Below, piece by piece: positions 1-54,535 of a stretch of 54,535 nt of DNA. The DNA comes from Sphingobium sp. Its GTDB lineage: Bacteria; Pseudomonadota; Alphaproteobacteria; Sphingomonadales; Sphingomonadaceae. How positions within the stretch are numbered: position 1 is the stretch's first letter; every line of letters starts with the position of its first letter. The notes below the pieces were generated by a model. The model was not told the origin of the DNA and searched no databases. It was given only the letters and a program-made list of their open reading frames with translations. Both the position numbers and the translations under genes were made by a program. The stretch lies in the NCBI GenBank assembly GCA_040508335.1, contig JBEVMZ010000011.1, forward strand, positions 1 to 54,535. Reading direction: 5' to 3'.

Positions 1-179
1 CTGCCGCGCAGATGCGAGCGCAGGCGGCCGGCGACATCTTCCATGCCTTCCGGCACATCGAGCAGCAGCAGCGCGCCGATGTGCATCGGATTGGTGTCGG
101 TTTCCAGGAGGACCATGAAATGATCGTCCGGCCGCAGCCGGCGGACGCCCGCCACGAGCGTTTCGCCAATGGCGCTCAT
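1..179 (-). CDS. Wax ester synthase/diacylglycerol acyltransferase (WS/DGAT) family, 5' part only (runs off the window)
   Basis: Absent from the ORF track. Manual translation gives MSAIGETLVAGVRRLRPDDHFMVLLETDTNPMHIGALLLLDVPEG, matching the WS/DGAT N-terminal pattern RL..D..F..LET...PMHIG.L. GAGG-type RBS upstream; alternative in-frame ATG at 185. Confidence 0.75.
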   Translation of the reverse strand, partial: MSAIGETLVAGVRRLRPDDHFMVLLETDTNPMHIGALLLLDVPEGMEDVAGRLRSHLRG

Positions 180-214
180 ATCCATCCTCTCCGTAAACCC
201 GTGCGCCGGACCTC

Positions 215-1735
215 TTAGTCCTGACGTTCCTCATTGCGGCCGACGCCGGCCAGATCCTCGGCATAGCCCTTCTTGCGCTCGACCTCCATGCCGCGCAGAA
301 TCTGGATGCGCTGCGCCTGCGGGCTGCCCGCGCCATGAAGCGATTCGGTCAGATAGCCCACCGCATTGCGGCCGAGCGTCATATTCTCGATCAGGCGAAG
401 CACGCGCTGGCGATGCTCGACCGGCACATTGGCGCGGCCCTGGAAATATTTCTTGAGCATCGGACCGGCGATCTCATGGTCGAAATCCTGTTCGCTGGGC
501 AGGGTCACCATGAGACCACCGGCGAGATCCTGCGCCAGTCGGCTGATCTCGTAGGGGAAGCGGGTGACGTTGTGCTTGCAGACATTGGCGAGCATGGAAT
601 CGTTCATGAAGATGCCCGAAGGCAGCTGCTTGGCCTCATGGGATGAAGCGATGGCGGAGGAATAGATCGTCTCGTTAAGATGGGTCATTTCGACCAGCTT
701 GTCCTTGACGTGGCTTGCCGCGTCCGCGCCATTATATTCCGCTATCGTTGCTGCCGCACCCACCATCACGTCGCCCAGGCCCGTCTTGCAGACATAGGAA
801 GCACGGTGATAGCTGGTGAAGCGTGCCACCATTTCCTGCGCGAACTCATATTCGCCATCCATGAAGACATGCTCGTTGGGAATGAACACGTCCTCGAACA
901 CGACCAGCACTTCCTGGCCGCCGAATCGGGCATTGCCCTTGTCGATCTCGCCCTTTTCCAGCGCGCGCGTGTCGCAGGACTGACGCCCATAGATATAGGT
1001 CAGGCCCGCCGCGTCTCCCGGCACCATGCCGACGATCGCATAATCCTTGTCATCGGGACCCATGTTCATGGTCGGCATGACCGCGATCCAGTGGCTGTTG
1101 AGACCGCCGGTCATGTGCGCCTTTGCGCCCGTCACATAGACGCCATGCTCCGTGCGGCGGGTGACGTGCATGAACAGGTCCGGATCGACCTGCTCGGACG
1201 GCCGCTTGGACCGATCGCCCTTGGGGTCGGTCATGCCTGCGCCGACGATGATGTTGTTGCGCTGGGCGTTCTTCATGAACTCGAGATAGCGCTGATGATA
1301 GTTAGTGCCGTGCTTCTGATCGATATCGTAGGTGATCGAGTGCAGCACGCTGATGGTGTCGAGGCCGGCGCAGCGCTGGAAGCAGGTGCCGGTCAGTTGG
1401 CCAAGGCGGCGCTGCATCCGGTTCTTCATCACCAGATCCTGGGGCGAGCCGACGATGTGCAGGAAGCGGTTGACCTGTGCGTCGATAAGGTCGCTGTGCG
1501 CGGTGGCCAGCTCCGGGTCCTCCACGGCGAGGTCGTAGGTCTGCTTGAGCGCATTGATCGACGGACGGATGATCGGATGATCGACATAATTGTCGACCTT
1601 CTCGCCGAATAGATACACGGTGACGTCGCGGCCGCGCAGACTTTCGACGTAATCGTCGCCGGTCACGATCGGCGTGAATCGCGCCCAGCGGCGGTCGGCC
1701 GACTCTTCGCGGGGGTTCTGGGTAACGGCGTTCAT
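215..1735 (-). CDS. abfD: 4-hydroxybutyryl-CoA dehydratase / vinylacetyl-CoA isomerase-like (HpaB/AbfD family, FAD + [4Fe-4S])
   Basis: TCFQRCAGLD and YHRASYVCKTG supply the Cys/Cys/His/Cys ligand pattern of AbfD rather than the HpaB monooxygenases; also MTDPKGDRS and ESLHGAGSPQAQR. AGGAG RBS. Confidence 0.8.
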   Translation of the reverse strand: MNAVTQNPREESADRRWARFTPIVTGDDYVESLRGRDVTVYLFGEKVDNYVDHPIIRPSINALKQTYDLAVEDPELATAHSDLIDAQVNRFLHIVGSPQDLVMKNRMQRRLGQLTGTCFQRCAGLDTISVLHSITYDIDQKHGTNYHQRYLEFMKNAQRNNIIVGAGMTDPKGDRSKRPSEQVDPDLFMHVTRRTEHGVYVTGAKAHMTGGLNSHWIAVMPTMNMGPDDKDYAIVGMVPGDAAGLTYIYGRQSCDTRALEKGEIDKGNARFGGQEVLVVFEDVFIPNEHVFMDGEYEFAQEMVARFTSYHRASYVCKTGLGDVMVGAAATIAEYNGADAASHVKDKLVEMTHLNETIYSSAIASSHEAKQLPSGIFMNDSMLANVCKHNVTRFPYEISRLAQDLAGGLMVTLPSEQDFDHEIAGPMLKKYFQGRANVPVEHRQRVLRLIENMTLGRNAVGYLTESLHGAGSPQAQRIQILRGMEVERKKGYAEDLAGVGRNEERQD

Positions 1736-1807
1736 GATAGGCTCCTGGTCGTCGGCGGCGCGGGATCCAGCCCGTTCCCGGCCGGCGTTGGCGCCGATGA
1801 CGGGGGA

Positions 1808-1939
1808 CTAACGGCCGATAAGCACCTCGCGCAGTCGGTGTTTCTGAATCTTGGCGCTGGGCGTGCGTGGTACATCATTCGCATCCATAAGGAAAACGTG
1901 TTTCGGCACCTTGTAGAAGGAGAGATTCCGCTGCAGGCG
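1808..1939 (-). pseudogene. Relic: C-terminal tail of an AMP-binding acyl-CoA ligase
   Basis: Manual translation RLQRNLSFYKVPKHVFLMDANDVPRTPSAKIQKHRLREVLIGR* contains the YKVP and P.T.S.KI.K..LRE (A10) motifs; no upstream gene body. Confidence 0.8.
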
Positions 1940-1965
1940 CCCGCGCCATTGCTTGCCACGGTTTG

Positions 1966-2162
1966 GAGCTTTCCGTAGCGCGGTTTGGAATAGTTCCGGA
2001 AGCCCGATAGCGTCAGCCCGGGAACGGGCGTCCCGCCCGCGTCGATCTCGAGGCCCTTGATCGTCGCGAACGTCGCATTCTTGGTCAGCGTTAACGGGAG
2101 GGGATCGATGCGCGCCCTTTGTTGCGCGTTTCCAATGTGGTGCGCCGAATGTCCTTGTAGCG
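1966..2162 (-). pseudogene. Relic: internal beta-barrel fragment of a TonB-dependent receptor
   Basis: RYKDIRRTT, then a frameshift, then TLTKNATFATIKGLEIDAGGTPVPGLTLSGFRNYSKPRY. Aligns by eye with VKGIQRSI...TLIQNAGKARIYGLEAELTVIPFEGLELAASGAITKPKY of the intact receptor at 48922. Confidence 0.7.
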
Positions 2163-2388
2163 GCGACCCGCTATTTCGCTGCCTCGCGCGCCACGGACGA
2201 CACCGGGCAGATAGTCCAGGTCCGCAAGTTCCTAGACCCGCAGCGGGGCCGACGCCCGCGCGCATAATAGCAGTTGGCGACGTTTATTACTTGGTATAAC
2301 AGGTACCCATTGTTTACCGTTTTAGGAGAAGAAGCCGCTTGCGTCCGAGCCCCGCCTCCGGCCCCGCTGCGCGCCCCGGGAGGGTGGC

Positions 2389-3219
2389 GTGATGCGGATC
2401 GCGACTGGCGGAGGCTTGTCCGTCGCCGCTGACGCCTGTGGCGCAGAGGGGGCGCCTAGCGTTGTCTTCCTGCATGGCGGTGGCCAGACCCGGCATAGCT
2501 GGGGGGCAGCCGTAGACGAGTTGGGGCAGGCGGGTTTCCGCGCCATCACCGTCGATCTGCGCGGCCATGGTGACAGTGACTGGTCCACAGACGGCCGCTA
2601 TGATCTCGATGTCCTGTCGGACGACCTGCGCGCCGTCATCGCCACGCTGCCCGACCGGCCCGCGCTCGTTGGTGCCTCGCTCGGCGGGCTGACGTCATTG
2701 CTGCTAGCGGGCGAGGCGCCCGATCTTGTCTGCGCGCTGGTGATGGTGGACGTGGTGCCGCAAATCGAACCGGACGGCGCGGAAAAGATCCTTGGTTTCA
2801 TGACCGCCAGTCCTGATGGTTTCGCCACCGTCGATGAAGCGGCCGACGCGGTGGCCGCCTATCTGCCTCATCGCGAGAAGCGATCCTCAGGCACGGGCCT
2901 GATGAAGAATCTGCGGCTGCGCGAGGATGGCCGCTACCGCTGGCACTGGGACCCGCGCATGCTGGAGCAGCCTGCGCGCGGCGCGGCCGAGCAATGGCGC
3001 GGACGGCTCGAGGCTGCGGCGACCCATGTGCGCGTGCCCACGCTGCTCATCCGTGGCGGCATCAGCCAAGTGGTCAGCATGGAAGGGGTGGAAGCGTTTC
3101 GCGCGCTCATCCTGCATATGGAGTTCGCGAATATCGCCGACGCCGACCATATGGTCGCGGGCGATGAAAATGACGCTTTCGCCACGCCGTTGCGATCCTT
3201 TCTGGAGCGGACGGCATGA
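2389..3219 (+). CDS. Alpha/beta-hydrolase (non-heme peroxidase/esterase-like)
   Basis: HGGGQ oxyanion motif, DLRGHGDS, GASLGG nucleophile elbow, C-terminal HMVAGD. Confidence 0.9.
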   Translation: MMRIATGGGLSVAADACGAEGAPSVVFLHGGGQTRHSWGAAVDELGQAGFRAITVDLRGHGDSDWSTDGRYDLDVLSDDLRAVIATLPDRPALVGASLGGLTSLLLAGEAPDLVCALVMVDVVPQIEPDGAEKILGFMTASPDGFATVDEAADAVAAYLPHREKRSSGTGLMKNLRLREDGRYRWHWDPRMLEQPARGAAEQWRGRLEAAATHVRVPTLLIRGGISQVVSMEGVEAFRALILHMEFANIADADHMVAGDENDAFATPLRSFLERTA

Positions 3220-3267
3220 CGGACACGGCAAACGGACTAATCATTCAGACCGGAAAAACGAGGCTGC

Positions 3268-4368
3268 ATGTCGATATTATATGACGAGGGCCAGCAGGCG
3301 ATCGCGACTGAGGTTCAGCGCGTGCTCGACGCCAGCTATGCAAGCGAGCGGCTGAAAACGCTGCTGGAGACGCGCGGCCGGTATGACGAGACCTTCTGGG
3401 CGCTGGCACGCGAGCAGGGCTGGACGGGTATCGCCTTTCCCGAGGAGCATGGCGGCCTGGGCATGGGCCTGGTGGAACTCGGCCTGGTGGCGGAAGCCTG
3501 CGGGTCGGTCGCGGCGGGCGCGCCCTTTCTCAACAGCAGCTTTGGCGTCGGCCACGCGCTGCTGAACTATGGCGATGCGGCGCTGACCGGCGAATGGCTG
3601 CCCAAGCTGGCGAGCGGTGAGGCGATCGGCGCCGTTGCCTTTGCCGAAGGGGCGGACATCCTGCCCACCGAGCCGACCGTGCGGATCGTCAACGGCCGGC
3701 TGCACGGCACGAAGCCGGCGGTGACGGGCGGCGCATCGGCCGATGTCGCGGTGGTGCTGGCGGCAGGCGAACATGGCCCGGTGCTGGCGCTGGTCGCGCT
3801 GGCGCAGGACGGGGTCGACCGGGACGTGCTGGAGACGTTCGACAACAGCCGGGGCGCTGCCGACCTTCGCTTCGACGGGGCGGAAGCGACGGCGTTCGAG
3901 AATATGGGCGACGCACTCGCGGCGGCGCTCGATGTGCTGCGCCGGCAGGCCGTGGTCACCGCCCATGAGCAGGTCGGCGGCGCCCGGCGGATGATGGAAG
4001 CGGCGCGCGACTATGCGCTGACCCGCCGCGCCTTCGGCCAGCCGATCGGTGCGTTCCAGTCGATCAAGCACCGCATTTCGGAAAATTACGTGCTGGTGGA
4101 GCTGGCCCGCGCCAATGCGATCCACGCCGCCGCATCGGCCGACGACGCGGTCGAATTCCCCAGGGCCGCCGCCGCCGCGCGGCTGATGGCGACGGATGCC
4201 TATGACACGGTCTCGCGCGATGCCACACAGAGCCATGGCGGCATCGGCGTGACCTGGGAAGCGGACCTGCACCTGCATCAACGCCGCGCGCGCAGCCTCG
4301 CCATCGAGCATGGCAATATGATGTTCTGGGAAGATGCGCTCGTCGAAGAGCTGGAAGGAGCTGCCTGA
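3268..4368 (+). CDS. Acyl-CoA dehydrogenase, short partner-type subunit
   Basis: PEEHGGLG, R.AFGQPIGAFQSIKH, HGGIGVTWE; lacks the usual C-terminal I..G..E motif; TGATG-coupled to the next ACAD. Confidence 0.88.
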   Translation: MSILYDEGQQAIATEVQRVLDASYASERLKTLLETRGRYDETFWALAREQGWTGIAFPEEHGGLGMGLVELGLVAEACGSVAAGAPFLNSSFGVGHALLNYGDAALTGEWLPKLASGEAIGAVAFAEGADILPTEPTVRIVNGRLHGTKPAVTGGASADVAVVLAAGEHGPVLALVALAQDGVDRDVLETFDNSRGAADLRFDGAEATAFENMGDALAAALDVLRRQAVVTAHEQVGGARRMMEAARDYALTRRAFGQPIGAFQSIKHRISENYVLVELARANAIHAAASADDAVEFPRAAAAARLMATDAYDTVSRDATQSHGGIGVTWEADLHLHQRRARSLAIEHGNMMFWEDALVEELEGAA

Positions 4369-5576
4369 TGTCCGATTTGGACGCCTATCGTCTCAAGGCG
4401 CGCGAATGGCTCACGAGCCAGGCTTCGATCTTTGGTCGTGAGCAGCGCCGCGGCCTCAGCCATGACGAGGATCTGGCCTTCGCCCGCCGTTGGCAGATCG
4501 CCAAGCAGGAAGCGGGCTATACCGGCATTACCTGGCCCGCCTCGCATGGCGGGCAGGGACTGAGCGCTCTTGAAAAGGTCGTATATGAGCAGGAGGAAAT
4601 CCCGTACGGTTTCCCCAACGACTATTTTGCGGTCAGCCTTGGCATGCCAGTGCCGATCATGCTGCGCTACCTTCCCGACGGCGACCCCTGGAAGCTGGAG
4701 CGGGCGCGCAAGGCGTTGCGCGGCGAGGAAATCTGGTGCCAGCTCTTTTCCGAGCCGGCGGCGGGATCCGATCTTGCAGGTCTGCGCACCACTGCGGTTA
4801 AGGATGGCGACGACTGGGTGGTGAACGGCCAGAAGCTGTGGACCACCTGGGCGCAGCATGCCGATTATGGCGTGATCGTCGTCCGCACCGATCCCAACGT
4901 TCCCAAGCATAAGGGCCTCACCTACTTCTGGCTCGACATGAAATCGCCAGGGATCACGGTAAGGCCGGTGAAGCTTGCGGCCGGGGACGAACATGTCAAC
5001 GAAGTGTTCTTCGACGATGTGCGCATTGCCGATACGCAGCGGCTCGGCCCGGTGGGTGGCGGTTTTGGCGTGGCGATGGAAACGCTTATCATCGAACGCT
5101 ATTCGGCGACCGATCCGTCGGGCTTCGGCCCCCCCGTCGCGTTGCTGGTCGACCAGTCCAAGGCGCTGACGATCAAGGGCAGGCCCGCCATCGAGGACGG
5201 CCGCGTGCGCGAACGGCTGGCGCGGACCTATGCGATGCAGAACGGCCTGGCGTCGATCTACAAGCGCACGATCCTGTCGCTCCAGGCGGGTCTCGAACCG
5301 GGGCCGGAGGGCGCGGTGCACAAGCTGGTATCCGTGCGCGCGCGGCAGAAGCTGAGCGAATATGCGATCGATCTGCAAGGCGTGCAGGGCATTCGCCACA
5401 GCGAGCAGGACGATCCCAAGCAGACTTGGCAGGCAAGCTGGATGACGGCGCCCACCGGCCGCATCGCCGGCGGTGCGGACGAGATGCTGCTCAACACCAT
5501 CGCCGAACGCATTCTGGGCCTGCCGCAGGACCATCGTCCCGACAAGGGCGTGCCGTTCAATCAGATCCCGCGCTGA
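4368..5576 (+). CDS. Acyl-CoA dehydrogenase, catalytic-type subunit
   Basis: WCQLFSEPAAGSDLA, VNGQKLWTT, NEVFFDDV, IAGGADE. Confidence 0.92.
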   Translation: MSDLDAYRLKAREWLTSQASIFGREQRRGLSHDEDLAFARRWQIAKQEAGYTGITWPASHGGQGLSALEKVVYEQEEIPYGFPNDYFAVSLGMPVPIMLRYLPDGDPWKLERARKALRGEEIWCQLFSEPAAGSDLAGLRTTAVKDGDDWVVNGQKLWTTWAQHADYGVIVVRTDPNVPKHKGLTYFWLDMKSPGITVRPVKLAAGDEHVNEVFFDDVRIADTQRLGPVGGGFGVAMETLIIERYSATDPSGFGPPVALLVDQSKALTIKGRPAIEDGRVRERLARTYAMQNGLASIYKRTILSLQAGLEPGPEGAVHKLVSVRARQKLSEYAIDLQGVQGIRHSEQDDPKQTWQASWMTAPTGRIAGGADEMLLNTIAERILGLPQDHRPDKGVPFNQIPR

Positions 5577-5597
5577 CGCGGACATGATCGACAGGCT

Positions 5598-6908
5598 ATG
5601 GGATGGTCGCATATGCTGACCATCCCTTTCCTTTCGCGGCTGCCCGTCGCGAAACGCGACCAGTACCTGCTCTTCGGCGCGATGCTGGTGATCGCTTCGG
5701 GCAATACCGGGCTTCAATCGGTGCTGCCCGCGATCGGGCGCAGCCTCAAAGTGCCCGATCCGCTCGTCGCGACGGCCTTTTCCTTTTCCGCCCTGCTTTG
5801 GGCGATGGCCGCGCCGTTCTGGGCGAAGCGGATCGGCCGGATCGGCGCACGCCGCATGGTGCTGACGGGCCTGGCGGGGTTTATCGGCGCGACGGCATTA
5901 TGCGCGCTGTCGCTGACGGCGGGGCTGGTGGGCTGGGTCACGGGCGGCGTTGCCTTTGCCGGCTTTATCGTCGGACGGACCGTCTATGGCAGCTTCGGCG
6001 CCGCGGCGCCGCCGGCTGCGCAGGCCCAGATCGTGATGCAGACGCCGCGTGACGAGAGGGTGAAGGCGCTTTCGCTCCTCGCCTCGGCATTCGGGCTGGG
6101 CACGATATTGGGTCCGGCGTTCGCGCCCTTCTTCCTCCTGCCGGTCGTCGGTCTGGCCGGTCCGCTCTATATGTTCGCGCTGGCGGGCGGAGCGATGTGG
6201 CTGGCGGTCCTGCTGTTTCTCAGCGACTTCCGCGCGCCGCATCTACGCGCCGTGCCTGCGGCGGAGCCCGGGATCGGCAGCGAGCCGGTCGATGCGCCAG
6301 CCGACGCCGATGAATTGGCAGGCGAGAAGGTGGTGCGCTGGCGCGACTCGCGTATCTGGCCCTGGATGTTAAGCGGGCTGGTCGCCGGCCATGCGCAGGC
6401 GATAGTCGGCCAAACGCTTGCCTTCCTGCTGATCGACCGGATCGCGGTTGCCCCGGCGGTCGCACAGCCGTTGATCGGGATTGTCCTGATGGCGGGCGCC
6501 GCCTCCGCGCTGCTGGCGCAATGGGGCGTTATCCCCCGGCTTGACATGCAGCCGCGCTCGGTTGTGCTGTGGGGCGCGGGGCTGGCCGCGCTCGGCTGCG
6601 CGGGGGTCGCGTTTGCGCCCGGTCTGCATGCCATCGGGGTCAGCTTCGCTATCGCGTCGCTTGGCTTCGGCTTCCTTCGCCCCGGCTTCACGGCGGGCGC
6701 CAGTCTGGCGGTGGAGGAAGCGGAACAGGGATCGGTGGCCGGGCGGGTGACGGCCGCCAACGGCCTTGTCTTCATGTTCGGGCCGGCGGTGGGCATTCTT
6801 ATGTATGAAGTGTGGCGACCGCTGCCCTATGTAGCCAGCGCCATCGCGCTATTAGTCCTGCTTTTCTACTGTCTGGGCCGGTTGCCGAAGGGTCTCACTT
6901 CGCGCTGA
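5598..6908 (+). CDS. MFS transporter
   Basis: About 12 hydrophobic segments in two halves; motif-A-like RIGRIGARR; start may be 5613. Confidence 0.88.
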   Translation: MGWSHMLTIPFLSRLPVAKRDQYLLFGAMLVIASGNTGLQSVLPAIGRSLKVPDPLVATAFSFSALLWAMAAPFWAKRIGRIGARRMVLTGLAGFIGATALCALSLTAGLVGWVTGGVAFAGFIVGRTVYGSFGAAAPPAAQAQIVMQTPRDERVKALSLLASAFGLGTILGPAFAPFFLLPVVGLAGPLYMFALAGGAMWLAVLLFLSDFRAPHLRAVPAAEPGIGSEPVDAPADADELAGEKVVRWRDSRIWPWMLSGLVAGHAQAIVGQTLAFLLIDRIAVAPAVAQPLIGIVLMAGAASALLAQWGVIPRLDMQPRSVVLWGAGLAALGCAGVAFAPGLHAIGVSFAIASLGFGFLRPGFTAGASLAVEEAEQGSVAGRVTAANGLVFMFGPAVGILMYEVWRPLPYVASAIALLVLLFYCLGRLPKGLTSR

Positions 6909-8059
6909 GGATCGAGCGGGGCGGGGCTGGGAACCACGCCCTTTCTTTCGAGCGCCGCGATCTCCGCCGGGCCATATCCAAGGTCCTTCAGCACCGATGC
7001 GCCGTCGCTGCCCGGCTGCTTCGCGCCCGCCGGGGTGCTGGCCGGGGTCTTGGAGAAGCGCGGGGCGGGTGCCGGCTGCCACTTGCCGTCGACCACCGGG
7101 ACAAAGGTGCCGCGCTGTGCATTGTGCGGATGCGTAGGCGCTTCGGTAAGCGAGAGGATAGGCGCGAAGCAGATGTCGGTCCCTTCCATCAGCGCGCACC
7201 ATTCGTCGCGGGTCTTCGTCAGGAAGATAGCGGTCAGCCTTGCCTTAAGGACAGGCCAGCGGTCATGATCCATATGATCGTCGAACGCCGGATCGTCGGA
7301 AACGCCGAGCACGTCCCGCAGGATCGCATAGAATTGCGGTTCGATCGCGCCCAGCGAGACGAAGCCGCCGTCCTTGCAGCCATAGCTGTTGTAGAAATGG
7401 GAGCCGCCGTCGAGCCAGTTGCTCGCCAGCCTTTCTTCCCAATAGCCGCCGTTGAGCAATTGCCAGGTCATGCCCGACAGCAGCGCCGACCCGTCGGTCA
7501 TGGCAGCGTCGATCACCTGCCCCGGCGCACCCATGCGGGCGGCCAGGATCGCGCTCACGATGCCAAAGGCGAGCAGCATGCCGCCGCCGCCGAAATCGCC
7601 GAGATAATTGACCGGCTGAACCGGCTTGCCTCCGGCCGTTCCCATAGTCGAGAGCACGCCGGACAGCGCGATATAGTTGATGTCGTGGCCGGCAACCTGC
7701 GCCAGCGGACCTTCCTGCCCCCAGCCGGTCATGCGCCCGTAGACAAGGCGCGGATTGTCGGCGAGCAATATGTCCGGGCCAAGGCCCAACCGTTCCATGA
7801 CGCCGGGGCGGTAGCCTTCGATCAGGGCATCGGCCGAAGCGCATAGTTCGCGCACGATCTTCAGCCCCTCGGGCGTTTTCATGTCGACCGTGATACTGCG
7901 GCGGGACCGGGCGAGCACATCGTGGGGATCGTGATTGGCGCCGGGTCGGTCGATGCGGATCACGTCCGCGCCATTGTCTGCCAGCATCATGCCGCAGAAA
8001 GGCCCGGGGCCAAGTCCTGTAAATTCGACGACGCGTATTCCCGTCAGCGGACCGGCCAT
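6866..8059 (-). CDS. Family III CoA-transferase / alpha-methylacyl-CoA racemase (CaiB/BaiF)
   Basis: GPLTGIRVVE, EGYRPGVMERLGLGP, AGHDINY and GDFGGG (racemase-type His/Asp), PAPAPRFS. Confidence 0.92.
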   Translation of the reverse strand: MAGPLTGIRVVEFTGLGPGPFCGMMLADNGADVIRIDRPGANHDPHDVLARSRRSITVDMKTPEGLKIVRELCASADALIEGYRPGVMERLGLGPDILLADNPRLVYGRMTGWGQEGPLAQVAGHDINYIALSGVLSTMGTAGGKPVQPVNYLGDFGGGGMLLAFGIVSAILAARMGAPGQVIDAAMTDGSALLSGMTWQLLNGGYWEERLASNWLDGGSHFYNSYGCKDGGFVSLGAIEPQFYAILRDVLGVSDDPAFDDHMDHDRWPVLKARLTAIFLTKTRDEWCALMEGTDICFAPILSLTEAPTHPHNAQRGTFVPVVDGKWQPAPAPRFSKTPASTPAGAKQPGSDGASVLKDLGYGPAEIAALERKGVVPSPAPLDPQREVRPFGNRPRQ

Positions 8060-8069
8060 GACCTTCCCC

Positions 8070-8504
8070 TTAATCCAGCTTTATCAGATAGGGCGTCAGC
8101 GCCTGCCTCGCCGCGTCGGGAAAGGGTTCGGCGCGGCCGTCCCGCGCCGCCACCATCACGGCCTTCGAAAAAGCACAGACCCGTCCGGACTGCGTGGCGA
8201 TGGAACCCAGCGTCCAGCTCGTTCGGCCGATCGCCATGGCACCGATATGGAGGACCAGGAGATCGGGATAATGCGCTTCGGCTAGATAATCGATATAGTG
8301 GGCGCCGACCACCGACCCCAAACGTCCGAAACTGTCATAGACGCGCGCCTGATCATGCAGCCGCACGCGTGCATCCTCGAACGCTTCGGCGATGGCGACA
8401 TTGTTGATGTGCTGCTGCCTGTCCATGTCGGCAAAGCGCGTCGTTATCTCGATGCGTAGCGGGTAGCGTGCGGCCTCCAGCAGCCGGGGATCGATGCGTG
8501 CCAT
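8070..8504 (-). CDS. Acyl-CoA thioesterase (4HBT/FcbC single hot-dog)
   Basis: TRFADMDRQQHINN, IDYLAEAHYP, IGRTSW. Confidence 0.88.
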   Translation of the reverse strand: MARIDPRLLEAARYPLRIEITTRFADMDRQQHINNVAIAEAFEDARVRLHDQARVYDSFGRLGSVVGAHYIDYLAEAHYPDLLVLHIGAMAIGRTSWTLGSIATQSGRVCAFSKAVMVAARDGRAEPFPDAARQALTPYLIKLD

Positions 8505-8523
8505 GGGTCCCGTTCCGCCGCTT

Positions 8524-10414
<1,891 letters not shown>

Positions 10415-10500
10415 GCCCTGCCGGGGACGGTGGACCCACCCGTCGCAATCAGGCTAAGCAGGGCGCCAGCCCGAGCGGCCGAACATCAAGGAGAAAGACA

Positions 10501-10539
10501 ATGACATGTTTCCCCGCCGCCGGACAGGCAGGCCGCTGA
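10501..10539 (+). other. 12-codon mini-ORF (MTCFPAAGQAGR*) with a strong RBS, translationally coupled to the downstream crotonase
   Basis: AAGGAG at canonical spacing before ATG 10501; its TGA overlaps ATG 10539 (TGATG). Confidence 0.5.
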
Positions 10540-11324
10540 TGGCTGACGCGCTCGTCACGCTGGGCGTCGAAGACGGCCTCGCCACCATCACGCTGACCCG
10601 GCCCGAGGCCGGCAATGCCATGAGCTGGGACTTCATCGCCGCGTTCACCGACACGACGCAAAAGATCGCAGACGATGCGTCGGTACGCGCCGTGCTGATC
10701 GAGGCGCAGGGCAAGAATTTCTGCGTCGGCGGCGATATCCGCGCATTTGCGACCGAAGCCGATCCGTCGGGTTTCATCCGCGCGCTGGCGACCCGCCTGC
10801 ATGAAGGCGTGCTGCGCCTCGCCAATCTTCCGGCGCCGGTCGTGATCGCCGTTCAGGGTGCTGCGGCGGGCGCGGGCCTCAGCCTCGTGGCCGGGGGAGA
10901 CGTCGTGATCGGTGGGCGCTCGTCGAGCTATTCCATGGCCTATACCGGCATCGGCCTCACCGCAGACGGCGGCGCGACCTGGCTTCTGCCCCGCCTGATC
11001 GGTCTGCGCCGGACGCAGGAACTGGCCTATCTCGGCCGTCGCCTTAACGCCGAGGAGGCTGAGCGCTATGGTCTTCTCACGCGCGTCGTCGAGGATGACG
11101 CGCTGGTCGAGGAAGCCCGCACGGTCGCCCGCAAGCTCGCATCCGGTCCCACCCATGCTTATGGGCAGGTCAAGCGCCTGCTCGCCGAAGCGGACCTCGC
11201 TCCGCTCGGTCGTCAGCTCGAAAGCGAGGCCGACGCCATCGGCGTCGCGATGGCGACCGGCGACGCCCAGGGGGCGATACAGTCCTTTCTGGCGCGGCAG
11301 GCTCCGAGCTTCACGGGTCGCTGA
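10539..11324 (+). CDS. Enoyl-CoA hydratase/isomerase (crotonase)
   Basis: TLTRPEAGNA, FCVGGDI, GAAAGAG, IGLTADGG; canonical C-terminal helices. Confidence 0.9.
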   Translation: MADALVTLGVEDGLATITLTRPEAGNAMSWDFIAAFTDTTQKIADDASVRAVLIEAQGKNFCVGGDIRAFATEADPSGFIRALATRLHEGVLRLANLPAPVVIAVQGAAAGAGLSLVAGGDVVIGGRSSSYSMAYTGIGLTADGGATWLLPRLIGLRRTQELAYLGRRLNAEEAERYGLLTRVVEDDALVEEARTVARKLASGPTHAYGQVKRLLAEADLAPLGRQLESEADAIGVAMATGDAQGAIQSFLARQAPSFTGR

Positions 11325-11327
11325 ACC

Positions 11328-11411
11328 ACGAGCACGCCCCGTCCGTTCCGCATCGCCGTATCGGACGAGGCGACCGCCGATCTTGCCCGGCGGATCGACA
11401 CCGCGCGCTGA
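11328..11411 (+). pseudogene. Relic: N-terminus of a microsomal-type epoxide hydrolase (EHN domain)
   Basis: (ACG)STPRPFRIAVSDEATADLARRIDTAR* matches the EHN pattern PF.I.V....L.DL..RL...RWP. ACG sits where ATG is expected and TGA where Trp (TGG) is expected. Confidence 0.72.
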
Positions 11412-11496
11412 TCGCCGGGCACCCGATCCGCAATTGAAAAGGATTGGACGCGCCGACCGGGGGGCGGCTGCTGTCGCGCATGGAAGAAGGTGATGG

Positions 11497-12279
11497 ATGA
11501 GCTACGAAGATATCCGGCTGGAGGAAAATGAGGGCATCGCGGTACTGACGATGAACCGGCCCAAGCTACTCAATGCCCTGTCGCAGCACTCGCTTAAGGA
11601 AATGATGCATGCGCTCGATCGCGTGCGCGACGAAGGGCTCGCGCGGGTGCTCGTGCTGACCGGGGAAGGGCGGGCCTTCTGTTCGGGCGCCGACCTGACG
11701 GCGGGGGAGAGTCATCGCCCGATCGATATGGGCGCGGGTCTGGAAGCGGGCTTCAATCCGGTGCTGGAGCGGCTTCGCCGCCTGCCGGTGCCGCTCGTCA
11801 CCGCGGTCAACGGGTTGGCCGCGGGGGGCGGGTGCGGCTATGCCTTGGCCGGCGATATCGTCGTCGCGGCGCGATCCGCCTATTTCCTGCAACCTTTCGC
11901 CAATATCGGACTCGTGCCCGATGTCGGCGCGACCTGGCTGCTGCCGCGCCTGATCGGCAAGGCACGTGCGACCGCGATGATGATGCTGGGCGACCGGGTA
12001 ATGGCGGAACAGGCGTTGGAATGGGGCATGATCTATCAGGTCGCGGACGACGACCAATTGGCCGAGGTCGCGATGGCCATCGCCCGTCGCCTCGCCGCCG
12101 GGCCGACCGTCGCCTACGGCCTGATGCGCCAGGGAATCGCCGATAGTCTCGAAATGCCGCTCAGCCAGTCGCTGGCGCTGGAGCGCGACAACCAGCGGGT
12201 GGCGGGGCGCACAGCCGATCATGCCGAGGGTGTCGCCGCCTTTCTCGAGAAGCGAAAGCCCGCCTTTACCGGACGTTGA
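11497..12279 (+). CDS. Enoyl-CoA hydratase/isomerase (PaaG-like)
   Basis: MNRPKLLNAL, GRAFCSGADL, IGLVPDVG, EGVAAFLEKRKPAFTGR. Confidence 0.92.
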   Translation: MSYEDIRLEENEGIAVLTMNRPKLLNALSQHSLKEMMHALDRVRDEGLARVLVLTGEGRAFCSGADLTAGESHRPIDMGAGLEAGFNPVLERLRRLPVPLVTAVNGLAAGGGCGYALAGDIVVAARSAYFLQPFANIGLVPDVGATWLLPRLIGKARATAMMMLGDRVMAEQALEWGMIYQVADDDQLAEVAMAIARRLAAGPTVAYGLMRQGIADSLEMPLSQSLALERDNQRVAGRTADHAEGVAAFLEKRKPAFTGR

Positions 12280-12339
12280 CGCCAAGGCGGAGCGGAAAAG
12301 GCAGCGGCAACGAGTTGATTCCGCCGCCACCGACACCGT

Positions 12340-13278
12340 TCAGAGCGCCGCGAGCCGGCTGAGCGCCGCACGATATTCGCGGCTCAGCCGAGCGACCAAT
12401 TCGGCGGCGGGCACGACCTTGTCGATCGATCCGATGCCCTGACCGCAGCCCCAAATGTCGCGCCATGCCTTTTTGCCGTCGGACAGTTCGGCGAAGTTCA
12501 TCTTCGACGGGTCTGACGTGGGCAGGTTCGCAGGGTCGAGGCCCGCCGCGACGATGCTGGGCCGCAGATAATTGCCGTGCACGCCGGTGAACAGGTTGGA
12601 ATAGACGATGTCGTCGGCGACGCTATCGGCGATCATCTGCTTATATTCGTCGACCGCCGCCGCTTCCTCGGTCGCGATGAAGGCGGATCCGATATAGGCC
12701 AGGTCGGCGCCGAGCGCGCGCGCCGCCGCGATGCTGTTGCCGTTGGCGATCGCGCCCGACAGCGCCAGCGGCCCGTCGAACCAGCTGCGTATTTCCTGGA
12801 TCAGTGCGAAGGGCGACAATGTGCCGGCATGGCCGCCCGCGCCCGAAGCGACGGCGATTAGGCCGTCCGCGCCCTTTTCGATCGCCTTCTTGGCGAACTG
12901 GTTGTCGATCACGTCATGCAGGACGATGCCGCCATAGCTGTGAATCGCATCGTTGATGTCCTGACGCGCGCCGAGCGACGTGATGATGACCGGCACCTTA
13001 TATTTGACGCAAAGGGCGACATCCTCGTCCAGGCGCGCATTGGTTTTGTGGACGATCAGATTGACGGCGAAGGGTGCGTCCTTGTCCGTCAGTTCGGCGT
13101 TCAGCCGGATCAGCCATTCCTCGAACACGCCGGAGGGCCGCGCGTTGAGCGACGGAAACGACCCAACGACCCCGGCCCGGCACTGCGCGATCACCAGATC
13201 GGGCTGCGAAATGATGAACAGCGGCGAAGCGATCGCGGGGACCGAAAGCCTGTTTTCGAATATTTTGGGCAGGGTCAT
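12340..13278 (-). CDS. Nitronate monooxygenase / FabK family FMN enzyme (second subfamily)
   Basis: ASPLFIIS, PFAVNLIVH, GAGGHAG, AYIGSAFIAT, WGCGQG. Confidence 0.9.
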   Translation of the reverse strand: MTLPKIFENRLSVPAIASPLFIISQPDLVIAQCRAGVVGSFPSLNARPSGVFEEWLIRLNAELTDKDAPFAVNLIVHKTNARLDEDVALCVKYKVPVIITSLGARQDINDAIHSYGGIVLHDVIDNQFAKKAIEKGADGLIAVASGAGGHAGTLSPFALIQEIRSWFDGPLALSGAIANGNSIAAARALGADLAYIGSAFIATEEAAAVDEYKQMIADSVADDIVYSNLFTGVHGNYLRPSIVAAGLDPANLPTSDPSKMNFAELSDGKKAWRDIWGCGQGIGSIDKVVPAAELVARLSREYRAALSRLAAL

Positions 13279-13306
13279 CAGGGTCTTTCCACTTACGATT
13301 GAAAGG

Positions 13307-14095
13307 TCATTCGACGGTCCCGCGCCCGCCAGAGACGGGGATCGTGATCCCCGTCAACCAGGCGCCCGCGCGCGACGAAAGATAGATGACGGCGCCGGCG
13401 ATATCGTCCACGCCGCCGGTACGGCCGCCGAGCGGCGAGGCGACCTCGTCCAGATCGTCCGGATTGTCGAGATCGACCACGGAGGCGGTCATTTTGGAGG
13501 GGAAAAAGCCGGGCGCGATCGTATTGACGCTGATATGGTCCTTCGCCAGGAACTTGCCCATGTGCCGGCCCATATGGATGATGCCGGATTTTGTGGCCGA
13601 ATAGGGATAGCTTTCCCATTCGGGGAGCTTGAAGCCGTCGATGGACGCGATGTTGATGATGCGCGCGGGGTCTGCCGCCGTGCCCGCCCGGCGCAGCGCC
13701 GGCAGCAGCGCCTTGATCATTTCGAACGGCGCCAGCAGATTGAGCTTGAGCACCTTGTCGAAGCCGGAACGGGGGAACTCGTCGATCGGCGCGCCCCAGG
13801 TGGCGCCGGCATTGTTGACCAATATGTGCAGCGGCCCGGCGGCATTCACCGCTTCAGCGACCTTGGCGATCCCTTCCTCGCTGCTCAGATCCGCCGCGAT
13901 GGCGGTGACTTCGCCGCCCGCTTCGCGTAGCCGCTGCGCTGCCGCTTCGATATCGGCGGGCTTGCGCGAACAGATGAACAGTTTGCAGCCGGCCTCGACC
14001 AGCCCTTGGGCGATCATATAGCCGATGCCGCCCGATCCGCCGGTAACCAAAGCGGTTTTTCCCGTGACGTCGAAAAGGCTGCTGATGTCGTTCAT
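13307..14095 (-). CDS. SDR oxidoreductase (RhlG-like)
   Basis: TGGSGGIG, NNAGATWG, YSATK. Start trimmed to MNDISS, which follows an AGGAG RBS. Confidence 0.9.
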   Translation of the reverse strand: MNDISSLFDVTGKTALVTGGSGGIGYMIAQGLVEAGCKLFICSRKPADIEAAAQRLREAGGEVTAIAADLSSEEGIAKVAEAVNAAGPLHILVNNAGATWGAPIDEFPRSGFDKVLKLNLLAPFEMIKALLPALRRAGTAADPARIINIASIDGFKLPEWESYPYSATKSGIIHMGRHMGKFLAKDHISVNTIAPGFFPSKMTASVVDLDNPDDLDEVASPLGGRTGGVDDIAGAVIYLSSRAGAWLTGITIPVSGGRGTVE

Positions 14096-14238
14096 GTCTC
14101 TCTCCTGTCCCCTGCCCGTGTCGGCGGGCTTTCTTTTTCTTGGAATGCCGCAATGCCTTCGATCAAGTTGGGGAGAGCGTCTGGTTTCGATCCTCCATCG
14201 CGACCGCTGCTCCAGTCCCTGCGCGTCGATCGGACGGT

Positions 14239-14318
14239 TCAGCGCGTCCAATTGTCGGCGAAGAGGCGGCGGACGCTATCGCGCAGTTCCTTCTGTTCTT
14301 TCGAAAAATCGACTGCAT
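14239..14318 (-). pseudogene. Relic: N-terminus of an acyl-CoA dehydrogenase
   Basis: GAGG RBS, ATG CAG, a 1-nt frameshift, then DFSKEQKELRDSVRRLFADNWTR*, the typical ACAD opening helix M.FDF.EEQ..LRDSVRR. Confidence 0.7.
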
Positions 14319-14347
14319 CGCTCTGATCCTCGCTTTGCCGCCCGATC

Positions 14348-15145
14348 TTAACGCTGGGTCACATGGTTGAAGCTGTTGGTCGATCCTCCGGTCAGGCCCG
14401 ATCCGCCGTCACATTCGATGATGGCGCCGGTGATGTAGCGGGCAGCGTTGGTCGACAGGAATATGGAGAGGTTGGCGATGTCGCGCTTCTCACCATAAAT
14501 GCCCATCGGGATGGTGCGCTTATAGGCCTCCTCCGCTTCAGCTGTAGGGGTGAGACGGCGCATGCCTTCGGTGTCGGCGATCGGGCCGGGGGCGATGCCG
14601 TTGACGCGAATGCCCTCTGGTCCCCATTCAAGCGCCAGGCACTTGGTCACCATGTTGACGCCGGCCTTGGCAGCGCAGGCATGAACCTGGTTCATCATGG
14701 GCTGCGTGGCCTGGCCAGCGGTGATCGCGATCAGCGACGCGCCGGGCTTGCGGATATAGGGGTAGCTGGCGCGGAACACGTTGAAGGTGCCGAGCAGGTC
14801 GATATCCACCACGGTCTTGAAACCGTTGGCCGACAGTTCCTTGGCCGGGGCAACAAAATTGCCCGCCGCGCCGGACAGTATGATGTCGATCTCGCCCCAT
14901 TTGTCGCGTGTCGCGGAAAGCATCTGATCTACCGCTGCAAAATCGCGCACGTCGGCGGCAAAGCCGATGGCGTCGAATCCCTGATTGCGCAGACTCTGCG
15001 CGGCTGATTCGATCTTTTCGGGCGAGCGGCTGATGAGTGCCACCTTCGCGCCAGCCTGTGCGAAACCGAGCGCGACACCAAGATTGATCCCACTCGATCC
15101 GCCCGCGATGAACGCGACCTTGCCCGCTAACAGACCTTCAGACAT
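14348..15145 (-). CDS. SDR, 2,4-dienoyl-CoA reductase-like
   Basis: AGGSSGIN, GAAGNF, SANGFKTVVDIDLLGTFN, HACAAKAG (His in place of the catalytic Tyr), PGPIADTEG. Confidence 0.88.
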   Translation of the reverse strand: MSEGLLAGKVAFIAGGSSGINLGVALGFAQAGAKVALISRSPEKIESAAQSLRNQGFDAIGFAADVRDFAAVDQMLSATRDKWGEIDIILSGAAGNFVAPAKELSANGFKTVVDIDLLGTFNVFRASYPYIRKPGASLIAITAGQATQPMMNQVHACAAKAGVNMVTKCLALEWGPEGIRVNGIAPGPIADTEGMRRLTPTAEAEEAYKRTIPMGIYGEKRDIANLSIFLSTNAARYITGAIIECDGGSGLTGGSTNSFNHVTQR

Positions 15146-15174
15146 TGCCGACTTCCTCCGCTATCGGAATCCAA

Positions 15175-15197
15175 CATAGATAACGCCGTTATCTATG
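15175..15197. promoter_or_regulatory. Perfect 10-bp inverted repeat, candidate TetR operator
   Basis: CATAGATAAC-GCC-GTTATCTATG, 30 nt upstream of the SDR start at 15145; AT-rich, so unlike a terminator. Confidence 0.6.
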
Positions 15198-15333
15198 CAA
15201 GTGCCATTCAGCCGAACCGGCAAATCCGCTTAATCGAACATGCTTCTCTTCAGGGCCTTCCGGGACTGCCTGGCCCAGGTATATTATCCCGGCTCGGTCA
15301 AAATAGGCGCCGGTGTCGCGCGCCGTAGATAGC

Positions 15334-16059
15334 TCAGGGCCGCGTGGCGAGCTGGTCGATCTTCTGCTCGATCGCCGCCAGCCGGGCATCGGTCGAGGAT
15401 GGCGCAGCGCGAGGGGCGAGCACTGGCAGCACGAAATAACGCAGGCGACAGCGCAGACTCTGTTCGTCCCACGCGCGCGCACTCGCCAGCGCGATCATCT
15501 GGTCGGTGCTCCATTCGATAAGGTCGGCGACTGTGATGCCGGCCTGCGCCGCCTCCGGCGGCATCAGCATTTCCAGCACGGGACCGATCGTGTCGCTCGC
15601 CCCTTCGGCATGCGCCGCCTTGATCAGGCGGGCGCTGGCTGCCGAGATGCCGGCGATGGTATGGTCCAGCCATCCCACGCGCTGCATTTCGATGATCGCA
15701 TGGGTCAGCACCGTCTCCAGCCGTTCCTCGGGCGTGCCGGGCCCCATAAGCACCTGCCGCGACCAGGCCCGGAACGGGCGCGCCCGCTCGCGCAGCAGCG
15801 CCCTGAAGAGATTTTCGCGGTTGCCGAAGCGCCGGTAGAGGGTAGTACGCGATACCGCCGCTTCGGTCGCTACCTCCTCCAGCGAAATATTGTCGAAACC
15901 CTTGCGCCGCACGCATTGCGCCGCGGCGTCGAGTACGGGGTCGCCGACCGGTCGGGCGCCGGTAGGGGGCGGGGCGGTGGCGAAGGGCTCGGCATCCGAA
16001 ACAGCATCCGGTCTGGTCCGGGGCAGCATGTCGGTGACGATAGTGACGGCTCTTGTCAT
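15334..16059 (-). CDS. TetR/AcrR family transcriptional regulator
   Basis: VLDAAAQCVRRKGFDNISLEEVATEAAVSRTTLYRRF HTH; ATGA overlap with the ligase stop. Confidence 0.9.
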   Translation of the reverse strand: MTRAVTIVTDMLPRTRPDAVSDAEPFATAPPPTGARPVGDPVLDAAAQCVRRKGFDNISLEEVATEAAVSRTTLYRRFGNRENLFRALLRERARPFRAWSRQVLMGPGTPEERLETVLTHAIIEMQRVGWLDHTIAGISAASARLIKAAHAEGASDTIGPVLEMLMPPEAAQAGITVADLIEWSTDQMIALASARAWDEQSLRCRLRYFVLPVLAPRAAPSSTDARLAAIEQKIDQLATRP

Positions 16060-17618
16060 TGTGGCACGCATTCCCCTTGCCGCTCCTGCGCCGCGAGCGC
16101 GCGTTCGCGCAGAACGTTCTTCAAAACCTTGCCCGCCGCCGACAGCGGCAGCGCGTCGGCCAGTTCGTAGCTGCGCGGAACCTTATACCCCGCGATGGTT
16201 GTGCGGCAATGATCGGACAGTGACTGAAGATCGGGCGCAGTGCCCGCGTGCGGGACAATGACGGCATGAACCCGCTCGCCCCACCGTTCGTCGGGGATGG
16301 CGATCACCGCCGCCTGGCCGACCTGCGGATGGGTGGAAAGGGCGCTTTCGACCTCCGCCGAATAGATATTCTCACCGCCACTGATGATCATGTCCTTCAG
16401 CCGGTCGACTACCGTGACATAGCCTGCCGGGCACATGCGGCCCATGTCGCCGGTGTGCATCCAGCCGTTGCGCAACGCTTCGGCGGTCGCGTCCGGCCGG
16501 TTCCAGTAGCCCAACATGACATTGGGGCCGCGCACGACGATCTCGCCGATTTCGCCGCGCGGCACCTCCTCGTCCTGCATGTCGACGATCCGCACCTCGC
16601 AGATGGTGCTGGCTCGGCCCGCCGACCGCAGGCGGCCATCGCTCCGTGCGTCGGGACCATGGTCTTCCGGACCCAGCACGGTGGCGACCGGCGACAGCTC
16701 GGTCATGCCATAGGCCTGCTGGAAAGCAGCGTTGGGGAAGGCCGCGATCGCGCGGTCGAGCAAGGCGCCGTCGATCGACGACGCGCCGTAACGGATGCGC
16801 GTCACATTCGTCATGTCAAACGCGCCGAAGCGCGGATGGTCGATCAGCATCCGGATCATGGTCGGGACCATGAACAGTTCGGTGACGCCCTCGCCGTCGA
16901 TCGCCTCCATCACCGCAACGGGTTCGAAGGCGGGCAGGAAGCGGCTATGGCTGCCCGAATAGAGCGCGATGAACAGGCCCGACAGCGCCCCGATGTGAAA
17001 AAGCGGGGCGGTATGGAGATAATGGGCGCTCGCCGGGCCGGTGCGCGCGATAGTGCCCAGCATCGAGGCGGACAGGCTGTTGTGGCTCAGCATCACGCCC
17101 TTGGGCGTACCCGTGGTGCCCCCAGTGTAGAGGATGGCGGCCAGTGCGTCGCCGCGGCGCAGCGTATCTTCGACCGGCTCGGCGCCGGCGAGCCATATTT
17201 CATAATCCAGCGCATCATCGTCCGAACCGCCGCCGATCGTCAGCACATGACGCAGACCCGGCGCATGCTCGCGGATGGCGGGAACGAGGGCAGAGAAAGC
17301 GGCGTCGACGATCAGAATATGGGTGCCGCAATCTTCTAGAGAAAAACCGATTTCGGCCGGCGTCCAGCGCAGATTGACCGGGTTGACGACGCCCCCGGCC
17401 CAAAGCGTGCCGAGCAGGTAGGTCAGGAAATCCGTGCCATTGGGCGCCAGCATGGCGACGCGGTCGCCAGGCTCTATGCCGCTCGCGCGCAAAGCGCCGG
17501 CAAGCCGTGCCACCCGGTCGCGCAGGCCGGCCCAGTCGATCGCGCCTTTGGCATCGGTCGCGGCCGGAGCATCCGGCGCTTGCTGTACCATCCGATGCAG
17601 GCACTGGGTCAGATACAT
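16056..17618 (-). CDS. Long-chain acyl-CoA ligase (AMP-binding)
   Basis: YTGGTTGTPKG, YGMTE, HTGD, DRLKDMIISGGEN, LPLSAAGKVLK. Confidence 0.95.
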   Translation of the reverse strand: MYLTQCLHRMVQQAPDAPAATDAKGAIDWAGLRDRVARLAGALRASGIEPGDRVAMLAPNGTDFLTYLLGTLWAGGVVNPVNLRWTPAEIGFSLEDCGTHILIVDAAFSALVPAIREHAPGLRHVLTIGGGSDDDALDYEIWLAGAEPVEDTLRRGDALAAILYTGGTTGTPKGVMLSHNSLSASMLGTIARTGPASAHYLHTAPLFHIGALSGLFIALYSGSHSRFLPAFEPVAVMEAIDGEGVTELFMVPTMIRMLIDHPRFGAFDMTNVTRIRYGASSIDGALLDRAIAAFPNAAFQQAYGMTELSPVATVLGPEDHGPDARSDGRLRSAGRASTICEVRIVDMQDEEVPRGEIGEIVVRGPNVMLGYWNRPDATAEALRNGWMHTGDMGRMCPAGYVTVVDRLKDMIISGGENIYSAEVESALSTHPQVGQAAVIAIPDERWGERVHAVIVPHAGTAPDLQSLSDHCRTTIAGYKVPRSYELADALPLSAAGKVLKNVLRERALAAQERQGECVPQ

Positions 17619-17662
17619 CGCTTTTCCTCCCTCCCTTCGGCCCGGTCCAGCGGTCGCGCCAG

Positions 17663-17761
17663 CTATGACGCGGCCGATAGCCGATCAGCGCCTGCGCCCT
17701 TGAGCGCACACACCGCCATCCGCCCTATCTTGCAGGCGGCTCCGGTTACCAGCACGCGCAT
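17663..17761 (-). pseudogene. Relic: N-terminal Rossmann motif of an NAD(P)-dependent epimerase/NmrA-like protein
   Basis: Manual translation MRVLVTGAACKIGRMAVCALKGAGADRLSAAS* (TGxxGxxG with one Gly replaced by Cys); ATG lies 5 nt after the AKR stop. Confidence 0.68.
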
Positions 17762-17766
17762 TGCGA

Positions 17767-18792
17767 TTACCCTTCGCCCAACACGGAAACGCGGCCTTTG
17801 AAGCGGCCCATGGTGGTCAGCCCGACAACGGGATGCGGAACATAGGGCGCCTCAAGAGCCGCGATCTCCTCGTCGGAGAGGACAAGGTCGAGGGCAGCGA
17901 CTGCGTCGTCCAGATGGTGGGGCTTGGACGCGCCGATGATGGGCGCTGTAATGCCGGGCTTCTGAAGCAACCAGGCGAGCGCCACCTGTGCGCGGGGCAC
18001 GCCGCGCGCCGCCGCCACCTGCGCCACGGCCTGCGCGACCGCGCGGTCCTGCGCATCGGTCTTTCCGAACAGCGTCTTGCCGAAAGCGTCGGTTTCCGAC
18101 CGGTCGGTGGTCGCGTCCCAGTCGCGCGTCAGCTTGCCACGCGCGAGCGGGCTCCACGGGATGACGGCGACGTCCTGGTCGATGCAAAGTGGGATCATCT
18201 CGCGCTCTTCCTCGCGGTAGATGAGATTGACTTCGGGCTGCATCGAAACGAAGCGGGTCCAGCCGTTGCGCTCGGCGACATGCTGCGCCTTGGCGAACTG
18301 CCAGGCCCACATGGACGACGCGCCTATATAGAGCGCCTTGCCCGCCTTCACGATATCGTGCAGCGCCTCCATCGTTTCCTCGATCGGGGTCTCATCGTCC
18401 CAGCGGTGGATCTGATAGAGGTCGATATAGTCGGTACCCAGGCGCTTGAGGCTCTGGTCGACGGCGGCAAACAGCGCCTTGCGCGAAAGACCCATCGTGT
18501 TGGGCGCGTTGCGCCAGCCGCCATGCGCCTTGGTTGCGAGGACGATCTCGTCACGGCGGGCAAAGTCGTTGAGGGCGCGACCGGTAATCTCTTCGGAACT
18601 GCCGCCCGAATAGACATTGGCCGTGTCGAAGAAATTGATCCCCGCCTCCAGCGCGCGGCGGAAATAGGGGCGGCTTTCCGCCTCGGTCAGCGCCCAGGCA
18701 TGACCCCCGCGTGCCGGGTCGCCATAAGTCATGCAGCCCAGACAAAGACGCGAGACCTTAAGGCCAGTGGAGCCGAGATTGACGTAGTGCAT
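17767..18792 (-). CDS. Aldo/keto reductase
   Basis: LCLGCM, FDTANVY, LATK, DLYQIH, PWSPLARG; start trimmed to MHYVNLG. Confidence 0.93.
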   Translation of the reverse strand: MHYVNLGSTGLKVSRLCLGCMTYGDPARGGHAWALTEAESRPYFRRALEAGINFFDTANVYSGGSSEEITGRALNDFARRDEIVLATKAHGGWRNAPNTMGLSRKALFAAVDQSLKRLGTDYIDLYQIHRWDDETPIEETMEALHDIVKAGKALYIGASSMWAWQFAKAQHVAERNGWTRFVSMQPEVNLIYREEEREMIPLCIDQDVAVIPWSPLARGKLTRDWDATTDRSETDAFGKTLFGKTDAQDRAVAQAVAQVAAARGVPRAQVALAWLLQKPGITAPIIGASKPHHLDDAVAALDLVLSDEEIAALEAPYVPHPVVGLTTMGRFKGRVSVLGEG

Positions 18793-18854
18793 GAATATCC
18801 TTTGCCGGACGACCGATGTTTCCCCGGCAGATTGCACGCGCATAGTCGTCGTGG

Positions 18855-19904
18855 CTAGTCCCGAAGCGACGCTTCCGCCGGATCGTCCGCCATTTGATGC
18901 ACCTGCTGGCCAAAATTACGGCCCGCAGTCAGCGAATTGACGGCCGCGTGCAGCTGATCCAGCCCCTTGGTGACGGTCGAGCAGGGGCGAAGCTGGCCGG
19001 AGCTCACGAGGGCCGCCGCGCCGCGTTCGAAAACCGGCAACTGGTCGAGATGGTCGCTCGAAATATAGCCGCGCATCGTCAGCCGCTTGTTAACGACCGG
19101 CATCAGGTTCGGGCCTTCCTCCGCGCCGCTGCCGTCATATTGTGCCACCTGGCCGCACATCACCACCCGGCCAAACAGGTTCATGGACGATAGCGCCAGC
19201 CGCTGGATCGCGCCGCCGACATTCTCGAAATAGACGTCGACCCCGTCGGGGCATTCCCGAGCCAGCGCGTCGGCGAGGCCGTTCGAACGATAGTCGGGAC
19301 AGGCGTCGAAGCCGAACCGCTCCACGACCGCCGCGCACTTCTCCAGCCCGCCGGCGATCCTGACGACGCGCGCGCCGACGGCCTTGGCCAATTGTCCCGC
19401 GACCGATCCGACCGCACCTGCGGCCGCCGAGACGAGCATCGTCTCCCCCGGTCGGGGTTGGCCGATCATGAAGACGCCGAGCCAGGCGGTGAAGCCGGTC
19501 ATGCCAAGCGCGCCGATATGGGCATGAAGCGGCCCGTGCGCCGGATCGACGATCCTTACTGCGACGCCGCGATCAGGCGCGATGGTCAGATATTTCTGTC
19601 GCGTTACCGACATCGCGCGGACATAGGCGTCCGCCGGAAAGCCCGGATGCCGGCTTTCCACCACCCTGCCTACAACGGCGGAGGTATAGACGCGGTTTCC
19701 GGGCCGCAGCATCATCGGGTAGTTGGAGGCAGGGTCGAGCATCCCGCGCGCACCTGCATCGATCGTGGCGTAAATCGTCTCCAGCCGAATTTCGCCATTG
19801 CCGAGCGGCTTGAGCGGCTCGCGCCGATATTCATACACGTCCGGTGCCAGCGGCCCTGGGGGCGGCATGCGCGCGACGCGCACGACGATATCTTCATCCA
19901 TCAT
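18855..19904 (-). CDS. NADP-dependent oxidoreductase (MDR, CurA/prostaglandin reductase-like)
   Basis: LGMTGFTAW, SAAAGAVGS, CPDGVDVYFENVGG, CGQVAQY; start uncertain (19904 or 19901). Confidence 0.88.
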   Translation of the reverse strand: MMDEDIVVRVARMPPPGPLAPDVYEYRREPLKPLGNGEIRLETIYATIDAGARGMLDPASNYPMMLRPGNRVYTSAVVGRVVESRHPGFPADAYVRAMSVTRQKYLTIAPDRGVAVRIVDPAHGPLHAHIGALGMTGFTAWLGVFMIGQPRPGETMLVSAAAGAVGSVAGQLAKAVGARVVRIAGGLEKCAAVVERFGFDACPDYRSNGLADALARECPDGVDVYFENVGGAIQRLALSSMNLFGRVVMCGQVAQYDGSGAEEGPNLMPVVNKRLTMRGYISSDHLDQLPVFERGAAALVSSGQLRPCSTVTKGLDQLHAAVNSLTAGRNFGQQVHQMADDPAEASLRD

Positions 19905-20242
19905 ATCGCTAACATCGCGCGTCTGCACGATGAAGGAAAGAGCGGGGAACTGCTCTTGCGCCTTACGTATAGGACAGCAGCCGCCAGCTTCTCTTCGCTC
20001 AGCGGAAGATCGAGCGCGCCGGTCGCATCGCGCTCTTCGAAGCGTCCATAGGCGCGCGATATAGACAACGGAGGCATAGGTGCCGACCAAAGGATCGAGC
20101 GTCGCCGGCATGTCGGCCAATTCTGTCACCGCGATCGCAGATCGTTGCTGAAACGATCAGCCGATGCTCCGCGTGCCCAGCGCTTGACGGCATGACCGGC
20201 GAATTGCAGTGCAGGGAGAAGAACAAAAGAGAGGCGCGCGGA

Positions 20243-20896
20243 ATGCAGTTCACCATGGCCGACCTGCCGGTGCGGCAGCGGTACAAGATATTGGTGTCGA
20301 CAGTGACGCCCCGCCCGATCGCCTGGGTCACGACGCTGGGAGCCAGCGGCGTGGTCAATGCCGCGCCCTATAGCTTCTTCAATGCGGTGGGCGACGACCC
20401 GCCGCTGGTCGTGCTCGGCCTCCTGAAGGATGGCGCTGGGCAGGACAAGGATACCGCGACGAACATCCTCGACAATGGCGAGTTCGTCGTGAATCTCGTC
20501 ACCGAAGCGGACATGGAGGCAATGAACCTGTCCTGCGCCGATACGCCGCGCGACGTCAGCGAAGTGGAATATGCCGGGATCGCGGTCGAGCCGTCGACCA
20601 TAGTCGCGCCGCCGCGCATCGCCACGTCGCCGGTCAGTTTCGAATGCCGGCTCGCGCGCAAGGTCGAGATCGGTCCGCGCCAGATAATAGTGGTGGGCGA
20701 GGTACTGGTCGCCCATGTCGCCGACGCCTTCGTCGCCGACCGCGACCGTCTACATTTCGATACGCTGGGCATGAAGCTTGTCGGACGGGTCCATGGCCCT
20801 TGCACCTACGTGCGCAACAGCGATCATTTCGACCTGCCGCGCGGCGCGTTCGATCCCGATCGACTGGCGCGGCTGCGCGGGGAAGGCGGGGCATGA
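20243..20896 (+). CDS. Flavin reductase family (FMN-binding split barrel)
   Basis: VTPRPIAWVTT, NAAPYSFFN, KDTATNI, GEFVVN, SPVSFEC. Confidence 0.9.
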   Translation: MQFTMADLPVRQRYKILVSTVTPRPIAWVTTLGASGVVNAAPYSFFNAVGDDPPLVVLGLLKDGAGQDKDTATNILDNGEFVVNLVTEADMEAMNLSCADTPRDVSEVEYAGIAVEPSTIVAPPRIATSPVSFECRLARKVEIGPRQIIVVGEVLVAHVADAFVADRDRLHFDTLGMKLVGRVHGPCTYVRNSDHFDLPRGAFDPDRLARLRGEGGA

Positions 20897-21124
20897 GCGA
20901 AGCATTTCTCGTCACCGCTCTCGCGCCGGGCGCGCGCCGCATCAGCAGCGATCGCGCGACCAAATGCAACGCGCATTGCCCCCCATGATGATCCATCGGC
21001 GGGGTGATCTGCGCTTTTGAATGAAGACCATTTATGGCAATTTGACGATGCACCCAAACGTAGACAAAGCGGTCTGCCAACTAATGTCTATGCAATCGTC
21101 GGTGGCGATCAGGAGATAGAATAG

Positions 21125-21979
21125 ATGAGTACCGTATTTGCCCGGCGACCGATTGCCATAGTCACTGGTGCAGGAGGCGGCATGGGAGCGGCGTGTGCAC
21201 GCATTCTCGGGCGGCGCTATCGCCTGATACTGGCAGAGCTCGGCGCCGAGCCTTTAGCAGCCGTGACGGCAGCGCTGCGGCGCGACGGAACGGAGGTTAT
21301 CGGCGAAGTCGTAGGAGATATTTCTTCGCAGGAAACGCTCATTTCCATCAAAAATTATGCCGAGCAAGCCGGAGGGATCGACGCGCTGGTGCATGCGGCA
21401 GGCATTTCGCCTTCCATGGGGTCATGGGATAAAATTCTGACGGTCAACCTAGTCGCGACCTTGGACTTGCTTCGCATCGTCGAGCCGAACCTGCTGCCAG
21501 GGTCGTCCGCCGTCCTGATCGCATCCCTGGCGGCTCAGACATTTCAGGGATCTCCGCAGATCGATGCGACGCTCAGAAGCTTTACCGGTTCGGATGCCGT
21601 TCTGACATTGGAGCCGCTAGTCCGGTCCGCCGCCGGTGATGATGAAGCCCTGTCCCTCAGCGGAGCCGCCTATGCCCTCAGCAAATATGCGGTGATGCGC
21701 CTGTGCGAGCAGCGTGCGGCGCAGTGGGGTAAATTAGGCGCGAGGATAACCTCTGTCTCGCCCGGGCTGATCGCCACGTCTATGGGGCGTATGGAAGCCA
21801 ACGGCAATCCGTCCGCCGAAGGCTTGGCAGAACAAGCGCCGGCCGGACGCTGGGGAACGGCAAACGACATCGCGGACGCGGTCGAATTTTTAGTGTCGGA
21901 CGCGGCAAGTTTCATCACCGGCTGTGACCTGCGCGTCGATGGCGGACTGGCCGCGAAGCTCAACGGCTATTCTTCGTAG
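21125..21979 (+). CDS. SDR oxidoreductase (3-alpha-HSD/carbonyl reductase-like)
   Basis: TGAGGGMG, HAAGIS, YALSK, ASFITGCDLRVDGG; AGGAG RBS. Confidence 0.9.
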   Translation: MSTVFARRPIAIVTGAGGGMGAACARILGRRYRLILAELGAEPLAAVTAALRRDGTEVIGEVVGDISSQETLISIKNYAEQAGGIDALVHAAGISPSMGSWDKILTVNLVATLDLLRIVEPNLLPGSSAVLIASLAAQTFQGSPQIDATLRSFTGSDAVLTLEPLVRSAAGDDEALSLSGAAYALSKYAVMRLCEQRAAQWGKLGARITSVSPGLIATSMGRMEANGNPSAEGLAEQAPAGRWGTANDIADAVEFLVSDAASFITGCDLRVDGGLAAKLNGYSS

Positions 21980-22120
21980 CAGCTGTCGGCCAAATAGCAG
22001 TCCTGGTTGGCAGAACCGGAATTCAATTTGGCATAGCTTCACGCAGGGGAAGTTGCGAGAAAAGCGGAAGAAACCTCGGGCGCGCGGTCCGCAGGATACA
22101 GACTCAGGAGGAGCGCAGCA

Positions 22121-22864
22121 TTGACCGATGTCGCAAAGCGTGTGGCAGTCATCACCGGCGGTGGCCGCGGATTCGGCAAGGCATTTGGCCATGCGCTCGC
22201 GGGTCAGGGGGTGACGGTCGTTCAGGTCGACCTTGATGCCGCCGCTGCCACGGCCGCTGCAGCGGAGATCGGTCCGTTGGCAGAAGGCGTACAGGGCGAT
22301 GTGTCCGACGAGCAGGCCATGCTCAACCTGATGCAGGACGTGGCCCGGCGCCATGGCGGGATCGACATCCTCATCAACAATGCCGGTATTCACTCGACCG
22401 AAGCGAGCAAGCCCATCGGCGTGCTGGGCACGGCCGCCACCCGCAGGATGTTCGAGGTGAATATCTGGGGCGTAATATACTGCACGCTCGCGGCCCAGCC
22501 GTTCATGGCGGGCAGGGATGGCGCCGCCATCGTCAATATTTCGTCCATGTCGTCCTATGGTTCGGACACCGCCTATGGTGTCTCGAAGCTCGCGGTGAAG
22601 GGACTGACGGCTTCCTTTGCCCATGAGTTGGGACCCAACGGTATTCGCGTCAACGCCATCGCGCCGGGCTTGATGCTGACCGACACGATCCGCGCGGAGC
22701 TGTCACCGGAGATCATGACCCGGGTCAAGGCCATGCAGATCGTCCAGCGCGACGGGGAGGAGGCGGACATCGTGAACGCGATGCTCTGGCTCGTATCGTC
22801 GGGGGCGAGCTTCGTTACCGGCGAGACAATCCGGGTCAGCGGCGGCGTCACCTTGCAGGTGTGA
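22121..22864 (+). CDS. SDR oxidoreductase
   Basis: TTG start after AGGAGG; TGGGRGFG, INNAG, YGVSK. Confidence 0.9.
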   Translation: MTDVAKRVAVITGGGRGFGKAFGHALAGQGVTVVQVDLDAAAATAAAAEIGPLAEGVQGDVSDEQAMLNLMQDVARRHGGIDILINNAGIHSTEASKPIGVLGTAATRRMFEVNIWGVIYCTLAAQPFMAGRDGAAIVNISSMSSYGSDTAYGVSKLAVKGLTASFAHELGPNGIRVNAIAPGLMLTDTIRAELSPEIMTRVKAMQIVQRDGEEADIVNAMLWLVSSGASFVTGETIRVSGGVTLQV

Positions 22865-23208
22865 CGCCGGCCAATCGGCGTGAAGGCGAAGCGATCCGGA
22901 TATTCAGACTGGGGAAGCCTAAAGTTGATGAACTCCGACGTCGCCCTCGTTTAAGCTTTTCGCGAACTTTTTCGCTGCAAGGAAGATCGGCCGCCATTGC
23001 GCCTGCGGCGTCTGGATCACGCGCTACAGCTGTTGAACATCCTCCATGCGGTGAGGGAGACCGGTGCTGGCTGGCCAAACCGACGGTGGACACGACTGCG
23101 CAATTTGCCGAGGTGATAATCGCAGTGTTGGGGATCGCGGCGCGCTGGGACTGGGAACGGATCGCCGAGCACTGCCGCAGGACGTGTCCAGGCAAGGGCA
23201 CGTGGCGT

Positions 23209-23353
23209 CATGCCCATGTGGCTTTCGGTTAGCTGGTCGGCATGCATATCGACGACGCCTTCCGGAAGACGGGCACATTATGCGGAAATGGCGCATCTGC
23301 TCGCTCGTTGTGGTAGCCCGTCCGACTATGTGGTGATGAAACGGATGTTCAAG
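23209..23353 (+). pseudogene. Relic: degraded C-terminus of a flavin reductase family protein
   Basis: HAHVAFG*LVGMHIDDAF, frameshifts, then LLARCGSPSDYVVMKRMFK; compare GEVLVAHVADAF...LVGRVHGPCTYV in the intact gene at 20243. Confidence 0.55.
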
Positions 23354-23356
23354 GGA

Positions 23357-23947
23357 TCAGGCCGGCACGTCATATCCCCCACGCCGCAATAGGCGGATCG
23401 GGTCAGTCTTGCCGTCCCATTCCGCCGCCACCTGTGCCAGATCGGTCAGGACCTTCAGAAATCCGTCGTCCTGCGAAACTACTTCGGTGATGAAACCGAA
23501 ATCCGCATGCGTGTCGAAATAGCCGACCCGCAGCGCGCCAGTGGTTTCCGCGACGAGGGGATAACCCAACGACTCATAATGACGAACGGTCGCGTCATAA
23601 TCGCTGCTGAACGTGCACATATGGTGGAAGCCGCCCTTGCCGGCATCGGGAAAGATGTCGCGATAGACGCTCTCGACGTCGTTGGTCTGCTGGATCAGCT
23701 CGATCTGCACCGGCCCCATCTGCGCCACCGCAAGCTGCATCTCCAGCGCCACCTCGCGCCCCCTATAGCGCACCACGCCGGTGCGCTTGGGCATCACGCT
23801 GAAGGGGCCCGCGCCGAACACCTCGACCCATTTGCGGCAGGCGGCGACCACGTCCGGCACGATCCAGGCAATCTGGAAGAAGCTATATTCGCCAGCGGGC
23901 TGGGGGCCTCCGAAAAATTTGTGCGAGACGGCGGGGCTGGTGCTCAT
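23357..23947 (-). CDS. VOC (glyoxalase / methylmalonyl-CoA epimerase-like) protein
   Basis: FQIAWIVPD, GAGPF, VQIELIQ, GFHHM, GFITE; AAGGA RBS. Confidence 0.85.
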   Translation of the reverse strand: MSTSPAVSHKFFGGPQPAGEYSFFQIAWIVPDVVAACRKWVEVFGAGPFSVMPKRTGVVRYRGREVALEMQLAVAQMGPVQIELIQQTNDVESVYRDIFPDAGKGGFHHMCTFSSDYDATVRHYESLGYPLVAETTGALRVGYFDTHADFGFITEVVSQDDGFLKVLTDLAQVAAEWDGKTDPIRLLRRGGYDVPA

Positions 23948-23957
23948 CGAAATTTCC

Positions 23958-24695
23958 TTATCCGAATATCGTCTCTTCGCGCGTGTAGAAACGCTTGCCG
24001 ACATTGAGGTCAAAGGCGTTGGGCAGGTCGTTGACCTGGTTGGTGCGATGCGGCTCGCTATTGGAAAAGACGGCGTTGGCCGCCTCGTCGGGAAAGCTCA
24101 TCTCGGCCAGTCCGTCGAATTCCGGGCCCGCATCGTAGCTGTCCGTCAACCGATGGTTCTGCGCATAGCGCGTGACGCCGGCCTGGCCGATCAGGAGCGG
24201 GCCGTGGACGCCGCGCCAATGATCGTGAAATCCCGTTGGCCCGATATCGTCCCGGCCCTTCACCAGATAGATGGCGCGCAGCGGAGTCTGGCCGAAATCA
24301 TCCTCGACGCCCAGGCGGAAGCGCTGGACGAGCGGCATGGCGATGATGCGCGCGTTGCCCAGTTGGGGATGCCTGCCATGAACCTCGCCCGCGCGCAGCT
24401 TGACATTGAGTACGAGCGCCGTTGCAGCGTCGGGCACGAACAGATGTGCGATGCCGATACGGCCTCGGCGCAGCAGCACCGGATCATCCGTGGCAACGGC
24501 AAAGCCGCGCACATAACGGGTGACGCCTTCGCTTGCCAGGTCGCCGAAGGGATCGTTCGCCGCCCAGGCAGCGTGGAGCGCGTCCATATCGGCCGAAGAC
24601 GATGTCTCCAGCACCGCAACACAGCGATAGGGGCCTTGAGTTTCAGCCAAGCTCTCTCTCTCTCCTGGCAATTTATCCTTATCTACCGTTCGCAT
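23958..24695 (-). CDS. EthD-domain protein (probable tandem dimeric alpha/beta barrel)
   Basis: FHDHWRGVHGPL...VTRYAQNH...FDGLAEMSF in the C-terminal half; degenerate copy (LHAAW...VTRYVRG...IGIAHL) in the N-terminal half. Confidence 0.75.
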   Translation of the reverse strand: MRTVDKDKLPGERESLAETQGPYRCVAVLETSSSADMDALHAAWAANDPFGDLASEGVTRYVRGFAVATDDPVLLRRGRIGIAHLFVPDAATALVLNVKLRAGEVHGRHPQLGNARIIAMPLVQRFRLGVEDDFGQTPLRAIYLVKGRDDIGPTGFHDHWRGVHGPLLIGQAGVTRYAQNHRLTDSYDAGPEFDGLAEMSFPDEAANAVFSNSEPHRTNQVNDLPNAFDLNVGKRFYTREETIFG

Positions 24696-24991
24696 AAGCC
24701 AGCATCAGGCCGGAATAAAGCGCTGATCTAAACGATTGCCTGATGTCGTTGTGAGACGCTGATGACGGTCCTGATCCCCTCACTACGCTATTTCCCCAGC
24801 CGACTACACCACCCCGTCCGAAACGACGGCCGACGAGGCCAAAGCTATTGGCAAATAGAGTGAAGCCCCCGGTTCGCAGCCATATGCGCTCGCGTTACAC
24901 TGCCGGCCCACAACTTGCGGGATGCGTCCGGTCCGCTAATGAGGTTGCGCGGGCCGACCAACATCGCGTGCAAAGATGCAAAAGGAAATGG

Positions 24992-25759
24992 ATGCCACAG
25001 GATCCCTATTTCCGGGAAGAAAATGGACGGTTCGTTCCACTTGAAGTCGCGCGCGGCTACTGGAGCCGTGACATGCTGCACGGGCGCCCGCTGATCGGGA
25101 TTATCGGGCGCGAACTGGAACGTGTCCATGGCGACCCCGCGTTCATTCCCGCGCGCTTCAACGTCGACCTGCATCGCACGCCCCGCTTCGCGCCGGTCGA
25201 GGTCGAAACCCGATTGCTGCGCTCAGGCGGACGGCTTCGCCTTGCCGAGGCGGTGCTGACGATCGACGGTGAGGAATATGCCCGCGCCACCTGCCAGTTT
25301 CTTCGCGTCGGCGAAGCCCCGCCGGGGCGCATCTGGGCACCCGCGCCCTGGGACGTGCCGTCCCCGCACGCCATTGCACCGCGACCCGACCCCAAAAGAC
25401 GCGGTCTTTCGGAAATGCGCCCGATCGCCGGGCGGATGGGCGCCTATGGCCCGCGACAGGTGTGGACGCGTGAATATTTCGATCTGGTCGAAGGGCAGAC
25501 GATGACGCCTTTTGCCCGCGTCGCGCTGGCCGCCGACTTTGCCAGTCCATGGACGCATATCGGCGATGCCGGCGTTCATTATATGAACACCGACATCGTT
25601 GTGCATCTGCATCGTCTGCCGCGCGGCGAGTGGCTGGGGTTCGAGGTGACCGGCCACGACGCATCGCAAGGTATCGCGGTGGGCCATTGCCGCCTGTATG
25701 ACGCAGACGGCGCCATCGGCTTCATCAGCGCCACCGCGCTTACCAATCAAAGGCGCTGA
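24992..25759 (+). CDS. Thioesterase family protein (TesB-like double hot-dog)
   Basis: ARGYW...LHG, RSGGRLRL, ADFASP, NTDIVVHLHRLPRGEW; AAGGA RBS. Confidence 0.82.
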   Translation: MPQDPYFREENGRFVPLEVARGYWSRDMLHGRPLIGIIGRELERVHGDPAFIPARFNVDLHRTPRFAPVEVETRLLRSGGRLRLAEAVLTIDGEEYARATCQFLRVGEAPPGRIWAPAPWDVPSPHAIAPRPDPKRRGLSEMRPIAGRMGAYGPRQVWTREYFDLVEGQTMTPFARVALAADFASPWTHIGDAGVHYMNTDIVVHLHRLPRGEWLGFEVTGHDASQGIAVGHCRLYDADGAIGFISATALTNQRR

Positions 25760-25766
25760 AAGCAGA

Positions 25767-26804
25767 TCACAGGCTTTTGTAGCGTTCGAAGAGCTGCGGG
25801 TTGCGCTCCAGCCCGGAGAGACGGTGATGCGAATTGGGATAGCGCATCGGACCCTGGCTCGCGCGGTCGAGTGCCGTCATTTCCGCGTCGGTCAGCGACC
25901 ATTGCGCCGCAGCCAGATTGTCCGTCAACTGCGCGTCGGTACGCGCACCGATCAGTACGCTGGTCACGCCCGGACGCCGCAGCAGCCAGTTCAACGCGAC
26001 CTGGCTGGGCGTCGCGTGATGCGCCGCCGCAATCTCGTCCACCGTGTCGAGCAGCCGTTCGCCCAGCGGTGTGTCATAAGTCTTGAGGCGATCGCTCTGC
26101 TCCAGCCGGGTTTCACCCCCGCGCTGGCCGCGAAACTTGCCGGAAAGATAGCCTTGCGCCAGCGGGCTCCAGATCAGCGCGCCAACCCCCTGATCGACGC
26201 CGCAGGGCAGTAATTCCTCTTCCGCGTCGCGAACCATCAGCGAATATTGGATCTGCTGTCCGATGAAGGGCACATAGCCGCGCCGGTCGGCGACGGCCAT
26301 CGCCTTCATCAACTGCCAGCCGGCATAGTTGGAACAGCCCACATAACGGATTTTGCCGGCCGTGACGAGGTCGTCGAGCACGCGCAATGTCTCTTCCAGC
26401 GGTACGCGCGCATCGAAACTATGTACCTGGTAGAGGTCAATCCAATCCGTGCCCAGGCGCCGCAGCGAGGCTTCGCATGCTTCGACCAGGTGGCGCCGCG
26501 ACAAACCGGCGTCATGCGCGTTTTGCCCCATGCGGCCGAACGCCTTGGTCGCGACCACGACCTGCTTGCGGCGATCGCCGAGCGCTTCGCCCAATATCTC
26601 CTCCGACCGGCCGGCGGCATAGATGTCGGCAGTGTCGAACAGGGTCACGCCCGCATCGAGGCATATATCGATCTGCCGCTGCGCCGCCGCGCCATTTGTG
26701 CCGCCGGTCATGGCGAACTGCCCGGTCCCGTCGGAAAAGGTCATGGCGCCAAAGCCCAGCACCGATATTTGAAGGCCGCTGTTGCCGAGAAATCGCTGTT
26801 CCAT
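25767..26804 (-). CDS. Aldo/keto reductase
   Basis: LGFGAMTF, FDTADIY, VATK, DLYQVH, WSPLAQG; start trimmed to MEQRFLG (GAGG RBS). Confidence 0.93.
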   Translation of the reverse strand: MEQRFLGNSGLQISVLGFGAMTFSDGTGQFAMTGGTNGAAAQRQIDICLDAGVTLFDTADIYAAGRSEEILGEALGDRRKQVVVATKAFGRMGQNAHDAGLSRRHLVEACEASLRRLGTDWIDLYQVHSFDARVPLEETLRVLDDLVTAGKIRYVGCSNYAGWQLMKAMAVADRRGYVPFIGQQIQYSLMVRDAEEELLPCGVDQGVGALIWSPLAQGYLSGKFRGQRGGETRLEQSDRLKTYDTPLGERLLDTVDEIAAAHHATPSQVALNWLLRRPGVTSVLIGARTDAQLTDNLAAAQWSLTDAEMTALDRASQGPMRYPNSHHRLSGLERNPQLFERYKSL

Positions 26805-26854
26805 ATTATCCTCTTCCTTTTTTTGCCTTCGCGTTCTTGGGCGGCGCTGTTCCG

Positions 26855-28531
26855 TTAGGCCGATCCGCTGGGCACGGGAAGCGCGTCGTGCAGCCCCGTA
26901 TCGCGGGTTTCGTCGCGCCACCGCACCGATCCATAAGGCCGCTCCAGCAGACGACGCACATGCGGCCGCCGGTCACCGCCGTGAAACGCGATAGCCGCCT
27001 CGATCGTTTGCATCTCTTCATGCGTGTTGCGGTCGCGCAGGCGCAGATAGTCATGCCAGGTCGGACAGTGGAACCGCTCGGTCCATGCCCGGGTATCGGC
27101 AATGTCCCGCGCGATGGACCAGTCATAGGCGCCGTTGCGGTGCCGCAGCTGCTGGACGTTCTGCATCGCGCGATAGAAGGAACGCGCTTGCGCCGGGTCG
27201 ACGCTATATTCGATCTCCACGATGACCGGCCCACTGCGCCCGCTGAGATCCAGCGCGACATCGATCTGATCGTCGAGCAGCACCTCGTCCTTGCCGATCG
27301 CGCTCACGTCCGGAAGGCGCAGGGCGAAACGGAGCGCGGCAGTGCCTGCGATCGCGGCGGCGGACAGCGCAACCGCGCCCGACACCGACAGCAGGTCGGC
27401 GACCTCGCCCCAAAGCCAGCTGCCGATGGCGATGCCGCCGGCGATGGCCGCCTGGAATGCGGCCAACGCCCGACCGGCGACCCAGCGGGGTGCTGCAAGC
27501 TGGATATTGATGTTGAAAAGGGTGATGCTGAGCGTCCAGACCACCCCGCCTGCCAAAAGCGCGGCCAGCGTTAGTGCGAGCGACGAGCTGAACGCGACGA
27601 CGGCGAGGCATGCGCCCAGGATCAGCGCGCATATTCCCGCGCTGCCTTCCGCCCCCATCGCGTCCTTGACCCGCCCGACGCAGACCGCGCCGACCACCGA
27701 TCCCACGCCGACCGCGCCCAGCAGCAGGCCGTAGGTTCGGGCGCCACCATGCAACAGCGTACTGGCGACCAGCGGCATCAGCGCGGAGATCGATCCGCCT
27801 GCGATGCCGAACAGCAGCACCCTGGTCAGCGCGATGCGCATCGGCGGGGAATGCAGGACATAGCGGATGCCCGACACCATCGCCCGCCCGATCCGCTCCG
27901 GCGGCAGGCGCATGGGCGCTATCTTCCGCCGCCAGGTGAAAAGGACGATGAGGATGGGGATGTAGAAGAGCGCATTGACGGTAAAGGCCGCGGCGGCGCC
28001 GGCGGCCGCCACGACGATCCCGCCGATGGCCGGACCGAAACTGCGCGCGATGTTGAAGCTGATCGAGGCGAGCGCGACCGCCTGCGGCAGCGTTTCGGCG
28101 GGGACCTGCTCGGCGACGGATGCCTGCCAGGCGGGGCCGAACAACGCCTGCCCCGTACCGATCAGGAAACAGAAGAGCAGGATCAGTGGCGGCGAGAGCA
28201 GGCCAAGATAGGCGATGCCCGAAAGGCAAGTCGCACTGACGAAGGAGATGGCGAGCGCCGCCATGCCGACCTTGCGCCGATCGAACATGTCGGCGAGCGC
28301 GCCTGCGGCCATGGCGACGAACATGACCGGCATCATCAACGCCGTCTGCACCAGGGCGACGATATTGGGCGCGGCATCGAGCTGAACCATTGCCCAGGCC
28401 GCGCCGACACCCTGGATCAGCAACCCGAAATTGGACAACAGGCTGGCTAGCCAGACGCGGCGAAATACAGGCACACGCAGCGGTGCGGTCAGCGGCACCG
28501 CGTTTCCTTCGGCCGGCGACCGTCCTGACAT
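26855..28531 (-). CDS. MFS transporter (MFS_3 type) with a soluble C-terminal domain
   Basis: GALADMFDRR, PAWQASV, NIARSFGPAIGG; C-terminal GPVIVEIEY...RNGAYDW...WTERFHCPTW domain; start uncertain. Confidence 0.9.
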   Translation of the reverse strand: MSGRSPAEGNAVPLTAPLRVPVFRRVWLASLLSNFGLLIQGVGAAWAMVQLDAAPNIVALVQTALMMPVMFVAMAAGALADMFDRRKVGMAALAISFVSATCLSGIAYLGLLSPPLILLFCFLIGTGQALFGPAWQASVAEQVPAETLPQAVALASISFNIARSFGPAIGGIVVAAAGAAAAFTVNALFYIPILIVLFTWRRKIAPMRLPPERIGRAMVSGIRYVLHSPPMRIALTRVLLFGIAGGSISALMPLVASTLLHGGARTYGLLLGAVGVGSVVGAVCVGRVKDAMGAEGSAGICALILGACLAVVAFSSSLALTLAALLAGGVVWTLSITLFNINIQLAAPRWVAGRALAAFQAAIAGGIAIGSWLWGEVADLLSVSGAVALSAAAIAGTAALRFALRLPDVSAIGKDEVLLDDQIDVALDLSGRSGPVIVEIEYSVDPAQARSFYRAMQNVQQLRHRNGAYDWSIARDIADTRAWTERFHCPTWHDYLRLRDRNTHEEMQTIEAAIAFHGGDRRPHVRRLLERPYGSVRWRDETRDTGLHDALPVPSGSA

Positions 28532-28602
28532 TCCATCCTTCCCCATAAGGAAATTCATGAACGTCGCGTCGGCACTTGCCAACGACTAATTCGACTTACC
28601 GG

Positions 28603-29964
28603 TCAGGAAGCGACGTGAACGGGCACGCCGCCCTGGATCGTTGCGGCGACGGGCGCAAGGTGCGGCTCGGCAAGAATGCGTCCGATCGGTGCTTGCAGCA
28701 CGCAAAGATCGGCCGGCGCTCCGGGCACGATCCGGCGAACCGGCCCGCCTGGCGCATCGGCCGGGGCAAGGTAGAGGGCGAGCGCGCGGGGCGGGGAAAG
28801 CGCCTCGGCAAGGCCCAGCGGATTGCCCCCCTGAGTGCGGCGGACGACAGCCGCACGGATTCCGGCCCACGGATCGGGATCGCCATAAGGCGCGTCGGAA
28901 CTGCCGCCCAGCGGCACCCCGGCCGCGACCAGACTAGCGGCGCGATACAGATCGGGCTGTTCGGCAGGATCGACAAGCGCGCGGTAACGCTCGCCACGTG
29001 TGGCGACGAAGCCAGGCTGCGTGACGACGGTCAGACCGAGCGCGCGCAGCACCGGGATCGCGTCGGCCGGAATGATGCTGCCATGCTCGATCCGGTCGCC
29101 CGGCCTGGCTCCCGCCTCCTCGAACGCCGCCAGCATCATCGCGAGTTCGCCTGCTGTCACGCAATGGGCGGCGACAGCGCGCCCTTGCCGCCGGGCGTCC
29201 GTGATGGCGGCGACGATCGCGTCGAGCGCGGGCAGGCGGTCATCATCCAGCAGAATCTTGACCGGACCTGTCGTATAGTCGGGCGACGGCGGCAGCGGTC
29301 CGCCTGACATCAGCGTCAACCGCAGCGGCAGTCGGGTGCCGACGATCAGCGTGGCTGCGGATGCGTCGGTGCTGACGCTGGCATCGGTCACGCCGGTGAC
29401 GCCCTGCGCAGCGAGCGCGCGGCCGAGCGCCGCAAGGTCCGGCGGGGTCCGGCCGATACGATCGCTCAACCATGGGTCGCAGCGGAAGAAGCGCCCAGTG
29501 GGCGCGCCCAGGGCGTCGCGTTCGGCGCCTTCTGGCCAGTCGGTGGTTCCAAGGGCAGCAAGAGCCGGGCCGTTCAGCATCCACAGCGCCCCGGTCTGGT
29601 GTTGCACCCGGAGCGGCCTGTCGGGAATCAGCGCGTCGAGTGCGCGCGCATCGAGGGGGCCGGCGATGCGCTCATGATAGCCCGTCGCGCGCAGCCATCC
29701 CCGGCCCGGCGGCGCTACGCGCAGTGCGCGGGCGACCGCGTCCCCGTCGGCGCATCGCTCCAGCAGAATCGAGTCCCGCTGCGCGGCGGTGGCCAGCAGA
29801 TGGATATGATGATCGTGCAGCCCGGGCAGCACCGGTCGCCCGCGCGCGTCAAACAATTCTTCGCCGCGCAGGCCGGGACCGATATCGGCGATCCGTCCGC
29901 CCGCCAGCGCGATGTCGACGATGCGCCCATCGAGACGCGCGTTGCGGATAAGCGTCCTATTCAT
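28603..29964 (-). CDS. Amidohydrolase (YtcJ-like, Amidohydro_3)
   Basis: PGLHDHHIH, AAHCV, RIEHG, SSDAP, GAPADL; ATGA overlap with the upstream gene. Confidence 0.88.
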   Translation of the reverse strand: MNRTLIRNARLDGRIVDIALAGGRIADIGPGLRGEELFDARGRPVLPGLHDHHIHLLATAAQRDSILLERCADGDAVARALRVAPPGRGWLRATGYHERIAGPLDARALDALIPDRPLRVQHQTGALWMLNGPALAALGTTDWPEGAERDALGAPTGRFFRCDPWLSDRIGRTPPDLAALGRALAAQGVTGVTDASVSTDASAATLIVGTRLPLRLTLMSGGPLPPSPDYTTGPVKILLDDDRLPALDAIVAAITDARRQGRAVAAHCVTAGELAMMLAAFEEAGARPGDRIEHGSIIPADAIPVLRALGLTVVTQPGFVATRGERYRALVDPAEQPDLYRAASLVAAGVPLGGSSDAPYGDPDPWAGIRAAVVRRTQGGNPLGLAEALSPPRALALYLAPADAPGGPVRRIVPGAPADLCVLQAPIGRILAEPHLAPVAATIQGGVPVHVAS

Positions 29965-30947
29965 GCCGTCGCCGCCCGCGCCGCCGTTTGGGCGAGCGCC
30001 ATATCGATCAGCACGCCACCGCCGTCGTGGATCGCCTCCAGCGCCGCGCGCGCCGCCCCCAGCCCGGTCAGCGGATCGGCTAACGCGTCGCCTGCAAAGA
30101 CCGGGCGGCCGCCCTGCCAGTCGACCAGCCCGCCCGCCACCGCCGCGTCATCGCCAAAGCCGGTGCGCAGCCCCGCCGCGCCGCTCCAGCCATGGCCGGT
30201 GATCGCTATCCAGATCGCATGCGGCTTCATCGCAAACAGCGCGTCGGGACCAAGACCCAGCGCCTCGAATGCACGGGGGCGGGCACTGGTGACGATGATG
30301 TCCGCCTGCGCCATCAGCGGCCGCAGGGCAGCGGCGGTGAAGGCAATGCTTTCGCGCCGCTTGAGCCCGTTCAGGCGGGCGTCATGCGCAGGTGCGGAGC
30401 GCGCGAGCGGATCGGGGCGCGTCATGCTCTCGACTTTGCGCACCTCATGCCCGGCCTGTGCGAGCAGGCCGGCGCATAGCGGTCCGGCCCAGAGCGTGGA
30501 CAGGTCGAGGACCAAGAGCGTCTTTCCTAAAGGCCCCTTTCGCGCACCCGCCGGTCGAAGGCGGGGCGGGGGGGAGGGGGCGGCTTCGCCCAGCCGTGCG
30601 ACAGCCAGACCCAGCAACGCGCCATGCGCTACGAATTCGGCGGCTGGCTCCGAGCGCGCCGCCGCCTCGACCGCGGCCCAGGGCGGATCGCCAAAGGCGC
30701 AGCCGGTCCAGGCGGGAACGAGATCGAAATCGTCCTCCCTGGGAAGATTGGCCGCGATCCAGCCGTCCGCCGCGCGGAGGATTCGACAGCTGCCGTTGGC
30801 GGACACCGGGCCAGGCGGCGCGAGTGGAATGGCGTCGGACCGGTCGAGCAGAGCTGCGGCGTCGAGCGCCACCCGTCCGTCAGTCAGCGCCGCGATCGCC
30901 TGAACATCCCGCGCCGCTGCGGCCAGTGCCGCTGCCATCCCGTTCAT
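29961..30947 (-). CDS. Family III CoA-transferase-like protein, apparently circularly permuted
   Basis: The canonical N-terminal motif GPL...VLDLSTLWAGPLC...GHEVRKVES starts only at aa ~138; the small-domain motif RAADGWIA comes before it. Confidence 0.8.
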   Translation of the reverse strand: MNGMAAALAAAARDVQAIAALTDGRVALDAAALLDRSDAIPLAPPGPVSANGSCRILRAADGWIAANLPREDDFDLVPAWTGCAFGDPPWAAVEAAARSEPAAEFVAHGALLGLAVARLGEAAPSPPPRLRPAGARKGPLGKTLLVLDLSTLWAGPLCAGLLAQAGHEVRKVESMTRPDPLARSAPAHDARLNGLKRRESIAFTAAALRPLMAQADIIVTSARPRAFEALGLGPDALFAMKPHAIWIAITGHGWSGAAGLRTGFGDDAAVAGGLVDWQGGRPVFAGDALADPLTGLGAARAALEAIHDGGGVLIDMALAQTAARAATA

Positions 30948-31948
30948 GCCGCTTCCAGCGCGGTCAGCAGGCCCCAGGCGAGTGCCGTGGCACCGTCGAT
31001 GCGCCGTCCTGTCAACAGCATCGCGGCGGTGCGGTGTCGGCCGATGGCGCGGGGCAGGGTAACCGTGCCGCCAGCGCCTGGCATCAGTCCCATGGTAAGC
31101 TCAGGCAGTTGGAAGAACACGCCGGTCCGGCCGATCCGGTGCGGCGCGGCAGCGGCTATCTCTATGCCCGATCCGATGCAGGCACCATGCAGGAGCACCT
31201 GTGCCCGTTCGCCAAGCCGATGAAGGAGCAGCGCGCAGGAGCGGGCCGTGCGGATCGCATGGGCGTTGGCGAGGTCGCTGGCGGTGCCGAACTCGTCAAG
31301 ATCGCCACCGGTGGAAAAGCAGGCGCCGCGCCCCGACAGACATACCGTGGGCCGGCTCGGGTCGTCCAGGACCGCCGCCAGCGCGTCGAACAGGGCGTCG
31401 CGCATCCCGGCGCACATGCCGTTGCGCCTGTCGGGGCGGGCAAGGTCGATCGTGACATGATCGTCCTCCCGCGCGATCTCGACAAAGGCGGTGGATGGAT
31501 GGGCGACAGGGGCTCCGCGGGCATGATCATGTCGCCATCGATGAAAGGCAGCGCCCCCGAGCAACGCTGAATAACCCAGAGATTCGAGATGGATGGCGTC
31601 GCCAAATGATAGAGTTTCTTCGATACGCAAGACGCGCATCGCCGTGCAGGCGGCGACGGGAGCGGCCGCGACGATTGCCGCTATCCTGGCCAGACGGTCC
31701 TCCCAGCGGCTGGCCGGCACCGCGACCCACGGCCGAGGCGGTGCGGAAGCGGTCGTCAGCAGCGCATCGAAGGGAGCGGGATCGACAGCCGGGAGCCGGC
31801 CGGTCGGATCGAGCCCTATTATAACCGCCTGGCTATGCGTCGCCATCGCCTCGGCCTCCACAGCGGCGCCGGGCGCGCAGGCATCTGTCAGCCATAGCGG
31901 CCGGTCGCCCAACGGGCCGAACCTTTCGGCTTCCAGCGTATCGATCAT
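30944..31948 (-). CDS. Crotonase-family protein, apparently permuted or half-duplicated
   Basis: Core LARPDRRN, FSTGGDL, GACIGSGIE, LPELTMGLMPGAGG at aa ~155-334; ends at ALAWGLL without the C-terminal helices. Confidence 0.82.
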   Translation of the reverse strand: MIDTLEAERFGPLGDRPLWLTDACAPGAAVEAEAMATHSQAVIIGLDPTGRLPAVDPAPFDALLTTASAPPRPWVAVPASRWEDRLARIAAIVAAAPVAACTAMRVLRIEETLSFGDAIHLESLGYSALLGGAAFHRWRHDHARGAPVAHPSTAFVEIAREDDHVTIDLARPDRRNGMCAGMRDALFDALAAVLDDPSRPTVCLSGRGACFSTGGDLDEFGTASDLANAHAIRTARSCALLLHRLGERAQVLLHGACIGSGIEIAAAAPHRIGRTGVFFQLPELTMGLMPGAGGTVTLPRAIGRHRTAAMLLTGRRIDGATALAWGLLTALEAA

Positions 31949-32002
31949 GGACGGGAGGTGACCCCGGACGCCGCCGGGGTCAAGTCCTGCCGTCGGGTAC
32001 GG

Positions 32003-33505
32003 TCAGGCCGCGACGCCCTTGCTCATTTCGGACTTGAGCACGCGGCGAAGCAGCTTGCCGGTCTCATTATAGGGCAGCTCTTCGCGAAAATCCCAATTTT
32101 CCGGCGTCTTGGTGGAGCGGAGCCGCGACTTTACCCAATCGGCCAGTTCCTCGACGCTGGGGACGTCCCCGTCGCATACCAGCGAGCAGGCGACCCGTTC
32201 GCCCCAGCCGTCATCGGGCAGGCCATAAACGGCAACGTCGCGCACGCGCGGATGGAGGCGCAGTACATCCTCGACCTCACCGGGCGAGATATTCTCGCCG
32301 CCCCGAACGATCACGTCGTCCAGCCGGCCCTCGACGAAGAGATAGCCTTCTTCGTCCAACCAGCCCGAATCGTTCGTCGCGAACCAGCCGTCGTCGGACA
32401 GCATCTTCTTGTGCAGATATTCACCGGCGACCTGCTCGCCGCGCACATAGACCTCGCCAGATTCGCGGGGGCCCAGTACGGTCGTGCCGTCGGCGCCGCG
32501 GATTTCCAGTTCCAGCGAGGGCAGCGGCCGACCGACGGACCCCAGCCGCGCGCGCACATGCGCATCGTCGGACGAGAAGGCGGCGCGATGGTCTTCCGGG
32601 CCCAACACCGAAATGGTGGAACTCGTCTCGGTCAGACCGTAAGCGTTGACGAAATCGACCTGCGGCAATTTCTTAATCGCCCGCTCGATCACCGATTGCG
32701 GCATCCGGCCTCCGCCATAGGAAAGCGCGCGCAGGTGGGGCAGGTCGATGTCCATCCGCTCCATTTCGTCCAGAATGCGTGCCAGCATGGTCGGCACGAC
32801 CATGGCGTGCGTCACCTTTTCAGCATGGGCGAGCTGCACCCAGGCATCGGGAGCGAAGCTGTGCAGATAGGCAATGCGCCGGCCCGAATAGGTGCCGGTC
32901 AGCACTGCGGAGATGCCGGCGATATGATAGGGCGGCACGCTGACCAGCGCGGCCTCTTCTTCGCCAGCGCCCATGAACTCGACGGTCGAGATGACGTAGG
33001 AGGTAAGGTTGCCGTGACGAAGCACCGCCGCCTTGGGATCGCCCGTGGTGCCGCTGGTGAACAGCAGGACGGCGATATCCTGGTCGACGAAGGGCAATTC
33101 CTCCTTATGATTATCCTCATCGTCGCAAGCCGCCTCGAAGGCTTCGCGGGTCACGATGGTGACGCCATCGATCCCATGCACGCGCGCGGCCATGTTGCCG
33201 TCCGCAATGACGATCGACGGAGCAGTGCGCGCGACCAGCTTGCGCAGGTCCTCGTCGGCCAACCGGTAGTTGACCGGCGCGAAGGGCTTTCCGGCAAGTC
33301 CGGCTGCGAACAAGGCCAACGGGAAGGCTGGGCCGTTATGACCCAGGAAGACGACCGTATCACCTTTCAGTCGATGGAATAACGCCGCGCCGCCTTTTGC
33401 CCGGTGAAAGGCGTCAGCATAGCTAAGGGTGCCTTCGACAGTGGTATAGGCTTCGCGGTCGCCTATCGTTTCCGCCGCCATTTCCAGAAGGAGTTGGGTC
33501 TGCAT
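32003..33505 (-). CDS. Class I adenylate-forming enzyme (acyl-CoA ligase-like)
   Basis: FTSGTTGDPK, YGLTE, TND, GRLDDVIVRGGEN, LPYNETGKLLR. Confidence 0.93.
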   Translation of the reverse strand: MQTQLLLEMAAETIGDREAYTTVEGTLSYADAFHRAKGGAALFHRLKGDTVVFLGHNGPAFPLALFAAGLAGKPFAPVNYRLADEDLRKLVARTAPSIVIADGNMAARVHGIDGVTIVTREAFEAACDDEDNHKEELPFVDQDIAVLLFTSGTTGDPKAAVLRHGNLTSYVISTVEFMGAGEEEAALVSVPPYHIAGISAVLTGTYSGRRIAYLHSFAPDAWVQLAHAEKVTHAMVVPTMLARILDEMERMDIDLPHLRALSYGGGRMPQSVIERAIKKLPQVDFVNAYGLTETSSTISVLGPEDHRAAFSSDDAHVRARLGSVGRPLPSLELEIRGADGTTVLGPRESGEVYVRGEQVAGEYLHKKMLSDDGWFATNDSGWLDEEGYLFVEGRLDDVIVRGGENISPGEVEDVLRLHPRVRDVAVYGLPDDGWGERVACSLVCDGDVPSVEELADWVKSRLRSTKTPENWDFREELPYNETGKLLRRVLKSEMSKGVAA

Positions 33506-33552
33506 TGTGCTTGCTGGCTTTCCTGAGGGGTCGTTGCGCGTTCGGCTGCGTG

Positions 33553-33861
33553 TCAGTCGGAGGCAGGAAGCGGCTTGGCGTCCTTGAGCTCGACCGGGCG
33601 GCCGTCGATTGCCAGCGATCCCGTGCCTGCCTTGCTGCCGAGCAGCTCGATGCCGCTTTCGGCGTCGACATAACGCTTGCCGACCGAAGTCCCGGCCGAA
33701 AAATCAGGGGAGATGGTCAGACCCTCGGGCGCGTCGGAGCCAAGCGCGACCATCGGATGCCCGCCGCATTCGAGCGATACTTCACCCTTGGGCGGACGGA
33801 CCACGACCACTTCGGTCGTATCGACGGCGCTCCTCCAGCGCGATCCGGGCTTGACCTGCAT
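33553..33861 (-). CDS. Small hypothetical protein (102 aa) with an internal duplication, desulforedoxin-like
   Basis: GGGGAG RBS; two repeats, GSRWRSAVDTTEVVVVRPPKGEVSLECGGHPMV and GKRYVDAESGIELLGSKAGTGSLAIDGRPVE; tail KPLPASD; co-oriented with the ligase. Confidence 0.8.
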   Translation of the reverse strand: MQVKPGSRWRSAVDTTEVVVVRPPKGEVSLECGGHPMVALGSDAPEGLTISPDFSAGTSVGKRYVDAESGIELLGSKAGTGSLAIDGRPVELKDAKPLPASD

Positions 33862-34317
33862 CTTCATACTCCCCTGGGCGCACGTCGGCGCCCTTGCGTT
33901 GACATCAGTCCGTACCCCTCGGGGTCGCACCATCGCCCACGCATGGGCGAAGCAGGCCGCTTTTGCAACATGGCGCAGCGGCTTTCCGCAACGGACTCTA
34001 ATAACTGACGCCTCGTCAGCCTGGCGGCTATATACGGACGGCGCGACTTATGTAAACAAGTGAGCGAACTGCAGCGAACGACCCGCACACAATGTTGAAC
34101 GGCGGCTGCGGGATGCAACAGCCTGCGCAATTTTAGGATGCGAAGCGCGACAGTGGCTCGATGCTGGACTTCGCGGGCCAGGCCGTCGCACCAATGCACG
34201 ACGACCATGGCTGGCAGGCAGGGAGCGCTTAGCGCCGTGCCGACCAATCACGGCAAGTCCGACCGACAGCCCATATATGCGTAAGCCGGGACATTTTCCT
34301 GGCTTTTGGCATGACAG

Positions 34318-34348
34318 TCGTCCCGTTCACTCAAGGGGAACGGGACGA
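34318..34348. terminator. 11-bp stem hairpin downstream of the SDR (possible terminator; no clear U-tract)
   Basis: TCGTCCCGTTC-N9-GAACGGGACGA, 20 nt past the stop at 34369. Confidence 0.45.
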
Positions 34349-34368
34349 TTAGGACGGAGGCCGCCGCT

Positions 34369-35124
34369 TCAGGCGCCTGCGGACAGTGTCGCGCGCACCT
34401 CGATCAGATCGACGTTGACGTCGGCAGGCAGCGAAAGGACATTGGCCAATGCCTGTGCCATCGACTGGGGCTGTGCCGCCGCCCCGCTGAAAGCGACGTG
34501 GCCGGTGCGCTGGATCGTCGCCAGAAAAGCCTGACCCACTTCGGGGTCCCAATCGGCCGCGCCCGATCCGCCCGCGACGGAGCCCGAACGCAAGATGGTC
34601 GAGCGGATGCCGGCGTCGCGCAGTTCTTCGCGCATGGCGGCGGTCAGCGTTTCCAGCCCGCCCTTGGTCGCGGCATAGACCGACAGATAGGGGTAGGGCA
34701 TCCGCACAGACTCGCTGGAGACCGAGACGATCGTCCCCTTCGTCGCGCGCAGATGCGGGATCGCCGCCCGGATACACCAGATCGGCCCCAGCAGATTGAT
34801 GCCGACATGCTGCTCGATCTGCTCGGGCCGCGCGTCTTCGAGCCGGAACGGGTGAAAGATCGCGGCATTGTTGACCAGGAAATCGAGCTTGTCGAAATGC
34901 TCTACCGTGCGTGCGACAGCGGCGTCGACCTGGTCCATGTCGCGCACGTCGCAGGGGATGACGAGGACATCATCGCCCAGTTCGCGTGCCAGCGAGTCAC
35001 TTTCGGGCGAGGGACGAGCGAAACATGCGATCTTCGCCCCGGCGGCGATCAGCGTCGTGACGAAATGCCGGCCCATCCCCTTGGAGCCGCCCGTGATGAT
35101 CCCGACCTTGCCTTCGACGCTCAT
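34369..35124 (-). CDS. SDR oxidoreductase
   Basis: TGGSKGMG, VNNAA, YAATK; AAAGGA RBS. Confidence 0.9.
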   Translation of the reverse strand: MSVEGKVGIITGGSKGMGRHFVTTLIAAGAKIACFARPSPESDSLARELGDDVLVIPCDVRDMDQVDAAVARTVEHFDKLDFLVNNAAIFHPFRLEDARPEQIEQHVGINLLGPIWCIRAAIPHLRATKGTIVSVSSESVRMPYPYLSVYAATKGGLETLTAAMREELRDAGIRSTILRSGSVAGGSGAADWDPEVGQAFLATIQRTGHVAFSGAAAQPQSMAQALANVLSLPADVNVDLIEVRATLSAGA

Positions 35125-35246
35125 GCCTGTCCTTTCTCATTGTCGTGCCCCCGGCGGGCGATCGCTGAAGCCAGTCCGGGACAAACGCCTTTGGCGCATC
35201 TTCCCGGGCCATTGCAATCAGCTTATGCTTGATGAAGAAGGGCGCC

Positions 35247-35657
35247 ATGACCCAAGACACCGTCGACGCATCGCTCCTGTCCGATGCGGCCTCGCCCGAT
35301 CCTGCCATCGACCGGATACTCGACGCCGCGCTGCCGTGCATCCTGACGAAGGGGTTCGACGCGCTGACGATACGCCTGGGCCGTGCGCGCCGTGACCATA
35401 TCCGTCCGATAGCGGCCGGCGGCGGGACGCTGGGCGCCGACATATTTGGGGAGATGCTGCGCTTTGCGCATGCGCAACGCTGGCTGCTGCGCATCGAAAG
35501 CTTTGCCGAAGCGGCGGCGCTGAAAGTGCGTGTCCGCCGAGTTCTCATGCCGCTATTCCTGCGCACGCAGCTTGCTGCGCCGCGTGCCGATCTGGCCGCG
35601 CGGCTCTTCGCCTTAGTGCGCATCGAGCGCGGGGCAGGACGGAGTATTTTCGCATGA
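35247..35657 (+). pseudogene. TetR-family regulator with an internal deletion through the HTH
   Basis: RILDAALPCILTKGFDALTI is followed by unrelated sequence instead of ..IA..AGVSR.T.Y..F; the C-terminal LKVRVRRVLMPL resembles LRCRLRYFVLPV of the TetR at 15334. Confidence 0.62.
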
Positions 35658-36484
35658 AAAAGCCCCTGTTCGATCTGCACGGAACGCATAATCCCCACCG
35701 CTATTATCTCCCCGTCGTGCAGGACCTGTGCGTCGGCGCGATCGACCGGCAGTTCCTGTTCGGCGGCGTGGGGCTCGCCAGTGCGATCGAGGCGCTGGAG
35801 CGGACCTGCAAGCGGCCCGTCATATGGGCGACCGCGCAGTATCTGTCCTTCGCGCGCCCCGGCAGTGTGGTCGACCTCGACGTGCTGGTCCCGGCGGAAG
35901 GGCGGCAGACCAGCCAGGCGCGGTGCCTGCTGCACGTCGATGACAAGCAGATCGTCACCGTGCTGGCGGCGCTTGGAAACCGGGACGAAGCCCATGCCGG
36001 CCAATGGGTGGAAAAACCCGATGTGCCCATGCCCGATGATTGCCCGGCGGTCCAAAACTGGCGCGGCAACAAGGCGGGGCTCGACACCCGGTTCGAGATG
36101 CGGCTGGCGTCGGGACGGCTGTGGCACGGCGGACGCTTCCTCGGCACGGGCGAGCAGGGGCGGACACGTCTTTGGCTCCGATCGACCGAAGGACATGTCA
36201 GCGATTCAAAGATGTTGGCGGTCGCGGCTGACTTCGTGTCGAACGGCATCGGCCACGCGATCGGCCGGCATGCGGGCGGCAACAGCCTCGATAATACGAT
36301 CCGTTTCGTCAACGCCGCCAGCAGCGAATGGATGCTCTGCGACATCCATATCGAAGCGATCCATGCTGGCGTGGTGCATGGCACGATGCATCTTTTCACG
36401 CCCTCCGGCACGCTCATGGCGATCGCCAGCCAGTCGCTCATCCTGCGGCTGCACGCCGAACCGGCGGCAAATACCGGGGGGTAG
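35654..36484 (+). CDS. Acyl-CoA thioesterase (TesB-like)
   Basis: FLFGGVGL, WATAQYLSFA, ADFV, NSLDNTIRF, ASQS. Confidence 0.85.
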   Translation: MKKPLFDLHGTHNPHRYYLPVVQDLCVGAIDRQFLFGGVGLASAIEALERTCKRPVIWATAQYLSFARPGSVVDLDVLVPAEGRQTSQARCLLHVDDKQIVTVLAALGNRDEAHAGQWVEKPDVPMPDDCPAVQNWRGNKAGLDTRFEMRLASGRLWHGGRFLGTGEQGRTRLWLRSTEGHVSDSKMLAVAADFVSNGIGHAIGRHAGGNSLDNTIRFVNAASSEWMLCDIHIEAIHAGVVHGTMHLFTPSGTLMAIASQSLILRLHAEPAANTGG

Positions 36485-36542
36485 GTTTCGGCAGAAGCGG
36501 GACGCAACCTCTGCGCGCGCGCATTGGCGCACGCAGCCTTTT

Positions 36543-36683
36543 CTATCGCGCCCCGCCGATCCGGAAAAAGAGTTGCTTGTCCCGGACGGCGCAGATGTCG
36601 CCGGTCGGGAGCCTGCCCTCCGGATCGCGCATCTTGGCCCTTTCCTTACCGACATAGCCCAGCATCAGCGTGTCACCACGCAC
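36543..36683 (-). pseudogene. Relic: internal (A6-A7) fragment of an acyl-CoA ligase
   Basis: Manual translation VRGDTLMLGYVGKERAKMRDPEGRLPTGDICAVRDKQLFFRIGGAR*; compare VRGPNVMLGY...GWMHTGD in the ligase at 16056. Confidence 0.78.
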
Positions 36684-36768
36684 CTATCTAAAACCAGCTC
36701 TATTGGCGGCTGTCGCAGGCGCGAAGTCATGCCTCAAATCGACTGTCGACAAAATCGATGCCAGTATC

Positions 36769-36784
36769 TTGTACAGCTGTACAA
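36769..36784. promoter_or_regulatory. Perfect 16-bp palindrome, candidate TetR auto-operator
   Basis: TTGTACAGCTGTACAA, 42 nt upstream of the TetR start. Confidence 0.65.
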
Positions 36785-36826
36785 TCTAATTTACCGATGG
36801 TGGCAGGAGATGGACAGGAGAGTCGC

Positions 36827-37561
36827 ATGCCGACAGCGCAGGACGCCATGCCCGGCACTGCTGGCGACGCCCGTCGCGCGCGGGGGGAGGCGACGCGCCG
36901 GCGTCTGCTCGATGCGGCCGAGCATCTATTTGCCGATCGTGGTTTCAAGGCGGTGACCATGCGCGACATCGCGGCGGCGGCAGGCACGGAACTCAGTCTC
37001 ACCACCCATCATTTCGGATCCAAGCAGGCGCTTGCCGAGAAGGTGTTGATGCGCCGCGCAGACGAAGCGTTCGGCGCGGTGCTCGCCGCGTTGGATCAGG
37101 TGGAAGCGCATGGCGCCGTGTCACCAACGATGATCTTCGGCGCCTATGTCGGGACTTTCCTGACGGCGATCGAACGCGAGGACCCAGGCTGGACCAGCTA
37201 TATGAAGCTGATGCTGCGCCGCGCCGACGAGAGCAGCCAAGCCTATGCCGCCGATCAGCCGCTGATGCTGCATTATCGACCGGTCCGGCTCCGTTATATC
37301 GCCGCCTTGCGAGCAGCACAGCCCGGCACCGATTATGCATCTGCCGCCTTTGCCATGACGATGCTGGAAGGCGCTTTGGGTTACGCCTTGTTCGAACGCT
37401 CGCACCGCGCGTTCGATGACCCCGACAAGCGCCGCCGCCGCGCCGCGCTGCTGCTGCGGCGCCTCGCGCTGTTCCTGGCCGGCGGCTTCGAAGCGACGGG
37501 CGCACTTGAGGGGCCGGACAGTAAGACGACGGATCGACTGGAATTCGAAGCAACGAATTAG
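36827..37561 (+). CDS. TetR/AcrR family transcriptional regulator
   Basis: TRRRLLDAAEHLFADRGFKAVTMRDIAAAAGTELSLTTHHFGSK; AGGAG RBS. Confidence 0.9.
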   Translation: MPTAQDAMPGTAGDARRARGEATRRRLLDAAEHLFADRGFKAVTMRDIAAAAGTELSLTTHHFGSKQALAEKVLMRRADEAFGAVLAALDQVEAHGAVSPTMIFGAYVGTFLTAIEREDPGWTSYMKLMLRRADESSQAYAADQPLMLHYRPVRLRYIAALRAAQPGTDYASAAFAMTMLEGALGYALFERSHRAFDDPDKRRRRAALLLRRLALFLAGGFEATGALEGPDSKTTDRLEFEATN

Positions 37562-37637
37562 CGGCTGAAGAGGAGGGAACGATACCTTCCCGACCAGAAA
37601 AAATGAGAGGATGTACGATGCGGACGAAGGGCAGGGC

Positions 37638-37893
37638 ATGATGGCTACCAACAGCTGTTTGAGAAGCACGGCGGTCCAAGGCCATGTTCCCGTCGCGCTG
37701 GCGCGCGAATGGGATTTCGCCGCGCCCAAGAGGGGCAAGATGGATGCGTTGGGCGCGGCAGGGACCGCGTCTCGCGACAGCGGAATGGCCGGGCCGCGTG
37801 CCCCCCTTCCTGAGGGACCCGGTCAGCCGGCCCCGCACCTCAACCGGACTGTTCGGCGTGGATTACCTGCCGCTACTCTGGGCTATGCGCTGA
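37638..37893 (+). pseudogene. Cytochrome P450 relic: both termini kept, core deleted
   Basis: 5' stub GHVPVALAREWDFAAP; 3' stub in another frame RLATAEWPGRVPPFLRDPVSRPRTSTGLFGVDYLPLLW. Compare AHVPRHLVRD and IALEEWLSRIPMF...GLLSVRNLPLVW of the intact P450. Confidence 0.72.
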
Positions 37894-37906
37894 AAGGATT
37901 GTGACA

Positions 37907-39142
37907 ATGTCCCATCAAGCGACCGCCGCCTCCGCCATTCCCGTGGCCGAGCGGCTTCCCTATCGATCCGTCGATTCAGACGGCCATTATTATGAGCCGC
38001 ACGACGCCTTCACCCGCCATCTCGAAAAGCGCTTCGCCAATCGCGCGCTGCATGTGCGGGTGTCGGAAAAGGACGGGCTGGGGCGCCTTTATTATGGCGA
38101 AAACAAGCTCGGCATGATGAAGGTCACGCAGACCGACTATACCGGCGCGCCGGGCAGCCGGAAGGATTTCTTTCAGGGGCTCCACGACGATCAGGAAGGC
38201 TGGCACCAGAGCGAGGTCATTAGCGCGCACGACCATCCCGCGATGATGAACAAAAAAGCCCGGCTCGATCTGCTCGATCAGCAGGGCATCGAAGCAAGCT
38301 TGATGTTCCCCACCGTGGGGGTCGCGGTGGAGCATGAAATGCACGACGATGTCGATGCGCTTTATGCCGGGTTGCGCGCGTTCAACCGCTGGCTGCAGGA
38401 GGATTGGGGCTATGGCGACGATGGCCGCATCTACGGCGCGCCGATGATCTCGCTGATCGACACCGACCAGGCCTGCGCCGAAACCGAACGGGTACTCAAG
38501 GAAGGCGCCAAGCTGCTGCACATGAAGCGCGGTCCGCTCTATGGCGGCTCGCCTGCCGAACCGAGCCGCGACCGTTTCTGGGCGATGGTGCAGGAAGCCG
38601 ACATCCCCGTCGCCTTCCACATCGGCGACGCGGGCTATCATGAACTGTGGGGCACGGCCTGGGGCGAGGACGCCCGCCCGCCGGTCCAATATACCTCACC
38701 CTATCAGGTCTATCTCTCCGACACGGCGATGGCCGACACGGCGGCGAACCTCATCCTCAACAATCTGTTCGACCGCTTCCCCCGCCTGAAAATCCTCAGC
38801 ATCGAAAATGGCTCAGGCTGGATTCCCAAGCTGTTCAAGCAGATGGACAAGGCCGCGTTTCAGACGCGCGGGCAGGCCGGGCTCGGCGGGCCGGTCATCT
38901 GCCGCCCTTCCGAAGTGTTCCGGCAGAATTTCTACGTCTGCCCCTTTTTCGAGGAAAACCCGATCGAACTTGCCGAGCTGATCGGCGTCGATCATGTGCT
39001 GTTCGGTTCCGACTGGCCGCACCCCGAAGGATTGGACGAGCCGCTGGAATTTGCCGAAAAATTGATCGGCGTGGCCAGCGATCAGGACACGCGCAGGGTC
39101 ATGCGCGGGAATATCGCCGAAATGATCGGGCTTGCGGTCTGA
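37907..39142 (+). CDS. Amidohydrolase (Amidohydro_2)
   Basis: DSDGHYYEP, AFNRWL, VAFH, SIENG, LFGSDWPHPEG; alternative GTG start at 37901. Confidence 0.9.
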   Translation: MSHQATAASAIPVAERLPYRSVDSDGHYYEPHDAFTRHLEKRFANRALHVRVSEKDGLGRLYYGENKLGMMKVTQTDYTGAPGSRKDFFQGLHDDQEGWHQSEVISAHDHPAMMNKKARLDLLDQQGIEASLMFPTVGVAVEHEMHDDVDALYAGLRAFNRWLQEDWGYGDDGRIYGAPMISLIDTDQACAETERVLKEGAKLLHMKRGPLYGGSPAEPSRDRFWAMVQEADIPVAFHIGDAGYHELWGTAWGEDARPPVQYTSPYQVYLSDTAMADTAANLILNNLFDRFPRLKILSIENGSGWIPKLFKQMDKAAFQTRGQAGLGGPVICRPSEVFRQNFYVCPFFEENPIELAELIGVDHVLFGSDWPHPEGLDEPLEFAEKLIGVASDQDTRRVMRGNIAEMIGLAV

Positions 39143-39290
39143 CGGCCACTGCATGAACGACATGGGGACTTTCGTGATCGATCGCCGGCTTATGCTGATG
39201 GGAACGGCATGGCTGGCGATCGCGGCCAGGGGAAAACGGGTCAACCCGCCTCCTTCGACGCGCGATGGCATCAATCGGACAGGAGCGAGT

Positions 39291-40391
39291 ATGACGGACG
39301 ACGATATCAGCAGAATGCGGGGCATCTGGTCGGCCTATCTCGACCAGTTGCGCGTCGCGGGCGATCAGTTCTTCCGCCCGAGCACGCCTGCAGATGAGGT
39401 GACGCTGGCGGAAGGGCTGCGACATCTCAGCCGCATCACGCGCCTGGGGCTGCTCGCCCAGCTGGAATTCGCCGATCCCGATTTCCCCGTGCTCGCCCAA
39501 TATGTCGACGATGTCACCAAATTCGGCTGCGACAATCCCGACACCATCTATCAGCGCGCGATGGTGAACGGCAATCTGCGCTATCGCATTTTGGGCAAGC
39601 GCAACACGGTGGATTATCTAAGCTTCATCACCTCGCGCCCCGGCGAAAACGGCCGCGTGTTCCAGATCGATCATCTCGACGTCGAACGGCTGAAGGTCGG
39701 CGCCGACGGAACGTTCGAGATCAGCATCTCGCCCGAGCAGCAGGGCGATAACTGGCTGAAGCTGACCCCAGACACTACCGCCGTGTCGGTGCGCCAGACC
39801 TTACTCGACCGCGCGAAGGAAGTGCCGGCGGATCTGCGCATCGAACGGGTAGGGGACAAGGCGACCCCCGCGCCGCTCACGGTGGCAAAGGTGCAGCAGG
39901 GTCTGACCGCGGCGGCTGGCTTTACCCATTATCTCGCCAGCCTGTTCCCCGACTGGACCCATGGCTATCTCGCCCATGTGAACGCGCTGCCCCCAGCCGA
40001 CCAGGAGGCGTGCCTGCGCGCGGGTGGCGATCCCAATATCTATTTCTACCGCTCGGTCTGGCAGCTTGGCCCCGAGCAGGCGCTGGTCGTCACCATTCCG
40101 CGCATTCCCGAATGCGACACCTGGAATCTTCAGGTCGACAATTTCTGGCAGGAATCGATGGACCGCCGCTATTTCCGCAGCAACATCAACCGGCATACGG
40201 CCCATTACAACGCCGACGGCAGCATGACCGCGATCATCGCGCATCGTGATCCCGGCCATCCCAACTGGCTTGACACTGCCGGCCATGTCACCGGCCATTT
40301 CGCGATGCGCTGGATACGCGCGGCTGAGCATATCGACCCGACGACGAAGCTGGTCTCGTTCGACGACGCCCGCGGGATCGCTAAAAGCTGA
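39291..40391 (+). CDS. DUF1214-like protein
   Basis: GCDNPDTIY, GTFEI, NFWQESMD, AHRDPGHPNWLDTAGH..G....RW; AGGAG RBS. An in-frame upstream extension from 39153 is possible. Confidence 0.75.
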   Translation: MTDDDISRMRGIWSAYLDQLRVAGDQFFRPSTPADEVTLAEGLRHLSRITRLGLLAQLEFADPDFPVLAQYVDDVTKFGCDNPDTIYQRAMVNGNLRYRILGKRNTVDYLSFITSRPGENGRVFQIDHLDVERLKVGADGTFEISISPEQQGDNWLKLTPDTTAVSVRQTLLDRAKEVPADLRIERVGDKATPAPLTVAKVQQGLTAAAGFTHYLASLFPDWTHGYLAHVNALPPADQEACLRAGGDPNIYFYRSVWQLGPEQALVVTIPRIPECDTWNLQVDNFWQESMDRRYFRSNINRHTAHYNADGSMTAIIAHRDPGHPNWLDTAGHVTGHFAMRWIRAAEHIDPTTKLVSFDDARGIAKS

Positions 40392-40405
40392 GGAGAGGTT
40401 TCCAA

Positions 40406-41605
40406 GTGAGCGCATTGTTCGATCCCGAGCGGCTGATCGCCGCCGCCCAGCAGCGGACGGGCCTGTCCGACTTAGGCGACCCCGCCTTTCGCGAGCCGTT
40501 CGACATATTGTGCCGTTCGCTCGATACGGAAGCGCCGCTGAGCGAGGCGGGTCGCGAGGCGCATGCCGAGCGGCTGACCGGCCTGCTTGCGGATCGGCTG
40601 AAACTGCAGCACTGGGTCACCTGCCATCCCGAGATCGCGCAGGAGGTCATCGACCGGCCGGTCGTCATCGCGGGCCTGCCGCGCACCGGCACCACCATGC
40701 TCTACCGCATGCTAGCGGCCGCGCCGCAACTGGCCGCGCCGCTTTTCTACGAAGCGACCGAAGTGGGCCCGCGCGAAGATTGGGACTATAGCGAAGCAAA
40801 CGACGCCCGTATTCCCGACGCGCGCCTGCGCGTCGAGGCGATGATGCAGGCCATGCCCGAGCTGGCATCCATCTATCCGTTCGAGGCCGAGGCGCCCGAG
40901 GAGAGCATCTTCCTCTACGGCCCCTCTTTCCTGACCACCAGTCAGCAGTCCAGCGCACTCGTCCCTTCCTACGATGACTGGTTCGCCACTGCCGACAAGC
41001 GGCCCGGCTACCGTTATCTCAAGCTGGTCGTGCAATTCCTGCAATGGCAGCGGTGCCGGTCGGGCCGTTGGACGCAAGGGCAGCGCTGGCTTCTCAAGAC
41101 GCCCGATCATTTGCACGGCTTCCAGGAAATGCTGGACGTCTTTCCCGACGTGAAGGTGATCCAGACCCATCGCGACCCGGTCGAAACCATCCCCTCCATC
41201 TGTTCATTCATCCATGTGCTGCACGAGCCGACCCGCGCGCGCGACGACGCGCGCGACATCGGCGCGGCCTGGAGCCACATGTTCGCGGCCAGCATGACCC
41301 GCGCCATAGCGGTGCGCGACCGTAATCCGGCGAGCTTCCTCGACATCTGGTATCGCGATACGGTCGCCGATCCGCGCAAGGTGGCGGAAGATGTATTCAC
41401 CTTTATCGACCTGTCGCTTACCGAGGAAGCCTGGGCCGAAATGCAGTCCTGGCGCGACGCCAACAAGCGCGAAGCGCGGCCTTCGCACAGCTATACGCTG
41501 GAGGAGTTCGGCCTGAGCGGCAATGTGATCGTCGACCTGTTTGCCGCTTATCGTGAGCGGTTCATCATTCCCCACGGCGTTGCAAACAAGGCGGTAGCGG
41601 CGTGA
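40406..41605 (+). CDS. PAPS-dependent sulfotransferase (Sulfotransfer_3 type)
   Basis: 5'-PSB loop GLPRTGTT, WLLKTP.H, 3'-PB motif HRDP...IPS; GTG start after GAGG. Confidence 0.88.
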   Translation: MSALFDPERLIAAAQQRTGLSDLGDPAFREPFDILCRSLDTEAPLSEAGREAHAERLTGLLADRLKLQHWVTCHPEIAQEVIDRPVVIAGLPRTGTTMLYRMLAAAPQLAAPLFYEATEVGPREDWDYSEANDARIPDARLRVEAMMQAMPELASIYPFEAEAPEESIFLYGPSFLTTSQQSSALVPSYDDWFATADKRPGYRYLKLVVQFLQWQRCRSGRWTQGQRWLLKTPDHLHGFQEMLDVFPDVKVIQTHRDPVETIPSICSFIHVLHEPTRARDDARDIGAAWSHMFAASMTRAIAVRDRNPASFLDIWYRDTVADPRKVAEDVFTFIDLSLTEEAWAEMQSWRDANKREARPSHSYTLEEFGLSGNVIVDLFAAYRERFIIPHGVANKAVAA

Positions 41606-42471
41606 TCGTCCTCAATGTCGGCAAGGTGCGCATCAGCGTCATCGCGGAAAATGATTTCACCTTTCCGCACGACCTGCTGCTGCCCGCTTCTACCCTGGAA
41701 GAGCTTAAGGCGCTCGATTGGCTCGACGCACCCTTTTTCGGGCGAGAGGATGGAACGCTGACTTTGCGGGTCCAGGCCTTCGTGATCGAGGCGGAAGGAC
41801 AGCGCGTCGTCGTCGACACCTGCATGGGCAATGACAAACCGCGCTCCTCGCCGGTCGGGAACATGCTGCGTACCGATTTTATGGAACGGTTCGAAGCAGC
41901 CGGCTTCGCGCGCGAAGCTATCGACGTCGTGCTGTGCACCCATTTGCATGTCGACCATGTCGGGTGGAACACGATGCTCAAGGACGGCAAATGGGTGCCG
42001 ACCTTCCCCAACGCCCGTTACCTGATCGGGCGCGAGGAGCATGATTTCTGGAATAAGGCGGCTCAAGAGCGCGGCAGCGACGACGCCGCGATCATGGCCG
42101 ATTCGATCCAACCGCTGTTCGACCATGGCGTGGTCGATCTGGTCGAGACCGATCATGTTATCAACGCCGCGCTGCGCCTCTTTTCCACCCCCGGCCATAC
42201 GCCGGGCCATGTGAGTCTCGCTATCCTTTCCGACGGGCAGCAGGCAATTTTGAGCGGCGATTTCCTGCACAATCCCGCGCAGATCGGTCAGCCCGACTGG
42301 GGCGCATTCGTCGATGAGGACAGCGTGCGGTCTGCCGAGACGCGGCGGGCCGAACTGGCACGGCTCGCCGACGAGCCGGTCCTTCTCATCGGCACGCATT
42401 TCCCGGCTCCCACCGCCGGCTATGTCGTATCCGACGATGACGGCTATCGTTTCAGGGGTTTGAGACGATGA
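41602..42471 (+). CDS. MBL-fold metallo-hydrolase
   Basis: VDT.MG, THLHVDHVG, TPGHTPGH, SGD, GTHF; GTGA overlap with the upstream gene. Confidence 0.92.
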   Translation: MIVLNVGKVRISVIAENDFTFPHDLLLPASTLEELKALDWLDAPFFGREDGTLTLRVQAFVIEAEGQRVVVDTCMGNDKPRSSPVGNMLRTDFMERFEAAGFAREAIDVVLCTHLHVDHVGWNTMLKDGKWVPTFPNARYLIGREEHDFWNKAAQERGSDDAAIMADSIQPLFDHGVVDLVETDHVINAALRLFSTPGHTPGHVSLAILSDGQQAILSGDFLHNPAQIGQPDWGAFVDEDSVRSAETRRAELARLADEPVLLIGTHFPAPTAGYVVSDDDGYRFRGLRR

Positions 42472-43295
42472 GCCAGATGGAACAGCTTTGCACGGACCTG
42501 CGCGAAGAAGCGGACGCCCTACGCGCGCTCATGACGGGAGCGGGACTGGCACCCGATAGGGTCACGCCCTTCATGGGCTGGACGGTGCGTAACAGTTTGT
42601 CGCACATCGTCACGATCGACCGGCTGGCGACGCTGGCGTTCTGCGATATCCCCAAGGCGGCAGAGGAGCGGCGCGCATTCGCTGCCGGAACGACCCAGCC
42701 GTCGACCGCGCCGATCGATCGTTATCGTGCGATCGCCGATTATGAGGAAGCGCGGCTCGGCCTGCTCAGTTGGGAGCAGTTGATCGCCGCCTGGGACATA
42801 GGGCTCGACCAGTTGATCGCCGCCGCCCGCGCGGCGGGCGACGATGCCAGGGTCGAGTGGTTCGGCGGCGCCATGCGCGCACCGTCTTTGCTGTCGGCGC
42901 GACATATGGAAGTCTGGGCCTATGGCCAGGACGTGTTCGACGCGGCCGAGGCCGATAGGCCCGATGGCGAACGGCTGCGCAACGTCGTCGAATTCGGCCT
43001 CAAGACCTTCGGATTCAGCTTCGCCAATCGGGGCGAGCCGGTGCCGACGACCAAGCCCTATCTGGCGCTAATCTCGCCGGGCGGCGTCGAATGGACGTGG
43101 AACGACCCTGCCGCCGGCGATCGCATCACTGGCAGCGCGCGCGATCTTGCCTTGGTCACGACCCAGCGGCGCCATGTTGCCGACACCGACCTGACGGTTG
43201 AAGGCCCGGTCGCCGCGCGCTGGATGGCGATCGCACAGAGCATCGCCGGCGTGCCGATGGACGGACCGGCGCCGGGCCGCCTAGCCTGCGGATGA
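42468..43295 (+). CDS. TIGR03084-like metal-binding protein (MDMPI/DinB N-domain plus C-terminal domain)
   Basis: TPFMGWTV...SH, ARHMEVWAYGQD, TFGFSFANRG, TQRRH..DT.L...G..A..WM.IAQ. Confidence 0.8.
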   Translation: MSQMEQLCTDLREEADALRALMTGAGLAPDRVTPFMGWTVRNSLSHIVTIDRLATLAFCDIPKAAEERRAFAAGTTQPSTAPIDRYRAIADYEEARLGLLSWEQLIAAWDIGLDQLIAAARAAGDDARVEWFGGAMRAPSLLSARHMEVWAYGQDVFDAAEADRPDGERLRNVVEFGLKTFGFSFANRGEPVPTTKPYLALISPGGVEWTWNDPAAGDRITGSARDLALVTTQRRHVADTDLTVEGPVAARWMAIAQSIAGVPMDGPAPGRLACG

Positions 43296-43465
43296 TGTCG
43301 GAACAGCTTCTCGGGTTGGATGAGAGCGATGCGGTGCTTGATTTGGGCGCCTTTCCAGAGCGCAGCAGCAGCACGGGGCATTTCCAGCGCGTGCGATACT
43401 GAGCTTATTTTGCGCTGGAGCGCGGCGCTGACGCCTCCGACCTCGATCACCCATAAACAAGGAGG

Positions 43466-43505
43466 GAGCCGGCGCGCCTTTCGGTACACCGGCTCATTTT
43501 CTTTC
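43466..43505. terminator. Probable bidirectional intrinsic terminator between convergent units
   Basis: GAGCCGG...CCGGCTC stem followed by ATTTTCTTTC on +; G-U-extended stem with a GAAA loop on the - strand. Confidence 0.55.
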
Positions 43506-43517
43506 AAAACGAAAGGA

Positions 43518-44330
43518 TCAGGACGCGGCCAGCATCTTCTGCACATCGATGACGCCCGTCATGACGCCGCCGACGAAGCCATGATCCACCGGCATGGCCA
43601 GGCCACTGATGAAACGGGCCGCTTCGCTGTTGAGCAGCAGCAGCGGGTCCGCCTGCTCCGATGCGGTCGAATGCCGTCCGACCGGCTCGGAAAAGACGTC
43701 GAACACCTTGGCGGGCGCGATCTTCACAAACTCTTCCATCATCGGCGTCGCGATCGGGCTGGGCAGGGTCACGTTGAGGCGAATGCCCTCACGCCCCAGT
43801 TCGGCCGCCCGCTTAAGCGTATAGGCGACCATCGCTTCCTTGGAGAAGCCGTAGCCGTCCGCCACAGTCTCTGCATTGTCTTCGACCCACTTCACCGCGC
43901 TGTCGAAATCGGGCGTGTCGACCAGTTCGAGCAGCGTCGGCACGCGCTGGGTATATTGGAACGCCGCGTTGGAGGCGACGGTGGCGACCGCGCCGCCCTT
44001 GCGGAGTTTGGGGATCCAGCTTTCGATCCAGTAGCGCATGCCGATGAAGTTGACCTTCATCACGTCAAGCGCGGGGAATGTCTGGGGAAGGCCGGCGCAG
44101 TTGAACAGCGCGTCGATCTCCCCACCAATACCCTGGACCGCCGCGTCGATCGACGCGGGATCCTTAAGATCGACGGTGCGGAAGGACGCCATCGGCACCT
44201 TGCTCTCGCGCACGTCTACGCCATGCACTTCGGCACCCATTTCGGCCAGGCGGCTCGCGCACGCCTCGCCAACGCCGGAAAAACATCCGGCAATGACGAC
44301 GCGCTTACCCTCGTAGGAAAAAATGCTCAT
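43518..44330 (-). CDS. SDR, coniferyl-alcohol dehydrogenase / 3-alpha-HSD-like
   Basis: GCFSGVG, DALFNCAG, VNFIG, YGFSKE, VDHG. Confidence 0.88.
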   Translation of the reverse strand: MSIFSYEGKRVVIAGCFSGVGEACASRLAEMGAEVHGVDVRESKVPMASFRTVDLKDPASIDAAVQGIGGEIDALFNCAGLPQTFPALDVMKVNFIGMRYWIESWIPKLRKGGAVATVASNAAFQYTQRVPTLLELVDTPDFDSAVKWVEDNAETVADGYGFSKEAMVAYTLKRAAELGREGIRLNVTLPSPIATPMMEEFVKIAPAKVFDVFSEPVGRHSTASEQADPLLLLNSEAARFISGLAMPVDHGFVGGVMTGVIDVQKMLAAS

Positions 44331-44353
44331 TCAATGTCCCTTCAGGGGGTGGT

Positions 44354-45832
44354 TCAGATCTGGCGGTAGCTGATCGACTTCAGCTCGGTGAAGGCGTTGA
44401 CGCCTTCCTCGCCCCATTCGCGGCCGATGCCCGAACGCTTGAAGCCGCCGAACGGCGAGATCGGCGCACCTGGGATCGAGCCACCGCCGTTGATCGAGAC
44501 AACGCCGGTACGCACGCCAGCCGCGATGTCGAACGCCGCGCCCAGGTCGGACGAGAAGACAGCGCCGCCAAGGCCGAAGCTGGAATCGTTGGCCATGTCG
44601 ATCGCCTGCTCGTCGCTGTCGAAGCCGGTGACGGCCACGATCGGCCCGAACACTTCTTCCTGAGCCAGGCGCGACTTGTTGTCGACATCGTCGAATACGG
44701 TCGGTTCGAAGTAGAAGCCCTTGTCGAAGCCGGCGGGACGGCGGCCGCCTGTGACGAGCCGCGCATTCCCCTTGAGGCCTTCCTCGGTATAATATTCCGT
44801 CTTCGCACGCTGCGCTTCGCGGATCAGCGGGCCAAAAGTGCTGCTCGGATCGGAAGGCGAACCGATCTTGAGCGAACGGAACGCCTCGGCCAACTGTTCG
44901 ACATATTGCTTGCGCACCGAATTATGGACGATGTGCCGCGTGCAGAGCGCGCAGCCCTGCCCGGAGTGGGACAACGATCCCACACCCGCCTGGACTGCGG
45001 CCGCCAGATTGGCGTCGCTGCGGATGATCAGTGCGGACTTGCCGCCCAGTTCGAGATGCAGCCGCTTGAGCGACGGGGCGCCCTGCGCCATGATCGCCGA
45101 GCCTACCGCGTCCGAGCCGGTGAAGCTGATGACATCGACGCGCGGGTCGGTCGTCATCTGCTCGCCGACGTCCTTGCCGCCCGTGATGACGTTGATGACG
45201 CCCGGGGGGAAATCGAGACCCGCAGCGATCTCAGCGACGATAAGCGCGGAAAAAGGCGTGAACGGTGAAGGCTTGAGCACGACAGTGTTGCCCGCGACCA
45301 GCGCCGGGAACAGCTTCACGATGTTCAGAAAGAAGGGGAAGTTATAAGGCGTGATAGCCGACACGACGCCGATCGGTTCGCGCCGGATCATGCCGCCGAC
45401 GAAGCTGCGCGACCCGTCATGATTGGCAACGGTGCCCGACGGCAGCGCCTTGTCCAGGCTTTTCGCGCCTTGTTCGATCATGTCGCCGGACAGGAACATC
45501 GGCACATCGAACTGAATGGGGTGGATCGAAGAAACCGCGCCGGCTTCTTCGACGATCAGGCGGATGATGTCATCACGGCGCGCGGCGATGGCCGCGTGCA
45601 GTTCGCGCAGCTTTGCGGCGCGTTCGGCGGGCGCCATGCGTGGCCAGGGACCCCGGTCGAATGCTTCGCGCGCGGCGGCTATGGCCTGTTCCACCTCGGC
45701 GCGGCTGCCCACGGGAGCATAGGCCAGCACTTCTTCGGTTGCCGGGTTGATGACGGCTTCGGGCTCGCCGGTCGCCTTCACCCATTCACCGCCGATATAG
45801 ATGTGGTTCTCAAGCTTCTGGGGTAGGTACAT
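44354..45832 (-). CDS. Aldehyde dehydrogenase
   Basis: INPATEE, PYNFP, FTGS, LELGGKS, SGQGC, EEVFGP; start trimmed to MYLPQK (GGAG RBS). Confidence 0.95.
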   Translation of the reverse strand: MYLPQKLENHIYIGGEWVKATGEPEAVINPATEEVLAYAPVGSRAEVEQAIAAAREAFDRGPWPRMAPAERAAKLRELHAAIAARRDDIIRLIVEEAGAVSSIHPIQFDVPMFLSGDMIEQGAKSLDKALPSGTVANHDGSRSFVGGMIRREPIGVVSAITPYNFPFFLNIVKLFPALVAGNTVVLKPSPFTPFSALIVAEIAAGLDFPPGVINVITGGKDVGEQMTTDPRVDVISFTGSDAVGSAIMAQGAPSLKRLHLELGGKSALIIRSDANLAAAVQAGVGSLSHSGQGCALCTRHIVHNSVRKQYVEQLAEAFRSLKIGSPSDPSSTFGPLIREAQRAKTEYYTEEGLKGNARLVTGGRRPAGFDKGFYFEPTVFDDVDNKSRLAQEEVFGPIVAVTGFDSDEQAIDMANDSSFGLGGAVFSSDLGAAFDIAAGVRTGVVSINGGGSIPGAPISPFGGFKRSGIGREWGEEGVNAFTELKSISYRQI

Positions 45833-45896
45833 CACAGTCTCCATATTCCAGCGCGCCGGTGGCGCGCGGCGCTGTCGTTTGAAAAATATGCCGCCA

Positions 45897-47060
45897 TTAC
45901 GGCATTGCCTGTTTTGGAAGCGGGATCGTGCGCACGGCATAGAGCATGCCGATCGCGATCGCGACGATGCCAAAGCTGGTAAATACCGCGCCCGGTCCCG
46001 CCTGCCCCCTGATCCCCTCAACCACGAAGGGGAACAGCGCCTGCGATCCATAGAGGACGCCGTTGGCTAGGCCGATCGCTCCGGCTCCGTCATCCGGGCT
46101 GCCGGCGACGGCGGCTGCGTTCATATTCGGGGTGAAAAAGGTCACGCCGAAACCGACTATGCCCATTGTCACGGTCAACCCGGCAATGTCGCGCATCCAG
46201 GCGGTCGCAACCAGGCCGATGCCGGTGATGAGCAGCGCGGTCGTGAACATGCCTGGCACGCCCGTGCGCCGAACGCAGCGCGCATAGAAATAGCCTGACA
46301 CCATTGCCGCCCCGGCGCAGCCGACCAGCGGCAGCGACATCAGAGCGGGATCGCTAATCCCCAGATGCACCATGAAGAAGGGGCCGAACGTGCCGGGCAG
46401 GATGCTCGCCATGCCCATAAAAGCGATCAGCAGCAGAAATGCCGGCGACAGGCCGCGCTGCGCGGGCCGCCGCGTGACCGCGGCCTTACTCGCGCCGCCG
46501 CGATGGCGAGGCAGAGTGAGGATCAGAGGGATTAGCACCAGCCCTATCAGATGCAGCGCAAAAGGCGCGCGCCAACCGTGACGGGCGAGGGCGCCGATGA
46601 CGATGAAGGATGCGACGCCGAGCAATGCGCCGGCGAAGGCCTGGAGGCCGAACAGCTTGGTGCGCTGCGTTTCGGGAAGCGTTCCGATGCCGGCGAGACT
46701 GGCCACCATCGCGCCCGCTATGCTAAGCCCGAGCACCACGCGGGTGGCAAGGATCAGATAAATATTGTCGAGCAGCAACACGCTGCTACCTGCCACCACG
46801 AACATGGCGGTCGACCAGAGATAGACCGTGCGATAGCCCCAGCGCGACACCAACCCGCCGGATATCGGCGCGCCGATGGCGAAGGCAAAACCAACCAGCG
46901 TAGCCACGAGCTGGCTCAGCAACGCACTGTCGGGATTGTCGGCAAAGGCGATGGCCATCTGCGGCAGGACGAGGCCGAAGGAATAAATGCCCAGAACGGC
47001 GAGCAAGGCGGCTGCGACAAGCGCGAACTTCCCCGGAAATCCCAGTTCCGCCGATTCCAT
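45897..47060 (-). CDS. MFS transporter
   Basis: The hydrophobic 12-TM pattern occupies only the last 387 aa of the 840-aa track ORF; AAGGAG RBS before MESAELG. Confidence 0.85.
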   Translation of the reverse strand: MESAELGFPGKFALVAAALLAVLGIYSFGLVLPQMAIAFADNPDSALLSQLVATLVGFAFAIGAPISGGLVSRWGYRTVYLWSTAMFVVAGSSVLLLDNIYLILATRVVLGLSIAGAMVASLAGIGTLPETQRTKLFGLQAFAGALLGVASFIVIGALARHGWRAPFALHLIGLVLIPLILTLPRHRGGASKAAVTRRPAQRGLSPAFLLLIAFMGMASILPGTFGPFFMVHLGISDPALMSLPLVGCAGAAMVSGYFYARCVRRTGVPGMFTTALLITGIGLVATAWMRDIAGLTVTMGIVGFGVTFFTPNMNAAAVAGSPDDGAGAIGLANGVLYGSQALFPFVVEGIRGQAGPGAVFTSFGIVAIAIGMLYAVRTIPLPKQAMP

Positions 47061-47214
47061 CCATCCGCTCCTTGCGTCCTGTGGGGCGATGTGGCCCCTT
47101 TGCCATCGTCCGTCAATGCCGGTTGACTTAGCTGATAATGAAATAAATGGTTGGACCTGTCCTGCAATTTGGTGCATAGGCCGACTTCTGTAACATTCAA
47201 ACGCGATGCGCCGG

Positions 47215-47231
47215 CTGGCTTGGAATTTGCC
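47215..47231 (+). promoter_or_regulatory. Possible sigma-54 (-24/-12) promoter for the P450
   Basis: CTGGCTTGGAATTTGCC has exact GG-N10-GC spacing with TGGC and TTGC, about 55 nt before the start; a chance match is possible. Confidence 0.3.
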
Positions 47232-47285
47232 GGGGATTTTGCGATGACCGTCGCCTAAAAAGCGGCAAGGACAGGGTGATGATAT

Positions 47286-48566
47286 ATGGCGATGCAGGCT
47301 AAACTCGACGTGCCAAAACCCACAGTCGAGCCGGTCGTGCTCGACATGGACGTACCGGCCCATGTGCCCCGGCATCTGGTCCGCGACCTTCGGGTTGCGA
47401 TGGGCAATGTGCCCAACACGCTGAACGAACCTTATGACAACACGCGGCGCCTGCTGGAGGACGATGTTCCTCCAGTGATGTACACGCCGTTCCCGCAGGC
47501 ACAATTCCAGCAGGGCGCTTGGGTGCTGACGCGCTATGCCGACGTGCTCAAGGTCTATACCGATGCGGAACTGTTCTCGACTAAGGGGATCGCGTCGTTT
47601 CAGATCCTGATCGGTGAGACTTGGCCATCGCTCCCGCTCGGCGTCGACCCGCCTTTGCATGGTCTCTACCGGCGCTTCCTCAATCCGCACTTCACCGCCA
47701 AGGCAGTCGCCGAAATGGCGCGCGATATCCGCCAGATGTGCGTCGATATGATCGCGGAGTTCGAACAGAATAAGGGCGGCGACTTCGCCTGGGATTTCGC
47801 CCGCGTCTTTCCCGTGCGCGTGTTCTTCAATCTCATGGGCTTTCCCATGACGGTGTTGGAGCAGTTTCTGGAATGGGAATATCAGATCCTGCATTCGCGT
47901 GATCTCGATGCCATGGCCAGCGCGGTGCGGGGCACCATCGGCTATCTGCGCGATTTCATCGCCGAAAAGGAAGCCAATCCCGACGACACGCTGACCAGCA
48001 AGATCGTCAACGGCACGATCGACGGTCGCCCGCTGACCGAGGACGAACGTATCGGCATCATCTTTTTCCTGTGGCTGGGTGGACTGGATACGGTGGCGTC
48101 GACTTTGTCGCAGATGTTCCGCCGACTGGCGCTCGACCATGATCTCCAGCAGAGGCTGCGCGAAAATCCGGCGCTGATCCCAGGCGCCGTCGAGGAATTT
48201 TTGCGGATGCAGCCGCTCGTCAACTCGACCCGTTTCCTCAAGAAGGATCTGGAGTTGCACGGCGTCCAGATGAAGGCGGGCGATCTGGTCTGCTGTTTGA
48301 CCGCCGTGGCCAGCTTCGATCCTCTCGCCTTTCCGGACCCGCGCACGTTCGATCCCGAACGTAAGGCGAACCGGCATGTCACCTTCGCAAGCGGCCCGCA
48401 TCTGTGTCTGGGCGCGCATCTCGCCCGACAGGAACTGAATATCGCGCTGGAAGAATGGCTCTCGCGCATACCGATGTTCTCGATCGCGGAGGGCACGGAC
48501 ATGACGGTGGTGCCAGGTCTGCTCTCTGTTCGCAACCTACCGCTGGTCTGGTCGTCGGCGGACTGA
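47286..48566 (+). CDS. Cytochrome P450
   Basis: DPPLH, I-helix GGLDT, EEFLR (ExxR), heme motif FASGPHLCLG. Confidence 0.96.
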   Translation: MAMQAKLDVPKPTVEPVVLDMDVPAHVPRHLVRDLRVAMGNVPNTLNEPYDNTRRLLEDDVPPVMYTPFPQAQFQQGAWVLTRYADVLKVYTDAELFSTKGIASFQILIGETWPSLPLGVDPPLHGLYRRFLNPHFTAKAVAEMARDIRQMCVDMIAEFEQNKGGDFAWDFARVFPVRVFFNLMGFPMTVLEQFLEWEYQILHSRDLDAMASAVRGTIGYLRDFIAEKEANPDDTLTSKIVNGTIDGRPLTEDERIGIIFFLWLGGLDTVASTLSQMFRRLALDHDLQQRLRENPALIPGAVEEFLRMQPLVNSTRFLKKDLELHGVQMKAGDLVCCLTAVASFDPLAFPDPRTFDPERKANRHVTFASGPHLCLGAHLARQELNIALEEWLSRIPMFSIAEGTDMTVVPGLLSVRNLPLVWSSAD

Positions 48567-48602
48567 TTCGTCTCTTGGGCCGCTGGTCCGGTTTCACTGT
48601 GT

Positions 48603-48635
48603 AACGGCCTTCGCAATCAATTTGCGGAGGCCGTT
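48603..48635 (+). terminator. Hairpin after the P450
   Basis: AACGGCCTTCGCA-N7-TGCGGAGGCCGTT. Confidence 0.55.
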
Positions 48636-48921
48636 TCGCATTCACCGCCATCCGGGTGCAGACGGCACCGTGATGTAATTGCAACTATGTTTCCCTAATC
48701 CGCATCGGACGGCTGCTCCCGGCACATTACTGCGTGGGCGATATTGATTTAATCTATACATAACAAGGACATAAGGTCCTGCGAGCACCTGCGGCTTAGT
48801 GTTTCCCGCAATTGATTTCTGCCGCCCTGATGATAGAGGAAGGACCTGGCCGGACAGTGTTTTTGGCTTTGGTGCACCGATCGGGATAGCGGCGGGCGCA
48901 TAAATTTAAGGGGAGGGTATC

Positions 48922-51240
48922 TTGAAAATTTGCAAATCCGTCATTTCGGTTTTGGCATTGACTGGCGCCATGGCTGTGCCTGTCTTCGCGCAGAACAGCC
49001 AGCCCGCGCAGCCCGCCACCACCACCGGCGGCCTTGAAGACATCGTCGTCACGGCGCGTCGCGTCGCCGAGAATCTTCAGAACGTGCCTGTCGCCGTCAC
49101 TGCCTTCACCGGCGAGCAGCTTGAGCGCCAGAACGCCCGCTCCGTCATCGACATCGCGCGGCAGACGCCCGGGCTCACCATCCGCGAGAGCACGAACAGC
49201 GAAAACGCCGCCACTTTCTCGATCCGCGGCCAGGTCCAGACCGACATTTTGGCGACCACCGACCCGTCCGTCGGCGTTTATGTCGACGATTTCTACTGGG
49301 CGCGCGCCTATGGCGTGAACGCCGACCTGCTTGACATCCAGAGCGCGCAGACACTCAAGGGACCGCAAGGCACGCTGTTCGGCCGCAACACGACCGGCGG
49401 CGCGATCCTGCTCCGGACGAACGATCCCGATACCTCGGCCTTCTCGGGCAATATCTCGGCCACCTACGGCCGCTTCGACCATCGCATCGGTAGCGTCGTG
49501 CTCAACGTGCCCTTGGTGCAGGACCGTGTTGCCGTCCGCGGCGCATTTCGCATCGAAAAGCGTGACGGTTATGTCACCAACATCGTGAACGGGGAAAAGC
49601 TGGCGGAGCGCGACAACTGGACCGGCCGGCTGAAGCTGCTTGCCAAGCCCACAGAAACGCTTTCGGTGCTGCTGTCGGCTGAAATTTACGACACGGACGT
49701 CAACCAGCGCGGCTATCAGCTGACGCAAATTTCCCCCAATCTGGCTGCGGCCGAAATCGGTTTCGAAAGCGGCGCGACCAGCTTCCCGACCGCGATCGGC
49801 ACGGGCGTGACCATCGGCAACGACCTCATCGACTATCTGCGCGATAATCCGAACCGGGTCGCGCTGAACGATCCCACAGCGTCCGGGGCGAAGACCCACA
49901 CCTATACCGGCACGGTGACGCTCGACACTTTCTTCGGTGCGGTCAAGTTCGTCGGTGGCTATCGCCGCGTCAACGGCTTCAATTCGCTTGACCTCGACGG
50001 CACGCCCTTTCCCGTGCTGACGTCGGCCGGCACGCAGCGTCTCAGCCAGTATTCGGGCGAGGCGCAGATCACAGGCTCGACGGCTGACAGCGCGGTCGAT
50101 TTTGCGGCGGGCGTATTCTACTTCCACGAAAGTGGGACGGATATGACGCGGTCGCTTGCGCTGCCCGTGATTTCGGGCAGCACCAACCCCAACATCCAGT
50201 CCGGCTTCATCGTCAATGACAGCCAGGGCGCTTACGCTCAGGCGAGCTGGCACATCACCGATGCCCTTACCTTTACCGGCGGTCTGCGCTATTCGGTCGA
50301 GGATAAGGCGCTGACGATCCGCAACCGGACGGAGACGCCGGGCGGGGCGGTGGTGCGATGCACGGTGGGCGGCGCATTGATCGCCAACCTGTGCGCCGTG
50401 CGTCGCAAGGATGACTTCGACGGCTGGTCCTACACTGCCGGACTCGACTATCGGATAAATCCAGACGTACTGATCTACGCCAAGACGGCACGCGGCTTCC
50501 GTTCGGGCGGTCAGAACCTTCGCGCGACGGCGACGACGAACTTCATTCCATTCGGCCCTGAAACTGCAACCTCTTACGAGGGTGGTTTCAAGTCTGAGCT
50601 GTTCGATCGGCGCGCACGTTTCAACGTGGCAGCCTACTATACCGAGGTGAAGGGCATCCAGCGCTCGATCCTGACGCCGACCAATCCTCCTGCGACCCTT
50701 ATCCAGAATGCCGGCAAGGCGAGAATCTATGGTCTTGAGGCAGAACTGACCGTCATTCCGTTCGAAGGCCTTGAACTGGCGGCGAGCGGCGCGATCACTA
50801 AGCCGAAATATCTGAACTATTTCGAGGGTACGAAGGATCGTCGCACCGATCGGTTCGAAACCATTCCGGAACAGACCGCAACCTTCGCAGCCACTTATAC
50901 GACCGACATCGGCGCAGGCACGCTGATGCTGCGCGGCGACTATATCTATACGGCCAAATATTTCTCCGGCCCGTATAATGAACCCAGCGACCCGTTTAAC
51001 CAGGCGGTGATCGACGGCACGACCGTGCCGGCGTCGCAGATAGTCAACGGCCGTGCATCGCTGACGCTGATGGACGATGCGCTCGAAATCGCGGTATGGG
51101 GACGCAACCTCACCAACAACCGCGATATCGACGCCGGCCTCCTGCTGCCGCCGGGTGCCACCGGTCTGGGCTATTCGGTTGGCGTCCGTCGCGAACCGCG
51201 CACGTTCGGCATCACCGGCACCTATCGCTTCGGCCAGTAA
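48922..51240 (+). CDS. TonB-dependent receptor
   Basis: TTG start after GGGAGG; signal peptide ending VFA-Q; TonB box EDIVVTARR; plug motif LKGPQGTLFGRNTTGGA; C-terminal PRTFGITGTYRF. Confidence 0.96.
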   Translation: MKICKSVISVLALTGAMAVPVFAQNSQPAQPATTTGGLEDIVVTARRVAENLQNVPVAVTAFTGEQLERQNARSVIDIARQTPGLTIRESTNSENAATFSIRGQVQTDILATTDPSVGVYVDDFYWARAYGVNADLLDIQSAQTLKGPQGTLFGRNTTGGAILLRTNDPDTSAFSGNISATYGRFDHRIGSVVLNVPLVQDRVAVRGAFRIEKRDGYVTNIVNGEKLAERDNWTGRLKLLAKPTETLSVLLSAEIYDTDVNQRGYQLTQISPNLAAAEIGFESGATSFPTAIGTGVTIGNDLIDYLRDNPNRVALNDPTASGAKTHTYTGTVTLDTFFGAVKFVGGYRRVNGFNSLDLDGTPFPVLTSAGTQRLSQYSGEAQITGSTADSAVDFAAGVFYFHESGTDMTRSLALPVISGSTNPNIQSGFIVNDSQGAYAQASWHITDALTFTGGLRYSVEDKALTIRNRTETPGGAVVRCTVGGALIANLCAVRRKDDFDGWSYTAGLDYRINPDVLIYAKTARGFRSGGQNLRATATTNFIPFGPETATSYEGGFKSELFDRRARFNVAAYYTEVKGIQRSILTPTNPPATLIQNAGKARIYGLEAELTVIPFEGLELAASGAITKPKYLNYFEGTKDRRTDRFETIPEQTATFAATYTTDIGAGTLMLRGDYIYTAKYFSGPYNEPSDPFNQAVIDGTTVPASQIVNGRASLTLMDDALEIAVWGRNLTNNRDIDAGLLLPPGATGLGYSVGVRREPRTFGITGTYRFGQ

Positions 51241-51274
51241 GGCCCGGCAGCGACCCGACGGGCAAAAGCTCGCG

Positions 51275-51311
51275 GACCCGGCGGAGGCAGATCGCTTCCG
51301 CCGGGTCTTTT
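51275..51311 (+). terminator. Rho-independent terminator after the TonB-dependent receptor
   Basis: GACCCGGCGGAGGC-loop-GCTTCCGCCGGGTC followed by TTTT. Confidence 0.75.
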
Positions 51312-51381
51312 GCATCCGTCGCGCGCCGCCTCCACCGGCAGTGGGCGGACTGCTCGAACGCCGTGCAAGATTAAGAGAGCC

Positions 51382-51704
51382 ATTCACGCCCAAGCCTTTT
51401 CTGCGCGGCTGGACCCGGCGAACTATCCGCTCACGGCGGCGGCGGCGATGCGTTTCGGCGACCTGAATCGGGTCGGCCATGGTAACAGTGCATCGAAGGC
51501 ATAGCCGCCATGTTTGTGTCCATCACCCTCAGCTTCGTGGCAGCGATTTTTTACCCCGCACCGGTCATCATCTATTGCGGAGATCGGCCGGCTCAACGGC
51601 GCGTCCTTGGAATTGATCAAATGACGATGCAGGGTGAGCGGCCGCCGCCACTTGCGCGCGTCGTCGAGCGGGGGCATGGCGGGTCGTTAAGGGAGAACGC
51701 CTGA
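51382..51704 (+). pseudogene. Degraded 4HBT-type thioesterase (paralogue of 8070-8504)
   Basis: RLDPANYPL....MRFGDLNRVGH.N, a stop and frameshift, then SITLSFVAAIFYPAPVIIYCG; compare LEAARYPL...TRFADMDRQQHIN and IDYLAEAHYPDLLVLHIG. Confidence 0.7.
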
Positions 51705-52801
51705 TGACCGATCCGCTTGCCCAACCCCTCGATCTGGCGCGCGGCCCGGCGATGCCGAACCGTTTCATGTTGGCGCCGCTGACTAATCAGCAGAGCCATG
51801 CCGACGGCACGCTGAGCGATGACGAATATCATTGGCTCACCAAGCGGGCGGAGGGTGGCTTTGGCCTGACCATGACGTGCGCGGCGCATGTGTCGCGTGA
51901 AGGACAGGGTTTCCCCGGTCAACTCGGCATCTGGTCCGACGCCCATCTGCCCGGACTTTCGCGCCTCGCCGCCAGCATTAATGCGCAGGGCGGCGTGTCT
52001 TCGGTCCAGCTCCAGCATTCGGGGCGCCGCGCCCGTGCCGACGTGACGGGCCTTGCCGCCGTGTGCCCGTGGGACGATGCGGAAACCGGCGCGCGGGCGC
52101 TCTCCACCGCTGAGATCGAACAGGTGATCGAAGATTTCATCGCCGCCGCCGTACGCGCCGAGAAGGCGGGCTTTCACGGCGTCGAACTGCACGGAGCGCA
52201 TGGTTATCTGCTCGGGCAGTTTCTCGACGCGGACAATAATCACCGGACCGACAGCTATGGCGGGTCGTTCGATGATCGCTGCCGCGTCCTGCTGACCACG
52301 ATTGAGGGCGTGCGCGCGCGCACCGGGCCGGCCTTCCAGCTAGGCGTGCGCATCTCGCCCGAGCGCTTCGGCATCAGCATCGAAGAGTCGCGGGCACTTG
52401 CCGAGCGGCTGATGACGGGCGGCGATATCGATTATCTCGATCTGTCGCTGTGGGACGTCGCCAAGCTGCCGGTGGAGGAGGCGCATCGCGACAAGCCGCT
52501 GATCGCGCATTTCATGGACCTGCCGCGCGGACGGACGCGGCTCGGCGTCGCGGGCAAGATCCTCGATGCGCGCACTGCCCGCCGCTGTCTGGATGAAGGT
52601 GCGGACTATGTGCTGATCGGGCGCGGTGCTATCCTGCATCATGATTTCCCCCGCCTGGCACTGGCCGATCCGGACTTTGCCGTGACAGCCCGTCCCGTAA
52701 CCCGCGACTATTTGCGCAACGAAGGGCTGGGTGAGGCATTCATCGACTATGTCGCGGCGGGATGGAAGGATTTCGTGCGTGAGGAGTCCAGCGCGGCCTG
52801 A
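51704..52801 (+). CDS. NADH:flavin oxidoreductase (old yellow enzyme family)
   Basis: NRFMLAPLT, QLQHSG, GVELHGAHGYLLGQF, NHRTDSYGGS. Confidence 0.93.
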   Translation: MTDPLAQPLDLARGPAMPNRFMLAPLTNQQSHADGTLSDDEYHWLTKRAEGGFGLTMTCAAHVSREGQGFPGQLGIWSDAHLPGLSRLAASINAQGGVSSVQLQHSGRRARADVTGLAAVCPWDDAETGARALSTAEIEQVIEDFIAAAVRAEKAGFHGVELHGAHGYLLGQFLDADNNHRTDSYGGSFDDRCRVLLTTIEGVRARTGPAFQLGVRISPERFGISIEESRALAERLMTGGDIDYLDLSLWDVAKLPVEEAHRDKPLIAHFMDLPRGRTRLGVAGKILDARTARRCLDEGADYVLIGRGAILHHDFPRLALADPDFAVTARPVTRDYLRNEGLGEAFIDYVAAGWKDFVREESSAA

Positions 52802-52895
52802 AGCACAAGGCCGCGACCGGCTCCGGTCAAAGGCCTGCTGCGTCGGTCCTTGATTTTTCTTCAAGCCGTACCTGGGCCGCAAGCCGGCTGACGTT

Positions 52896-53687
52896 TCAGC
52901 GCAGCGTGGCGCTCGCCTGCATGATGAGGCCGCCTTCGGTCGTGGCGATTGCCATCGTCAGTTCCTGCCCTTCGCGCCGTCCGAGCAGGCGCAGCGGCGT
53001 GCCCGCAAACGCTGGGCTCACACCGCGAAAGGCGAAGCGGGCGAGCGCGTCGGGCCCCAGATGCCGGTCGGCAAGGTCCAGCAGCAGGCTCGCCATCAGC
53101 GGTCCATGCACCACCAGACCGGGATAATCCTCTTCCTCGCGCGCATAGGGCAGGTCGTAATGGATGCGGTGGCTGTTGAAGGTCAGAGCCGAATAGCGCA
53201 GCAGGAGCGGCGGCTGGGGATCGACGATACGTTCCCACGTCCACGTGCCGGCCGCGAGGGCGGGCGGGGGGGGGGGAGGCGCCGCAGTTTTCGGCAGCGC
53301 CGCGCGATACACGACGCTCTGCTTCTCCGATATGGCGGGGACGCCGTTCGCCCTTATGTCGTGGGCAATGGTGACGAACAGCAGACGACCAGTCCTGCCA
53401 TCCTTCTCGCTGGTGTCGACGGTGCGGCTGGTCCGTTCGACCCGCGCACCTACGGCGATCGGCGCATGAAACTCCATCTCGCTCGACGCCCACATGCGGC
53501 GCGGCAGGTCCGCATGATCGGCGCGGATCGGGTGCCCGTCCGGCCCCAGTTCCTGCGTCGGCGCCTCGGGCGTGTTGAGGCACCAGTGAATGCCCTGCGG
53601 CCCGGTGGCGCGCACGTCGCGGTCGAAGGTCGCGGCGTAGCGGGCGGCAAGGGCGGGCGTCAGCAAGTCGGCGCGCTGCTCTTCCAT
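52896..53687 (-). CDS. MaoC-type double hot-dog hydratase (mesaconyl-C4-CoA / itaconyl-CoA hydratase-like)
   Basis: LGPDGHP, LPRRMWA, YSALTFNSHRIHYD, PGLVVHGPL; TGATG overlap with the ACAD. Confidence 0.85.
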   Translation of the reverse strand: MEEQRADLLTPALAARYAATFDRDVRATGPQGIHWCLNTPEAPTQELGPDGHPIRADHADLPRRMWASSEMEFHAPIAVGARVERTSRTVDTSEKDGRTGRLLFVTIAHDIRANGVPAISEKQSVVYRAALPKTAAPPPPPPALAAGTWTWERIVDPQPPLLLRYSALTFNSHRIHYDLPYAREEEDYPGLVVHGPLMASLLLDLADRHLGPDALARFAFRGVSPAFAGTPLRLLGRREGQELTMAIATTEGGLIMQASATLR

Positions 53688-54535
53688 CAGTTGCGCCCGG
53701 CCAACAGCCCGCGCGCGATCACATGCGCCTGGATTTCCGCCGCCCCCTCGAACACGTTGAGGATACGCGCGTCGCACAGCAGCCGGCTAATCTCACTTTC
53801 GAGCGCATAGCCGTTGCCACCGTGAATTTGCAGCGCATTGTCCGCATTGGTCCAGGCGACACGGGCGGCCAGCAGCTTCGCCATGCCCGCCTCCACGTCG
53901 CAGCGGCGGCCCTTGTCCTTTTCGCGCGCGGCGAAATAAGCAAGTTCGCGCGCCGCGATCGTTTCCACGACTATCATCGCCAGCTTATCGGACACGCGGG
54001 GAAATTCGGCGATCGGCTTGCCGAATTGCTTGCGCTCGATCGCGTAAGCATAGCCCAATTCGAACGCGCGCCAGGCGACGCCGACGGCGCGCGCGGCGGT
54101 CTGAATCCGTGCGCCCTCGAACGTCTTCATGAGCTGGCGGAACCCCTGTCCCTCCTCTCCGCCGAGCAGGCCGTCGGCGGGTATGGCGAAATCATCGAAC
54201 ATCAGCTCATATTCGCGCATGCCGCGATAGCCGAGCACCTCGATCTCGCCGCCCGACATGCCCTGCGCCGGGAAGGGGTCGGCTTGGGTCCCGCGCGGCT
54301 TGGGCGCGAGCAGCATGGACAGGCCGGCATTGCCAGGGCCGCCCGTGCGCACCAGCAAAGTCATAAGGTCAGAGCGCGCGGCATGGGTGATCCATGTCTT
54401 CGCGCCCGTCACGCGCCAGTCGCCGTCTGCGGCGCGGGTGGCGCGGCTGGCCAGATTGGCAAGATCGGAGCCGTTGGACGGTTCGGTGAAGACGGCGGTC
54501 GGCAGGATCGTGCCCGCCGCGATGCCGGGCAGCCA
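53687..54535 (-). CDS. Acyl-CoA dehydrogenase, (2S)-methylsuccinyl-CoA dehydrogenase-like; 5' end outside the window
   Basis: [71 protein letters not shown]. Confidence 0.85.

What the first reader, a model, noticed from the sequence alone, without database searches (positions are those of the whole stretch)
28603..33861. Top candidate: five-gene module of a small desulforedoxin-like protein, an adenylating enzyme, two permuted CoA-enzyme folds and an amidohydrolase
Seen: co-oriented genes in the order small protein > ligase > crotonase-like > CoA-transferase-like > YtcJ amidohydrolase, the last three ATGA-coupled, followed by an MFS and an AKR. Both middle enzymes have rearranged domain order compared with canonical paralogues in this window. 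Known: small metal-ribbon proteins can carry substrates on an acidic C-terminus (LysW), and small partners can activate adenylation enzymes (MbtH). Inference: a dedicated activation-modification-release system, possibly acting on a protein-tethered substrate or assembled as one complex, in which the ligase loads, the remodelled crotonase and transferase modify, and the amidohydrolase releases. I know of no characterised pathway with this composition. I recall similar small proteins beside ligases in actinobacteria but have not verified this.
Basis: partly seen in the sequence, partly recalled or inferred. Interest (0 to 1): 0.85.

Follow-up and report, generated by a model that had tools for sequence, protein, structure and literature searches.

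The report
Mini-protein tail threads into CoA ligase
Five genes that are inherited together across several bacterial phyla include an unstudied mini-protein whose nearly invariant aspartate-ended tail is predicted to thread into the acid-binding pocket of its partner CoA ligase, so the protein itself is likely what this enzyme set activates, which would be a new kind of carrier pathway.

Summary
The five genes are real and form an undescribed system. In 120 sampled genomes of the host family, 11 hold all five, 107 hold none, and the 2 with only the last three have frameshifts in them. The link recurs in an actinobacterial order. The 102-aa protein is two fused desulforedoxin repeats. It keeps one cysteine, and 140 of 149 relatives end in Asp. 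A complex model docks it on the ligase (score 0.79, best control 0.00) with the tail in the acyl pocket, and those pocket residues are conserved across the ligase clade. The crotonase and the CoA-transferase both have rearranged order and intact catalytic motifs. A distant split form shows the core is tail protein, ligase and crotonase; it lacks the rearranged transferase. The MFS and AKR are not members. Best reading (0.42): the ligase activates the tail's terminal Asp. Main rival (0.27): the tail completes the pocket of a two-subunit ligase. No chemistry is shown, and the model does not place the tail at the catalytic residues.

The parts
33553..33861 (-). 102-aa mini-protein: two fused desulforedoxin-like repeats that have lost most metal cysteines, plus a C-terminal K-x-L-P-[AS]-S-D tail
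   Evidence: tail residues 95-102 in the ligase pocket in the model
32003..33505 (-). ANL-family adenylating enzyme (acyl-CoA ligase type) of a clade that travels with the mini-protein; catalytic motifs intact
31950..31994 (-). Intergenic stem-loop without a U tract between ligase and crotonase; possibly tunes mRNA levels (inferred)
   Evidence: -29.3 kcal/mol, z -2.2, 1 of 200 shuffles as stable; conservation not tested
30944..31948 (-). Crotonase with the canonical C-terminal helices placed before the catalytic core; both catalytic Glu motifs kept
29961..30947 (-). Family III CoA-transferase with the small domain before the large domain; catalytic Asp290 kept
28603..29964 (-). YtcJ-like (Amidohydro_3) amidohydrolase with metal-ligand motifs kept
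26855..28531 (-). MFS_3 transporter downstream; not a conserved member
   Evidence: only one weak match (23% identity) in 80 loci
25767..26804 (-). Aldo/keto reductase downstream; not a conserved member
   Evidence: a match in 1 of 80 loci

Best explanation
The five genes form one inherited system in which the mini-protein is predicted to dock on the ligase and thread its aspartate-ended tail down the acyl pocket, and the ligase likely activates that terminal aspartate with ATP and CoA, so that the protein serves as substrate or carrier for the other three enzymes. Shown by sequence and genomes: co-inheritance, the conserved tail, intact catalytic motifs, and a core of tail protein, ligase and crotonase. 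Predicted by one model: binding and tail position. Inferred: adenylation of Asp102 and a protein-bound CoA thioester; the two-glutamate crotonase acting on that thioester (elimination or hydration across C2-C3); the rearranged transferase exchanging CoA; the amidohydrolase releasing the product or recycling the carrier. The product is unknown. Its spread, usually one copy of the three downstream enzymes in genomes full of lipid- and steroid-type catabolic genes, suggests a shared small molecule (cofactor or signal) for those gene islands, by analogy with mycofactocin.
For: Tail: 140 of 149 diverse relatives end in Asp; L98, P99, S101 and D102 are 95-98% conserved. All 80 split-form loci end in P-S-[SA]-D (these were picked by similarity to a tailed query). 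Model: score 0.79 against best control 0.00; that mark was reached by 116 of 157 solved complexes and 2 of 215 mismatched pairs (counts hold only roughly here); runs agree in at least 93% of contacts; partner pLDDT at least 90. The ligase's interface list includes 196, 199, 235, 262, 288, 296 and 297, which by motif position (recalled GrsA numbering) are 7 of the 10 substrate-pocket positions; the partner's list includes tail residues 95-102. These positions are small or polar and conserved in 60 fused-type and 30 split-type ligases (A196, R209 and S296 at 100%) but not in 25 other ligases. Paralogous ligases from multi-copy genomes (47-73% identical) keep almost the same pocket, as expected for one invariant substrate. 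The crotonase travels with the pair: 11 of 11 and 21 of 21 small-protein genomes hold it, and 20 of 22 split loci do. The two family genomes that lack the pair have frameshifts in the remaining genes. The 17 longer hits looked like frameshift artefacts rather than true fusions (weak evidence). Precedent for a family III transferase working with a small protein's C-terminus: PtmU4 (PMC6006322, passages).
Against: The model's interface list does not include H194, I195, G264, G265, G290 or K484, the residues next to the adenylation site. The tail may therefore stop short of ATP, although the tool says an unnamed residue is only uncertain. Small protein and ligase copy numbers mostly match (6:5, 2:2, 2:1, 2:1, 2:2), as for a subunit. 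I recall no ANL enzyme that activates a folded protein's C-terminus, so the prior is low. I cannot name a useful product. Binding to the other three enzymes was not tested. Three actinobacterial genomes hold the crotonase without the pair, one (G196) with all three downstream genes matched end to end.
Confidence: 0.42

Rival explanations
1. Two-subunit CoA ligase. The mini-protein is a permanent accessory subunit whose tail forms the floor of the acyl pocket and selects a small, probably amine-bearing acid. The amidohydrolase supplies that acid, the crotonase converts its CoA ester and the transferase recycles CoA, as in carnitine-type (CaiB/C/D) modules.
For: The tail fills the far part of the pocket but is not listed as touching the catalytic residues. 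The gene is next to the ligase in 56 of 80 loci and 6 of 6 annotated plasmid regions. Copy numbers mostly match. The body has a confident interface with the ligase N-terminal helix and residues 169-178.
Against: Enzymes usually close a pocket with their own residue (recalled: a Trp in acetyl-CoA synthetase). No true fusion was found, though a subunit could be fused after the ligase (weak). Three of 5 multi-copy genomes have one more small gene than ligases. Paralogous pockets have not diversified.
Confidence: 0.27
2. LysW-like amide carrier. The ligase adenylates the terminal Asp and joins it to an amine substrate; the transferase supplies CoA to the tethered substrate, the crotonase modifies it and the amidohydrolase releases it.
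For: It uses all four enzymes in a logical order. The carrier anatomy (small ribbon-derived body, acidic C-terminal residue) resembles amino-group carrier proteins (PMC11726168, passages). The amidohydrolase is present in 11 of 11 family genomes that hold the small protein.
Against: The rearranged transferase is in 0 of 22 split loci and the amidohydrolase is missing from 7 of 22 (they could lie elsewhere in those genomes). The ligase keeps the motifs of CoA-thioester-forming enzymes. The carrier is not strongly acidic.
Confidence: 0.12
3. Regulator. The tail is a pseudosubstrate plug that keeps the ligase off until a metal or redox signal, sensed by the desulforedoxin body, removes it.
For: The tail occupies the substrate path. 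AcuA's C-terminus occupies the CoA site of AcsA and lowers its activity (PMC11910552, abstract). Split forms keep full CxxC...CC sites.
Against: The fused form has lost the metal site in four or more phyla while the tail stays fixed. The pocket residues are invariant, as if built for the tail. The ligase orthologue was not found without the small protein in the 120 family genomes.
Confidence: 0.09
4. Sulfur carrier. The activated tail becomes a thiocarboxylate and the transferase passes sulfur to an acyl-CoA, as in thioacid cassettes.
For: PtmA3/PtmU4 do this with a sulfur-carrier protein (PMC6006322, passages). Frankia-type transferases look like trimmed two-domain enzymes by inspection. C32 is 94% conserved and lies outside the modelled ligase interface.
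Against: There is no C-terminal Gly-Gly. No E1, rhodanese or cysteine desulfurase turned up among the 58 window ORFs scanned. The split loci lack the transferase. C32 is absent in 9 of 149 relatives.
Confidence: 0.04

Closest known systems
Desulforedoxin / desulfoferrodoxin N-terminal domain (PF06397; PDB 1cfw)
   Same: Fold of each repeat. The 47-aa split relatives carry PF06397 and CxxC...CC.
   Different: The window copy is a fused two-repeat chain with one Cys, so it has no four-Cys iron site, and it carries an extra invariant tail. It travels with acyl-CoA enzymes.
LysW / amino-group carrier proteins (LysX loads, LysK releases)
   Same: Small ribbon-derived body with a conserved acidic C-terminal residue, and a dedicated ATP-using enzyme and a hydrolase nearby.
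   Different: Tail ends L-P-x-S-D, not the EDWGE motif (recalled). The partner is an ANL enzyme, not an ATP-grasp enzyme (recalled for LysX). The surface is not strongly acidic (against PMC11726168 passages). CoA enzymes are the companions.
MbtH-like proteins
   Same: Small partner encoded beside an adenylating enzyme and predicted to bind it.
   Different: No MbtH family hit, no NRPS in the window's scanned ORFs, and the predicted contact runs into the substrate pocket rather than staying on an outer surface (MbtH mode recalled).
Thioacid cassette PtmA3 / PtmU4 with sulfur-carrier proteins (PMC6006322)
   Same: Acyl-CoA ligase plus a family III transferase with its catalytic Asp in the C-terminal large domain, working with a small protein's C-terminus.
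   Different: The carrier here is not a Gly-Gly protein, the transferase is shorter and absent from split loci, and a crotonase and an amidohydrolase are added.
Carnitine-type module CaiC / CaiB / CaiD (recalled)
   Same: Ligase, family III transferase and crotonase in one unit.
   Different: No carrier or accessory protein is known there, and its enzymes have canonical domain order.
Mycofactocin system (PMC3023750, abstract and section titles)
   Same: Small gene product with an invariant C-terminus, a sporadic cross-phylum cluster, and hosts with expanded catabolic families.
   Different: No radical SAM enzyme here; the small product is a folded domain; dependent enzyme families have not been identified.

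Membership tests
Desulforedoxin (PF06397) | Desulforedoxin beta fold | tested here: met
   Best match 1cfw, Z 3.6, rmsd 0.8, 36 of 36 residues (weak Z). Both halves match the split Dx profiles (E 1.4e-21 and 4.4e-6).
Desulforedoxin (PF06397) | CxxC...CC four-cysteine metal site | tested here: not met
   Window protein has only C32. Family: position 11 is Ser in 97%, C14 66%, C32 94%, position 33 Gly. Met only by the split relatives.
Desulforedoxin (PF06397) | Iron binding and electron transfer | not testable with these tools
   Needs purified protein.
LysW / amino-group carrier protein | Conserved free acidic C-terminal residue | tested here: met
   140 of 149 end in Asp; Asp, not Glu.
LysW / amino-group carrier protein | EDWGE-type tail (recalled) and strongly acidic surface (PMC11726168) | tested here: not met
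   Tail is K-x-L-P-x-S-D; net charge median -2 in 122 proteins, window -3.
LysW / amino-group carrier protein | ATP-grasp loading enzyme (recalled) | tested here: not met
   Partner is PF00501/PF13193.
LysW / amino-group carrier protein | Covalent cargo on the C-terminal residue | not testable with these tools
   Needs mass spectrometry.
MbtH-like protein | MbtH sequence profile | tested here: not met
   No Pfam hit at E 0.1, no NCBIfam hit at E 0.001.
MbtH-like protein | MbtH fold | tested here: inconclusive
   Not among the listed matches; an unlisted family is not excluded.
MbtH-like protein | Binds an adenylating enzyme and raises its activity | tested here: inconclusive
   Binding is supported by a model only; activity is untested.
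Ubiquitin-like sulfur carrier / thioacid cassette | C-terminal Gly-Gly | tested here: not met
Ubiquitin-like sulfur carrier / thioacid cassette | Two-domain family III transferase of the PtmU4 clade | not tested
   PtmU4 sequence was not in hand. Frankia-type orthologues look like trimmed two-domain enzymes by inspection.
ANL acyl-CoA ligase | P-loop, YGxTE, catalytic Asp, Arg and Lys motifs | tested here: met
   H194, E293, D379, R394 and K484 at 100% in 90 clade members; below every listed NCBIfam cut-off.
Crotonase (enoyl-CoA hydratase type) | Two catalytic glutamates and oxyanion loop | tested here: met
   GxGxE 50 of 50, PE 50 of 50, GG[DN]L 34 of 50.
Family III CoA-transferase | Catalytic Asp and large plus small domain | tested here: met
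   Asp290 aligns with the Asp of the matching motif in SUGCT and formyl-CoA transferase (its catalytic role is recalled); motif in 40 of 41; small domain present but N-terminal.
YtcJ-like amidohydrolase (PF07969) | HxH, His, His, Asp metal ligands | tested here: met
   HxH 38 of 40, HCV 35 of 40, EH 40 of 40, DAP 40 of 40; nearest structures 3icj and 3igh are uncharacterised.

The most novel reading that the evidence does not exclude
An ANL-family ligase uses ATP to activate the C-terminal aspartate of a folded desulforedoxin-derived protein and forms a protein-CoA thioester. A crotonase, a CoA-transferase and an amidohydrolase convert it into a released small molecule, a ribosome-derived cofactor or signal on which the lipid- and steroid-type catabolic islands of sphingomonads, caulobacters, actinobacteria and others depend.
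Probability: 0.3. Interest if true: 0.93.

Novelty: categorically new. Interest (0 to 1): 0.78.

Why it matters
The family is large and unnamed: 1,189 clusters at 50% identity, and every source name listed for a full-length member is 'hypothetical' or 'uncharacterized'. Under either leading reading the biochemistry has no precedent that I found or recall: an acyl-CoA ligase that activates a protein's C-terminus, or one whose substrate pocket is completed by another protein's tail. It would also explain why this ligase clade might look inactive when expressed alone. It gives a handle on the large, poorly understood catabolic islands of soil and water bacteria. The first test is cheap: two soluble-looking proteins, ATP, CoA and a mass spectrometer.

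Tried and rejected
Sequence searches of the small protein against Pfam, NCBIfam and PDB found nothing, and Foldseek gave no match at E 0.001. The ESM Atlas gave no answer, so that comparison is missing.

Rosetta-stone fusions: the 17 longer hits have junk junctions or broken partners and look like frameshift artefacts; the search covered only 7,995 candidates.

Cys-thioester carrier: set aside because C32 is missing in 9 of 149 relatives and it does not explain the tail. Electron carrier: set aside because the metal ligands are lost in the fused form.

MFS and AKR as members: rejected.

My first impression that small-protein copies often stand alone (7 of 12 copies had no ligase within about 6 kb) was weakened: four of those have a ligase about 10-13 kb away and whole-genome counts differ by at most one. 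Neighbours of such copies are mixed catabolic genes with no recurring new partner.

Origin of the crotonase's N-terminal helices from the degenerate partner crotonase of split operons: suggestive but not shown (E 0.006, against 0.0004 for canonical crotonases and 0.014 for the catalytic partner). Profile searches with the N-terminal pieces alone were weak; the transferase piece was settled by structure.

Literature: searches (six terms, 0 papers) listed no paper whose title or abstract start describes this cluster. I saw only listings for those. Most subscription papers are not in the library.
Full report
Observation. The window is the whole of contig C10 of a 2.39-Mb genome, 93% complete; the closest named relatives of the small protein are from sphingomonads. 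The five minus-strand ORFs are as described: a 102-aa protein, an AMP-binding enzyme, a crotonase whose Pfam match covers only residues 166-330, a family III CoA-transferase whose match covers only 144-324, and an Amidohydro_3 protein. The last three are ATGA-coupled. A modest hairpin lies between ligase and crotonase. The rest of the window is a dense set of acyl-CoA and oxidoreductase genes.

Co-occurrence, local. Within 10 kb, 55 hold the ligase orthologue, 44 the rearranged crotonase, 42 the rearranged transferase, 36 the amidohydrolase and 31 all four. The window's exact order occurs in 25 of the 64 loci with enough downstream sequence. The MFS and AKR each matched 1 of 80 loci.

Co-occurrence, genome-wide. 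For 38 genomes that I chose because their locus lacked part of the cluster, the ligase was found in 37, the crotonase in 35, the transferase in 31 and the amidohydrolase in 28, mostly as one copy among dozens of candidates (many are incomplete assemblies). In an even sample of 120 family genomes at least 90% complete, the small protein is in 11. The ligase orthologue (E below 1e-145) is in the same 11 with matching copy numbers; the next ligase is 36% identical. Crotonase, transferase and amidohydrolase are each in 13: those 11 plus G045 and G084. Those two lack the pair and carry frameshifts in the remaining genes. One genome with all five, G044, also shows a break in its amidohydrolase. In 101 genomes of Gordonia's order, the small protein is in 21 and the crotonase in 24, including all 21. 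The 3 extra genomes lack the pair, and one of them, G196, has all three downstream genes. Among 72,556 plasmids, 19 hold the small protein. The 16 best transferase matches (97 bits or more; the other 14 score 82 or less) are all among those 19. Kin are not independent, so I give counts and no P value, but the pattern recurs in two phyla.

The small protein. It has 1,189 relatives at the 50%-cluster level. Its model is confident except for the tail, and its best structural match is desulforedoxin. In 149 sequences (the window protein and 148 of the 150 listed representatives; two long artefact rows were left out), 140 end in Asp, and the tail and a GKRY...E-x-L strand pair are the best-kept parts; cysteines are partly lost. 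Earlier scan notes mentioned a two-gene form, so I looked for it. There are 47-aa proteins with CxxC...CC plus the same tail, three of them with PF06397. In 80 metagenome loci all carry the full site and the tail, and 24 also show a tailless 39-aa partner. The window protein's two halves match these profiles. It is therefore a fused pair that lost its metal sites and kept its tail.

The minimal system. In the 22 split-form loci with at least 5.2 kb downstream, 21 hold the ligase, 20 a catalytic crotonase, 18 a second degenerate crotonase, 15 the amidohydrolase and 0 the rearranged transferase. The window crotonase core is closest to the catalytic one (score 318, against 282 for canonical crotonases and 199 for the degenerate one). 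Fused-type and split-type ligases fall on one side of a branch against 25 other ligases (support 88, quick tree of 56 rows, long branches present). The core is thus tail protein, ligase and crotonase.

The rearranged enzymes. Profile alignment places the canonical crotonase C-terminal helices at residues 74-145, and the two best PDB matches of the N-terminal profile are crotonase C-terminal helices, though weak (E 0.2 and 0.49). The transferase's first 135 residues fold as the family III small domain. Both patterns fit trimming of a tandem pair rather than a clean permutation; Frankia-type transferases retain more of the flanks (by inspection). Catalytic motifs are intact in all four enzymes, so none looks like a dead scaffold.

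The complex. Ligase, ATP and small protein were folded with 61-row alignments. The score was 0.79 against a best control of 0.00; that mark was reached by 116 of 157 solved complexes and 2 of 215 mismatched pairs, counts that hold only roughly for this job. Runs agree in at least 93% of contacts and the partner's pLDDT is at least 90. This supports binding and does not show it. The best-resolved pairs put the body (19-21, 60-63, 74-77) on the ligase N-terminal helix and residues 169-178. The remaining ligase residues in the list run from 203-209, 233, 260 and 284-286 to 196, 199, 235, 262, 288, 296 and 297, and I assign these to the tail (95-102); the output does not list those pairs. By motif position, using recalled GrsA numbering, the last seven are substrate-pocket positions. 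They are conserved across both ligase types and differ in other ligases, and they barely vary among paralogues. The residues nearest the adenylation site (H194, I195, G264, G265, G290, K484) are not in the list. That is the main gap: the tail either is the substrate, modelled slightly short, or is the pocket floor.

Mechanism. I favour the tail as substrate (0.42). The reasons are an invariant terminal carboxylate that is almost never extended, a pocket apparently built for it, paralogous ligases with one pocket and a single shared downstream set, and decay of that set where the pair is lost. Because the crotonase needs a CoA ester and split loci have no clustered rearranged transferase, the ligase product is likely that ester. 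What follows is inferred, and I cannot name the product. The subunit model (0.27) explains the missing catalytic contacts and the near 1:1 copy number. The amide-carrier (0.12), regulator (0.09) and sulfur-carrier (0.04) models are less well supported.

Comparison and novelty. The protein works like a carrier or accessory subunit but fails defining features of desulforedoxin, LysW-type carriers, MbtH-like proteins and Gly-Gly sulfur carriers (see membership table). Papers used: PMC6006322 (passages), PMC11726168 (passages), PMC11910552 (abstract and section titles), PMC3023750 (abstract and section titles). I read no supplements; the PMC6006322 network of 2,401 two-domain transferases could include relatives of this enzyme. 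Six searches listed no description of the cluster. Earlier scan notes on other genomes reach a similar idea; they are not independent evidence, and my complex job preceded my seeing them. Verdict: a real, widespread, undescribed system with a specific and cheaply testable central claim; chemistry unproven.

Noticed in passing
G000:C198:49740-50975 (-); L023:8772-9998: A canonical-order family III CoA-transferase often sits directly upstream of the small gene. Its subfamily is in 8 of 120 family genomes, all holding at least part of the system (7 of the 11, plus G045). A likely sixth, optional member.
   Followed up: partly
G045:C13:35993-40596 (L088): The canonical transferase is followed directly by the crotonase, with small gene and ligase missing and the rearranged transferase frameshifted; this looks like deletion of the pair followed by decay.
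   Followed up: yes
L125, L134, L146, L169 and other split-form loci: A gene that looks like coaD (phosphopantetheine adenylyltransferase, named from recalled sequence features), often with an rsmD-like gene, follows the split operon in the loci printed and occurs in 11 of 80 loci. It may be only chromosomal position in one lineage.
   Followed up: no
window:35229-35657 (+): Short TetR-like ORF with only a weak TetR_N match (E 0.091), ATGA-coupled to a thioesterase; possibly a broken regulator.
   Followed up: no
window:48796-51480 (-), 43320-44369 (+), 1732-2265 (-): Long ORFs with no Pfam hit at E 1e-5. For the first, the overlapping plus-strand frame 48922-51240 was not scanned and may be the real gene.
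   Followed up: no
window:1-54535: The whole contig is a catabolic island: HpaB-type hydroxylase, acyl-CoA dehydrogenases, two nitronate monooxygenase-like genes, two canonical crotonases, several SDRs, thioesterases, Amidohydro_2, DUF1214 plus sulfotransferase. Annotated plasmid regions with the small gene look alike, with P450s, thiolase/OB-fold pairs and mycofactocin- or F420-type enzymes.
   Followed up: partly
G252 (L205-L211): One 9.6-Mb actinobacterial genome has six small genes and five ligases but a single crotonase match.
   Followed up: partly
L084, L100, L101: Relatives of the window's MFS_3 transporter (48-54% identity) lie a few kb upstream of the small gene on the opposite strand, so a loose link to the island is possible.
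   Followed up: no
P0122-P0138: Database proteins that appear to fuse the small domain to ligases, an amidohydrolase, an OB-fold or a thiolase look like frameshift artefacts.
   Followed up: yes
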